Assembly (NCBI GenBank): GCA_024137785.1
Contig: JAHRHZ010000263.1
Coordinates: 25,957,334-26,021,333 of the forward strand
Origin: Ginglymostoma cirratum
Taxonomy: Eukaryota
Direction of reading: 5' to 3'
DNA: 64,000 nucleotides
The notes under the pieces are model-generated. The model made no database searches and had not been told where the DNA came from. It saw nothing but the letters and a program-made list of their open reading frames with translations. The translations under genes and the position numbers were made by a program. How positions within the stretch are numbered: position 1 is the first letter of the stretch; each line of letters starts with the position of its first letter. Positions 1 to 64,000 of this stretch are shown here, one piece after another.

Positions 1-849
1 CAAGATCTGAATTCCAATGTTGAAGCTCTCACCATCAATGCAGCATTTGATTTGAGTATGGCATCACGAAACCCGAGTAAAGTTCAAATGAGTAGAATCA
101 GGTGGAAAATTCTCCAGCTCAGGCCTAGAAAATCATTGCGGAGTGCCTCACAGCAATTTCTAATTCTAAATATCTTCAGTTGTTTCATCAGTCATCATAA
201 GGCCAAAGGTTAGCTGGTGATTGCAGTTTCCAGCTCCACACTCAATTCTGTAGGTGACAAAGAATGAGTGTCTACGTGCAGAAAACTTGAACTACATCAA
301 TATCTGGGCAATAATAATCAATACATTCACATCACACAAATGTCAATTAACATCTATCCTTCAAAATGTTACCTTACAGAGATGTTTGCCAATGGTTGCA
401 TCAAAGAGAAGTAACAGGTTATGTCAAAACAGCAGGAAGAAGAGGAAGCAGAAGAATTTGGAAGCCCAGTATTTTTCAGCAAGACATTATAGGATACTGC
501 ATAAACAAGCTCACTTGGCTCATTTTACATCTGGTTATTGTTTGGACAAGTTATCAATTCATTCCATTCCTCTACTCCTTCTCTGTAGCTGCAATTGTTA
601 CACAGTCAACTATTTATTCAAATTTCATGTTAAACAGTACTAATTAATCTGCTTCCACCTTTTACACTCCTCTTTTACCTCTAGCTGTTTTGCCAATTAC
701 CTTGGATCAGGGTCCTGTGGTTATTGAACCTCCTGACAGTGTGGACTTGGAAGCGACTATGAAGCCACCCTGTAAACTAAAGTCCAAAATTTAATACAGC
801 TCAATAATTTAAAACTGGCCATGATGATTGCATGACTTCTCATAATATG

Positions 850-1185
850 ATGTTCAAACTTTAGTGCTTTTGACAAGGCCCACTGGCCTTCATAATACAG
901 TTGTTGATACCTTTCAGATGTTCATGGTGAATGACATCTCAGTCCATGACTCTGTGGTGGCCAGGCTATTAATTGCCACTATTGCTTGGAGACATGATAA
1001 AGGAACATGTTGGTATCCTGCAATAGGGTAACATGCTCCCATTGCATTTCTGACACTCCCTTAAGGCTGGAGCTCATAACGCTTCTACTAATGTGCAGCA
1101 ATGCACATTGAAGATTAATGGATTCTTTAAAGTTCCAGTCTATTTGTTTCACTAAACTCTTCAGGATAGAAACTACCCCATCCAA
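850..1185 (-). mobile_element. Degraded CR1-clade LINE fragment (endonuclease region)
   Basis: ORF 979-1185 resembles the APE endonuclease segment (GVVSIL ... TLLQDTNM, cf. GGVAIL ... GDFN); heavily decayed. Confidence 0.35.
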
Positions 1186-1714
1186 AATAAATATCAGTTT
1201 CTCAATGTAGTCATTTAACTTCCACTAAAAGCTACATATCTTGCTAAAAAGAGTTTCTGTTGTGAGATCCCATCACACAGCCTAGCCAAGGCGGTGCTGA
1301 TGCCTCAAGGGATGCACACTGCTGGAAGCTGAGTTTTCTGTATTGTCAATCATAGTAGTGAAATTCCTTGGTAGAATTTCTCTTCTCCCAGTTATTTGTG
1401 TGTTATGGATAGTTTTTCTTTCCCGTGATTGAGTCCCTGGAGTTGTCAGTTTTCTGGAGCAGCACTGGGAGAAGACTTGTCCCTTCCATGAGCTTTATTC
1501 TGTACTGTTCCTACATTCACTACTTACTGCTGCCCATTGGTGGACAGTGATTCACCATATCTCACTCCTTTGCAGACGCTATCTAACCCATGCAGGGTAC
1601 CAGTGACTAAGCAGGTACCTGGGAGAGATGGTGTGCATGGTAGTGATGGTTTTTTTACTTACATGAAAGTAGCATTCAGAACAAAATGAACTAACAACAA
1701 AAATAGAGGTTATT

Positions 1715-2635
1715 GAATGTGATCTTAAAGCTGATACAGAGACATGATTACAAGGAGATCAATGTTTGATTCAAAATATTCAGGGCTGTGTGACTTTTTG
1801 AAAGGACAAACAGAAAGGAAACGTTGGTGGGACAGCTTTGTTAGCGGTATGCTTTAAGTGTAACTGCTAGAAATGGTCTTGGATCAGAGGATGTAGAATC
1901 AATGTGTGAAGGTAAGAAATAACAAAGCAAGAAAAAGTTACTGATGAGGGTGGTCAATATGCTCCCTAACAGCAGCTATATTGTAGGACAGAGAATAACT
2001 CAGATGACAATAAGGGCACATCAAAAAGATATTCAAAACATATTCAATGAATTGGTGGTCGTCTTCCAAAATCCTAAAGACTGAAGTCTGACAAATTTAA
2101 CCCCACTGTTTAAAAGAGGAAGGAGAGGGGGAAAAAAAACAAAATTACAAACAAGTCAGCCTAACATCAGTATTGGGAAAAGTTTGACAGTCTAATATAA
2201 AAGACAGGATAACAGAACGTTGGGAAATCATTAACAGGATTAGATAAAAGCAGCGTGGGTTTATGAAAGGGAAATCATGCTTAACTGGAATTTTTTGAGC
2301 ATACAGCTAGTAGAGTACATAAGGAAGAACCAGTGGATGTAGTGTATTTGGATTTCAAGAAAGTTTTTGATAAAGTCCATATAAGAGATGTGTGGAAAAA
2401 TTGAAGCACATTGATTGGGGTTAATACACTTGCATGGAGTGAAAAATGGTTGACATACCAGAAACATAGAGTGAGAATAAATGGGTCGTTTTCTCAGATT
2501 CAGGTGGTGACTAGTAGTGCATTGTAGGGATCAGTGCTTGGGCCCCAGCCTTTAACAATGTATATAAATAAATGACTCAAATGAGGAAACCAAATGACAA
2601 CCCAAAACTAGATTCTGAGTTATGAGTTTAGTGAT
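1715..2635 (+). mobile_element. CR1 LINE ORF2 fragments
   Basis: Encodes VDVVYLDFKKVFDKV and GSVLGPQPL motifs typical of CR1 RT; interrupted by the Gypsy LTR at 2636. Confidence 0.85.
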
Positions 2636-2854
2636 TGTAATGAGGTCAGTCAGGGGACCACACAGAATATGTGTTTCCTGATTGGGGCTGCTAATCTGGT
2701 CCAATCAGGGAGACATGGTTGACAGACTAAAAAAAGGAGAATCAGACAGTCTGGGAACTGCTTCTGAGGGAGCTGGACCATTGTCGACGACTTTCCACGA
2801 GTAAATAAAAGATGATGTGATGACGGGATACTGGCCACTGCAGACATTATTTCA
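2636..2854 (+). repeat. 5' LTR of Mag-like Gypsy retrotransposon
   Basis: TGTAAT...ATTTCA termini, AATAAA near 2804, followed by PBS-like TGGCGACAAC at 2856 (cf. TGGCGACGAG, tRNA-Ser type). Confidence 0.75.
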
Positions 2855-4706
2855 GTGGCGACAACAGTAAAGCACGTTCCTGAAGAAACTCACTCACAAC
2901 AGTCGTCTTTGAGTTAGGATAAGCATTTCTTGCATCACGCTATTATTTGGGAAGCTTGACTCGTTCAAGCATCAACTCATCAAAGACTGGGCCTAGTATG
3001 TGGAAATAATGCATTTTTTTTTCTGGGCAAATGACAGGGGGGCAGATCAAAAGCAAAGAGTAATTCTCCTGCCAGTTTGTGGACCTACGGATTTTTCAGT
3101 TATTAGGAGTCCAACTTTCCCTAAGGTACCAGATACTAAAACCTGTCAATGGTTGATGGATTTATTTAAGGAATACTACAACCCCAAGCAACATCTAATT
3201 CTGAGATGCTATTATTTTTACTCGGCAATTTGAGAACCAGGGGAATCCTTATCAGGATCCTTATCAAGGTTAAGACAACTAGAAGCAGGTGACTTTGGTT
3301 TGACCCTAAATGAGATGCTGAGAGACTGGTTGGTATGTGGGGTCAATGATGTAACCACGACAAAGCGTCTACTAGCTGAAACCCAACTGGACTTTAAACA
3401 GACACCACAACTGACTTTATCTTTGGAAAATGTGGCAAGTGCAGCACATGAGTTGCAGTGTATTCCGATGGAAGTGGACACCCTTGCCAATATGACTAAG
3501 CTTGGGGAACACCACTTGAGGGCAAGCAATTGCATAGGCACATGCAGGACATATGCTGAACAGAGGGTGTCTAGGTCAGCCCACAGCAAAACCCCAAAAA
3601 GCCAACCCTCAGTGAAACAGTTAAAATTTTCTTCAGAATCTGGGCCGACAAGCGATTATAGTTGCTGCCAGTATGTCCTATTTGACCTAAATTGAATAAG
3701 AGAACTCATAGGCTGGTATCTAGGAGAGTGTACGCTAGAAAGTCCACCCGCATCGTGGTTTGGAATAATTGAATTGCTTAGCAACATCCAAATCAGAACT
3801 AATGAAAATAAACATCTGGTTAAATGGTCATCCGGTTCTAATGGAGGTCAATACCAGCGCAGCCAGTTCAGTGACCACAGAACCAATCTTTAACAAAATT
3901 CGCTTCGGACTCCAACCCTTCAGTTTCTGTAAGACCTCGGCTAGACTGAGAACCTTACTGGGGAAGCTTTACAGATTCTGGGTACAACTCCAGTTCCGGT
4001 CTCTTATGAGAAGCAACTGGTTCAGTTACCACTGATTGTAGTAAAACACTCGAGCCTAAGCTTGATGAGGGGGAATTGATTGGGAGAGATTCACCTAGAT
4101 TGGCCTAACGTTTTTCAATTAGAAAATGACTGCCTGAGTGAAGTCCTAAATAAATACATGGAGGACTTTCAGGAAGGTCTAGGGACTATCAAAGGAGACA
4201 AATGCACCTTGCATATTGACCAGAAAGCAATTCCATGATTCTGCAAGGTCTGCCTCATGCCATTTGTCTTACGGGCAAAAGTAGAGGCAGAAATCAGAAG
4301 GCTGGAAAGCAAAGGAATCATCAAACCGGTCCGGTCTGCGAATGGGCAGCACTGGTTGTATTGATTTTGAAGCCCAACAGATCAGTTTGCCTTTGTGGGG
4401 ACTTCAGACAAATGGTAAACCACGTTTTGCAGCTAAGTAAATACCCAATCCCTCACATTGAGGATTTATATGCAAAGCTAGCGGCGGGGGGGAGCTGTCC
4501 ATCGCAAAGCTGGACATGAGCCATGTGTACTCGCAATTGCAGTTAGATGAGAATTCCCAGAAGTATGCTACAATTAATACCCATAAGGGTTTGTACCTAT
4601 ATATGAGACTGAAATTTGTCATTTTGTCAGCCTATACAATTTTTCAGCAGATGATGGAGAACATTTTGAGAAGTCAGGTTGCCATTTGTCTAGATGACAT
4701 GCTAAT

Positions 4707-5247
4707 TTGATTTTGATTTGACTTGATTTGGTTTGATTTACTGTAGTCACGTGTACCTAAGTACAATGAAAAGCTTTGTACAGTACAGGCAGATGATAGC
4801 AAACAAGGACATACAGGTCATAGGGTGCTTAGACCATGCAAGGCATACAAGGATACAACTGCACAGGAGGTGCGCAAAGCAAGATCAACATTACTTGAAG
4901 TTAGACAGTCCATTCAGCAGTCTAATAATGCCAGGAAAGAAGCTGTTCTTGATCTTGATGGTGCATGTGTTCAAGCTTCTGTATCTCCTGCCTAATGGAA
5001 GAGGTTGTTCAAGAGCAATACCAGGGTGGGAGGGTTTATGATGTTGGCAGCATTTCCATGGCAACAACAAATGTAAATGGAGTCGACGGCTTCTGTGATG
5101 GTCTGGGCTGTGCGTACAACCTTCTGTTGTTTCTTCTGGTCCTGGGCAGAGCAGTTGCCATACCAGGCTGTTATGCACCCAGATAGTATGCTTTCAATGG
5201 TGCATCTGTAAAAGTTGGTGAGGATCCTTATGGACATGTCAAATTTC
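4707..5247 (-). mobile_element. Rex1/Babar LINE 3' fragment nested in the Gypsy RT
   Basis: Minus ORF ILTNFYRCTIESILSGCITAWYGNCSAQDQKKQQKVVRTAQTIT; (ATCAA)n-like tail; flanked by CTAAT duplication (4702-4706, 5248-5252). Confidence 0.88.
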
Positions 5248-5527
5248 CTAATAACAGGGAAGGTCAATAAGGAGCACTTAGCGAACTTGGACATAGTCCT
5301 TAGATGGTTCTCCCAGGTGGGCGAATGCTTAAGAAGGGAAAATGTGTGTTCCAGGTAGTCTAAGTGACCTACCTGGACTACAGACTTGACTAGACCTGTT
5401 GGAAGATAAAGTAAGGGTGCTCAAAGGTGCGCCAGCTACAATGTTTGTACCAGAGCTTAGGTCTTTCCTTGGGCTAGTGATTTATTACGGAAAGTTCATA
5501 CATAACCTGGCCTCCAGTCTGGCAGCT

Positions 5528-6529
5528 TTTGGAAAGTGAAGTCGATCAAACCCCTCTGATAATTAAACCAAAACACAAGTTCCAATTTGTTATGACGGGA
5601 GTAGAGGTTCCCTTCCAATAATTACCTCTGAAACACCCTGAAAAGCTTGCCTTTCCCCTCGTAATTTGTTAAAAGAGTGGTTAAAAGAAAGAAAATCCCT
5701 GATACAATCTATAAATACTAGCTAATACCAGCTAACAATTTATTTATTTACCTTAACAATGAACAAATTAACAGAATTACCAACAAACTAAACAATTCCC
5801 CCCAAATACTAACTATTCCCTAAATTCTACTGGAATGGTACTCAAATAAATACAAGTGCCACTTATATAAACCCAATTAATAAGACAATAATAAATTAAA
5901 ACTTAGCCTCTCCAAGTTCATGCAGAATATGTCTTCTGGAAAGTTCCATCTTTTGGGTATGTCTTCTCTTTCTGCTGTTCTCTCTGTAATTTGTTCTGTG
6001 AGGAGTTTGAACTTAAAAAATGCCATGGTACCTTTGGGGCTTTTTAGAGAGCCTAACGATTTTGTATGAAAGCCAGGTTTATGTCTCAGATGGTAGATTT
6101 GCTTTCGCATAAAATGGCAATTGGCTCTTTGCTGATTTTCCAAATGCTGTCTTTTTTTTTCTACCCCTGATTATCTGTCCATTTCTAACACTAGTATTGG
6201 TCCCAGATTGTCAGCACCATCAGGTCTAAATTTAATTGGCTTTCAGTAGCTAGGGCCTGGTTTAAATTAATTGGATAAATTCAAAAACCTGTTGTCTTGG
6301 TGAATCTGCTTTGCCTACTAACAGTATAACCCTTTGATACACATGTTTCAATTCATGAGCTGTCTATGCAGCTGCTTGCAGACACATTTTTCTGTATTAA
6401 TCACCAAGCTTAGAAAAGCACTCTATCTCTTGAAGGGACCACACATTTTTTTCTCCCTTATTATTTTTTACAAACACATTCCAGTTTGGTGCCTTCCAAT
6501 TCATGCGTATTCTATTCAACTTCATAACA
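5528..6529 (-). repeat. Solo LTR related to the Gmr1-type element LTRs at 22.3 and 27.4 kb
   Basis: Shares blocks such as CTCTGATAATTAAACCAAAACACAAG and AAAGAGTGGTTAAAAGAAAGAAAATCCCTGAT; ends CATAACA; splits the host pol sequence HNLASSLA|PLHQLLKK. Confidence 0.85.
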
Positions 6530-7835
6530 TGCCTTTGCACCAACTCCTAAAAAAATGTCAGCCTGGAAAGGTTTGCATATCAAAGCTATAGCTTTCAAGG
6601 AAGTGAAGAAACAGTTATCATCCTCTAAGGTGTTGGTACACTGTGACCCCAAGCAACATCTGGTATTGATACGCAATGCCTCCTCTTATGGCAATGAGGT
6701 AGTATTAGCTCATAGGTGGCCGCTCTTGAGGAATGCCTAATAGTGTATGCATCTAGAACTTTGGCTGATGGAGAGTGTAAATATGTCCAGATAGAAAATG
6801 AAGGTTTGGTGGTCATATTTGGAGTCAGGAAGTCCCACCAATACCTTTATGGATGTAAATTTGTAACAATAATGGACCACAAACCCTGCTAGGTCTACTT
6901 AAAGAGGACACGCAGTGCCGCCCATACATTCAGGCTGAATTCAGCAGTCGGCTCGTATGTTAAGCGAATATAATTACAATTTGGAACACTGTCCAGGAGG
7001 CCAAGTGGCGAATGTGAGTGCATTGAGCCGCCTCCTACTGACAGATACACCACTGGTGGTAGCTACTGGAAGTGTCTGTTATGGTTTTAAGTTTTCTGGA
7101 CACACTTCCAATCACAGCTGACAATATCAGACTTTGGCTCCAGAAGGATCTGGTCCTGGCAAAACTGAAACAGCTGGTAGTGGCAGGGGAAGCCAAAGGG
7201 CTGTCACAATCAGAATTGAAACCTTTTTGGACCCAGTGAGACCAGATCACAGTACTGGACTGTATATTATTATAGGGAGCAAGAGTAATTGTCCTGAGCA
7301 AAGGTTGCTGCCAGATACTAGCTGAACTCCACTAGGGTCATCCAGGGGTGTCCAAAATGAAGACGTTGGCTAAAAGTTATGTGTGGTGGCCAAGCTTGGA
7401 TGCAGACAAAACCGCATTGGTGGGGCAAGAAGGACAAAAATTACAGCCATTCATGGGAAGGACTGGGTAAACCCTGGACTCGGTTATACGTCAACTATGC
7501 AGATCCTTACACGGGCGTAACATTCTTAGTCATTCTAGCTGCCCAGTCAAGGTGGTTGCATGCGCATAGAGTTCATTTGTCAAACACAAGAATGATGATA
7601 GAATGACTGAGCACATCTTTTGCAATACATAGACTCCTGGAAGTGTTTGTCATAGACAATGGGACATTGTTTACTAGCAGAGAATTTGAGTACTTCCTAA
7701 AGTCGAATAGGATTCGATATATAAGGACAGTTCCGTACTACCCATCATCCAATGGCGTGGCAGAAACAGCAGTCCATTCAGCTGATACTGGGGATGGGAG
7801 GACTGTAGTTTGTGGAGAGATTGGGCCTATCATAG

Positions 7836-8013
7836 TCATAGAGTCATACAGAATGGAAACAGACCCTGCAGTCCAACCAGTCCATGCCAATCACAATCCC
7901 AAACTAAATTAGTCCCACCTGCCGACTCATGCCCCTCCAAACCTTTCCTACTCATGTACCTATCCAAATTTTTTTTTAAACGTTGTGATTGTATCCACCA
8001 CTCCTGTCCTCAC
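7836..8013 (-). mobile_element. CR1 3' tail fragment
   Basis: (CATAGAGT)n-type tail and CR1 3' UTR (GGAAACAGACCCT..GTCCAAC) on the minus strand. Confidence 0.75.
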
Positions 8014-8014
8014 T

Positions 8015-8845
8015 AGATTTTAGAAGAATGAAAGGGGATCTGATTGAAAAGTATAAAATGCTAATAGGGCTCTTCACACTAGATTCAGGGAGGATATTTC
8101 CCCTGGTTTGAGTCTAGAACCAGGGGTCAGTTCTAGAACATGGAGTAGGCCATGTAAAACTGAGTTGAGGAAACATTTTCTCACTCAGAGGATGTTCATC
8201 TTGTTGAATATGCTGCCACAGAATACTGTGGAGAACAGATCACTGAGTATATTCAAGAAAGAGATTAATAACTTTTTAGATATTAAAGGCATCAATGGGT
8301 ACGGAGAGAAACTGGGAATACAGGTATTTCTCCTATAATGCGATAGTTGCATTCTTGTGTGACCTTGCGCTATAGAAAATCATGTAACAGAAAATCACTT
8401 TGGAAAATTGCATTATAGGGAAATTGCTATAGAAAAATCGCTATACTGTACAGTAGAAAGTTTGTGTTATCTAAACAGTATCCACTATTCGTCAATCACA
8501 TTACAGCCGACTCACATGAATCAAACACATGTTAAAGCAGAAATACCTGTATGGCATTGAGACGAAGGATCAACGCTGATCATATAGAATGGTGGAGTGG
8601 GCTTAAAGGGTTGAATGACCTACTCCCACTCCTAGTTTCTATGTCTGTATGAGGAAGAAATCATGGGGTGTATTTGGGACAGTATCCTAGAGCAATAGTC
8701 AAGGCTGAGCTAGACAGTAAGAGAATCAAGAATTACGGGGAAAATGCTTAGAAGTGGAGTTACGAGTTATCAACTCAGCAACAATTACATTGAATAGTGG
8801 AACAGACTTTATGGGCTAAATGGCCTACTTCTGCTCCTGTGTCTT
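8015..8845 (+). mobile_element. CR1 3' end fragments (ORF2 C-terminus and tails), interrupted by a MITE
   Basis: RRMKGDLIEKYKML and KTELRKHFLTQR motifs; GGGTTGAATGACCTACTCC-type 3' hairpin and (TCTATGT)n tail. Confidence 0.8.
8321..8549. mobile_element. Tc1/mariner (pogo/Tigger-like) MITE
   Basis: TIRs CAGGTATTTCTCCTATAA / TTAAAGCAGAAATACCTG (16 of 18 complementary); TA duplication at 8319-8320 and 8550-8551; splits a CR1 tail. Confidence 0.85.
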
Positions 8846-10144
8846 ATGCTCTTATGCTTTGTTCTTTTTCTCAAAAAGGTTGTGTAGTGAAGGAAGGCAA
8901 TTGTGCATTTCCTAGCCCCATGAGATTCATATAAGACTGCAATTCTCACACAAAGTCAAATGAAGTGTACTAGATATGAAAACATGAGAGAGAGAAAAAA
9001 ATCTGATTTCTTATGCATGACCAAAGGGCAGAGTAAGTAGAGAACCTGGATAACGCAGCATTTTTTCAAGGCACAATGGGATGGGTTGACATGTATACCT
9101 CCTCTATCTGCTGCAAGTCACTATGTCCTTCAGAATCACATTGTATCTCTTTCATCAAAATGCAAGTGTCCAAATACAAATGTTTTCAATTCTGTGGGCT
9201 TCATGATTTTCTGATAGTAAAACAGATCCCAGGAAAGTCAATATGTCAAAAGCTAGATGGGTGATCTTCTGCACCCTAACACTTCCATTCAAATTTTCTC
9301 CTGTTTGAATAATTTATGTTGATATGTTTTTGACCAGTTCTGTACTGTAGATGGAGTAGTTGTTCTCTTTATGGCTCATTCCTGAGACTACAAGCCATTT
9401 AAAAAATGCTGATACTTAACAATGCAATAAGCCAAAATGTACTGAAATTTGTCAGTGCTTAATAATGTATTGGCTAATATATGTTAAATCCTTGTTGGTT
9501 GTGTTACAAGGGCAAGAAGTTAATAGAGTTTATATTTTAAAATACCTTCATATGGGGCAGGTTTTGATCAAGAGATCTTCTTAATTTATTTCTATAGAGA
9601 AGCATAGTTTTGAATAAAAGACAGATTTGGCCAGAGTAGACTCATTAATCATCTGCCCTCACTGCAATCATTCCTGCTTGACAATCCCATCACAAATAAC
9701 AAATTAGACAGTGAGAAGAAGAGCAGACTACAAAAATAGCTAATTTACATTTGGAATTGCAGTACACTGGAAACATTAGTAAATAATGAATGGCCACCTG
9801 AACACATATTTGCTTGATTTTTCTGTCCAAGATTGTTGTTTTTTGCCTCATCACTGAGTATGTATGAAGTACTTTTGATGCCCAATGTATTTTCTTAACT
9901 TACACTGGAATTCGAGAGGGGAACTTCTGGGCATTGATCGTTCTACTTATATATAGATCTTCTTGTCGTTTTTACCATAATTGGAAAGAAAAATTCAGGG
10001 AAAAAAATAATAAAATTATTATGTTTGGTATATTCAGATACTTATTAATGTATTATCACTGTCAAATAATTTATGGAAGTTCATATTAACTGTATTACTG
10101 ACGCAGAAGCAGGGCCAATATTTTGAAAATAGATGTAACACATT

Positions 10145-10960
10145 TGCTACCCTCCAATTCTTGAGGGTTTCTGAATTTTGAAAATTCAGGGATAGTCATT
10201 CCACTAATTCAGCACCAACCTATTGCTGACCCCTCAACTGGTGAATCAGTGCTCCTCAAATGTTGAATACCAATTGGAAGATGCATTGAGGACGGCAAAG
10301 GCAAAGAATGTGGGTGGTAGTCTTCAACAAGAATGGCTCAGTAGCACCAGTACCAACCAAACTGCCGAGCTCTAATGGACATATCTGCTTGACTGTGTCT
10401 GTAGCAAATGTTGAGGAACCAATATGAACATAAATCTACTTGACTTCATCCTACCGATCTACCTGAAACAGATGGATCTGTCCCTGGCTATTGAAAGGAA
10501 TGACCATTTGCAGTCCTGTCTTCACATTGTCAGTATCGCATTCTGTAGCAGTACCACCTTGCTAAATAGGACAGACTTCAAACTTTCTAGCAACTCAAGC
10601 TGGGGCACCCAGCAGTGGCCCCAGCAGAATTGTATTTGACCACAATTCAGCATATCCTCACTCTATGATTACCATCGAGCCTTGAGACCAACCGTGGTTC
10701 AATGAGGAGAGCAGAGGACATGCCAGAAGAAGCATCAGTCATATATAAAAGAAAGATGTCAATCCAGTTCAACAGTAGACAACTTGTATGCCAAACAGCA
10801 TGAACAGCATGCTAATGATAAAATTAAACAATCCCACACTAATGGATCAAATCTAAAGGCAGCAGTCCTACTACTTCAAGTTGCAAATGGTGCTGGACAA
10901 CTTAATAACTCACTGGAGGAACAGTCCTCACAAATGTCCCCATTCAAGTAATCCCAGCCA
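10145..10960 (+). mobile_element. Degraded CR1-clade LINE (endonuclease and linker region)
   Basis: Remnants such as QEWLSSTST, LLDFIL, DQPWFNEE and KWCWTT, typical of this LINE family. Confidence 0.6.
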
Positions 10961-11369
10961 ATAAAAATATTTTAATATTTTAGCCTACGTTTTCCTGATA
11001 CCAAAGTGGTCTGCCATTGGAATTTTGTGAGCCACATGTCAAATTTTGTTTCACATGGATTACTGCCAAAACCTCCAGTTGGTATTTGAGGTGGTTTTTA
11101 TTTCCTCATTAATGCTTTGACCCTTATATAATAAACTCAGGTCTTGGTTCTGATTCAGTTTCTAAGTAGGTTGTCTGATGCAACTCCCTTAGTTCAGGAA
11201 ATCTCTGTTGTCTGTTCCAGTAAAGAATATTGGCTCATCATGTCAACTTCATACACTCTAGCTTTATCCTACTAATTTAAGTTTACAAAAAAATCACGTA
11301 ATTTACAAGTTATCTCCCCTTTTCATAGGTTCTTCCTCTTGCTGTCTAATTCTATGAATTTTCAAATAT

Positions 11370-13085
11370 ATGTACAAGGAGCAGTTGTAGGCCTTCAGTG
11401 CCTTGATCCTTTGTGCCATTGTATGAAATCATGGCTGATCTGATTGTAACCTTGCATCAACATTCCTGTCTAGCCTGATAACCTTTCAGTCCTTTCCTTA
11501 ATAAGAATCTATCCGTCTGTGCCTTAATAATGTTAAAAAACTCTGGCAATCTCTTCCCAAAAAGGTACTTGAAGCAAAGTCTCTTGACTGTCTGTGACGA
11601 AAGAAGAAGCCTCACCTCTGTTTTAAATGAGTGGCCTCTTATTTTCAAACAAAAATCCTACTTCTAGACTTATCCATAATAGAAAAAATTCTCTTCACAT
11701 AAATGCTGTTTATTACCCTGTGGGACAACTGGCAATTACACCCTGCCAACCAAAAAGATACTTATTTATGCCGACACTCCACTTCCTGTTAGCCAGTTAA
11801 CCTTTCAATGCCAATATGCTACACCCCTGCAGCATGAGTGTTTAATTTCCACAATAGCCTTTTACCAATCTTTTGGAGTTCTTTGAGGAGGCAACACAAA
11901 CTGTGGATCTGGGAAAATTGGTGAATCTACTGTATTTAGATTTCCAAAGGCATTTGATAAGATTCCACATGAAATGATTTTGCAGAAAAAAAAAGCTCAT
12001 GGTGTAGAGGGTAGCATCTTTGCATCAATAGAATAATGGCTGGTGAACAAGAAACAGAGTAATTGTAAGTGGGCCTTTTTCAGATTTCAAGATGTAACAA
12101 CAGGTGTCTCACAGGATCACTGGTGTGTTGAGACCTCAGCTGTTTACAATTTTTAAAAATGACTTGAAATGAAGGGACAGAAGCTACAGTCATCAAATTT
12201 GCTAATGACAGAAAGACACATAGGAAAGTAATAACACAAGAAATAGAAGCGGAAGAAAGGCATGCATTGCCATTCAACAGGATCATTGCTGATCTATTCC
12301 AGGTCTCAACTCTTCTTTTGTGCCAGCTCAGCATAGCTGTCAACTCCCTGTTGTATTTAAATACTTGCAGTGACCTAACCACTGCTACTCTCGGGTAGAG
12401 AATTCCAGACATTCTCAGAGAAGAAATTCCTTCACATCTCAGCTTTAAATGAGCGCCCCCTTAATTTATAACTTTGTCCCCTAGTTCTGGATTTCCCCAC
12501 TGGTGGAAATATCTTCTCAACATCTACTCTGTCAAGTCCCCTCAAAACCTTGTATGTTTCAATAAGACCATTCCCCGTTTTTCTGAACTCTAAGAAATGA
12601 AGCCTAACATCTTTAGTTATTCTTAATAGGTCAATCTCTTTACCCCAGGAATTAGCCTAGTGTATCTCTCACAAACAGCCTCCAATGCCAATGTATCATT
12701 TTTAAATACAAGAACCAAAACCATACACAGTACTCCAGGTACAGCCTCACCAACCCACGCTGTACAATTGTAACAAAACTTCACTATTTTTAAACTCCAT
12801 TGCCCGAGCAATAAAGAACAAAATTTCTTTTGCCTTCTTAAATATTTCCTGTACTTCCGTGCTGACTTCTGTGTTTTGTGCACAGGAACACCCAGATCCC
12901 TCTGCACTGTACTTTTTTGGTTCTATCTCCTTTTAAATAATAGCCTGCCTTTCACTTCTTCCCTACCAAAATGCATGACATCACATTTCCTACATTAAAT
13001 TCCAGCTGCCAATTTTTTTGTCCACTTTGTCTATACCTATCTATAATCCTCTTGTAGATTCCTTATGACCCCATCACAACATGGC
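11370..13085. mobile_element. Cluster of nested CR1 fragments on both strands
   Basis: KIRGHSFKTEVR (-), YLDFQRHLIRFH (+), QRDLGVPVHKTQK..LEAVCERYTRLIPG (-). Confidence 0.8.
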
Positions 13086-13847
13086 CTCAAAAATGAGGAC
13101 ACTCCTGGGCTATCTCAGCATCATCTTCAACTTCATCGTCAAAGCAGATTTCTCACTCCTCCATCTCTTCATCTCTGAACACGTCCCTTCCTGTCAAGTG
13201 AGGTTGTGGCAGGCATTGTAAATCACCATGATGGAGGAGAATCTGGAGTACACCACATTGCACTGTCTGACCTGTTCAGCCATCTGAACCTTATCTCTAG
13301 GAGGCCAAAGGATTGTTTTACATTAACCCTAATGGAAGCATGTTTAGCATAGTTCCTCTCTTTGGCATTCGTTCTGTGGATTCCTGAGAGGTGTCATCAT
13401 CGAGGTTTTGAGGGGTTAGCCAACTAACCATCTCTGAATGTGAAGGGAACTAAAAATGCAAGGACCTATGACTGTTCTAGAACAGTCAATACAATTTTGT
13501 GACAGCTCCCTGGATAATGCGCACTGACATGTATTATGTGGCTGGAGTGCCCACAGATGATCTGAACATTCATGAAGTGGAAGCCTTTCCTATGAATATT
13601 GTTGGTTGCTGATAGGTAACATGCCCAGATGTGCCCGTGGAAATCCTGCAGTGACAGCAAAGCTGACTGCTCTGGCCTGACTCCCTGCATTCTGGGGGAA
13701 TATAATAAATTTTAGTGTGCTTTACCAAAGACAGCATTAGTAATCTCCTAGAAACATATTAGTGAGTGCCGTACTGAAATGATTAATGTGCATGGAAATT
13801 GTGGGTCATTGTAATTTTCAAGGCCAGTGGAATGGGATTGCCTTCAT

Positions 13848-13942
13848 ACCATGTCTTTGCTTGCTATGATCTGCCTGTACTGCTCAGAAAGCTTTCACTG
13901 TACTTAGGTACGCGTGACTACAACAGATCAAATCAAATTAAA
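13848..13942 (+). mobile_element. Rex1/Babar LINE 3' tail
   Basis: AAAGCTTTCACTGTACTTAGGTACGCGTGAC...ATCAAATCAAA, the same tail as 4707-4780 and 22390-22472. Confidence 0.7.
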
Positions 13943-14311
13943 ACCAGGTGCTCAACTAAGAGCTGGCAGATCTAGGAGGAAACTTCCTGTGACATCCTGA
14001 GATGTCTTCAACAGTACCAGTTTGTTACTTCCAGGCAGCTGCATCATAGTATGAAGATTTGGTTTTGAGCATTTTCTGCACTTCACCAGGAACAGCCCCA
14101 GATGTGAGTAGGTCTCTGTATGGACAATGTACTGGGAAAAGCCTTCACAACCTCAGGCGAACTGAGGCACAGCCCCCAGATTGACTGCTGACCACTATCT
14201 CCCCAAATGACTGGAGCATACTCTCGTCTGACTTAACCTTTCACCCTGCACAGCTTTCATGGTTCTATGTGGTTCAGCCATTGCCACTCCCTATTTTAAA
14301 CTTTCATGCAG

Positions 14312-14692
14312 TTTTTTTTATTTATACACAGGACGTGGGTGTTGCTGTTGAGACAGCATTTGTTGTTTATCCCTAATTGAGATTGAACCTCATCACTTAC
14401 CAAGCCATTTCAAAGGGAAATTAAGAGTCAAACATATTGCTGGGTCTGGAATCACATGTAGGTAAAAACAGGTAAGGATGGCAGGTTTCTTCCCCCAGAG
14501 GGCATTAATGAACCAGATGGGTTTTATGACAATTGGCACATGCTTGCCATCAGACTAGCTTTTACCTTCAGATTTTTGTTGAATTCAAATTTCGCCATCT
14601 GCCATGTTGGGATTCAAATCCATGTACCACAAACATCGTTCTCAGTCTCTGCATTACTATATGAGTGACATTGCTGCGATGCCACCACCTGC
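14312..14692 (-). mobile_element. tRNA-headed SINE with CR1-like tail (family S1)
   Basis: A/B-box head (GGTGGCATCGCAG..GATTTGAATCCC) and body shared with the copies at 38088, 39697, 40513 and 50700. Confidence 0.75.
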
Positions 14693-15713
14693 CTGTCAGC
14701 CCAGTTCAGACATTATAACTCCCTGTTTACTGCTTCTGTAGTTCCATGAGGTTCAGCACAGCCATTCTCTGTTTACCACTTTTGGTGTTCCTTGTCATAT
14801 AATCATCAACATCCCTTTACCAAATGTGCTAAAGCCTGCACTTCAACAATAAACACTGCTTTCCCATGTGCGCTAAAACCTGCACTTCAGCCTGAAGCTG
14901 CCCCGTTTCCTCTATGCCAGGTGTTTCATGGAGACAGCCTGCCTTCCGCCACTGCTACGCATTGACTGCACTTCTAAGAGTGACAATACAAGTGAATGGA
15001 AGCATCATTTGTAGCCATGTTGCTGTAGAGACTAAGTATCAATTATTTATCTACTGAAGTGGAAGAAGGCAGGTTGTCACCATGTACATGCTTGCATTTT
15101 GCTGTGAGGCACCTGAAGCTTCAAGTTTGTCAATGGAGTATAAATTAACTGGGAACACAAAGTTAATTCCAGCAACTGAAGTTTTACTGAGATGGAATAC
15201 ATACAGATAAAGCTTCTCAACATCAACTGATGAAATTATTTACCTGTCTTCTGATGAGACAGCTTAATCACTGAAGTTTAACTGAACAGTGGGAAATCGA
15301 TTTTCGCTTCTTCCCTGATTAGGTTCACCTACCCCAATTCTTCTGGCTGTCTCTGGGAGTGCAAATTGCTACGTTTCTGTTTACTATTGTCCAAATCAAA
15401 ATAGTCCAGCACCTCAGTATCTAGAACCATGGGAAAGACCAACATTGGATGCAGTGTTCCAGATGTGGGCAATCTAAGGCTTTATATAAAGAAAAGATAA
15501 TATTAAGATAATTAAATATTCCTAAATACAGTTTTAAATTTGTGGTCAACCTGCACAATTGTATCAATTCTGGGGTTTTGACATAGAAAAGCAGAGGGAA
15601 GTTGTATGCAGACCACAAATACACCATTGTTGCAAGCTTTTTAAATAATTCTGGTGGAAGCTAAAGTATTATTGCCTTGTATTGTTCTTTGTTGGCACAT
15701 ACGAATCATTCTG

Positions 15714-15830
15714 GGGTCTTGTAGCACAATGAAAGCGTTGCAAACTCTGGAGCAGGAAGTCTGAATTTAAGTCCCAATTGCCAAGGAGGTGCGTCATAAC
15801 ATATCCAAACAGGTTGTTTTAAAGAAAAAA
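15714..15830 (+). mobile_element. Short (~110 bp) tRNA-derived SINE
   Basis: TAGCACAATG..GAATTTAAGTCCC boxes and A-rich end; homologous to 50391-50502. Confidence 0.55.
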
Positions 15831-15992
15831 GGAATTCCATTGTTATGTTAACATCATTTACTGGACATCTTTGGTATTTTGTTTTACCAGATACTTACGT
15901 GCGGTGTACTGAAGTAGGAAAAAATTACTGTTGGAGTAGTTATGTTCGATTACTTACTATATCTGGTCGTAAAAAGACTTCTGTAGAAGATA

Positions 15993-16233
15993 CAAAAACA
16001 GAAGTTGCTAGAAAAGCTCAGCAGGTCTGCCAGTGTCTGTGAAGAAAACTCATTTCACGTTTTGGGTCCAGTGACCGTTCCTCAGAGGAAGGTTCCACCG
16101 GTTTGAAGGAGGGGTCACTGTACCCGAAACTTTAGCTGTGATTTTTCTTCACAAATGGTGGCAGACTTGCTGAGCTTTTCCAGTAACTTCTGTTTTTGAT
16201 CCTGATTTACAGCTTCCACAGTTCTTTGAATTT
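15993..16233. mobile_element. Hairpin-shaped non-autonomous Penelope-like element (D)
   Basis: Inverted arms of about 100 bp plus a ~35-nt unpaired tail; 14-bp TSD TTCTGT(A/G)GAAGATA at 15979-15992 and 16234-16247; degenerate hammerhead core in each arm. Confidence 0.8.
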
Positions 16234-16302
16234 TTCTGTGGAAGATATCCTAGATTTTATTCAGATTACAGAGCGTAAATTAAGAAGCTTGTCATTAAAA
16301 CA

Positions 16303-19300
16303 TGGAGCAAAATTTTCTGCCCCCATAGAGTAGCATGAGCAATGTGAGAAAGTTAGGGAAAATACAGCAAAAATGAGAAACCAAATTCTTTGTGTCAAGA
16401 AAAAGAAATCCAATTTTCCCCTCAAGTTTAAATGATGGAGTCAGAATCTTGCTAACGAGTGGCGATTACCTTATTTTCATGAATTTGCATCTCATTTTTA
16501 ACCAAATTCACCTAATTTCTCTGCAGCTCCCAATTCTCCCGTCTTTCCCAAGAAAATAGAAGGCGCCATTTCCCACCTTGAAAGTCAGAGGTAACATGGT
16601 GGCAGCTCATGCTTCCTCCTTCATCCCTTCAGACAACGCTGTCTTCACCACACCATCTCTGCATGCTCCATGGATACTGTTCTCATCCACTTTAATCCAT
16701 GTAAGGGTGCATCAGCAAGCCATCAATTTCCACACACCATCATGCCAACTTACACATCACTTCACCCCTTTAGAACTTCAGTTTGGAGTTCAGGACTTAC
16801 ATGCTTCGGCCAAGTCATCCTGCACAAAGGGACATAAAAGCATTTGATGCATTTATGCAGGATGCATCTTGCGACTGTTAGATTACTACCTCAATGCGCA
16901 CTCAGGTTACGCCTACTTAGAGGCTGTCAGTTTGGATTAGTGTCTGGCTTGCAATGTTTTTGAGCACCCAAGCTCTTACAGACTTCCAGCTTCTGACATT
17001 TTCACACAGTTGGAGAGGTACACTGCTTGTCATGGTTCAGAGAACAGAACAGTCAAGGCAGTGGACAGGGTGCTGTACAAAAACATGCTACATCAAAGTT
17101 ATATCTAGAATATGTTATAGCAGCCTATAATAGCAAACACACAAACAACCAAACGACTATGTCTGAAAATCAATGCACAGTAGTGCTTAGTAGAGTAAAG
17201 GGTTATGGTCAGTCAGTCAGTGCTACCAATCAAAGAGCATCTCATTCTCATCCAGAGGTTTGGCCACAGTCACTCTGGCACTTGGTCCAACCCAGAGTCC
17301 GGGGATCTATGTCCTTGCAATCTGGCAATTGGGCCACAGTCAGTTCTTCAGGTCCTCCAATGCAGCTAGTCCAGGGATTTCAGGTTCATCAGTCAGGGTG
17401 TTGCAGAGATATTAACTGGAGCAAAGTTAGTCCAGGTGCTGGGCTATAGTCACCCTGGGGGTTTGGCTATCAATAGTCAGGGGATTTATCAAGGCCGGCC
17501 TGTTAAATCCTAGCACAGTAAGAAGTTCTAGTCTTGTGTAGATGTTTATTTTACTGGGGTCTGAAGGAATGGTTACAATGAAAGAGATCAATTGGGCACA
17601 TTAACAGTTATATAAAGGAACTGAGTAGAAATGGGGTTGGGGGAGTTGGAAATCTTATTGGGGGGACACAGACAGAAACACAATTGAGCACATGAAGGAT
17701 AGTAGTTTCCTGCTGTTTTTTAGACAGGGCCTGCTGTCACTCACAAGGACACAAAGTTGAAACCTTGCCATATTCAATCCAAAGTCAGTTGTGCAATAAC
17801 ATAACAAAATGGCCATCATCCCATGCAGAAGAAACAGAGCATGTTATTGCTTTTTTCTCTTTGAATTTGAGGCCCTGCTAGGGGCAATTATATTAATTGC
17901 ATATCCAATGATTCAGTAATACCATGTGGCATCAAATTACAATCCGTTGGCAAATCATTCCTTTTACGACAATGAACGTAAAAGTTATGGTGTCATGCAA
18001 TTATGACTATTGCACAATTTGTATTAATTACCTATTTTCCATGTCAGACAAGTAATTTTAATCAAAAACTAAAAGTTTCACCTGGTTTTGACATTTCTGA
18101 ATCACATACCTGATTCTAGAAAACAATGCTCCCAAGCTGCCATGTTCACATACTGAACTGTGCAAAGTCATGGTTGGTGATATTCAAGGCTGGTGTTTTT
18201 TGGAAGGTTTGCTATCATGTTGTATTAATTCCAGAATTTTATTACTCCAGTGCAGCATGAACACTTCGGTTTTGTAACATATATCTGGATAAGTTTACAT
18301 GCCTTAGAAATCCTAGCAAGGCATTGCCTCCTTCTGAAGCCTCCACGGCCGAATCAGGGCATTGCATGGTATTTCATTGTGCTTGATGTGAGAGTTTAGG
18401 AGTGCTACATAAATATTGTTCTGTTTTCAACATGCCACACAGAATTTTGGCTCATGCATCTGAGATAGACATCAAAGTTGTTAAATTCCTTATGGCCTTG
18501 CTGCATAGGCAAAGGCACCAAAGGAGAGAACAACTACAACTTTGCCAGCAAGCCCAGCAAGAACAGCAACCTCCAGTGGCTGCCACACAGTCTTCAGAGC
18601 TAGAAACAGAAAAGAAGATTCCACGGGGAGGCAAGACCTTGCATTTCCAGGCCTTGCTGTCTATAACAATGGGAAGCACATTTCAGGAGCAGACCAAAGA
18701 TGTATCAAGTCATCATCTCCAAACTGAGTCATTTCCTGGAGAAAGACTTGCACTCAAAGGAATGAGTAATGATCCCACCCTGGTGGCTGTCAAAGTTACA
18801 GCTACCATCAAAGTTACAAGTACCTTTAATTTTTATACCAGCAGCTGTTTCAAGGAGCTAATGAGGACATGTGTGACATGTCCCAATGCTAGACTCATAA
18901 GGCATCTGGGATGTCATTAACTCCAGATTACACCTGTTTATGTCCTTCCCCTGTGATAAAGAGATTCAGTGGGATCCTCCATCATCACAGATCTTCCCTC
19001 AGTGCAGTACACCATAGACTGCCTCCACAGTCCTTCGAGAGCAACCTATCATCAACTTGCAGAGTCTGTCAACAGAAAAGGCTTCCAATCCATCAATATT
19101 CAACTTATATGTGACCATGCTTGCCAGATTTTGGAGTTATGTGCCACATTTTCTTGCAGCTGCCATAATGCATACAAACTAAAGAACTTACAGGTTTCTA
19201 CCTCCTTCCAAGGCCCTCAGGCCATACAGGGAGAACTATTTGAAGACAACTGCTACCTCTCCAAACATGGTTTATGATAACTTTACAAAACTCTCAGGCT

Positions 19301-19630
19301 GATGCAGAACCAAGATACAATGCTGCCCATCAGGTCCTCAGTGGAACAGGCCACAGGCTTTCTTAGGCTGAGGCCTAGACTGCTACTGTGGCACTTTGTT
19401 GTACAGCCCAGGAAGGATGTACCAAATCATTGTGGCTTGCTGTGCCCTTCACAACTGATGCCAGCAATGGGGGGGGAATTTACTGGATAATGTGGAAATG
19501 AGAGATCAACAGCAATTTTCTGGGAATGAGGCTGAAATTGAGGATCAGGACATTGACCAGATGGGACATCCAAGATAGAGAAACATGCTGTTGAAAGCAA
19601 AAAGCCAGAGAGAACCTAACTGAATCCTGC
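16303..19630 (+). mobile_element. Harbinger/PIF DNA transposon fossil H2, with internal insertions
   Basis: ORF 18969-19277 TIDCLH..VNRKGFQSINIQLICDHACQILELCATFSCSCHNAY..GELFEDNCYL is the transposase core; VAVKVT...FNFYTSSCF is the N-terminal HTH; SVEQATGFLRLR follows. Left boundary tentative. Confidence 0.8.
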
Positions 19631-19631
19631 C

Positions 19632-19726
19632 TCTAAGATGAGGGTCTAGGCCCAAAACGTCAGCCTTCCTGCTCATCTGATGCTGCTTGGCCTGCTGTGT
19701 TCATCAAACTCTACACCTTGTTATTC
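19632..19726 (+). mobile_element. Single-arm Penelope pLTR fragment (E) starting at the hammerhead motif
   Basis: CTAAGATGAGGGTCTAGGCCCAAAACGTCAGCCTTCCTGCTC...CTTGTTAT is homologous to the arms of elements A, B and C. Confidence 0.75.
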
Positions 19727-20057
19727 CAAGATGAAAGGTCTGGATTTGGACTTTGTTTCATTATGCAACTTTCTGTTGGTTAAATGGCCAGCAGCTCCTA
19801 GTAAGTCCAAAGTACATGTGTACATGGTTGTTTTGCAGTCCTCGAATTTTTATTTTGCTGAATAAATGTTTGCTTATCCAAATGATTGTATGTTTTGTTT
19901 CTACGGGTGATCCCAATTTAAAGTATTTACCCTTTATAGGTTCTACTCACTGTCAGAGAGAAAGCAGCAGTTAGTGAGAGGAGCGCTAACATGACATGGC
20001 ACTAAATTTAGGTAGCTTTTTGGCTCAGTCGGCGTAACATCTACATGTGTCATGCAT

Positions 20058-21242
20058 AAAACCATAAGATATAGGAGCAGAATTAGGCCACTCCACCGTT
20101 CAGTCATGGCTGATATGTTTCTCAACTTCATTCTCCCACCTTCTCCCCATAACCTTTGATCCTCTTACTAATCAAGAACCTATCTATCTAGTCTCTCCTA
20201 CTAGTAGAAACATCTTCTCCATGTCCGCTCTATCCAGGATTCTCAGTATTCTGTAAGTTTCAATGAGGTCCAACCTCATCCTTCTAAACTCCAGACTGAG
20301 TCCTCAACGGCTATTTACATAACAAGGCTTTCATGACCGGGACCATTCTTGTAAACCTCCTCCAGACCCCCTCCATGGCTAGCATATCCTTCCTTTTGGT
20401 ATATGGGCCAAAACTGCTCCACATGCGGACTGACGAGAGCCTTACACAGCCTCAGCAGTACATCCTTGCTCTTATATTCTAGCCTTCTCAAAGTGAATGC
20501 TAACATTGTATTTGCCTTCCTAACTGCCAACTGAACTTTAAAAGAATTCTGAACTAGGGCTCTGAAGCAAAGAGTTCCAAAGCCTTTCCCCATTTAGAAA
20601 ATAGTTTCTACCTCTATTCTTGCCATCATAGTGCATCACCTCACATTTTCCCACATTCTAATTCATCTGCCACTTTGCTCAATCTCCTAGCTTGTCCTCA
20701 TCCATCTAGTCTTCCTGGTTCTCAATTTTACCTGTTCATCTATCTATTTTTCTGTAATCTATAAACTTAGCAACAGTCTCAGATTCTTTGTACAGATCGT
20801 TAATATAGTACATGAATAGTTGTGGTCCCAACACTGACCCCTGTGGAACTCCACTAGTCAACAGCTGCCATCTTGAAAAAGACCCTTTATCACTACACTG
20901 TCTTCTGTAAGTCAACCAAATCCTCTATCTATGCCAGTACCTTGCCCATAGCACCATGGACTCTTAGCAGCCTCCTGTGTGGCACCATATCAAAAGCCTT
21001 CTGGAAATCCAAATAGATCGTGTCCACTGGCTCTCCTTTGTCAAACTTGCTTGTTACCTCCTCAAAGAATTCTCAACAGCTTTGTAGGCATGACCTCCCC
21101 TTTACGAAACTGTACTGACTCAGCCCTATTTTACTCTGCACTCCCAAGTACTCCACAATCTCATCCTTAATAATGGACTCTAAAATCTTACCAACAACAC
21201 AGGTCAGGCTAACCAGTGTATAATTTCCCATCTTCTGCCTCC
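20058..21242 (-). mobile_element. CR1 LINE 3' portion
   Basis: VQLAVRKANTMLAFTLRRLEYKSKDVLLRLCKALVSPHVE and YLDFQKAFDMVPH motifs; CR1 tail at the left end. Confidence 0.9.
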
Positions 21243-21568
21243 CCCAAGGGATTTTCTACTACTATTCACCATAAGCCTGCCTTCACCAGTCAGTACATGG
21301 ATTGGGATTCGAATAGTTCCATTCACCACAAGATCAACCTTATTAGCAACCTTGCGAATAGGGCTGTAACCATTGAATTGTCATGTAAACTCAATGCTGA
21401 GGTAGGATATATGAAATCTATTTTGCACGATAATGGCCGCCCTGATCAATTTTTTTTCTCCTGCATATCGTGAAAGGGCCTAAGGCCACCATTTTTGGCC
21501 TAAAAAATTCCCTATCTACCTCAGATTACCCAAGGGGAAAGTGTGTCAAACACTGAGCAAGTGAAGTT

Positions 21569-21992
21569 AAAATTGTATCAGAGATAAAAGGTACTGCAGA
21601 TGCTGGAGAATCCGAGATAACAAGCATGGGGCTGGATGAACACGGCAGGTCAAGCAGCATCATAGGAGCAGGAAAACTTGACGTTTCGGGCCGAAACCCT
21701 TCATCAGAAATGGGGGAGGGGAAGAGGGTTCTGAAATAAATAGGGAGAGAGGGGGCCCCTACCTACACTCACCTTTACTGGCTCCATCCCCGCCTCTTCG
21801 ACTTGTCTGCCTCCTCTCCACCTATCCTCTCCTCTATCCATCCTCTATCCACCTCCCCCCTCTCCCTATTTATTTCAGAACCCTCTTCCCCTCCCCCATT
21901 TCTGATGAAGGGTTTCGGCCCGAAACGTCAAGTTTTCCTGCTCCTATGATGCTGCTTGACCTGCTGTGTTCATCCATCCCCATGCTTGTTAT
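21569..21992. mobile_element. Young hairpin Penelope-like insertion (A)
   Basis: Perfect 18-bp TSD CACTGAGCAAGTGAAGTT (21551-21568, 21993-22010); inverted arms ~21616-21755 and ~21856-21992; intact hammerhead core in both arms. Confidence 0.9.
21899..21932 (+). ncRNA. Minimal type I hammerhead ribozyme motif (mirror copy at 21677-21710, minus strand)
   Basis: CUGAUGA-A-GGGU(UUCG)GCCC-GAAA-CGUC: catalytic core, stem II, palindromic ACGU stem III and a short stem I (UUU/AAG). Matches minimal Penelope-associated hammerheads. Activity untested. Confidence 0.7.
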
Positions 21993-22275
21993 CACTGAGC
22001 AAGTGAAGTTTGCCATCTGCTTTGCAGTAAACACATGAATCTCCATTAACATGCTGTCATCAAGCCAAGAAACATCTTTCTCCCACACAACTAAGCAAGA
22101 AGATTTACGAACTTCAGGGCCTTTGTGATGCCAAATATGTAAGCTATACATCCCAGTGACCAGAAGACCGTATCAAACAACACATCTTTTTGACCATCCA
22201 TAGTAGGCAGTGTGCTGATCATATTCGACCAGCCCTTGCTAGCCCAAAACTCAAACAACATATGATTCTGCTATT

Positions 22276-23275
22276 TGGTAAAGGGGGGGAATGGCGAAAC
22301 CGCTCTGATAGTTAAGCCAAAACACAAACCCCACTCTGCTATGATGGGATTAGAGGTTCCCTTCTAATAATTACCCCCAAACATCCAGAGATGATCTGCT
22401 TGTACCACTCGTAAACAAAGCTTTTCATTGTATTTTGGTACACGTGACAATAAATCAATTAATCAACTAATCTCGCTTTTCCCCAAGAAAGAAAATCCCT
22501 GATCTCCACTTTACAAGTAACAAGAAACAATTTATTTAGTTAACCCAACAATGAACAAATTAACAGAATTGCTAACAAACCAACAATTCCCCCTTAGACT
22601 ACTACTTCCTAACTGGTCTAAAATCTACTGGAATACTGTTCAAATAAACACAGGTCCCACTTAATAAACCCAATTAATGAGTCAAAAATGAATTATAACT
22701 TAAACCCTCCAAATTCACACAAATTGTCTTCTGGAATATTCTGTCATCTCCACTCTCTTCACAAACACTTTTCTTTCACTAATTCTGCTGTCAGAATTGT
22801 TTTATCTCTGTAATTTCTTCACTGAGGATTTTGAGCTAAAATGCCGTGGTATTTTTGATTAATTAGGTGGGCTTTCTCTAAGAGCTGAATGGTGATAACT
22901 CTGGTATATGGCAGATGACTCTCCCCAATTTTCCAAATGCCCTCATTTTATATACCTATGATGACATAATCAAATTCTTATAATATGATTGGTTTCAGGT
23001 TGTCAACACCATCAGATTTAAATTCAATTGGCTTTCTGTATCGAGGTTCTTGGTTTAAAATAATTGGCCAAATTCAAACTTGTTGTCTTGGAAATATTGC
23101 TGCTTGGCTGTTCTATACAAAATGTTTCCATTCGGGCACTCTCTGTGCACCTGCACTTATAAACTTAGAAGCACAGACAAAGCACGAGCTTTTAAAGTGC
23201 TTTTCTCCCCACGATCATTTTTACCAACAAATTCCAACTTCCTGCCTTCCGATTCATGAATACTCTACCCAACTT
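22276..23275 (-). repeat. 3' LTR of the Gmr1-type element (contains a Rex1 tail at ~22390-22472)
   Basis: Long colinear similarity to 27439-28154 plus 29124-29260, and to the solo LTR at 5528-6529. Confidence 0.85.
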
Positions 23276-26200
23276 AAGAAAAAGTGAAACATCATTATGA
23301 GAAGATGGCTTCATTTTTTCTCTAAATCTTAACACTCTTACCACAAAATACAGATTTCAGTACTCTAAAGTTATACCTTTCATACTAATTCTAAATATAT
23401 ATACATGTTTTTTATATAGATATATATATATATTAAAAGTGGACCATACCAGTTCTATCTCATCTACAAATGTTCTTTTAAACCTGCGATAACACATCTG
23501 CCACAACATTTTTCCATCCCGCAACATGTACAATTTCTAAATTAAAAGCCTGTAACATAAGACGCCAATGAAATAGTCTCATTTTTGTCCTTAAATTTTT
23601 CCAAAAAGGTGAGAGAGTTGTGATCTGTATACACAACCATCTCTGAAATATTGTTTGTAACATAAACATTAAAATGTTGTAAGGCCAGTACCAAACTCAA
23701 TAATTCCTTTCCAACAATGGAGTATTTTCTCTGATGAATATTGAGTTTCTTTGAAAAATATCCAATTGGCCTTTTAATTCTGCTATAATCCGCCTGCATC
23801 AACATAGCTCCAACCCCTATATCGCTGACATCGATAGAGATTTTAAACAGTTTTGAGAAATTTGTTGTAGCTAAAACTGGGGCAGTGGTTAATACGGTTT
23901 TTAAATTCTCAAATGCCTCCTGGCATTATTCCGTCTACTGAAATTTCACATTCTTCTTTAGCAAATCTGTCAGCTGTGCCACCACGCTACTAAAAGTCAC
24001 ACAAACATCCAATAGAATCTGCTCAGTCCCAAAAGTCCAAGCACCTTTTTCTTCGAGGATAGTGTTGGAAATTCCTTGATGGCCTTTATCTATGTGTTCC
24101 TTAGGGTCATCCTTCCATGTCCAATGTTATGTCCCAAGAATGTCACTTCAGCCTTCGTGAATTCAGTTTGTGCTATGTTTATAATCAGCTTTGTCTCCTA
24201 TAGTCTTTCGAAGAGCTCTGCCAAATGCACCATGTAAGCTTTCCATGAATGGCTAAAGATCACGATGTCAGCTATGTAGATGGCACAATTAGTCAATCCT
24301 GCCACAACTCTTTGGCTGGTGCGTTCTTCATACTAAAGGGCATTACTTTAAATTGATACAGCCCATTTGGGGTTACAAATGCAGAAACTCCTTTTTCTCT
24401 CTCTGACAAAGGTACTTGCCAGTAACCACGGAGTAAGTCCAACTTGGTATTATAAGTGGCTTGTCCAACTTTTTCCACACAGTCCTCCAGTCTTGGAATT
24501 GAGTATGAATCTACTTACTTACAGCATTGACCTTCTGATAATCTACGCAAAACCGTTGAGTACCATCAGGCTTTGGAACCAACATGATTGGCAAACTCCA
24601 TTCACTTTGACTTAGCTTGATGACGTCTTCTTGCAGCATCACTTCCATTTCCTTCTGTATCTGTACGGCTTTAAGAGGATTAAGCCTATAGGGGTGTTGT
24701 TTTATCAGAACAGCATTGCCTACTTCAACCTCATGCACTATAGTACTAATTCTCCCCATTCTATTCCCACAGGTGTCCTCATATTTCTGCCACAAACCTC
24801 TTAATTCAGTCTGCTGTTCCTGAGACAGATAGCTCACTATTCTATCACATTCTGTAAGTACCTCCTTGTTACTTAACTTACTTTGAGGCACATCAAAATC
24901 AATTCCTCACTCGGAGTGTCAGTGACTAATACCTTTTTCTCCAGTTTCCTTTCCAAAGGTGTTAGGTTTATTAGTTCCTGTGGCTTTTCTACCATTTGAC
25001 AGGTATGACAAGTACAGCAATTTGAACCACATCCTTGTGCAATCCAGGCCAATAGAAGTGCTTTTGTATTTTAGACTGAGTCTTCCTTACTCCTAAATGA
25101 TCTCCTATCAGTAATTTGTGTGCTACTCATACCCCCTGTCTGTATGCTAACGGCTACACAATCTGTGCATTTCCACCCATTTCTCCTCTGTACTAACATG
25201 CCGAGGTCTCCGTTTTCGTCTTAGGATTTTATCTTTGAGCTTATAACACTCTGGAATACTTTCTGGTTCCTTTTCCGAGTAGGCTTTATAATATAGATCT
25301 TTTATTGTCTCATCTTTAACTCCAGTAATCTTTCAGAACTAAACACCTCTGCCTGATCCTCTACCTGCTTAGGTTCTTCTTTTACCATTTCATCAAACAG
25401 GGTATCAGCTAAGTGGACCTCAACTCCTTCGACTTTCTCTTTAGTTTTCCCCCTTTGCTTTAATCTTTGACTATGAGATCTTGTCACCACACAGTCCAGA
25501 AAAATTCCAGGGTATTTATCTTTTAACTCCTCAGTTCCCTGGTTTTCCTTCGGCTTCTCCATTACAAGGGATGTCACTCCCTCTTTTATTCCTGCCAGGT
25601 CATTTTCAAGAAAAAACTGCATTCCTGGAATTGACATTCTTTCAATCATTCCCACTTTCACTTCCCCAGTCTTGATTCGACTTTCCAACCTGATCTTACA
25701 CAGGGGAATGCTAAATCTGTCCATCCGCAGATTACCACTCTCTTGGGTAACATTTCAGAAGTAGCTAGCGTGAATATTTTCATCTCTTACAATTACAGAC
25801 TGACCAGCTCCCATATCTCTCAATGTTTTAACTTCTTTACCTTCGCTCCCTGTTCTTACTAAGTAAACTTTACCCACACAGGTGAAGTTTTTGTAGAGAT
25901 TGGGCACTGTCTCACTATCCAACCTGTAACAAGGCTATGCAGTCTTCTGTAGCTCCTTGACTTCTTTTGGGATTTCCTTCACTATCTCAGCTAATCCCAC
26001 TAGTTTAACATCTTTTACCACATTTAGCACTTTTTCCCAGTGCCTTTCTTAAACCACTGGCACTGTGACTTTGTGTCCCACTCCATTACAGTGAAAATAC
26101 CTGAAGCCTTTTGCCTCCTTTTCACGCTCTTGGGTTTCTTTTTTCACTCGTGGTAAACTGTTCCCAGTCTGATCTACTTTTTGTTTTCCATTGAAGGATC

Positions 26201-27416
26201 TCCCTTTTTCCCAATTTCTATCCCTCACGGAATGAAATTGCTGTTGAATGCTAAATTTCGATTTATGGACTGATACATATTCATCTGCCATATCTGCAGC
26301 TCTTCTTACTTTGTTAACTTGCTGTTCCTCAGTATGAGTTCTTATCATTTCTGGAAATGAGCTTTTAAACTCCTTCAGCAAAATAATTTCTCTAAGATCC
26401 TCATATGTCTTTTCTATCTTTAATGCTCTCACCTATCAATCAAAGTTGTTCTGTTTAATTCTTTCAACCTCGACATAACTCTGACCTGCTTCCTTCTTTG
26501 TGTTTCTGAGCCATTATCTAAATGCTTCTGGTACCAGTTCGTAGGTACTCAAAATACTCGGTTTAACCTCTTCACTATCTCTTGACACCATATCTGACAG
26601 TGCTGCAAACACCTCACTAGACCTGCCTACCAATTTGGTGTGAATTAACATTACCCACACAGTCTCTGGCTAATTCATCTGTTTAACAAATTTCTCAAAT
26701 GAAATGAAAAAGGGTTCTACATCCTTTTCATCGAAATTTCATAATATTTTGACGAATTTGTATATATCCCTACCATATCTTTGGCTACGATGGGTTTGCT
26801 CATCATTACTCTCCTCCTCACTAAACCTATCATTTACCTTCCTCTCCATTCTTTTAAATTGACTTTTCTGTTCAATTTGCAACTTTTAAGTTCAAACTCT
26901 CTCTCTCTCTTTCTCCCTCTCTTCTCACTCTCTTTTTGCTCAGCTAAGAACCTTCTCTCCCGTTCTTTATCTTCAGACATGACTCTTCTTTCGCTTTCTT
27001 TCTCTTCTGACTCCAATTGTCTAATTTTCAATTTAATTTTCTCTAACTCCACTGCACTTGCCTGTTTCTCTGGTATATCCAAATACTTGACCAACTCCTT
27101 TACGTTTGCACCTTTCCTCTTGTCCCTAGTAAAACCCAAATTTAGCCAGATTGCCAAGTCTAAAAGTATATCCTTGTTCTGTCCTTCTTAATTTTCTTGA
27201 CAAATTTGGGAAGCATCTTCAAATCCCAGAACCTCTTTAGCAATGTTAAGAGCCAGTTCCCGCACTTTTAATTTAACCTACCACACGTAACCAAAATTAA
27301 ACAGAATTTCCTCACCTAAGTTCTATTTTAGAGATCTAGGTCACTAATCCCCAAGTCTGTTTAATTCTGTTCAAATCCATTCAGATCTATTCAAATCTCC
27401 TACACAAACTGTCCAG

Positions 27417-27434
27417 ATCCCAGATGAGCCCCCA
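27417..27434 (-). other. Primer-binding site, tRNA-Pro
   Basis: Minus strand TGGGGGCTCATCTGGGAT versus the tRNA-Pro PBS TGGGGGCTCGTCCGGGAT (16 of 18; both differences are CpG-type transitions), 4 nt from the LTR end TAACA. Confidence 0.9.
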
Positions 27435-28154
27435 GTTTTGTTATGGAGGGACAATAGGTGAGCCCCTCTGACAGTTAAGCCAAAACACAAGCCCCAACCT
27501 GCTATGACAGCATTAGAGATTCCCTTCTAATAATTACCACCAAAACACCCAAGAAGCTCGCCTTTCCCCTTGTAATCTATTAAAAGAGTGGTTAAAAGAA
27601 AGAAAATCCCTGATCTCCACTTTACATGTGACAAGAAACAATTTATTTATTTAACCCACAATGAACAAAATAACAGAATTGCTAACAAACCAACAATTCC
27701 TCCTTAGACTACTAACTACTTCCTAACTGGTCTAAATTCTACTGGAATACTGTTCAAATAAACACAAGACCCAGTAAATAAACCCAATTAATAAGACAAC
27801 CATGAATTATAACTTAATCTTACTAAATTCACACAGACTGACTTTTGGAATATTCTGTTGTCTCCACTCTCTTCATAAATGCTTTTCTTCCGCAAATTCT
27901 GCTGTCAGGGTTGTTTTATCTCTATACTTTCTTCAATGAGAACTTCGAGCTAAAATACTGTGGTACTTTTGATTATTTGGACAGGCTTTCTCTGAGAGCT
28001 GAATGGTGCTAACTCTGGCATGTGGCAGATGACTCTCCCCAATTTTCCAATTGCCCTTGTCTTATATACCTATAATGACAAAATCAAATTCTTATAACAT
28101 GATTAGTTTCAGGTTGTCAATACCATCTGATTTAAATTCAATTAGCTTTCTGAA

Positions 28155-29123
28155 ATAAATTGTATCAGAGATAAAAGGTACTGCAGGTGCTGGAGAATCC
28201 GAGATAACAAGCATGGGGCTGAATGAACACAGCAGGTCAAGCAGCATCATAGGAGCAGGAAAACTTGATGTTTTGGGCCTAAACCCTTCATCAGAAATGG
28301 GGGAGGGGAAGAGGGTTCTGAAATAAATAGGGAGAGAGGGGGAGGTGGATAGAGGATGGATAGAGGAGAGGATAGGTGGAGAGGAGGCAGACAAGTCGAA
28401 GAGGCGGGGATGGAGCCAGTAAAGGTGAGTGTAGGTAGGGGGGTAGGGAGGAGATAGGTCAGTCCAGGGAGGACGGACAGGTCAAGGGGGCGGGATACCG
28501 CTTTGCAGAACACCTGCGCTCAGTTCGCAACAAACAACTGCACCTCCCAGTCGCGAACCATTTCAACTCCCCCTCCCAGTCCTCAGATGATATGTCCATC
28601 CTTGGCCTCCTGCAATGCCACAGTGATGCCACCCGAAGGCTGCAGGAACAGCAAATCATATTCAGCCTGGGAACCCTGCAGCCCAATGGCATCAATGTGG
28701 ATTTCACAAGCTTCAAAATCTCCCCTCCCCCAACCACATCCCGAAACCAGCCCAGCTCATCTCCACCTCCCTAACCTGTTTTTCCTCTCACCTCAAGCCA
28801 CACCCCCATCTCCTATCTACTATCATCATCCCGCCCCCTTGACCTGTCCGTCCTCCCTGGACTGACCTATCTCCTCCCTACCCCCCTGCCTACACTCACC
28901 TTTACTGGCTCCATCCCCGCCTCTTCGACTTGTCTGCCTCCTCTCCAGCTATCCTCTCCTCTATCCATTCTCTATCCGCCTACCCCTCTCTCCCTATTTA
29001 TTTCAGAACCCTCTTCCCCTCCCCCATTTCTGATGAAGGGTTTAGGCCCGAAACGTCAAGTTTTCCTGCTCCTATGATGCTGCTTGACCTGCTGTGTTCA
29101 TCCAGCCCCATGCTTGTTATCTC
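28155..29123. mobile_element. Young Penelope-like insertion (B) with inverted pseudo-LTRs and GIY-YIG C-terminus
   Basis: Inverted arms of about 300 bp (28200-28496, 28829-29124); central RFAEHLRSVRNKQLHLPVANHFNSPSQSSDDMSILGLLQCHSDATRRLQEQQIIFSLGTLQPNGINVDF; 10-bp TSD GCTTTCTGAA (28145-28154, 29124-29133). Confidence 0.92.
29027..29060 (+). ncRNA. Minimal hammerhead ribozyme motif in element B
   Basis: CUGAUGA-A-GGGU(UUAG)GCCC-GAAA-CGUC. The mirror copy at 28264-28297 has CpG-type changes in the GAAA/CGUC core. Confidence 0.68.
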
Positions 29124-29264
29124 GCTTTCTGAAGCTTGGTTTAAATTAATTGGCTAAATTCAAAGTTGTTGTCTTGGAAAAAGTGCTGCTTGGCTGTTCT
29201 ATACAATATGTTTCCATTCAGGCACTCCATATGTACCTGCACTTGTTAATTTCCAAGCACATGT

Positions 29265-29634
29265 TGTTCCACAGACGTTTCATTGCCCTGCTGGGTAACA
29301 TCATCAGTGCAGCCTCCGATGAAGCGCCGGTGTGTTTTCCTGCCTGGTTTTTAAACTCTGGAGTCCATTGAGCTGGATTGCCTCACTTCCGGTTTTCCTT
29401 TGTAGTGGAGTGTATAGGGGATCGAGTTCTATGTGTTTACTGATGGCTTTCTTCATGGACCACCAGGCTTCAAGGAATTCCCGTGCCTGTCTCTGCTTAG
29501 CTTGTCCCAGGATTTTGGTGTTGTCCCAGTCAAGTTGATGGTTCTCCTTATCCATGTGGATTGAGATGAGTGAGTACCACCAATTCGACTGGGACAACAC
29601 CAAAATCCTGGGACAAGCTAAGCAGAGACAGGCC
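29265..29634 (-). mobile_element. Penelope-like element 3' end of a second family (G), with short 5' inversion
   Basis: Minus ORF SLISIHMDKENHQLDWDNTKILGQAKQRQAREFLEAWWS..ISKHIELDPLY (GIY-YIG C-terminus); inverted copy ~29578-29633 of ~29485-29541. Confidence 0.85.
29269..29312 (-). ncRNA. Hammerhead ribozyme motif in element G
   Basis: Minus strand CUGCA-CUGAUGA-U-GUUACC(CAGCAG)GGCAAU-GAAA-CGUC-UGUGG; stem I about 5 bp including G.U pairs; stem II with one mismatch. Confidence 0.68.
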
Positions 29635-30517
29635 ATAAGGAATTTAACAGGGCAACTAGAACTGGACACAGTGTTCCAGAATCAATGTCCTGTACAACCT
29701 CAACATAATATCGCAACTCCTATAGTCATTGGTCTGAGCAATGAAGGCATGGGTGCTAAATACTTTCTTAGCCACCCTGTCTATCTGTGATGCAAACTTC
29801 AAACTTCATATACTCAAATTGACTATAAATTAAACAACAATAGACAAAGTGTTATTTTACTGTAAGGGAGATGCAAAGAGAGAAAAGGCAAACAGTGATA
29901 GAGAAACAGAGAGAGGATTATTGAGGTGTGAGATGGTCATTAAGATAGAAACGGAGATTTTTAGGGCAATGGGACAAGAACAGGGGTGTGGGACTAATTG
30001 TATAACTCTTTCAAAGAGCTGACACAGACATAATTGACCAATGACCTTCTTTTGCACTATATCATATATGATCCTAAATTTGATTTTTAATGAAGAAAGC
30101 CACTGAAGTCAGTACACCTGCAAATTTCTGAAAAATGTAATACCAAATCATGATGTTGCTATACTTTCAAAACCAGCTAGTACCAACAAGTTCTGGTTAT
30201 GTTGGGAGTTCCTGCATTCCTCAGCATACATGTTATGCAATGCTAATCAATTCCAAAACAATTTTTAAATCTTTGATGTTGAGCAATAACTTGTTTTGTG
30301 GGTGACTTATGAAGGTAAGGGTGGTATGGGAAAGGTTGATGGAGCATAATTCTTTTCACCATTTTTGTGTTCTAAGTGGCTTCACTTGCTTTTAAAATAT
30401 TTTGGGTCCAAATTCCACAAGTGTTGTCTCAAACTATTGTATTAATATTAATAGGAGATCAGCAGAACCAGTAGAGAAACAGAACAAGTTGGAGGACCCT
30501 GTGCATTTTTACTTTGT

Positions 30518-30872
30518 CAGCAGTGTCGCTTAGCGGTTGGCACTGTTACCACACAGTGCCTTGGACCTGGGTTTGATCCCAGCCTTGAGTGACTTTCTGT
30601 TGTGGAATCTGCATGTTCTCCCTCTGTCAGTGTAGATTCCCAGCAGGTGTTCAGATTTATTCCCACAGTCCAAAGATGTGCAGGTTGAGTGCACTGGCCA
30701 TGCTAAATTAACTGTAGTGTCCAGAGATGTGCAGACTAGGTGAGTTAGCTATGGTAAATGCACGTTATGGGGATATGGTAGGGGGTGGGTCTAAGTGAAA
30801 TGTTGTTAAGAGTGTCAGTGCAGTTTTGACGGGCTGAATAGTCTCTTTCTGCACTGTAGGGATTCTATGATT
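30518..30872 (+). mobile_element. HE1-type V-SINE
   Basis: tRNA head (GCTTAGCGGTTGGCAC..GGTTTGATCCC), V-domain GTGGAATCTGCATGTTCTCCC..CCCACAGTCCAAAGATGTGCAGGTT, CR1-like tail GGGATTCTATGATT. Confidence 0.85.
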
Positions 30873-31199
30873 GTATATTTAGGCTGAATTTTCTTTCTTT
30901 GCCTGATTTCCAGCTGTAGAAAATTTGTAAAGGCAATTTTATTTCAAGTTCAAGAGTATTAAAAATTACTTGTACATCCTTTTTCTTTGGTATTATGTTC
31001 ATAAGCTTCCAACCCAGAAATTCCTGCAGGTGGAAGTACTTTGGCCATGAGATGCACAAGTGTGTTTGAAGAATTATATATTTAGACATTTACTGGATTC
31101 TTACCAACTTCATGAATCAAGTCATATGGTTATCTGACAATGAAGCACATTGTTACAAAGAATATTAAAAGGCTGAATTCTAGGTCATAAAAGAAATAC

Positions 31200-32642
31200 A
31201 GTCATAGAGTCATTGAGACATACAGCACGGAAACAGACCCTACGTTCCAACTCGTCCATGCTGACCAAATATCCTAAAAAAATCTAGTCCCATTTGCCAG
31301 CTTTTGGCCCATATCCTTTTAAACTCTCTCCATTCATATAACCATCTAGATGCCTTTTAAATGTTGTAATTATACCAGCCTCCACCACTTCCTCTGGCAG
31401 CTCATTCCATACATACACCACCCTCTATGTGAAAAAGTGGCCCCTTAGGTCCCTTTCAACCAGGGGTCACAGTTTGAGTATTTGGGCTAGACGATTTAGG
31501 ATGGAGATGAGACTTTTCTTCACCCAAAGAGTCGTGAGCCTGTGGAATTCATTACCACAGGAATTAATTGATGCCAAAACTGTGAATGTATTCAACAGCT
31601 GACTAGATATAGCATTTGGGGAAAATGGGATCAAAGGTTATGGGGAGAAAGTGGGATGAGGCTATTGAGTTGGATGATCAGCCATGATCGTGAAGAATGG
31701 TGGAGCAGGCTTGAAGGGCTGAATGGCCTCCTCCTGCTACTATCTTCTATGTTTCTATCTTAAATGTATGTCCTCTGATTTTGGACTCCCCTATGCCTGG
31801 GAAAAGCCTTTACCTATTTGCCCTATCAATGCTCCTCATGATTTTATAAACCTCCACAAGGTCATCCCTCAGCCTTCAATGCTCCAGGGAAAAGGCCCTA
31901 GCCAAATCAGCCTCTCTCTATAACTCAAACCCTCCAACCCTGGCAATATCCTTGTAAATCTTTTCTGAACCCTTTCAAGTTTTGAAACATCCTTCATACA
32001 GCAGGGAGACCAGAACTGAATACAGTATTCCAATAGTGGCCTCACCCATGTCCTGTACCGCTGCAACATGACCTCCCAACTCTTATACTCAATGCAATGA
32101 CTAATAAAGGTAAGCATACCAAACACCTTCTTCACTATCTTACCCACCTGCAACTCCGCTATCAAGGAACTATGAACCTGCACTCCAAGGTCTCTTTGTT
32201 CAGCAACACTCCCCAGGACCTTACCATTAAGTGTTCAAGTCCTACCCAAAATGCAGCACCTCATATTTATCTAAATTAAACTCTATCTGCCACTGCTTGG
32301 CCCATTGGCCCTTCTGATCAAGATCCTGTTGTACTCTGAGGTATCCTTCACTGTCCACTACATCTTTAATTTTGGTGTCATCTGCAAACTTACTAATCAT
32401 ACCTCCTAGGTTCACATCCAAATAATTTACATTAATGATGAAAAGCAGTGGACCCAGCAACACTCTGAAAAGCAATCCTCCACGACCACCTTCTGTCTTC
32501 TACCTTTGAGCCAGTTCTGTATCCAAATGACTAGTTCTCCCCGTATTCCACGTGATCTACCCTTGCTAATCAATCTACCATGAAGAACCTTGTCAAATGC
32601 CTTTCTGAAGTTCATGTAGATCACATCCATTGCTCTGCCCTT
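31200..32642 (-). mobile_element. CR1 LINE RT and 3' end, with a nested plus-strand CR1 tail (~31460-31760)
   Basis: MDVIYMNFRKAFDKVLHGRL, ISKFADDTKI, VRPLLEYCIQFWSP..LERVQKRFTRILPGL. Confidence 0.92.
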
Positions 32643-32899
32643 GTTTGTTTATATTTTCGTACACTGTAAAACATACGTCTATCAAGTTTGTCATCTGTTT
32701 GGAGGAATGTCAAAGGTTCATACATTTTCAGTTGTCTTTTAAACAATAAAAATAGCTTTCAATGCTTCAATGAGAATTACACGAAAAATGATGACAACAA
32801 CAAGCAAGGTATAGACTCATATTTGTATCGTAATTATATGTATATGCAAAACATTTGACAAGTGGCAGTGTTCAAGAGAACACCATTGGGCTAAACCTA

Positions 32900-35265
32900 C
32901 GATATTTTGGCCAAGTGTGAGTTGTGTCAAGTTTTTTGGAGGGCTTTTGACTGCAAGGCCTAATGGGTTTGCTCATCCCATCTTACCAAATTCACTGCAT
33001 TAATTATCTACCCCAACCTTATCGTGTTTCTCATATCCAATTTCCACCCCATCTTACCACATATCATTCCCAAAACTTACCGTTCAGCAGATACCTTCCA
33101 AAACACCAGCATCCCTTATGCCCACACCACCTTCAAAGACCGCTGTGCACCTAAACAGTAATTGGCAATCTAGCATTACCCTTCACTAGCAACAAAATCG
33201 TGCAGCAACTATAGCATCATGCTGCCGATGGCACACATCCAGTATGGCTAACATTCCTTCATACATACAATACCATTCCTTCGTCCTCATTGCAGTTCAA
33301 AAGCTGTGTCTCACACTTTATCTGTCTGTAGCTGTAGCCCATCTGAACACTCTCTGAATCAATGCTACCCTGACCCCAGGGTCCACTGTGGACTCAATTC
33401 TTGTCATTGTTTTGTAGGGGAACTTTATATACAGGCTAGAAGTTGGACAAATATTAACATAAATGTGACCTCTTATTCGAGGAAAAAGAAACAAAAATAA
33501 AGCTAACAGAGGCAGAACTTCACCCGCACAATGTCATCCAGATTTTGGCCAAACAATTTACAGTCAATAATTGCTGCACCCAGCACTCTTCTATTGGAAG
33601 TGTTTGTCAATGAGTTTCTATCTGGCAGGTAACACTTGTCACAGCTTCTTCCTCATTCTTCTCCATGGATGACTGGTCCCATTCCTCAATTCCTCAGCAA
33701 GGACGTCACCTTGTTTCCTGCTTCAATTATGCAGAGAAAAACACACCAATAAAATGCAGCACATGCTGTCCAGACTATACTGTATGCCCTCCCCCAAACA
33801 TCAGACAATTCAAGCATGGAAATGCATCTTCAAGAGCCCTACACTGAACTCCACAACAGCCCTGGCTGAGGCTTGGGTTGCATTAAACCTATGCTCCACA
33901 CTAATCGGGAGTTACACAATGGTGTCACGAACCATGGTCACCATGGATATCCAGTAACAAGTCTTATAAGGCACCTGGACTCTCAAAAGCACTTGGTACA
34001 GAGAGTGCTTCAGAATGTACAAACTATGAAAGCTGCCAGGAGGGTGGGCACACACCTCTTGAAGTAACAGTGATCACATGGGTCCTGTCGATGGCAGCCT
34101 GCACCTGAGGGAAGACAGCTATGTTGCCAAATTAACTGTTCAGACCACAGCACTGACCACATCTTGGGAAACGAAATGAACTGTGACCTTGCACTGATGC
34201 ATTGGCCAGTGTCCTGATGCATTTATGGCTGCATGAGTAAGATATCCCACACAGGTCTCCCATCACTTTCTGCAAGGTGCATACTGGTGTGCAGTGATCT
34301 CCACAGTTACCAGAAAAGTAAGATCTCCCACTTCTGCAGCCCTCAGGTTCTGCTCCAGCATCTGAAAAAGATCTGTCTCTGTGTCCGGGGACATATGAGG
34401 CCTGCATCAACACTGCGCCTTGCTCGTGGACAGGAAATTAAGTCAGGGCCAGAAATCTCTGGGGCTCCTGCAGACCAATCTATCCTGAGTGGCCATTCAG
34501 CTGCAGCGTCTCCTTAGGCTTATTGGTCCTCATCCTCAAATGGCAGTAGCAAAAGCCTTTGGCTCAGGTTAATGTGCCAACACACTAACAAGGATGTTAC
34601 AGGCAAAGCAAGGCATGGATGCTATGAGCATGCGGTGGGCATAAAATGACTGAGCTCTAAGACAGCAAGCCTGAGAGCTACTCTGGCCTATTCCATGAGA
34701 TGGGTGCCCATCCCTGTGCACAATATGTCCCTGCTGCAACCGTTCAGTGCTGATTGCTGGTGTGCTCTGCAATGCAAGCTCTGGGTTTGTGAGAAACCCA
34801 CCAGTGAACTGGATAGGTGCCATGATGGTCATGATGGGTTAGCAGATGCTGGATGCCAATATCCGTAAAGGCAAAGTGCATTCACCTGAACCCCATGAAT
34901 TGTACCACGAGATGTTGTTGCCTAGTGTCCAACATGGAAGTCGTTAGAAGCCAATGGGAGCTGAATCTGCCAGGTACATGCCCTGATTTCCTTTTGAGTT
35001 TTCTTGACATCGAGCTTGTTTGAAAAGTTCAGTAAGAGAGGCTGAATATTAATGAGACAACTTATGGCATTAACAAGAGGATTTACAAGCATTAACCACC
35101 ATCAACTGGCATCTTGTCAATCCCGCTGCACCACTGGTAAAAAGCATAAAACCTAGAGCAAAATGAACATAACATTGGGATGGACCAACAGACTTCTCAT
35201 TCAATTCTGCCACACATCTTGCCATAGCACATGTCACTCAGACCCTATAAGATTCTATCCTTTGT
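32900..35265 (-). mobile_element. Harbinger/PIF DNA transposon fossil H3
   Basis: Minus ORF GDLCGISYSCSHKCIRTL..FPRCG matches the transposase HTH region (GD..GISQS..H.CI). 32905-33025 is reverse-complement homologous to 57040-57185. Confidence 0.65.
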
Positions 35266-36697
35266 CTCTAGCTTCACAAGTTAGCAACAGCAGCATGTCA
35301 ACAGCAACAACGGCTGTCCACTTTGGTCACCTTACAGCTTTTTTCCAAAGCAATGGGAATCACAAATCACAACCATTGAGTATTCAAATCACACTGCAGT
35401 GGCCTATTTGAACCAAAGGAGCTTCTACATAAATATGTAAGTGAACTATATACCCGATTGTGAATTCAGATCAGAGAAAGCCATGATCAAATTGTACAGT
35501 ACTCAGGTCAGGCCACCCTTGCAGAAAATGTTCATTTCTGCTCAGAGAAGATTGCAGAGAAAAATTATGAGACTGAGTTCTTAATAGTATTATGTGAGTT
35601 ATAAGGAAGTCTTTGGTTTTTCAGCCGAGAAACAAGGAGGGAAGTATTAAATTCTGATGACCTGGCAACGCAAACTGGCCACAGTTAAAAGAATTCCAAT
35701 ATTGAACTAGCAATACTAGAGTGGCCCTATTAACATTGAACTTTGGGCTTCAATTAATTTAGGCTGGAGAGCTAGAGGTACCTACTACACATGCTCAGGC
35801 AATTCGCTGTCAAAGTGAATACTAACTTTAAATTCAGACACATCACCAATAGCTGTCAGGGATAGGTTGATCAGAAGGGGTTTAAATATGGCCCAAAGAC
35901 TGTCTTCAAAATTGTTGTCGAATTTGAAAGCATCACAAAGCATTGTATTTTGGTGATGACTTCCAGTGGTCCCTTTAAGAATCTTTCATTAGGTTACAAA
36001 TAGACCTGGTTATTCTGAGCACAGCATGCCTGTAGAAGTCATCAAACCAGTGCTCAGTTATACTGAAAGGGTCTCATGCTCATTTATGTCTATCCTGGTG
36101 CTTTTTCCAAAGTTGCTGGTGACACACATTTTGGCACAGAATTTGCATTCTGTGGATTTGTATATGCATTACTAAGACTGCTAACTATTGTAAGCACTTT
36201 ATTGTAAGCATTTTAGATTATTTGTACCACAATACTTTAACACTAAGTCAGCATTTATAATTTTACAGGAATATGTTGTCTAAAGTCAAACACCACTTAC
36301 AATAGATTAACTACCTGATTTTCAAAACACATGAATGTTTACACATAAAGAATATGCTATCAGTTTCCTGAGAATGTTCCTAAAATTATTTAAAATATTA
36401 CAATTATTTCTACATCTTTGTAGCTATTTGTGAGGAATAAAATCTTAATGATTTACTATATTTCTTTCTTAACTTTGTTCTGTATCTATCCACTGCTACC
36501 AGGACAGACTATGTTGTAATTCAACACCTGTGAGAGACCTCGCCCATTAACTCGCTGGACTGCCCTAACAAGAATTTGAAGTAAACTTTAGGCAAACACA
36601 CAGTTGAGTTTACTATGTTTAAGCAACAAGATCCTCTAAGCATCTTTTCCATGTGAAGCTGGACTTTATTCCTCTCGTTTTTGATAAGACCACTTCA

Positions 36698-36902
36698 ATG
36701 GCATTTGACGATAGCAATTCGAACTCCATGAGGAAAGATACTGCAGATTTATTCCAGAATGGATTAAATTCAAGGCGGAGGGTTAGCCTTCCACCAGAAT
36801 TCTTGATGAGCATTGATAATTACGGAAAGGGTAATAGAAACTACAGGAACGCGGAGCAAGTACACTTAAGGCGCCCTAAGAAAAGACCGTCTATTTTTCA
36901 AG
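36698..36902 (+). CDS. Candidate alternative first coding exon, probably of FRY (MAFDDSNSNSMRKDTADLFQNGLNSRRRVSLPPEFLMSIDNYGKGNRNYRNAEQVHLRRPKKRPSIFQ)
   Basis: Unique sequence with retained CpGs. 68 codons plus 1 nt end at donor CAAG|GTAGGA (GT at 36903), phase 1 like the canonical FRY exon 1, on the same strand. In-frame stop upstream at 36620. Assignment to FRY is inference. Confidence 0.6.
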
Positions 36903-38087
36903 GTAGGAAATGTCTCTGTGATGTCAATTGGTTGTGATTGACGATTATTGAACAGTCTTTAAAATATATAGATTTCGGTATTTCTGTTGAAAATGACATC
37001 TATATGTGCCAGTTTAACAAGAAAAAACATTTATAGAGAAACATTAGTCAGATGAACATGTTCAGATGTGTTGACAGCTTCCCAGCACAATGTGCCAGAA
37101 GTAATGGTTTATAAACAACAGTTTAAAAAGTGCCCATAGCAAAAGTCTGTTTATGACTAGGTACTGATGATTGCGCAGCTAGTAATTGGTAAATAAGTTA
37201 TGCTTTGCATTCCTGTCCTTCAGCAGAGCCTGAAGATTGTTGATAAGAATGGTTATTTCAATCAAATCGCTACATGTTCTATGTGAGAATGTTGGTGCAT
37301 GTATACTTTAAGTTTACTGTGAAACAATATAAAAATATAAAACTTTCAGACAATGGACAATGTATTTTTATAATATTTATTATGATATAACTTATCATGT
37401 TTTTTCATGGGATGCAGGTATCACTGTCTAGGCCAGCATTTATTGTCCGTCCCCAATTGCCCTTGAGAAGGTGATGAATAGACATCATCATGAATACAAC
37501 TGAGTGGCAGCTACATTTGAGCACGTTTCACCATTGTGTCAAGCACATTACTGTGGGTCTAGATTCACCTATAATTATAGTTATACTTTTATCATTAATA
37601 TATAGGCCATTCAGGGTAACACATTTCCTTCCACAAAGGACATTTAGTAGAGGTGACTTGATTGAAGTGTGAAAGCCTGAAAAGTCTAATGGAGATGGAT
37701 GAAAAAGGATATTTCCTCTCATGGGTGAATCTAGAAATTGGGGTATTGTCTAAAATGAGGAACAAAATCTTCCCAGCCCCAAATGACATGGATCGTGTTG
37801 AGAAAGTTGGGGAAATCAGAAGAGATGTCCAGCTTCATTACTACCTAATTTCATCTCATTAATGCTCCTCACCGCTATGAGGAGAGGATCATGACAACGA
37901 CTGCCCCAAGTGGCAAAATTATTTTGCTCAGTCCCTTGATGCACTTGACTTAATTGTCAGGAACGCCTGCCTGAAGGGTGTCTGCCCTGACTTAATTGAG
38001 GACTATGCATTTTTCCCACTTGCTGTCTAGAAACTGGAAGGCAAGAATTCTGAACATGAAAGTCAGAGCTGTTGCCTGGCAGCTCCA

Positions 38088-38427
38088 GGTGAGTTGGTGG
38101 CATAATGATGATGTCACTGTGCTAGCAATCTAGATCTCCACCAAGGACATGGATTCAACTAACACTATGGCAGATGTTGAATTTTGAATTCAGTTAAAAT
38201 ATGGAATGAAGAGCTGGCCCAATAGCTTCCATGTAACCACTACTGATTGTCATAAAAAATGTTAGTTTCACTCATGTCCTCTGTGGAAAGAAATCAGTTG
38301 TTTTTACATGATATGACCTACATGTGACTCCAGACCCACATGTAGTTGATTCTTAACTGCCCTCTGGGCAATTGCGGATGGACGATAAGTGTTGGCCCAG
38401 CCAGCAATGCCCAATGAATATAAAAAA
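38088..38427 (+). mobile_element. SINE family S1 copy
   Basis: tRNA-like head, CTACATGTGACTCCAGACCCAC core, A-rich tail. Confidence 0.8.
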
Positions 38428-39696
38428 GAGCTCCAGCTCACTGCTTACTCCACCAGACCTCCATCCTGGACGTCCAGCACCAGCTTTTCAGAGCATACTT
38501 CATAGGTAGCGGCTGCACGCATGTCACTTATATGGATATTAACATCTAACATTGCAATTATGACATCCATACCAATCTGCTTCTACCCCTCAATGCTGCA
38601 CTTTGGAGCATTCCAGCACCTCTCATTAAAATACTGCTACCAACAATGTCTGCATGCAAAACAGGAACCCAACTCAAGGATTGGACCAGGGTGCATCTCA
38701 GGGCTTTTCATTGCCTCTCTTAGCACTTTTTCACTTTTTGCCTAGTTTGATGTTCATAGCATCTCTGCCCTGCTTTTCTGTAGTTTGTCCCTCAGCCAGA
38801 GCTAACCGGTTCACCCCACTTCTGTTTTCCCTTGCCACTCAGCACAGGTACAAAGTTTGTCATAGTTGGCAAAGGTGATGAGTCAGTGGGGTCAACATAT
38901 TGTTGTATGGCACTGTATTATGTCAATCTTATACATGCACTATGTTCCAGTCATATATACAGCAAACAGACTGCATGTGCTTCGACTAAATGGCTACGCC
39001 TCAAAGCCTACAGAGCGTAGTACTCAATTAAGTCAGGGAGACACCCTTCCGACAGGCGTTCCTGACAAAGTAAGTCAAGTGCATCAAGGAATTGATCACA
39101 ATAATTTTGCCACATGGGGCAGTCATGGTCATGATCCTCTCTTCATAGTTGGTGAGGAGCAGCATGTGACATTGTACATTGTAAGATGGTGTCAAATTAT
39201 GTTTCTGGTTCTCTATTTCCCTTTGTCTTTCTGTCTTTTTATGTCTTTGTATCTCCTTTTTCTCTTTTTTTAAGAAACAAAATTTCTGAATTTTTCACAC
39301 CTCTGAAAATGCAGAAGGTATCTTGGGCATCTTAAAATCCCAATGCAGCTGCTGACCCAGGCTGGAGTACAGGATTGTTTAAATACTTGGGATTGACAGC
39401 CATGTATGTTAATGCTTATGAGAGACATCCACTGTGTGAAAATTGGAATAATGCCATGCCAGTCTGAAGATAGATCAGAGGCTGAGAGAGGGAATGAACA
39501 TTTGCTAAGTTTTTTGGATATTGCTTCTTGGGGTACTGAACAGCATTTCTGAAAAAGCATTTAATATCCCCTCAGATTAACTACTTTCGTTTCTTGCCCA
39601 TTCTGAATTAGCACCAAGTGATTGAGCCAAATGGGCAGGTCAAAATCCTCAAGTAGCTTGGGAACATTCTCAGACGTCTTGCACCATGACATTATG

Positions 39697-40440
39697 GGAA
39701 AGGTAATGGTGTAATGGTCATGTAACTAGGCCAGCAATCTAGGATCCCACACTATTGCAGCGAGGCAGATGATGAAATTTGAATTCAGTATGGGCTAAAA
39801 AGCTGGCATTATGGTGACCATGTAACCGCTGTCAATTATTGTAAAAATCTATCTTAATCATAAATGTCGGTTAGAGGAGAAAATCTGCTGTTCTTATTTG
39901 GTGTCGCCAATATCTAACTCCAGACCTGCTGTACTGTGGTTGACTCTTATGAGGATTGGGCAATAAATACTTTCTTGGCCAGTAGCTGTCAGTGCCCATA
40001 AACAAATAAAGTGTTGAAGAAGATCAGCTCCCTTTCATCTGAATTAAAGAGCTAGAAAAAGCTAGGAGTTCTGGATTTGATTTGTGGACGTTGTTGTGAA
40101 AGTGAAACATCAAATATTTGCAGTGTGGGTTTTAGATGTGTCACAAATAGTGCTACATCCTGTTTCAGATTGTGAAATTTCTGGAGCTAACCAGTTTGAT
40201 TTGATTGTATTACGAAAATGATTGAGCAATATCTATATCTTCCTTACATTTGTAAAGGCACAGAAAGTAGCTTACTCATAATGCCTACTGGAGTAATAAT
40301 CCAGAGAACCATGGTAATGTCCTGTGAAAATGAGTGCAAATCTTCCAAGATGGCAGATAGTTATTTTTAAATTCAACAAAATCTAGAATCAAAAGATAGC
40401 CCAATAGTGGTTATATAATCATTGTTATTTGTCATCGACA
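39697..40440 (+). mobile_element. Two older S1 SINE copies (39697-40010 and ~40270-40440)
   Basis: Similarity to 40513-40877 (GGCAGATG..GAAATTTGAATTCA; GTGGTTGACTCTTA..GGGCAATAAAT). Confidence 0.65.
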
Positions 40441-40512
40441 CACAGCACACAGTGGCCGTTTCTTAAGCAGCTGTGTGATTAGCAAGTTCAATTGAAACGT
40501 AATAGCTAGAAC

Positions 40513-40877
40513 TTATTTTTATTCGTTAACAGATTGAGGGCATCACTGGCTAGGCCGCATTTATTGTCCATCCCTAATTGCCCAGAGAGCAGTTCAGAGT
40601 CAACCACATTGCTGTGGGTCTGGAGTCACATGTAGGCCAGACCAGGTAAGGGTGGCAGTTTCCTTCCCTAAAGGACATTAGTGAACCGGATGGGTTTTTT
40701 CCCCGACAATCGACAATGGATTCATGGTCATCACTAGATTCTTAATTCCAGATATTTTTAATTAAATTCAAATTCCACCATCTGCCGTGGCGGGATTCGA
40801 ACCCAGGTCCCCAGAACATTATATGGGTTTCTGGATTAACAGTTCAGCGGTAATACCACTAGGCCTTCAACTCCCCC
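40513..40877 (-). mobile_element. Well-preserved S1 SINE
   Basis: Minus strand GGCCTAGTGG (A box), GGTTCGAATCC (B box), body and AATAAAAATAA tail; CpGs retained. Confidence 0.88.
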
Positions 40878-42411
40878 AATGACTTCATGTTAACGGCAGA
40901 ATCACCCATCTGGCCATTGGAAAGGGTTGGGGTGATACCCAGCATTTGTTCGAGAAAACCTTCTCAGCTGCATATTTATGCTGGTACCTTCCAACAAACC
41001 TAGGTTCTGTGACGGATCCCCCTCACTGGGGCTTAGGTCAGTCAGGACTTCAGGATTTGTATGATGGATAGCACTTCTTCCTTCAGCTGCTGTCTCCCGG
41101 CAGGTGCCTTTTGCATATTTTTTTGGGATGAATATAAGCCTCTCCACACTGGATGCGCTCACTGGATTCACAACACACACATCTCTCCACGATTCCACAT
41201 TCTTATGTGATTCCACTTAACTCAAACCATCATGCACCGACAGTTAAAGTTCCACAATACCACCTAGTAAGCTGCTTGCTTCCACATTTCCACCAGACTT
41301 CAGGCCTCAAGGAACTCCCCTCTGTAAACTGTTTTCTGAGGTTGCCCTCCAGCTATTGGCTCAACAACGTAGGTGTATCCTGCCACTGGATGATCTGAAA
41401 TTCAGGGTCCCACATTTCCAGATCTTAATCTAATCTCCTTGATATTCTGAGTTTGGAGGAATATCCTTTCACCAGTTGAAAGGTCAGCCGTGACAACTTT
41501 ATGATGGTTCAAAGTCTTTCTTCTTGGCACTCTGTCTTGGTCCTCTTGGACACTACCTCAGATACCTAGCTTGGCCTCTTGAGATGCTGAGCTATCCTCT
41601 CATTGACCTGGACATCTCCTTCAGAAGTTGTGGTCAGCCCAAGCAGACCAAGCTCAAGAAGGACTGGATCTCTTTCAAGAAGACATAGTGCGCAGAACAT
41701 CCTGTGGATGAGTGTGAGGTCTAGTAATGTTAGAAAGTCCATAAGCAGAAAACAGCTCCAAAGATATTCAGGCAACTTTTGTTTAATCTCAGGAGGCAAG
41801 GTGTGTAGATGGTCACGTAGAATACAACTGAATCATTCACACTGTCCACTTCTCTCTGGATGACAGGGGACAGAGCAGCTCTTTGCAATTCCATAGACTA
41901 AAGTGTCTGTAAGATCCAGCTCTTGAAGTTGCGCTCTGATCACTGTAAATTTGACATGGAACATTAAAACAGTTAAAATAATCACATACGAACTCTCTGG
42001 TTGTAGTTGAGGTCATTTGGTCATGGGTAAAAATGGCCTGTGTGAATTTGGTGAAGACATGTAAATATGAGGACATGACAGTTCCATTACTACTGGGGTC
42101 AAAGATCATAAAGTTTCTAGAGGTCTCTTGGCAACCAGGGATCCCATGCTGGGGGTGAAGTCACTTCCCTGCTTTTGCCAAAGAGCACATCTCACAATTT
42201 CAATAGTAGTCAGTTATTAGGAGCCATCTGGGCCAGTAATACTACTCTCTGATCAGAACAGTTTTTTTCTGCCTCTAGGTGATCTGCTTGATAATGAACC
42301 AATACCAACACTTGACACTTGAGGCTGTCAGGAAGGATGAGTTGCTTCACCTCTCTGTCCTTGTCATGAACCAACCAATAGAATACTCTTGCAGCAACTC
42401 AACAGTTTCCG

Positions 42412-43076
42412 TGATAACAAGGTGTAGAGCTGGATGAACACAGCAGGCCAAGCAGCATCAGAGGAGCAGGAAAGCTGACGTTTCGGGTCTGGACCCTTAT
42501 TCAGAAAGNNNNNNNNNNNNNNNNNNNNNNNNNNNNNNNNNNNNNNNNNNNNNNNNNNNNNNNNNNNNNNNNNNNNNNNNNNNNNNNNNNNNNNNNNNNN
42601 NNNNNNNNNNNNNNNNNNNNNNNNNNNNNNNNNNNNNNNNNNNNNNNNNNNNNNNNNNNNNNNNNNNNNNNNNNNNNNNNNNNNNNNNNNNNNNNNNNNN
42701 NNNNNNNNNNNNNNNNNNNNNNNNNNNNNNNNNNNNNNNNNNNNNNNNNNNNNNNNNNNNNNNNNNNNNNNNNNNNNNNNNNNNNNNNNNNNNNNNNNNN
42801 NNNNNNNNNNNNNNNNNNNNNNNNNNNNNNNNNNNNNNNNNNNNNNNNNNNNNNNNNNNNNNNNNNNNNNNNNNNNNNNNNNNNNNNNNNNNNNNNNNNN
42901 NNNNNNNNGCCAGGCAGCATCAGAGGAGCAGGAAAGCTGACATTTCAGGTCGGGACCCTTCTTCACAAATTTCATGTCAGCTTTCCTGCTCCTCTGATGC
43001 TGCCTGGCCTGCTGTGTTTCTCCAGCTCCACACTGTATTATCTCTGACTCCAGCATCGGCAATTCTTACTATCTCT
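42412..43076. mobile_element. Penelope-like hairpin element(s) (C) spanning the assembly gap
   Basis: Arms homologous to A, B and E on both sides of the gap; hammerhead-like cores at 42476-42507 and 42937-42966 (minus); tail GACTCCAGCATCGGCAATTCTTACTATCTC. Confidence 0.8.
42509..42908. other. Assembly gap (400 N)
   Basis: Run of N bases. Confidence 1.
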
Positions 43077-43547
43077 CAATGAATTTCAAGTCAGGTAGCA
43101 TGAAACTTGTAGAGGTCTGTGCAGATGATGATGTTCCTTATCAGCCATAACCAGCCATGGATTCAGCGTGTCATTTATACCTTTCGGCTGAATGCAAGTC
43201 AACTGCAAGAACAACAACAATTTGTATTTATGTAGCACATTTAACAAAACAAAGTGATTTAGGTCAGTTCACAGGAGCGTAAGTGAACAAAGTTTGACAC
43301 TGGGCCATTTGCAGACAATTTGCATAACTGGCAGTTAGCTTTTTAATACCATATTTGAAATCTGTTACCTGTGAAAGGAAAGATGCAATACAGTATGAAT
43401 TATTTAATGTGTTGATTTTAAGAGCACAGAACTAAAATGTCACCTGTTGCAGTAAAGGTGACTTGTAGGTAAAAGCAAAATGGGCATTCCATTAACAGGT
43501 ATTCTTTTGTAAATGTGCTTCTTGACGAAGTAGAGGAGGGTGAACAA

Positions 43548-43700
43548 GATTGGTTGGTCATCATCATATTGCAATTTGTGGAACCTTGCCATGTACAAAT
43601 TGACTGCTGTACTCCCTACATTATTGTAGACACTATACTTATTCAAGAACTGTAAAACACTTCAGTACATCCTAAGGTCATGAAAGGGTAGTACAAATAT
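43548..43700 (+). mobile_element. SacSINE1/DeuSINE-like 3' fragment
   Basis: ATTGCAATTTGTGGAACCTTGCCATGTACAAATTGACTGCTG matches the 3' Deu-domain segment at 49110-49150. Confidence 0.6.
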
Positions 43701-46700
43701 AAAATACATATAAACATAAGCTTTTTTTCTTAGAGATAAATTAACAAACATATAACTCTTTATCAGTTCAGAATACTTACAGGACACGTTCGTATAAGAA
43801 AACATGCTTTTTAGTTTTTCACATTGAGCTTTAACTTTATTTGCACATTTAATGATACTGATACCTTTAACACCCAAGCAGCAGCCAGACATCTTTTCTG
43901 CCTGGCCTTGTGTCTATATATGTGCCTATGACTATTCCCAATGTGCATCTGCTTAACTTTAATGAAGTCCCACAGGTTGTTAAGTTGCTGAGATGTTGTC
44001 ATAACACTGTCATAACATTGCACACTACTTGCTCAAGCATTGCCAGCAGAAGAGGATTGGTTCAAATCAAGCTTATTGGAGCCACTATATAAAAATTTAT
44101 GGCGGCATTAAAAGACATAATAGACCATTCAGTACATATATTTATTATTTTTTGTGAAATATGTAATTTAAAAGTATTTTGTTTAAATCCTTAATTTGAA
44201 CAACTGCAATTATAATTATTGAGAAAATGGCAGGACTTTACTTTTGCCAGTGACCTATGTGACTGCTCCTTGTTCACAGCGGCCACTACTTAATCTAGAG
44301 AGCCACTGACGTGAAGTCAGGGGAGGGGGACACTGACAGCTATTCTATTTCCTTGTATTGACCTGCTCAGATCCTTGCCAGAGACACAGTCCCTGTCTCA
44401 CTGTTCTTGTCTCACATCTCTTTGGGGTCCAATGAGGATCCCTGGTAAAGGCCAAAGTGCATTATGGCCATGTGGTGTTGCAGGTACCAAAGTGCTGCTG
44501 GCTTTTGTTTTGTTGGCACTTGTTCGTGATGGAGTCTGATTTGCACCCTGCTGGGGGCAGCCAATGGGTGAAACACTAGTTATTAAGACTAGATTCTGCC
44601 CAAGATATATTGGAAAAACAGACTGGTGGGCAAAATTTTCATCAAGCAATGGCCTGCCTTTAAATTTGAGACAGGTCTGGTACAGTTGCATTACATTTCC
44701 AGTAAGGGGAAAGGTAAGACAAACAAAATCAGAATAGCTTGGATGTCTAAAGAGATAGAAAATAAGATGAAATAAAATGATACAAATAACAAAGGACATG
44801 GACCTGATGAATGGAAGGAATCTGGCAGATAAAATTTAATGCAGGAAATTAAGTGTAAAGTGATACATTTCTCGAGGAAGAAGAAGGAGAGCTAATATGG
44901 GAGCATGGAATTAGCTAAAATGCTGCAGTATATAACGTAGCATATGATGGGTTGAATTGCCTCCTTTTGTGCAGTAAACATTCTTTGACTCTGTGATTCC
45001 AGTTAATCTCCAGTGACAGCTCAAGATTCGGGTCAAACTGATTTATAGGGCGGAGTGATAATTAGGAAAGAAAGCTTAAGGAATCGAAGGAGAGGTGATA
45101 AGTGTGAAAGTCATGAATTGAAAGATATCATGGGGGCACAAAGAGAAGAAGGGAAAAAGAGACAAGGGGGAAACAGAACAAGGTCAGGGAGGGAAACAGG
45201 GAGTACATAGGGACAGTCACCAAGGCCGGCAAAAACAAATCTCTACACTGCCATTTAAGAGCAATACTGTTCCTTCGGTGTCACTAGATCAGAAACCTGG
45301 AATTCTCTCCCTAACAGAATTGTTGGTCCATCTACAGCACATGGATATAGTGGTTCAAGAAAGCAGCTCACCACCACTTTCTCAAGCTGGGGATGGGCAA
45401 GAAATGCTAGAATACCAGTGTAATCTATGTCCCACAAGTATATACATTTTAAATATTCAGTGGAGACAGATTTGGGGAAAGGAAAACAATTTCAGCAGAG
45501 GATGGAAGAGCGCAGCAAACAAAATTCTGGGAGCTCAAGCCAATATCTATTGATGAGTCTTGATAAAACTTTATGATGGAGTGAAGGGGTTAGAATAAAA
45601 CTTATAAACCAAGGTTCACCGATTTCCAGTCAAAAGGGTGGAGGTGACTTAATTTTCCACTTTCACCACTGAGAAAGTTCACTGAATCAAGCTTCAATCC
45701 ACTGATCCACTTCAATCTCACCAATCAACTGGTGAGCTTTTTGGACAATCAGAGCTCTCAATGTTGAAGTGCCACATCACCAAATTCTGCTGACCAATCA
45801 CAGTCTGGAAGTCTTTGGGTATTAGAGATCATTATTGACCCTAATTTTCAATTGATCCAGTGGTGAGAAGATAAATATTGTTCTTTTGTGTCTCAAGGAC
45901 TGAGCGGTCATGGGGGTCAGAGGCAAGTGTACGGCTAGGTTTGACCAGCCACCCTCTTGCTCTCCATCCTTTCCCTGATTGCAATGCCCCTCAACCCAGC
46001 AGGCAGGTCACTTTGTTTTCCCTATTAGGAGAAGTGCCATTCTTTTTGGCCACTGGAAGGACAGGTAATCAGGCCAGTGGCAAACTGAGGCCCTCAAGTG
46101 GCTGTTAATTGGCCACAAAAGGTATTGATTACTGGAAAGTCGAGTAGCTTGCCAAGAGACCTTCTCACTGAGCCAGTTAATTGATGATGCAGCAAGAAGG
46201 TGATGAGTATCACTTCAGAGCAACTTGCTCAATTATTTGCCCTTCCTTCTTTCCAGCCTGCAGTGTAGATAAAATTGCAAGTTTTGTTAAAGAGCCATCA
46301 GAAGGAATTACAACTGAGAAACACTGCAGTTAGGAACTGGAGGTGATTTGAAACATTTTTCAGGGGCTGGGAGAAGGAAAGTGAAGTTACATTTTAAGCA
46401 GCAGAGATGTGCTAACTTCATCAGGATTGGTGTAGGTTTTCTAAGGCTTGATGTACTCTGCAGATACGGTCAGAAAACGAACACGATTATCAAAAGGGAA
46501 AGAACTGTTTTTGTGGGGAGAATGTTAGTATTATGTAAGCAGGGTTTTAAAAATCCAAAAATGTTTTCCTATTCATATTGAGTGTTTTCTGTGATGCAAA
46601 CTGTAATGACCATTGAGATACTGAAGAAATGTGATCTCTTAACAATGTCAGTTATAGCAATTAGAATTTGTCAGAATTGTGTAATGTCAGGTTTAGGGAG

Positions 46701-47089
46701 GATACTAAAATTTTAATCACTGGCTTTACTAAACACTTGTAAGGAGGGATTAAAATACTATGCTAAGAGATATATATACGATAAACTTTCTGATAGCCTG
46801 ACAGATGATAAAATATAGTAGTTGGGGGTTAGGTGGGTGAACATGGAACAATGAAATAATGATTGACAAGTTTAGACTTTGTTTAAATTTATTAGAAGTA
46901 TTTCTGAGTTTTGTCATTTTCACATTTATGCTTATTTACTCCTCAGAATAGCTGCTTTTAAAATAAATTTCCTTTTAGAAAGATATGAATGGTAGGTAAA
47001 TAATAATATTGCAATGGGTTCTGCAACTAACACGACCATGACAGCTTTTTGATCATGCATCTCCAGGCTTGATAAATAGATTTACAAAT

Positions 47090-48598
47090 ATAGAAACATG
47101 GAAAGTCGGACCAGGAGATGGCCATTTGGTCCTTGGAGCCTGCTCTACCATTCAGTTTGATCATGGCTGATCATCTATCTTGACACCTGAATCCCACTTT
47201 CTCCCCATACCCCTTGATGCCTTTAAAGTCTAAACATTTATCTATCTCCTCTTGAAGATATTCAGTGACTTGACCTCCACAGCCTTTTGTGGTCGAGAAT
47301 TTCACAGGTTCACTACCCTTTCAGTGAACAAATCTTTCCTCATTTCAGTCTTGAATGGTCTACTGTATCCCAAGACTGTGTCCTCTGGTTCTAGACTCCA
47401 ATCTTGGAAATCATCCTCCCTGCATCTTGTAGCCCTGTTGGAATTTTATGTTTTAATCAACTCCCCTCTCATTCTTATTCCAGTGAATACAGGCCCAGTT
47501 GATCCAATCTCTCCTCATTGGAGAGACCTGCCATGCATGGTTTCAGTTTAGTGAACCTCTATTGTACTCCCTCTATGGCAATTATAGCTTTTCTTAGGTA
47601 GAAAGATCAAAACTGAGCACACTACTCCAAGTGTGGTCTTATCAAAACCCTGTATAACTGCAGTAAGACATCCCTAATCTGAACTCAAATTCCTTTGCAA
47701 AGATGGCCAATACGCAATTCCCCGTCTGAATTGCCGCAGCACCTGATGTCTACTTTCATTGACTGATGAACAAGGACAGCCAAATCACTTTGTACATCCA
47801 CACTTCCCCATTTAAATATCACCATTTAAATAAGACTCTTTCTTTCTGCTTTTCACACCAAAATCTATAAGATCACATTTAGCCATGTTGTACTGTGTCT
47901 ACAATGCATTTGCCCACTCAGTCAGTTTGTCTAAATCACCTTGAAACGTCCTTGAAGCCTCCTGACAACTCACAATCCCGCCTGGTTTTCTGTCATCAGC
48001 AAACTTGAAAATGTTGCATTTCATTCCTTCATTCAGGTCATTTACATGTATCGTGAATAGCCGGGATGGAAGCACTGATCCTTGCGGTGGTCACAAGTCA
48101 ATGTCTGCCACTCAGAAAATACTTTTATTTTTTCCCCCATTCTGTGCTTCTCTGTCAACAAATCTCAGTCCATGCTAACATATTACTTTTGTGAAGCATG
48201 ATTTGCCTTTCATAAACCCATACTGGCTTTGTCCAATCCCATTAATACTTTCTGTTATCACGTTATCATCTGTTATCACGTCTTTTATAACAGCCTCTAG
48301 CATTTGCCCCAATACTGATATTAGGTGATTTGTAATTCAGTTTTCTCTCTTCCTCCCTTTTAATTGGTGGTGTTATATTTGCCATTCTCCAGTCTGCAGA
48401 AATTGTTCCAGAGTCTACAGAATTTAGGAAGTTGACCACTAATGCATTCAATTTCCAGAACCACTTCCTTTAGTGCTCTGGACAGTGACCTGATGATTTG
48501 TCAGCCTTTAATTCCATTAATTTCCCCAGCACATTTTCTTACTAATACAGATTTCCTTCAATCCTACCCTCTCACTAGACCCTTCGTTCCCTAACATA
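47090..48598 (-). mobile_element. CR1 LINE fragment
   Basis: SVDSGTISADWRMANITPPIKR on the minus strand, RT remnants, and a CR1 tail at the left end. Confidence 0.88.
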
Positions 48599-48804
48599 TA
48601 TACTTGGTATAAACAGAAATATCTTGTAGAGATCATAAGGGTGAATTTGACATTGTAACACATGCTTGTGTATAACTTAAATAAATGGATCACCTAACTG
48701 TTGAAATGTATGGTTTGTATGCAGTTCAGATGGGGATATCATCCAATGGATCATATCTATAATTTCATAACACTTAATTATGGTATGATAAGACAATGCT
48801 ACAC

Positions 48805-49225
48805 TGTGTTACTATGACTCAGTTAGTAGAACACTTATCTTTGAATCACAAGGTTCTGAATTCAAGATCTACTCCAAGGCTTGAAGACAAATAGCAAGGC
48901 TAACATCCAAGGCAGTATTGAAGCATTGAAGCAGCTTTGCATGACATTCCCTTTCAGATGAGATATTAAACCAAGGTCCTATCTGATCAGGTAAATGCAA
49001 GTGATTTCTTGGCACAGTTTTAAATAAAAGCAAGTGAGTTATCTGGGTGTCCTGTGCAATAATTAGCCTTAATCAATAGTACAAACGACAGATTATCTAG
49101 CTGTTATCATATTGCTTTTGTGGGAGTTCACTGAATGCAAATTATCTGCTGTGTTTCCGACATTACATCAGTGTCTACCCCGCAAAATGTGTTTAATTAG
49201 CTGGAAAGTGTTTTGACATATCCGC
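48805..49225 (+). mobile_element. SacSINE1-like DeuSINE
   Basis: tRNA head (TGACTCAGTTAGTAG..GAATTCAAGATC), Deu-domain blocks CTTTCAGATGAGATATTAAACCAAGGTCC and ATTGCTTTTGTGGGAG..GCAAATT. Confidence 0.75.
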
Positions 49226-49729
49226 TGTTTAACACAATGGGGTAGACCAGTTTTCCCTAGCAGAGAGGTCTATTACATGTACACAGATTTGAGAGGATTT
49301 GACAGTAGGATAACATTTTTCACCCAGAGATGGCGAGTGTCTGAAATTTGCTGTCCAGTTTGGTGTTTGAGGCAGAAACCCTTAACCAATTTAAAAATAA
49401 CCTGGTTTTGCACCTGAATTGCTGTACCTTTCAAGGCTACACACCAGGTGTGGTAAATGGGATTAGAATGGACGTCATAGTTTACTCAGTTAGCACAGAC
49501 AATACAGGCTGAATGACTTCTTTGTGTGCTGTCAATTTTCCATGGTTATTTATATGCATCAGTCATTTATTTTATACATCATTTTGCTTATCAATATATG
49601 TTTGAACTCAGATTCTACTTTATGTGGCTGTATAAATTTTGAACAAACACTTCTTTTATTCTTAGCAAGGGATTCTTTTGGGCAAGCATTTGTTGACCAA
49701 ACCAATTGATCTGAAACAGAAGGGCAGTC

Positions 49730-50680
49730 TTTTTTATTATTCATGGGACATGGACATTGATGGCTGGGCCAGCATTTATTGCATGTCCACATACATGCCA
49801 TTGAGAAAGTGGTGACAAGTTAATTTCTTGACCTGGTGCTGTCCATGTGCTGCAGGTAGACACACAACGTAGTTTAGAAGAGAATTCCAGGATCTTGACC
49901 AAGCGACACTGAAGGAATTGAATGTGATATAACTTCAAGTCCGGGTGAATGGCTTGAAGGGGAATTGCAGTTAATGGTATTCCCATGTATTTGTTATCCT
50001 TATCTTTCTCTAGAGGTAGTGATTGTGGATTTGGAAGATCCTGTCTAAGGATCTTTGGTGAATCTCTGCAGTGTATCTTATAGATGGTATGCAATGCTCT
50101 TACTCAGTGTCAGCATTCAAAGGAGTGGGCGTGGATGTGGTGCTAATCAAGTGGACTGCTTTGTCCTGAATTATGTCAAGCTTCTTGAGTGTTGTTGGAG
50201 CAGCTCTCATCCAAGCAAGTGGGGAGTATTCCATCACAATCCTGATTTGTGCCTTGTAGATTGTCGCAAATGGAGCTGAACATTGTGCATTCATCGGCGA
50301 ACATTCCAGCTTGTCACCTTACGATGCAGGAAGGGTCATTGATGACACAGCTAAAGATGGTTGGACCTAGCATATCACCCTGGGGAACTCATTTTGTGAT
50401 GCAGTGGTAATGTCCCTGGCTCTGAGATGGGAGCCTGGGTTCAAGTCCCACCTGCTCCAGGGGTGTATCATACCAGCTCTGAATAGGTTCATTAAAAACA
50501 TACACACTGAGGAACTCCTACAAGATGTCCTGGAGCTGAGATGACTGATCTCCAACAAGCACAACCATCTTCCTATGTGACAGGTATAATTCCAACCAGT
50601 GGAGACTTTTTTTCCTGATTCCAGTTTTGCTAGGGCTCCTGGATGCCACCCTGGTTGAAATGTAGACTTACTGTCAAGTT
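49730..50680 (-). mobile_element. CR1-clade LINE 3' portion (second family)
   Basis: IYKAQIRIVMEYSPLAWMRAAPTTLKKLDIIQDKAVHLI, MFADECT (FADD), HTIYKIHC; tail shared with S1 SINEs. Confidence 0.85.
50391..50502 (+). mobile_element. Short tRNA-derived SINE with TSD
   Basis: GATGCAGTGGTAA (A box), GGTTCAAGTCC (B box); 15-bp TSD CACCCTGGGGAACTC / CACACTGAGGAACTC (50376-50390, 50503-50517). Confidence 0.75.
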
Positions 50681-50694
50681 AAGCGTCATCTACT

Positions 50695-50955
50695 TTGCTG
50701 TGAGTCCTGAATCACAGATGTAAGCAAAAGTTTTCCTTCCTTAAAGGAAATAGGTGAACAAAACGGGTTTTTAACAAAAATCAGTGATAATTATCATATT
50801 CACCATTACTAAGACTAGCTATATATTCCAGACTTTATGAATTGAATTTCAATCCCACCAGTTGTTCTGGTGGGAGTTGAACCCATGCCACCAAAGAATT
50901 ACCTGGTTCCTCAGCATCACTAGTCCAGTGACATTATGGTTACCCCACTACCTTC
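50695..50955 (-). mobile_element. S1 SINE copy
   Basis: Homologous to 40620-40877. Confidence 0.65.
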
Positions 50956-51449
50956 CACAGTTGATGCCCTCATATTTCGAGCTTTTCTACCTATGATATC
51001 TCGTCTGAAATGTTGACAGTTTGATACATTTTGCAATTGGGTGTAATGGCCTTGAAATTATCTTGGGATCTAAACTAATTTTTAGCCTAAGATCTATCTA
51101 GGCCAGTTATAGTAGCCTTAGACTCATCTACAACAAGTATATGTAAATCAAACCAACATAAGAAATGACTGATGGAAGAATTTCAGGATTTGTACATCAT
51201 ACAATATGGTACTGTTAACCAGGAGCTGACAATGTTTTTATCCCTATTGAATCGATTAAGATTATTTCACATTTGAAGCAGAATTATGGAACAATCCAGG
51301 TATCTTAGTAAGGGTATTGAAACACTAATACTCTGGCAAACTCACGTTTAATTCCATTGAGTGCTTTAATACAGTTACAATTCTCCTCACTGCCTAACCT
51401 TAATTGTGCCACTGAGTGAAGAAGCAAAGACAGATGGTTCTTCATTCTG

Positions 51450-51535
51450 TTCTGAAGAAGGTTCACTGGACTCAAAAATATTAGCTCTGCTTACTCTCCA
51501 CAGATACTGCCAAACAGCAATTTCTGTTCCTACAT
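51450..51535 (+). mobile_element. Decayed single-arm Penelope-derived fragment (F)
   Basis: TCTGAAGAAGGTTCACTGGACTCAAAA..CTCCACAGATACTGCCA is homologous to the arms of element D. Confidence 0.6.
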
Positions 51536-51914
51536 CTGTATTGATGGCTAAAAAAGTGGGGAATTCTCTGAGATTTGGGAATAAGTTGTTCATTTTCTGG
51601 ATATGGATGTCAGTATGGTAATCTAGCACTAGGCATTTAAGAAGATCTAGATATTTACATGGAAGAATAGTAGGGTTTGCTTCGGACTGAGTGAGGAAAG
51701 GCAGAATTGATTCATGTGGAGCAGAAATATTGGCAATTGAGTGAAATGGATTATATCTTTGCATGTTTACATGTAATTGTAGCTGCCGATCACAACATAC
51801 CACCTTTATAATGTCTACAATATTTAACGCTGGACGATACCATCAATCATCATTTTTCTTTTGCTGGCATTTATCTATATAATAAATGTAGTGAATTGAG
51901 CCATTCTTCATTTT

Positions 51915-52750
51915 ACTGTTTATTCATGAGATGTCAGCAACACTGTCCACCATTTATTGCCCATCCCTGACTATTTTGAGACAGTCATGGTGAACCGCAT
52001 ACTTGAATCACTGCAATTGGTATGGTGTAGGTACATTCACATGCTGTTAGGTAGGCAATTCCAGGATTCTGACCCAGTGACAATGTAGAACAGTGTGGCA
52101 GTTTATTACCAAGTCAGTAGGAACCATCATATACTCTTGCTGTCCTTGTTCTTCTATACGGTAGATATTGGAGGTTTGGAATGTACTAAGGGAGAAGCCT
52201 TGATGATTTGCTGCAATGCATGTATTACATTTTGCATACTGCTACCACAGTGCACCAGTGGTGCACAGCATTAATTTTCAATGTGATAGATAAAATACTA
52301 ATTGAGTAGGTTGTTTTGTCCTGGACACTGTTGAATTTTGTCAGACCTGTGCACATCCATGAATGTGAAGAATATTTCATGATATTCCTGACCTGTGCCT
52401 CTGGATGGTGGAGAAAATTTGGAAGTCAGGAGCTGAGTTCCTTCCCACAGAATAGCTAGTGTTACGTGGCTGGCCCAGTTAATTTTCTGGTCAAGAGCAA
52501 TTCCCAGCATTTTGATAGCTGAGGAATCGTAAATGATTTTGCTGTTGAATTTTATTGGTAGCATTGGTCATTTCCCGATGCATGATACCAGGTTCTGTCA
52601 AATGTTGCCTTGATATCAAGGACAGTCACTCACACCTCCATAGCATTCAACTCTTAGTTTGTGATTTGACTGAAGTTTTATAATAAGGTTTAGAACTGAG
52701 CAGTTCTGCCAGATTCCAAGCTGATTATTGATGAGCACGTTATTGGCGAA
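51915..52750 (-). mobile_element. Degraded CR1-clade LINE (second family)
   Basis: IKMLGIALDQKINWASHV and ALDIKATFDRTWY-like motifs; tail like that at 49730. Confidence 0.7.
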
Positions 52751-52849
52751 TTTTGTGGTATTTTCCCAGATGACCACTTCAGGCACCTTGTGGGATTTAC
52801 CACCCCTACCAATAAAACTAATCCTCATTTTCTTTGTTTAATATTGGGC

Positions 52850-54370
52850 CTATTTAATGCTTAATGGTAGAGGATACACCACCAACTACAAACAAGGAAC
52901 CATGCTTAGATAACAAGAAAGTTTATTGCATGATAGCACAATATGTTTGATCAGGCATAATTACTAGGACCATAGGAAGCTATGAGAGATACATTGGCTG
53001 GCCCTGAAGGCTAAATTAGAACTCCTTGGCTCTACCCACAGAGTGTGTGTGGTGTCATAGAATCCGTGGAGCCAATGTAACATGAACATTAAGTCTGTCA
53101 GACCAATTACCTTTCACGATATCTACCTCTAAGTACTTCCCCCTAGTTAACCCATGAAACAATCACACATATACTTATATTACATGTACCACCCAAGTCT
53201 CTACCTTTGCAAGTACAGGCAATGTGATGGTCTCGCACTTTTCTTAAAATGCAGTCTTCAGATTTAGAAAAATGGTAAGTTTCTTGCCTAAGGACTGTTT
53301 AGTCTGGTTCCATTCTGTGGATCTTTTCTCTGCTAGAGGATTTTCTATATTTTGATACCTTTTGCAGCGGACATTGTTCTTTGTAAATGTTGTTGTTGAT
53401 CATTACCATATCTGGAAGACACTTAATCTCCTGAATTTCATCATGAAGAACAGCATGTGTGTTGAAATAAATACTTTACTCCTTGTGGAGTCCTGGATTT
53501 CTCGATCAGGAAATTGCTTTCTACTTGGAACAGATAGCTTCTTTTTGCAATAATCTGGATGCAGAGAGCAGGAAATTTCTCCTCTTTTGACCATGTCCCG
53601 GATCTGTGGATGTTGGTCTGGTTCCACTGAGTCATGCAACTTAATTCCCTTAGTTAGGTGATCAGGCTGGCCATCTTCAGTTGCCTATTGTGGTAGTTGA
53701 CTGGTGAAGTAAACATTTTCAGACTCTCAGCCATGTTAGCGAGGGACTGCTGCACATTCAACATTATCTCTATTCCTGGTATATACTGTTCTGTTTTAGA
53801 AGACAGAAGGTTGAACATTTCCACCAGTCCTGTAAAGTCAAAGTTTTCAAATGAGCTGGGAAAACTGACAATTTTTGTTGGTCCTAGCATTTTTTGGACA
53901 AGTTATTTGGGTAATGTTCTGGAGATTAATTCCTGAAAACGTTAGGATAACTAACAATCCCAAAGTTTAGCTGAAAAGCAATAGAGCAGAATTGATTTAC
54001 CAACACGCTGCGATGAATCAAATAACTAATTTAAGTATTAAACAAGTGCGGAAAACAAGAACTAAAAGGAAACAAAGTAGATGGCACAAGAGACAACCAG
54101 TGCTGCCACCCATATCTGCCCCAGTGTGAATTAGTGCTTGGAGCCGGAAAGTAGCAATAACATGAAAAGAAGGTGGAACATTCTGTGCATGGCACGTGGA
54201 GATGTCAGCAGCACATGTGCAGATGAATCTTAGCATGAAGTCTGTCGCAGTTAGCTGATGCCATTTGCCTTTCTGAAAATGTGCCGGGGTCAGTGTCCAT
54301 TTTATTGACCATTTTGGCACGCAAAGTAGTTACTCTGCTTTGAAAATGGTTATTACTTATTCTTACTGGC
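52850..54370 (-). mobile_element. Highly degraded Gypsy-like pol remnant
   Basis: Protease-like DPG(T) segment near 54290 and scattered pol-like peptides; polypyrimidine CTTCCCCCT at ~53136 may be a PPT complement. Weak. Confidence 0.35.
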
Positions 54371-54699
54371 TGTGAGAAATTTCTTTTACAGTATTGCTGT
54401 CAAGTACACATCTGCTTATTCAAAACAATAATTCTACAAATAAAATTCACAATCTTAAGCAAGAGATTTATATTCCCTACATGCAACTTCTGCCAAATTC
54501 AGGGGAATTGGGATGTAGAGTCACTGCTTGGAGCGGATATTAAACCTGGAGCTTCCTCCCTGTGCATAATCTTAAAGGTAGATCCAAAATTTTGTTCAAT
54601 GTCAAGTCCATGTTGCCAGTGTCAAGTTAAGTCCATGTAACTTCCCAATTTCATTATAATACATCCAGACTTCAATGCTTAGGAAGCACTGACTTGCAT

Positions 54700-57185
54700 T
54701 GCAGAGCTCACAGCATCTAAGGTTGAAAGGCAGCAGCAGGGACACATTGCATACAGAATCGCACCCAGATCATGTAATGGACTAGGCTGCATCTTGATGC
54801 CGTTCACTTGCTCTCTTAGCACTCATTCACTTAGTGCTTACCCCTTACCAGCATGCATCCATCCCTTGACTTTCTCGCCATGCCATGTCTGTTAGCACAT
54901 TGGTGCTTCAGACAGAGCCAAAGAATATCTGTCTCTGATGTGCTCATTTACACAGACAGGCTGCTTGTCATACTTAGAAGTTGGAATTTGTCTGGAGGTA
55001 GGGAGGAGGGATATCTTGATTTATGGCACACCAAGCCATCAGTTTAACACCTACAGCATGTGCCAGCTGCCTGCATAGCCAATATACTGTACGTGTATTT
55101 ACCCAAATGACCGTAATGAACGCTTGGTTGGGGAATGGTCCTCAGACCAGTCGAGGCAGGGGACAGCTGCCAGTTAGGGGGTCCAGATACACCCCCAGGG
55201 TCACGGTCCACACACAGTTCAGAGGCTTGGTCATGATCCATCATCAGCTTGGGTTGCTCCCCATCAGGGGATCTGTCCAATAGCAGTCCATGGAATGGGC
55301 AAAGTCCATCTTGTACAGTCTGCACCAGCAGTCAGGGGAATTGCATATCATTGGTCAGCGAGCTGCAACAACAGCAGTTAGGGTCAGATCAGTCATGTCT
55401 AGGGGCCGTTTGCTGAAGTCAGTTATAAATCTGGGGCAAAGATAGTCCTGGTTTCTGTCTGCCAATCATTCAGGAGAATGCCAGGTCCTGTACAGCCGGC
55501 AGGGGATTCGCTGCCAGAAGGTATGAGTGAATCCAGAGTGGGGGAGGGGGAGAACAGAGGTATTTGTGAAGGTGGGAACAAGGATGGTGATGGGGTAATC
55601 TCAAGGTAAATGGGTGGGGGGGGGGGCGCGGTTGGCGGTATGCGTAACAGCAACATACAGCATGATATGCAATAGGAGAGAAGTTATTGACACTGATGAA
55701 TACAATGGCCTCCACAGGAGGAATGGGCAGACATCATTAAGGTGTAATGTCAGGCAGGGGGGAGGAATGTTGGAGGTGAAATTTGATGTGATGGGTAAGG
55801 GTGTGGCACATGAAGCATGGGTTTGCAAACTCCAGCTACATTTTATTTGTAAACATTTCTTCGCACATATGCAACGCATGCAAAATGAGCGTGCTTATGC
55901 GTCAAATGACGATCAAACAGGGATTGCATCATGCCATTGATACTGCACAAAGTAACATTTTCATCTTATTAATGCAGAAATTATAATTAAATAATAACTT
56001 AAAAGGATGGGAATGCTGCCTAAAAGCATCCCGTCACTTATGGAACTTCTAAGCATGGGGAATATTGCTACATCATGTGTTATGTAATATGATGATGGAC
56101 TCTAATGAATGCAAACGGAAAGTGGAATAGTTGATGTGGATCTGGAATGTAAAGGGCTTCAGAATACAGAAGGCACTCCCTTTGGAGGTAGTATGTTGGT
56201 CCCCCAGCCAGTGCAGCACCTTCATCAAGTTAGCGCACGTGCTGCAACCTAGGCCTGGTGGAGCAGACAATAAGGCTGTCAAAGATCTGGTTCCGCAGCT
56301 TGGAATGGTCTGGGAGATCCTGTGGTATAGTCTTGGTAGAGTGGGCTATTACCACTATGGTGCTGTGCTCTGCACAACTGGAGCAGGCAACAAGGCAATC
56401 TAAGGAGCTGAGGCAATGAGAGCAGTCATTTGAGGAGAAGGATGAGGACATTGAGTTCGAGGAACCTTTCCTTGTGCATGACAGAACTCAGCTGTATTGG
56501 ATGCTATAAGGCAGACAGGACCTAATTGACACCCAGTTCCAATAGATGCTGGATGTAGAATACTATCACGGACTATCAAGGTCCAAATGCCAGCAAATGG
56601 TTTGCATCATGGATGCAAACTGCAGCCGACATTGATTTATTTTGCATTCACTTTTGCTTGCTGTCAATAAATGTTCATGTTTGTACTCGAGCAAATGTTT
56701 GCCTGTACATGATGATCCTTTAATGGTCATTGACAATATGTGGATGATCACTGAGCGTTTGTGAACAAGTAGTGAGAGCAAAAAAAAAGGTACATGTCCA
56801 GGTAAAGTGTGTAGCCTGTTAGCTAAAGAGGAGAGAATGGGATTGCATGTACAAGCAAATTTCAGCCATGGGGACTGTGACTTTGTGGCTTCTGTGCCAT
56901 TAAGCTGCCAATTAGGGTAACATCAGATTGTCAATACTTTTCCGGGTGCACAGTGGCCTCTCAAAAACAATGTGGGCACAAGAGATGCCGACCTTTTGGT
57001 GGCTATCTGATAAAAGGTGAGTTGTTCTGAGAATGGCAAATGATAAGATGGGGCTAGAATTGTAAGTGAGAGACAGTTCAGTATTTAAGAGGGGAATTGG
57101 CAAGATATGACAGGAAATTTCATTAGGCATCATAGCAAAAGTCTCTCCAAAAATCTCGACACAACATGCACAGCCAAAGAAAACT
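54700..57185 (+). mobile_element. Harbinger/PIF DNA transposon fossil H4 (same family as H3, opposite orientation)
   Basis: WFRSL....EILWYSLGRVGYY....LCTT (56290-56380) resembles the transposase C-terminus (RFRCL..GG.LQYSP.RV...I.ACC.LHN); terminus 57040-57185 is homologous to 32905-33025. Confidence 0.65.
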
Positions 57186-57404
57186 TAAGTTCAGAAAGTT
57201 TAAGTTTCAATCCATTTAATGACCATTTATGTCGACCAGGCACAGAATTTTGAAGAATCTGCAATTGAAAAGTCTATTTTTATTTTTGGCACAACGTACG
57301 CCAAAGACTAATTCAAAGCAACAGAACACATAGAGCTGGTTTCAGTATGTATACTTTGTTTTAAACTCCAAAAACTGAACCAAAATATAATGTCATTGAT
57401 TTTT

Positions 57405-58465
57405 TTTTGAGGTTGTACAGGACGTTGGTGAGGCCTCTTCTGGAGTATTGTGTGCAGTTCTGTTGCCCTGCCATAGGAAGACTATTATTAAATTGGAGAG
57501 AGTTCAGAAAAGATTTACCAGGATGTTGCTGGGAAAGGAGGGTTTGAGTTATAAAAATAGGCTGGATAGGCTGGGACTTTTTTTCACTGGAGCATATGAG
57601 GTGAGGGGTGACCTTATAGACATTTATAAAATCTTGAGGGATATAGACAAGGTGAATAGCAAGCGACTTTTCTCCACTGTAGAGAGTTCAAAAGTAGGGG
57701 TCATGTTTTAAGGTGAGAGGCGAAAGTTTTAAAAAGGACATGAGGGGCAACTTTTTTTACACAGAGAGTGATTCATGTATAGAATGAACTGCCAGAGAAA
57801 GTAGTGGATGCAGGTACAGTTAAACATTTAAAAGACATTTGGATAAGTTCATTAAAAGCAAAGGTTTGGAGGGATGTGGATCAAATGCAGGCAAGTGGGA
57901 TTGGCTTAGTTTGGAAACATGGTTGGCACGGACCAGTTGTAACGTCTGGGTAATCCAAGATGGAGGATGGGAAAAAATTGTTGTAAGAGCTGCTCCTTTT
58001 TTGAGGCATTTTCAGTGTTGCAGCTGATTTCCTCGAAATCTAGGAGCAGTAATTGCTATTTTATAAGCTGTTGCATTGGTTTGGAACTTTGGGAAAGGAA
58101 AAGATCAAAACAACGGCACTTTAAAAAGGAGGAAGGCAGACAAAGGCAGTGACCATATGGGAAGTGAATCAAACTGAGAAATCAACCTGCACTGCTGTCT
58201 GACCTAGTAGTGAATCTGCACAGCTGACTCTTCTGCTGTTTGATTTCAAGTATCTCTGGACATTGGTGTCATCTAAGAAAAACTACCAAACAGTGAAACA
58301 AGATTTAATAGGCATTTGGATGGGTATATGAATAGGAAGGGTTTAGAGGGATATCAGCCAAATGCTGGCAAATGGGACTAGATTTATTTAGGAAATCTGA
58401 TTGGCATGGATGAGTTGGACCAAAGGGCCTGTTTCTGTACTGTACATATCTTTGACTCTTGTGAC
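57405..58465 (+). mobile_element. CR1 3' fragments (57405-57937 and 58305-58465) flanking an unclassified insert
   Basis: IIKLERVQKRFTRMLLGKEGLSYKNRLDRLGLF..RGDLIDIYKILR; CR1 tails. Confidence 0.85.
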
Positions 58466-60779
58466 TGAAAATCAGATCATAAAGCAAAGAGGCCTTTCAA
58501 ACAGGCACCTTTAGAAGATTCTCATATTTGATAATTGGGTGTTGTGAGGTTTATGGGTAGTCAAAGAAACAAAGGACACTTGAGCACACTGTGAGGACAA
58601 GTGCAACCAAAACTGCATGATGCCCAAAATTGTATGATTTTTTTCAAGCCACGTTCTTGTCTCCATCTAGGTTACACATTGTACAAGGTGCAGATACAGA
58701 GAAAGCTCCAAGCCATTGTTTCAGTCATGCACCAACTGCAGATTATTGTTATAAAACACCAAAGTACAGGGCAGCCATGTGAATCTTTAATTTTTGGTAA
58801 GCCCTACTTCTTAACAAAATACAGTGCAATCACATTGAGTCAAAATTGAATAACCCAAATCTTCTGTTGTGGTGAAATTGGCAGCCATTCCTGCTGCCAG
58901 AATAAGAAATCCAACAGAAGGATGCCCATCACAACTTAAAGTTCTGGACTGGTAACTCTGAAAAGTGGAACTTATGCTAGCTTGTCATGTGACCACATCA
59001 ATGAATCAGAACAGAGTTAGGCCACCTTACGACACAAAATGCGGGTCTGGCAAAACATGAAGCCTGAAGAAGAATCGGGGGACCTGGCAGAGCTGCTCAA
59101 TTTTTACAGCAATTCGGCTTTTGATTCAACATTGAGATCTCTCTTTCAAGCCTTGCAAGTATGGCTAAAGAGGTTGAGGACCCTGAAGAGTCCAATAAAC
59201 CACATACCTGTTTCTCTAGCTGATGCCGCAGAGGCCGTAGAGATGCTCCTGGATTGTAGGTAAAACTAGGTTGCTTTGAAGCCTTGTCGCCTAACTCAAA
59301 GCTCTACGCTGCACGAATCTGAGAAGGCCTCCTGTATGATTTGATCTATTGTGATATTACTGTAGTAGTTGATAACCTGATAACATTGTGAAAAACTAAT
59401 TTTTCAATTTCCAAATCTTTTAAATATTTGTTATACATTCTATTTTCTAAGTGTATGTACATTTGTAGGTTATTTGATGAACTGTTAAAGGAGTTTCACA
59501 AATAGTATGCTGGCAAGAGTTAAGTTTCTCAAACTGTTGGAAAAAATCGTTAAGGTTGTGCAAAGGATTGTTGAAATGTTTTGCAGAATGTTTAATATAA
59601 CAAAGGAGTGTTTACACTGCAAAGATAGTTGCTTTCAATTTGAAGAGAAAATCATTATATGTACTGATCTTTATCTTCAGTAGTCAGCATTGAAAATGTC
59701 TCCACTCAAGAAATTCAATGAGCCAATTTTTGGTGTGGCAGGGCATCTATGTTAAAACCTAGCCCTCAAGCCTACAGTTCATTTTTTTTCAAAACAGATG
59801 AAATTGTTGGAAGTGGGAGCTGTTAAAAGCAGAGGAAATCAAGACACCTGGGACATCAGTTATCAGTGAAACAGATAACTTCCTCAGCAATGACAATTAA
59901 GAATTGGAAAATAAAGTGGAAGGACTGAGGAGGGAAAAGTAATGAGGTGAATTCAATGTCAAATCAGATACAAGAAGTTATGTAAAGAGAAAGAAAGATT
60001 GGAAGAGAGAGAAGACAAAGGAAAAAGACAATCTTGTTAACCCAAGTGTAAAATTTGACATTTTTAAATTATTAAAATCATGTGAAGGAATGAGACCACG
60101 CACTTCAAATTTCAGTGCAAGAAATGTGGATTGCAGTCACATTGTTAGCACTTGGAATTACGAGCGAGCCAGAAAAATCTGCCGTAGGTTTAATTTCTAT
60201 TTACCATGCAAATACAGCAATTTCGCAACATTGAAGGAAGCAAACAGCAAAATGCAGTTTTTGTGCTGCTAATGTGGCACAACGGTACAGCTCGCATAGA
60301 AACTTTTGGATCTTTGCGTTTAACTGTTCATCTGCCTCTCCCCTAAGATTATACACATTTAACGTACAAATAACAACGGTCAGCATGTTTGTGTTTTAAT
60401 GTCAAAATCTACAGAATTTAAGGTGGCTTGCATGCTATCATTTCATAAGTGCAATAGCTGGAAATAGCTTCTGAATTCTGAGGCATTGTATCCAGGCAGA
60501 TTTGATGCTGTCGCTGCATGCTTTATGTGACTGTAGTAAGTGCTGTAATTAAATTGATGTGGGACCACTACAACCATTTATTAATATGAGACAAGATGTC
60601 ACTATTTCTTTAAAATGAATTATATTGTATGGGAATTAAAGAAGTAACATTTATCCTACCTGCCTAGAAAATATTTTTTGATCTTGATTGCATCCAATGA
60701 TAGCATGTATTTAAACTGCTGATAGTGTGTTTGAATAATCAGAAAATATTTACCACAAGGCGAAATAACAACAAAAAAG

Positions 60780-61595
<816 letters not shown>

Positions 61596-62589
61596 TAAAC
61601 ACCGATCATAACGTTTTCTTTAGACACAGTGCTTTTTGTGGATAATGATTTTGGTTTATATATGTATTTTGTTGAATTGTCATTTTTTTGTTTCCAGTTA
61701 TCTCTTAAAATCAAAATATCATAGATGCAATTATTTCTCATTACGTGTGGAGGAATTAAGCGAGGTCTGTTTTGGTTGAATTCCCTTATCAATCTGCTTT
61801 AAGGCCTGCACTTGCATTGCAATCCGGAGTAGCATTTCCTGCCTTTATTTGTGTTTAGTCTTCATAATGGGAAAAAAGTCCCTGCATTTAAAGCACAACA
61901 GTAGGGTGGGATGACTCCGTGCTGATTGTTTTTATAATTACTTCTTAGAATTGTTCCGTTCTATAGGCAACATTTTTATGTGTATTTGTTAACCATTTAT
62001 TTGACTACAAATGACAGGTGGCGGAGCCTTTAATTTCATTTGGCTGTGATGGATTTTTGACATGAAAATAAAAGATTTAGATGGAATTACGTTATGCATT
62101 TTAGGGTTTCTGCAAGGATTTTATTTTGAAGTTGTTTATTTTGAACATAGAAATTAATTCTAAAACATTGTCATGTATAATGCCTGGTTCTAATATTTCA
62201 TTGGTTCAGAAAAAAGCAAAATAAAGGAATGAGAAGGTTTCAGATAGGGTACACACAATTCGTGACAGATTAATCAGGTAATGATAGACTGCTGCATAAT
62301 GTATTAAACAAAAATAGTAATGAAATATGTGAATTTAAGAATTAACATGAGTAATTAGTAATCTGTGTCATACATTCTGTCTCTGCACTCTGGCTTTAGA
62401 ATTGTTCGCTTTTTGTCAGACCTCTTTCATGTTTTTGCCCTTCAAAATATTTTAGTATGTTGCCCAATTGAGAGCTACTGTGATAATATTTTAGAGTGAT
62501 CTAAACTGATGCTATAAAAAATCAGTACAGTCCAGGGTATTGACGCTATCTGCAGTACCTGTAACTATGTTAGGTCTTTGTATAAAATC

Positions 62590-63120
62590 TTTCACTTTTT
62601 TATATTGGACATTGTGCCCTCCATAAGCTTGAGTTCATCCAAAACTCTACTCATGTCTCAACTTGCAGCAAAGCCTGTTCCCCTCTCACCCGAGTGCTCA
62701 CTGACCAAAATTAGCTGCCAGTGAAGTAATGACTTTTAAAATTGTCTGCCTTATTTTTCAGCTCGCTCTGTAGCTTTGTTCTTTTAATCCATGTAACCTC
62801 CCCCAACCTTGCTAATCATCTGACATTCAATATCCCCTAATTCTCACAACTTGTGCATTTCCAATCATAATTGTTCCACCATTGTTAGGCTAGGCCCCAA
62901 TCTTTGGAATTCTACCCCCCCCCCCCCCCCCCAATCCAGTTCATCTCACTGTTGCCCTACCTTGCTTTTTTCCTTTAAAACACTTCTTAAAACCAACATT
63001 AAAACTTCTGACCTAATAGTGCCGTGTGAGGCTTGGTGCCGTCCTTTGTTTTACAGTGTTGTTATGAAACTCCATAGCACATTTCATTGTGTTAAAGTCA
63101 CGATATAAATATAAAGTCTT
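62590..63120 (+). mobile_element. L2 LINE 3' fragment
   Basis: CATCCAAAACTCT..CTCACCCGAGTGCTCACTGACC (ITPVL..LHWLP-like), GGCCCCAATCTTTGGAATTC (P.LWNS), FKTLLKT, tail GTGTTAAAGTCACGATATAAAT. Confidence 0.65.
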
Positions 63121-64000
63121 TCGTGTAAACTGCATTTACAACACTGACCAGCTTTGATTTTAAGTCCATTGTGAACTGTCGTTGATATAATTCATAGCCA
63201 TTAAACAATAACATAACAATCAAAAGGTCTGCTAACATTTCAAATTTCAAATTTACAAATTTACCTTTGCAGTCCACTCCTTTTTATTCATGTTGTAGTT
63301 TGATTTTTCTTGAGCAGAGGAAATGATGACTATTTAATTTACATTGAATCAGATTATACAACACAAAAATGGTTATTCATCCAAACAGTCCATATTGGAG
63401 TTTATACTTTTCTGGATCCTTCTTCTCTTCTTTTAATCTGACTTTTAGCAACATAACCTGTTCCCTTCTCTGTCATGAGTTTACCCAGCCCTATTTATAC
63501 TATTTTCTATAGCCATTCACAATGGTAGCGTATTCCATGTTTTTGCCACCTTGTAGGTAAAAATGTTACGTCTGCTTCCATGTTTGATTTCTTGGCGACT
63601 ATCGTAGATTGATGGCTTCTAGTTCACCCATTCCCACAAGTGGAAACACTTTTTTGTTTCTTTTTCTCTGTACCCTTCCGAAACATTTCAGGGCATCAGT
63701 TGGAGACATCTGAAGGACACCACTGGCAGCAGCCTACAAGTCTGTGTTCCAATTCACTGATGTCATGTACTTCAGGGGCATTTAATTTGAACACTTTTTG
63801 ACGCTATTCAGACATGGAGAGCTCTTGCCTTTGTTGCAGTGGCTGGATTTCCATAAGTACAGGGGATCATTGATTGCTCCTTGTGTTCATTCAAGGTGCC
63901 ATCAGATAACTCTGCTCTGTTTATCAACCAAAAGGGAATTCCACGCAGTGTACGGATCATTTGCTGCTACCTTAAGTGTGCTGCGTATGTGTGTATTTTC

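Follow-up and report, generated by a model that had tools for sequence, protein, structure and literature searches.

The stretch from 36698 to 36902 of the analysed window, a 64,000-nucleotide piece of Ginglymostoma cirratum DNA, very probably serves FRY as an alternative first coding exon (hereafter exon 1a), which gives rise to an isoform of its own. Exon 1a opens with an ATG, contains 205 coding bases and ends in phase 1 at the splice donor AAG|GTAGGA; canonical exon 1, which also ends in phase 1, is located 24,619 bases further downstream (Table 1). The N-terminus encoded by exon 1a consists of 68 residues and is basic, whereas the canonical one consists of 23 residues and is uncharged, and the exon 1a isoform is thus 45 residues longer. 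Exon 1a contains eight CpG dinucleotides, which results in an observed/expected ratio of 0.92 compared to 0.24 for the window. The exon 1a peptide has a single match in the 4.36-Gb genome, and in two DNA runs (X1 and X4) the depth over the exon is flat and confined to a single contig. An earlier note on this DNA had described a repeat-free, CpG-retaining reading frame of 68 codons, which ends at this donor in the same phase as a 23-residue canonical exon 1 located 24.6 kb downstream, and this description holds in every point. Four ATG-open frames of at least 205 nt that end at a phase-1 donor-like site are present on the plus strand of the window, and the combination of a reading frame and a donor is therefore weak evidence when taken alone; that exon 1a is more than a chance frame is settled by a spliced contig and by its conservation.

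Table 1. Positions in the window of the features of FRY exon 1a, its upstream region and canonical exon 1.
Feature	Position	Strand	Evidence
Conserved non-coding block, likely promoter of exon 1a; CACCTG in both sequences	36489..36572	+	Alignment to L032
5' untranslated part under the spliced contig	36586..36697	+	X3 contig, whose first base does not mark a start site
Out-of-frame upstream ORF in the 5' UTR, 13 codons	36615..36656	+	
Exon 1a of FRY, coding part (68 codons + 1 base, phase 1)	36698..36902	+	ORF, contig joins, homologues
RRxSLP, residues 27-32 with S30; predicted basophilic kinase and 14-3-3 mode-I-like site	36776..36793	+	Invariance
HxRRxKKRPSIF basic block, residues 56-67 with S65; predicted second basophilic site	36863..36898	+	Invariance
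Splice donor GTAGGAAATG, used; same in L032	36903..36912	+	Contig joins, alignment to L032
Canonical FRY exon 1, coding part (23 codons + 1 base, phase 1), also joins exon 2	61521..61590	+	

Several other features of the window were noted. The intron behind exon 1a contains a fragment of a very high-copy repeat at about 37400-37480, where the summed contig depth reaches up to 480,000 and is more than 10,000-fold deeper than over exon 1a. Decayed retrotransposon-like ORFs with stretches resembling reverse transcriptase and RNase H, as judged by eye, are located on the minus strand at about 23500-27200, and a run of N flanked by repeat copies lies between both first exons (about 42500-42930). 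Upstream of canonical exon 1, the stretch 60700-61520 is richer in CpG (observed/expected 0.72), which is consistent with a canonical promoter.

Splicing of exon 1a to FRY

Exon 2 of FRY, which has 200 nt and runs from phase 1 to phase 0, lies beyond the window (G000:C263:26050672-26050871) at a distance of 56.4 kb from the exon 1a donor, and is followed by exons 3 and 4; exons encoding PF14222 are found downstream on the same strand. No stop occurs in the 199 residues encoded by exon 1a and exons 2 to 4, and the frame running from canonical exon 1 through exons 2 to 4 is open as well. The matching stretch of the protein P0032, whose N-terminus is common to records named FRY, shares 77% identity with exon 2; the paralog on contig C49 shares 55% over residues 12-66.

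The earlier note had proposed that exon 1a could splice to exon 2 in frame; this join is present in a contig of run X3 (745 nt, depth 6.4). Positions 1-317 of the contig record correspond to 36586-36902 of the window without a single difference and end at the donor, and positions 316-518 correspond to exon 2, which is preceded by the final 30 letters of exon 1a and followed by exon 3. The two letters AG at the junction fit either side, and the predicted coordinates agree. The matches to exon 1a and to exon 2 were taken as one 745-nt record because length, depth, coordinates and loose ends agree. Another contig from X3, 166 nt long, leads from canonical exon 1 into exon 2 through the same acceptor. 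Both first exons compete for one acceptor in X3, which bears out the proposed swap of the 23-residue N-terminus for exon 1a, and the two different 5' joins indicate that both FRY starts are used in one sample.

X3 is taken as RNA from its joins, as its run type is absent from the record and none of the seven runs listed is entered as RNA; contigs cannot give the transcription start, strand, level or tissue. For the junction in the kin of this animal, the evidence is one contig from one of the six runs compared, three of which are DNA: in X1 and X4 for exon 1a and in X2 for exon 2, the exon borders are read through as genomic DNA. X6 and X7 lack any match to exon 2, and X6 also lacks one to exon 1a; neither run is evidence for or against the junction. 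The same junction is also found in two proteins of 564 aa, P0032 (contig of 1902 nt) and P0033 (1788 nt), both of which read SIFP-ASPVGNGY across it into FRY and carry PF14222; from their similarity to a lemming record, both proteins look rodent-like. In X3 as well as in these two proteins, exon 1a is spliced to FRY and not to another gene.

Conservation of exon 1a across vertebrates

Using a word-free protein search with the window peptide, 18 matches were obtained, 14 of which cover the exon at 48-57% identity with E values down to 7e-12. Word-based protein searches with the same peptide came back blank; since the word-free search found homologues, this reflects a limit of sensitivity. P0017-P0020, four of the 18 matches, were dropped because these proteins are long or repetitive and match over a short stretch. 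The homologues of exon 1a have 68 residues without indels, and those with a named source come from a bat (Molossus molossus), a pangolin (Smutsia gigantea), two sea turtles (Natator depressus and Eretmochelys imbricata), a ground squirrel (Callospermophilus lateralis) and a lemming (Lemmus lemmus). A search with a mammal-like homologue gave 13 matches out of 30 candidates, including P0032 and P0033. Of 53 proteins collected, 39 were chosen by sequence pattern and yielded 24 unique cores, all of which have 68 residues with neither indel nor stop, and M1-A2 is conserved. The 14 proteins left out are P0002, P0017-P0020, P0009, P0013 and seven records without the exon motifs; five of these seven were inspected and are read-through ORF calls that stop before the exon. 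In the unfiltered alignment, R27, R28, S30, L31, P32, N48, N51, H56, R58, R59 and K61-F67 are invariant in 15 of 15 sequences.

At the DNA level, exon 1a was compared with one distant vertebrate locus, L032. The identities at the three codon positions are 69, 68 and 50%, and dN/dS is about 0.23, a value from one pair only with a dS of 1.67, which is near saturation. The donor of L032 is identical over ten intron bases. The low dN/dS, the codon-position bias, the intact frame of all 24 cores and the conserved M1-A2 argue that the exon 1a peptide is under selection. Judged from these sequences, turtles and mammals share exon 1a with this animal, and the start, frame and donor of the exon are retained in distant vertebrates. 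None of the three outcomes that the earlier note had listed as refuting its reading was observed.

Close relatives differ from the window at no fewer than five positions in the 205 nt (about 2.4%), which is similar to at least 37 differences in 1560 nt overall. Among the close-relative differences listed, four replacements and one silent change fall in exon 1a, compared to one replacement and three silent changes in exon 2. The close relatives show no constraint on exon 1a; these numbers are small, and the replacements are all located outside the motifs. The listed exon differences at 36720, 36811, 36852, 36860 and 36889 are common to two related organisms as compared to the window, and through them three of the eight CpGs of exon 1a are absent in both organisms. 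The residue at 36720 is Leu in the relatives and in 23 of 23 distant homologues and Ser in the window, and the window Ser is therefore probably derived.

A basic tail with two invariant serine motifs

The motifs RRRVSLP (residues 26-32) and RRPKKRPS (residues 58-65), to which the earlier note had drawn attention, are both found in the peptide. R27, R28, S30, L31 and P32 are invariant in all 25 unique cores as well as in the 15 aligned sequences; R58, R59 and P60 vary in a few sequences beyond the 15-sequence alignment. Of the predicted sites, RRxS at S30, RxxSxP and KRxS at S65 each occur in 25 of 25 cores, where the selection pattern partly determines the count for S65, which agrees with the unfiltered alignment (15/15). 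Neither the strict form RSxSxP nor the NDR/LATS consensus HxRxxS/T occurs in any of the 25 cores. A strict nuclear localisation signal (NLS) of the type K(K/R)x(K/R) is found in one of 25 cores and is absent from the window peptide, and a loose NLS pattern (three basic residues plus P or H) is found in all of them.

In 20,000 shuffles of the peptide, RRxS occurs in 10.6%, RxxSxP in 5.8% and a basic cluster in 7.0%; the combined RRxSxP, a pattern picked after the fact, occurs in 0.58%. Each motif alone is thus common in shuffled sequences, and it is the conservation of the motifs rather than their presence that counts as evidence. Both basophilic motifs fall exactly on those parts of the peptide that do not vary, and this speaks in favour of a function. 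The net charge of the tail is +6 to +10, compared to 0 for canonical exon 1. AlphaFold2 predicts neither helix nor strand (pLDDT 60, pTM 0.14), which points weakly to disorder as the input comprised only 15 sequences. No Pfam family was found on the exon 1a peptide and no PDB match for exon 2; the best hit in the ESM Atlas, with a score of 0.78, is below recognition level and was rejected.

We consider it fairly probable that exon 1a is a conserved alternative first exon whose basic tail serves as a phosphorylation switch, thereby positioning the FRY-NDR scaffold. The specific version, a kinase/14-3-3 switch on this tail, is tentative and falls a little short of an even chance. According to this model, promoter choice would swap a short uncharged segment, which is common to FRYL, for a regulated basic tail, which may be disordered. 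A PKA-type basophilic kinase would phosphorylate S30 (RRxSLP) and S65 (KKRPSIF), and phospho-S30, aided by S65 35 residues away, would bind a 14-3-3 dimer, to which paired sites are suited. The binding of 14-3-3 would neutralise or mask the basic tail, thereby switching off an electrostatic anchor, and the tail would then be released from an acidic partner, which could be microtubule tails, the membrane or importin.

The main rival to the phosphorylation switch accepts the isoform as real; however, it takes the motifs as a constitutive signal for docking or targeting, be it nuclear import or binding to microtubules, the membrane, FRY's own repeats or a kinase, instead of a 14-3-3 phospho-switch. 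This is somewhat unlikely. No invariant run is longer than the basic block K61-F67, which together with the invariant H56, N48 and N51 exceeds what a kinase consensus needs, the loose NLS pattern is universal among the cores, and the available text of PMC7987989 reports Fry in the nuclei of some cells. However, a serine in a basophilic context stands at the centre of each invariant block, S30-x-P32 is invariant, and the strict NLS is nearly absent. The nuclear targeting suggested in the earlier note is accordingly weakened, in that the loose basic pattern stands in every core and the strict signal does not. H56, N48 and N51 are explained by neither the switch nor the docking reading.

In its widest form, the switch would mean that a FRY-specific isoform, selected by promoter use, is maintained in jawed vertebrates, and that its basic tail with two serines in tandem, by placing the NDR1/2 scaffold under the control of cAMP/PKA and 14-3-3, decides between nuclear and cytoplasmic pools; we regard this as unlikely. 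If true, a cAMP/PKA-controlled isoform would explain the conflicting reports on Fry localisation, and work based on the canonical cDNA or on start-codon morpholinos would have missed the exon 1a isoform.

Probable promoter and translation start of exon 1a

Exon 1a likely has its own promoter, which we infer to be the conserved non-coding block upstream of it. The block forms an ungapped 84-bp local alignment with L032:1299-1382, with a score of 66.5 vs 26.7 +/- 3.5; none of 500 shuffles reaches this score, and controls taken downstream (in the intron) and far upstream are at null level. It is also matched by read-through translations of amniote (mammalian) records; it is out of frame with exon 1a and contains a stop in this genome. 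The shared CACCTG is presumably of the E-box type.

Exon 1a could alternatively be the first coding exon without being the first exon, with transcripts that start further upstream and splice into it. The first base of the X3 contig is no start site, and a pyrimidine-rich AG is located at 36687. Furthermore, in P0009 (bat) and P0013 (ground squirrel), other first residues are joined onto exon 1a at about residue 10-11, which reflects either an internal acceptor used from a further-upstream exon or an artefact of gene prediction. However, from 36586 onward the X3 contig follows the genome without a break across this AG, the conserved block ends 14 bases before the contig starts, and P0024, the sister record from the bat, starts at the conserved M1; splicing from a further-upstream exon thus appears rather improbable.

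A start of translation at M1 is indicated by L032, which has an in-frame stop three codons before the ATG. In the window, an in-frame TAA is located upstream of M1 at 36620; such a stop ahead of the exon also speaks indirectly for a separate promoter. Of the 25 cores, 23 contain no internal Met. All three in-frame ATGs have a T at -3, which is also found in L032, and because of this context and the upstream ORF, initiation at M1 may be leaky. In L032, the roughly 380 bases upstream are free of out-of-frame ATGs, and the 13-codon upstream ORF therefore does not look conserved. It could be argued from the T at -3, the upstream ORF and the in-frame Met codons in exon 2 that only the promoter matters, that ribosomes mostly bypass a weak M1 and start at a Met of exon 2, and that the isoform simply lacks the canonical start. 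The dN/dS, the codon-position bias, the intact cores and the conserved M1-A2 make this very unlikely. The reading as a chance ORF, a repeat fragment or a noisy splice without function, to which the four ORF-plus-donor candidates and the lack of constraint among close relatives would be congenial, is already refuted by the same junction being spliced in two distant lineages, by the single copy of exon 1a and by the strength of its conservation.

FRYL and known systems

The paralog FRYL on contig C49 has a homologue of canonical exon 1, in which 19 of 23 residues are identical, and an exon 2 of phase 1 with the same build as exon 2 of FRY. In L017:3182-3250 (G000:C49, minus strand) and L011, the homologue of exon 1 is located about 52 kb upstream of FRYL exon 2. 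A homologue of exon 1a is absent from the 200 kb upstream of FRYL exon 2 (best E 0.12), and none was found for FRYL genome-wide at E 0.001. On this sequence comparison, the canonical start is older than the split of FRY and FRYL, and exon 1a is, as far as searched, specific to FRY. FRYL has a short form, presumably starting at an internal Met; given the upstream coding exon and the open frame before that Met, FRYL likely has a longer N-terminus than this form.

FRY acts as a scaffold for NDR1/2; its localisation is context-dependent (cytoplasmic, membrane or nuclear), and reports on nuclear vs cytoplasmic localisation are discrepant, according to the available text of PMC7987989. FRY activates NDR1/2 and is tied to the control of the spindle, YAP and morphogenesis (available parts of PMC8699626 and PMC7987989). 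In the text available of PMC7987989 and PMC3759375, FRY is treated as one protein with one N-terminus and the word 'isoform' is not used; rat FRY from mammary tissue is described in the latter as 3011 aa, based on 5'/3' RACE. In the main texts of openly accessible papers, no study of the exon 1a isoform was found, and three exon 1a peptide strings are absent from the papers searched; phosphopeptides could be listed in supplements.

The canonical vertebrate FRY is encoded by the same gene and is identical from exon 2 onward. The orthologous exon is carried by two Molossus molossus records, KAF6452376.1 and KAF6452377.1 ('FRY microtubule binding protein'), both of which comprise 108 residues and lack a continuation into exon 2; the database protein searches covered records of up to 2,000 residues, and full-length FRY isoforms have about 3,060. 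As a bat record is already named FRY, exon 1a is not new as a sequence. Among human Ensembl entries there is probably a FRY isoform that exceeds the canonical form by about 45 residues. Alternative first exons are commonplace, and databases already annotate this one; exon 1a therefore represents a neglected isoform rather than a new kind of system. A second start that has been kept for long and carries two invariant serine motifs offers a precise and cheap handle, namely two point mutants and an isoform-specific junction.

A known parallel for isoform-specific control by AGC kinases and 14-3-3 is the pair CHO1 and MKLP1 of Kif23. The Kif23 sites are tested HxRxxS sites of NDR/LATS kinases, whereas those of FRY exon 1a are predicted and do not fit this consensus, although some NDR/LATS substrates lack the histidine (available text of PMC4320110). 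As described in the same text, the alternative exon of Kif23 adds basophilic phosphosites that could change the binding of 14-3-3, and it is in this respect that exon 1a, as predicted from its sequence, would resemble it.
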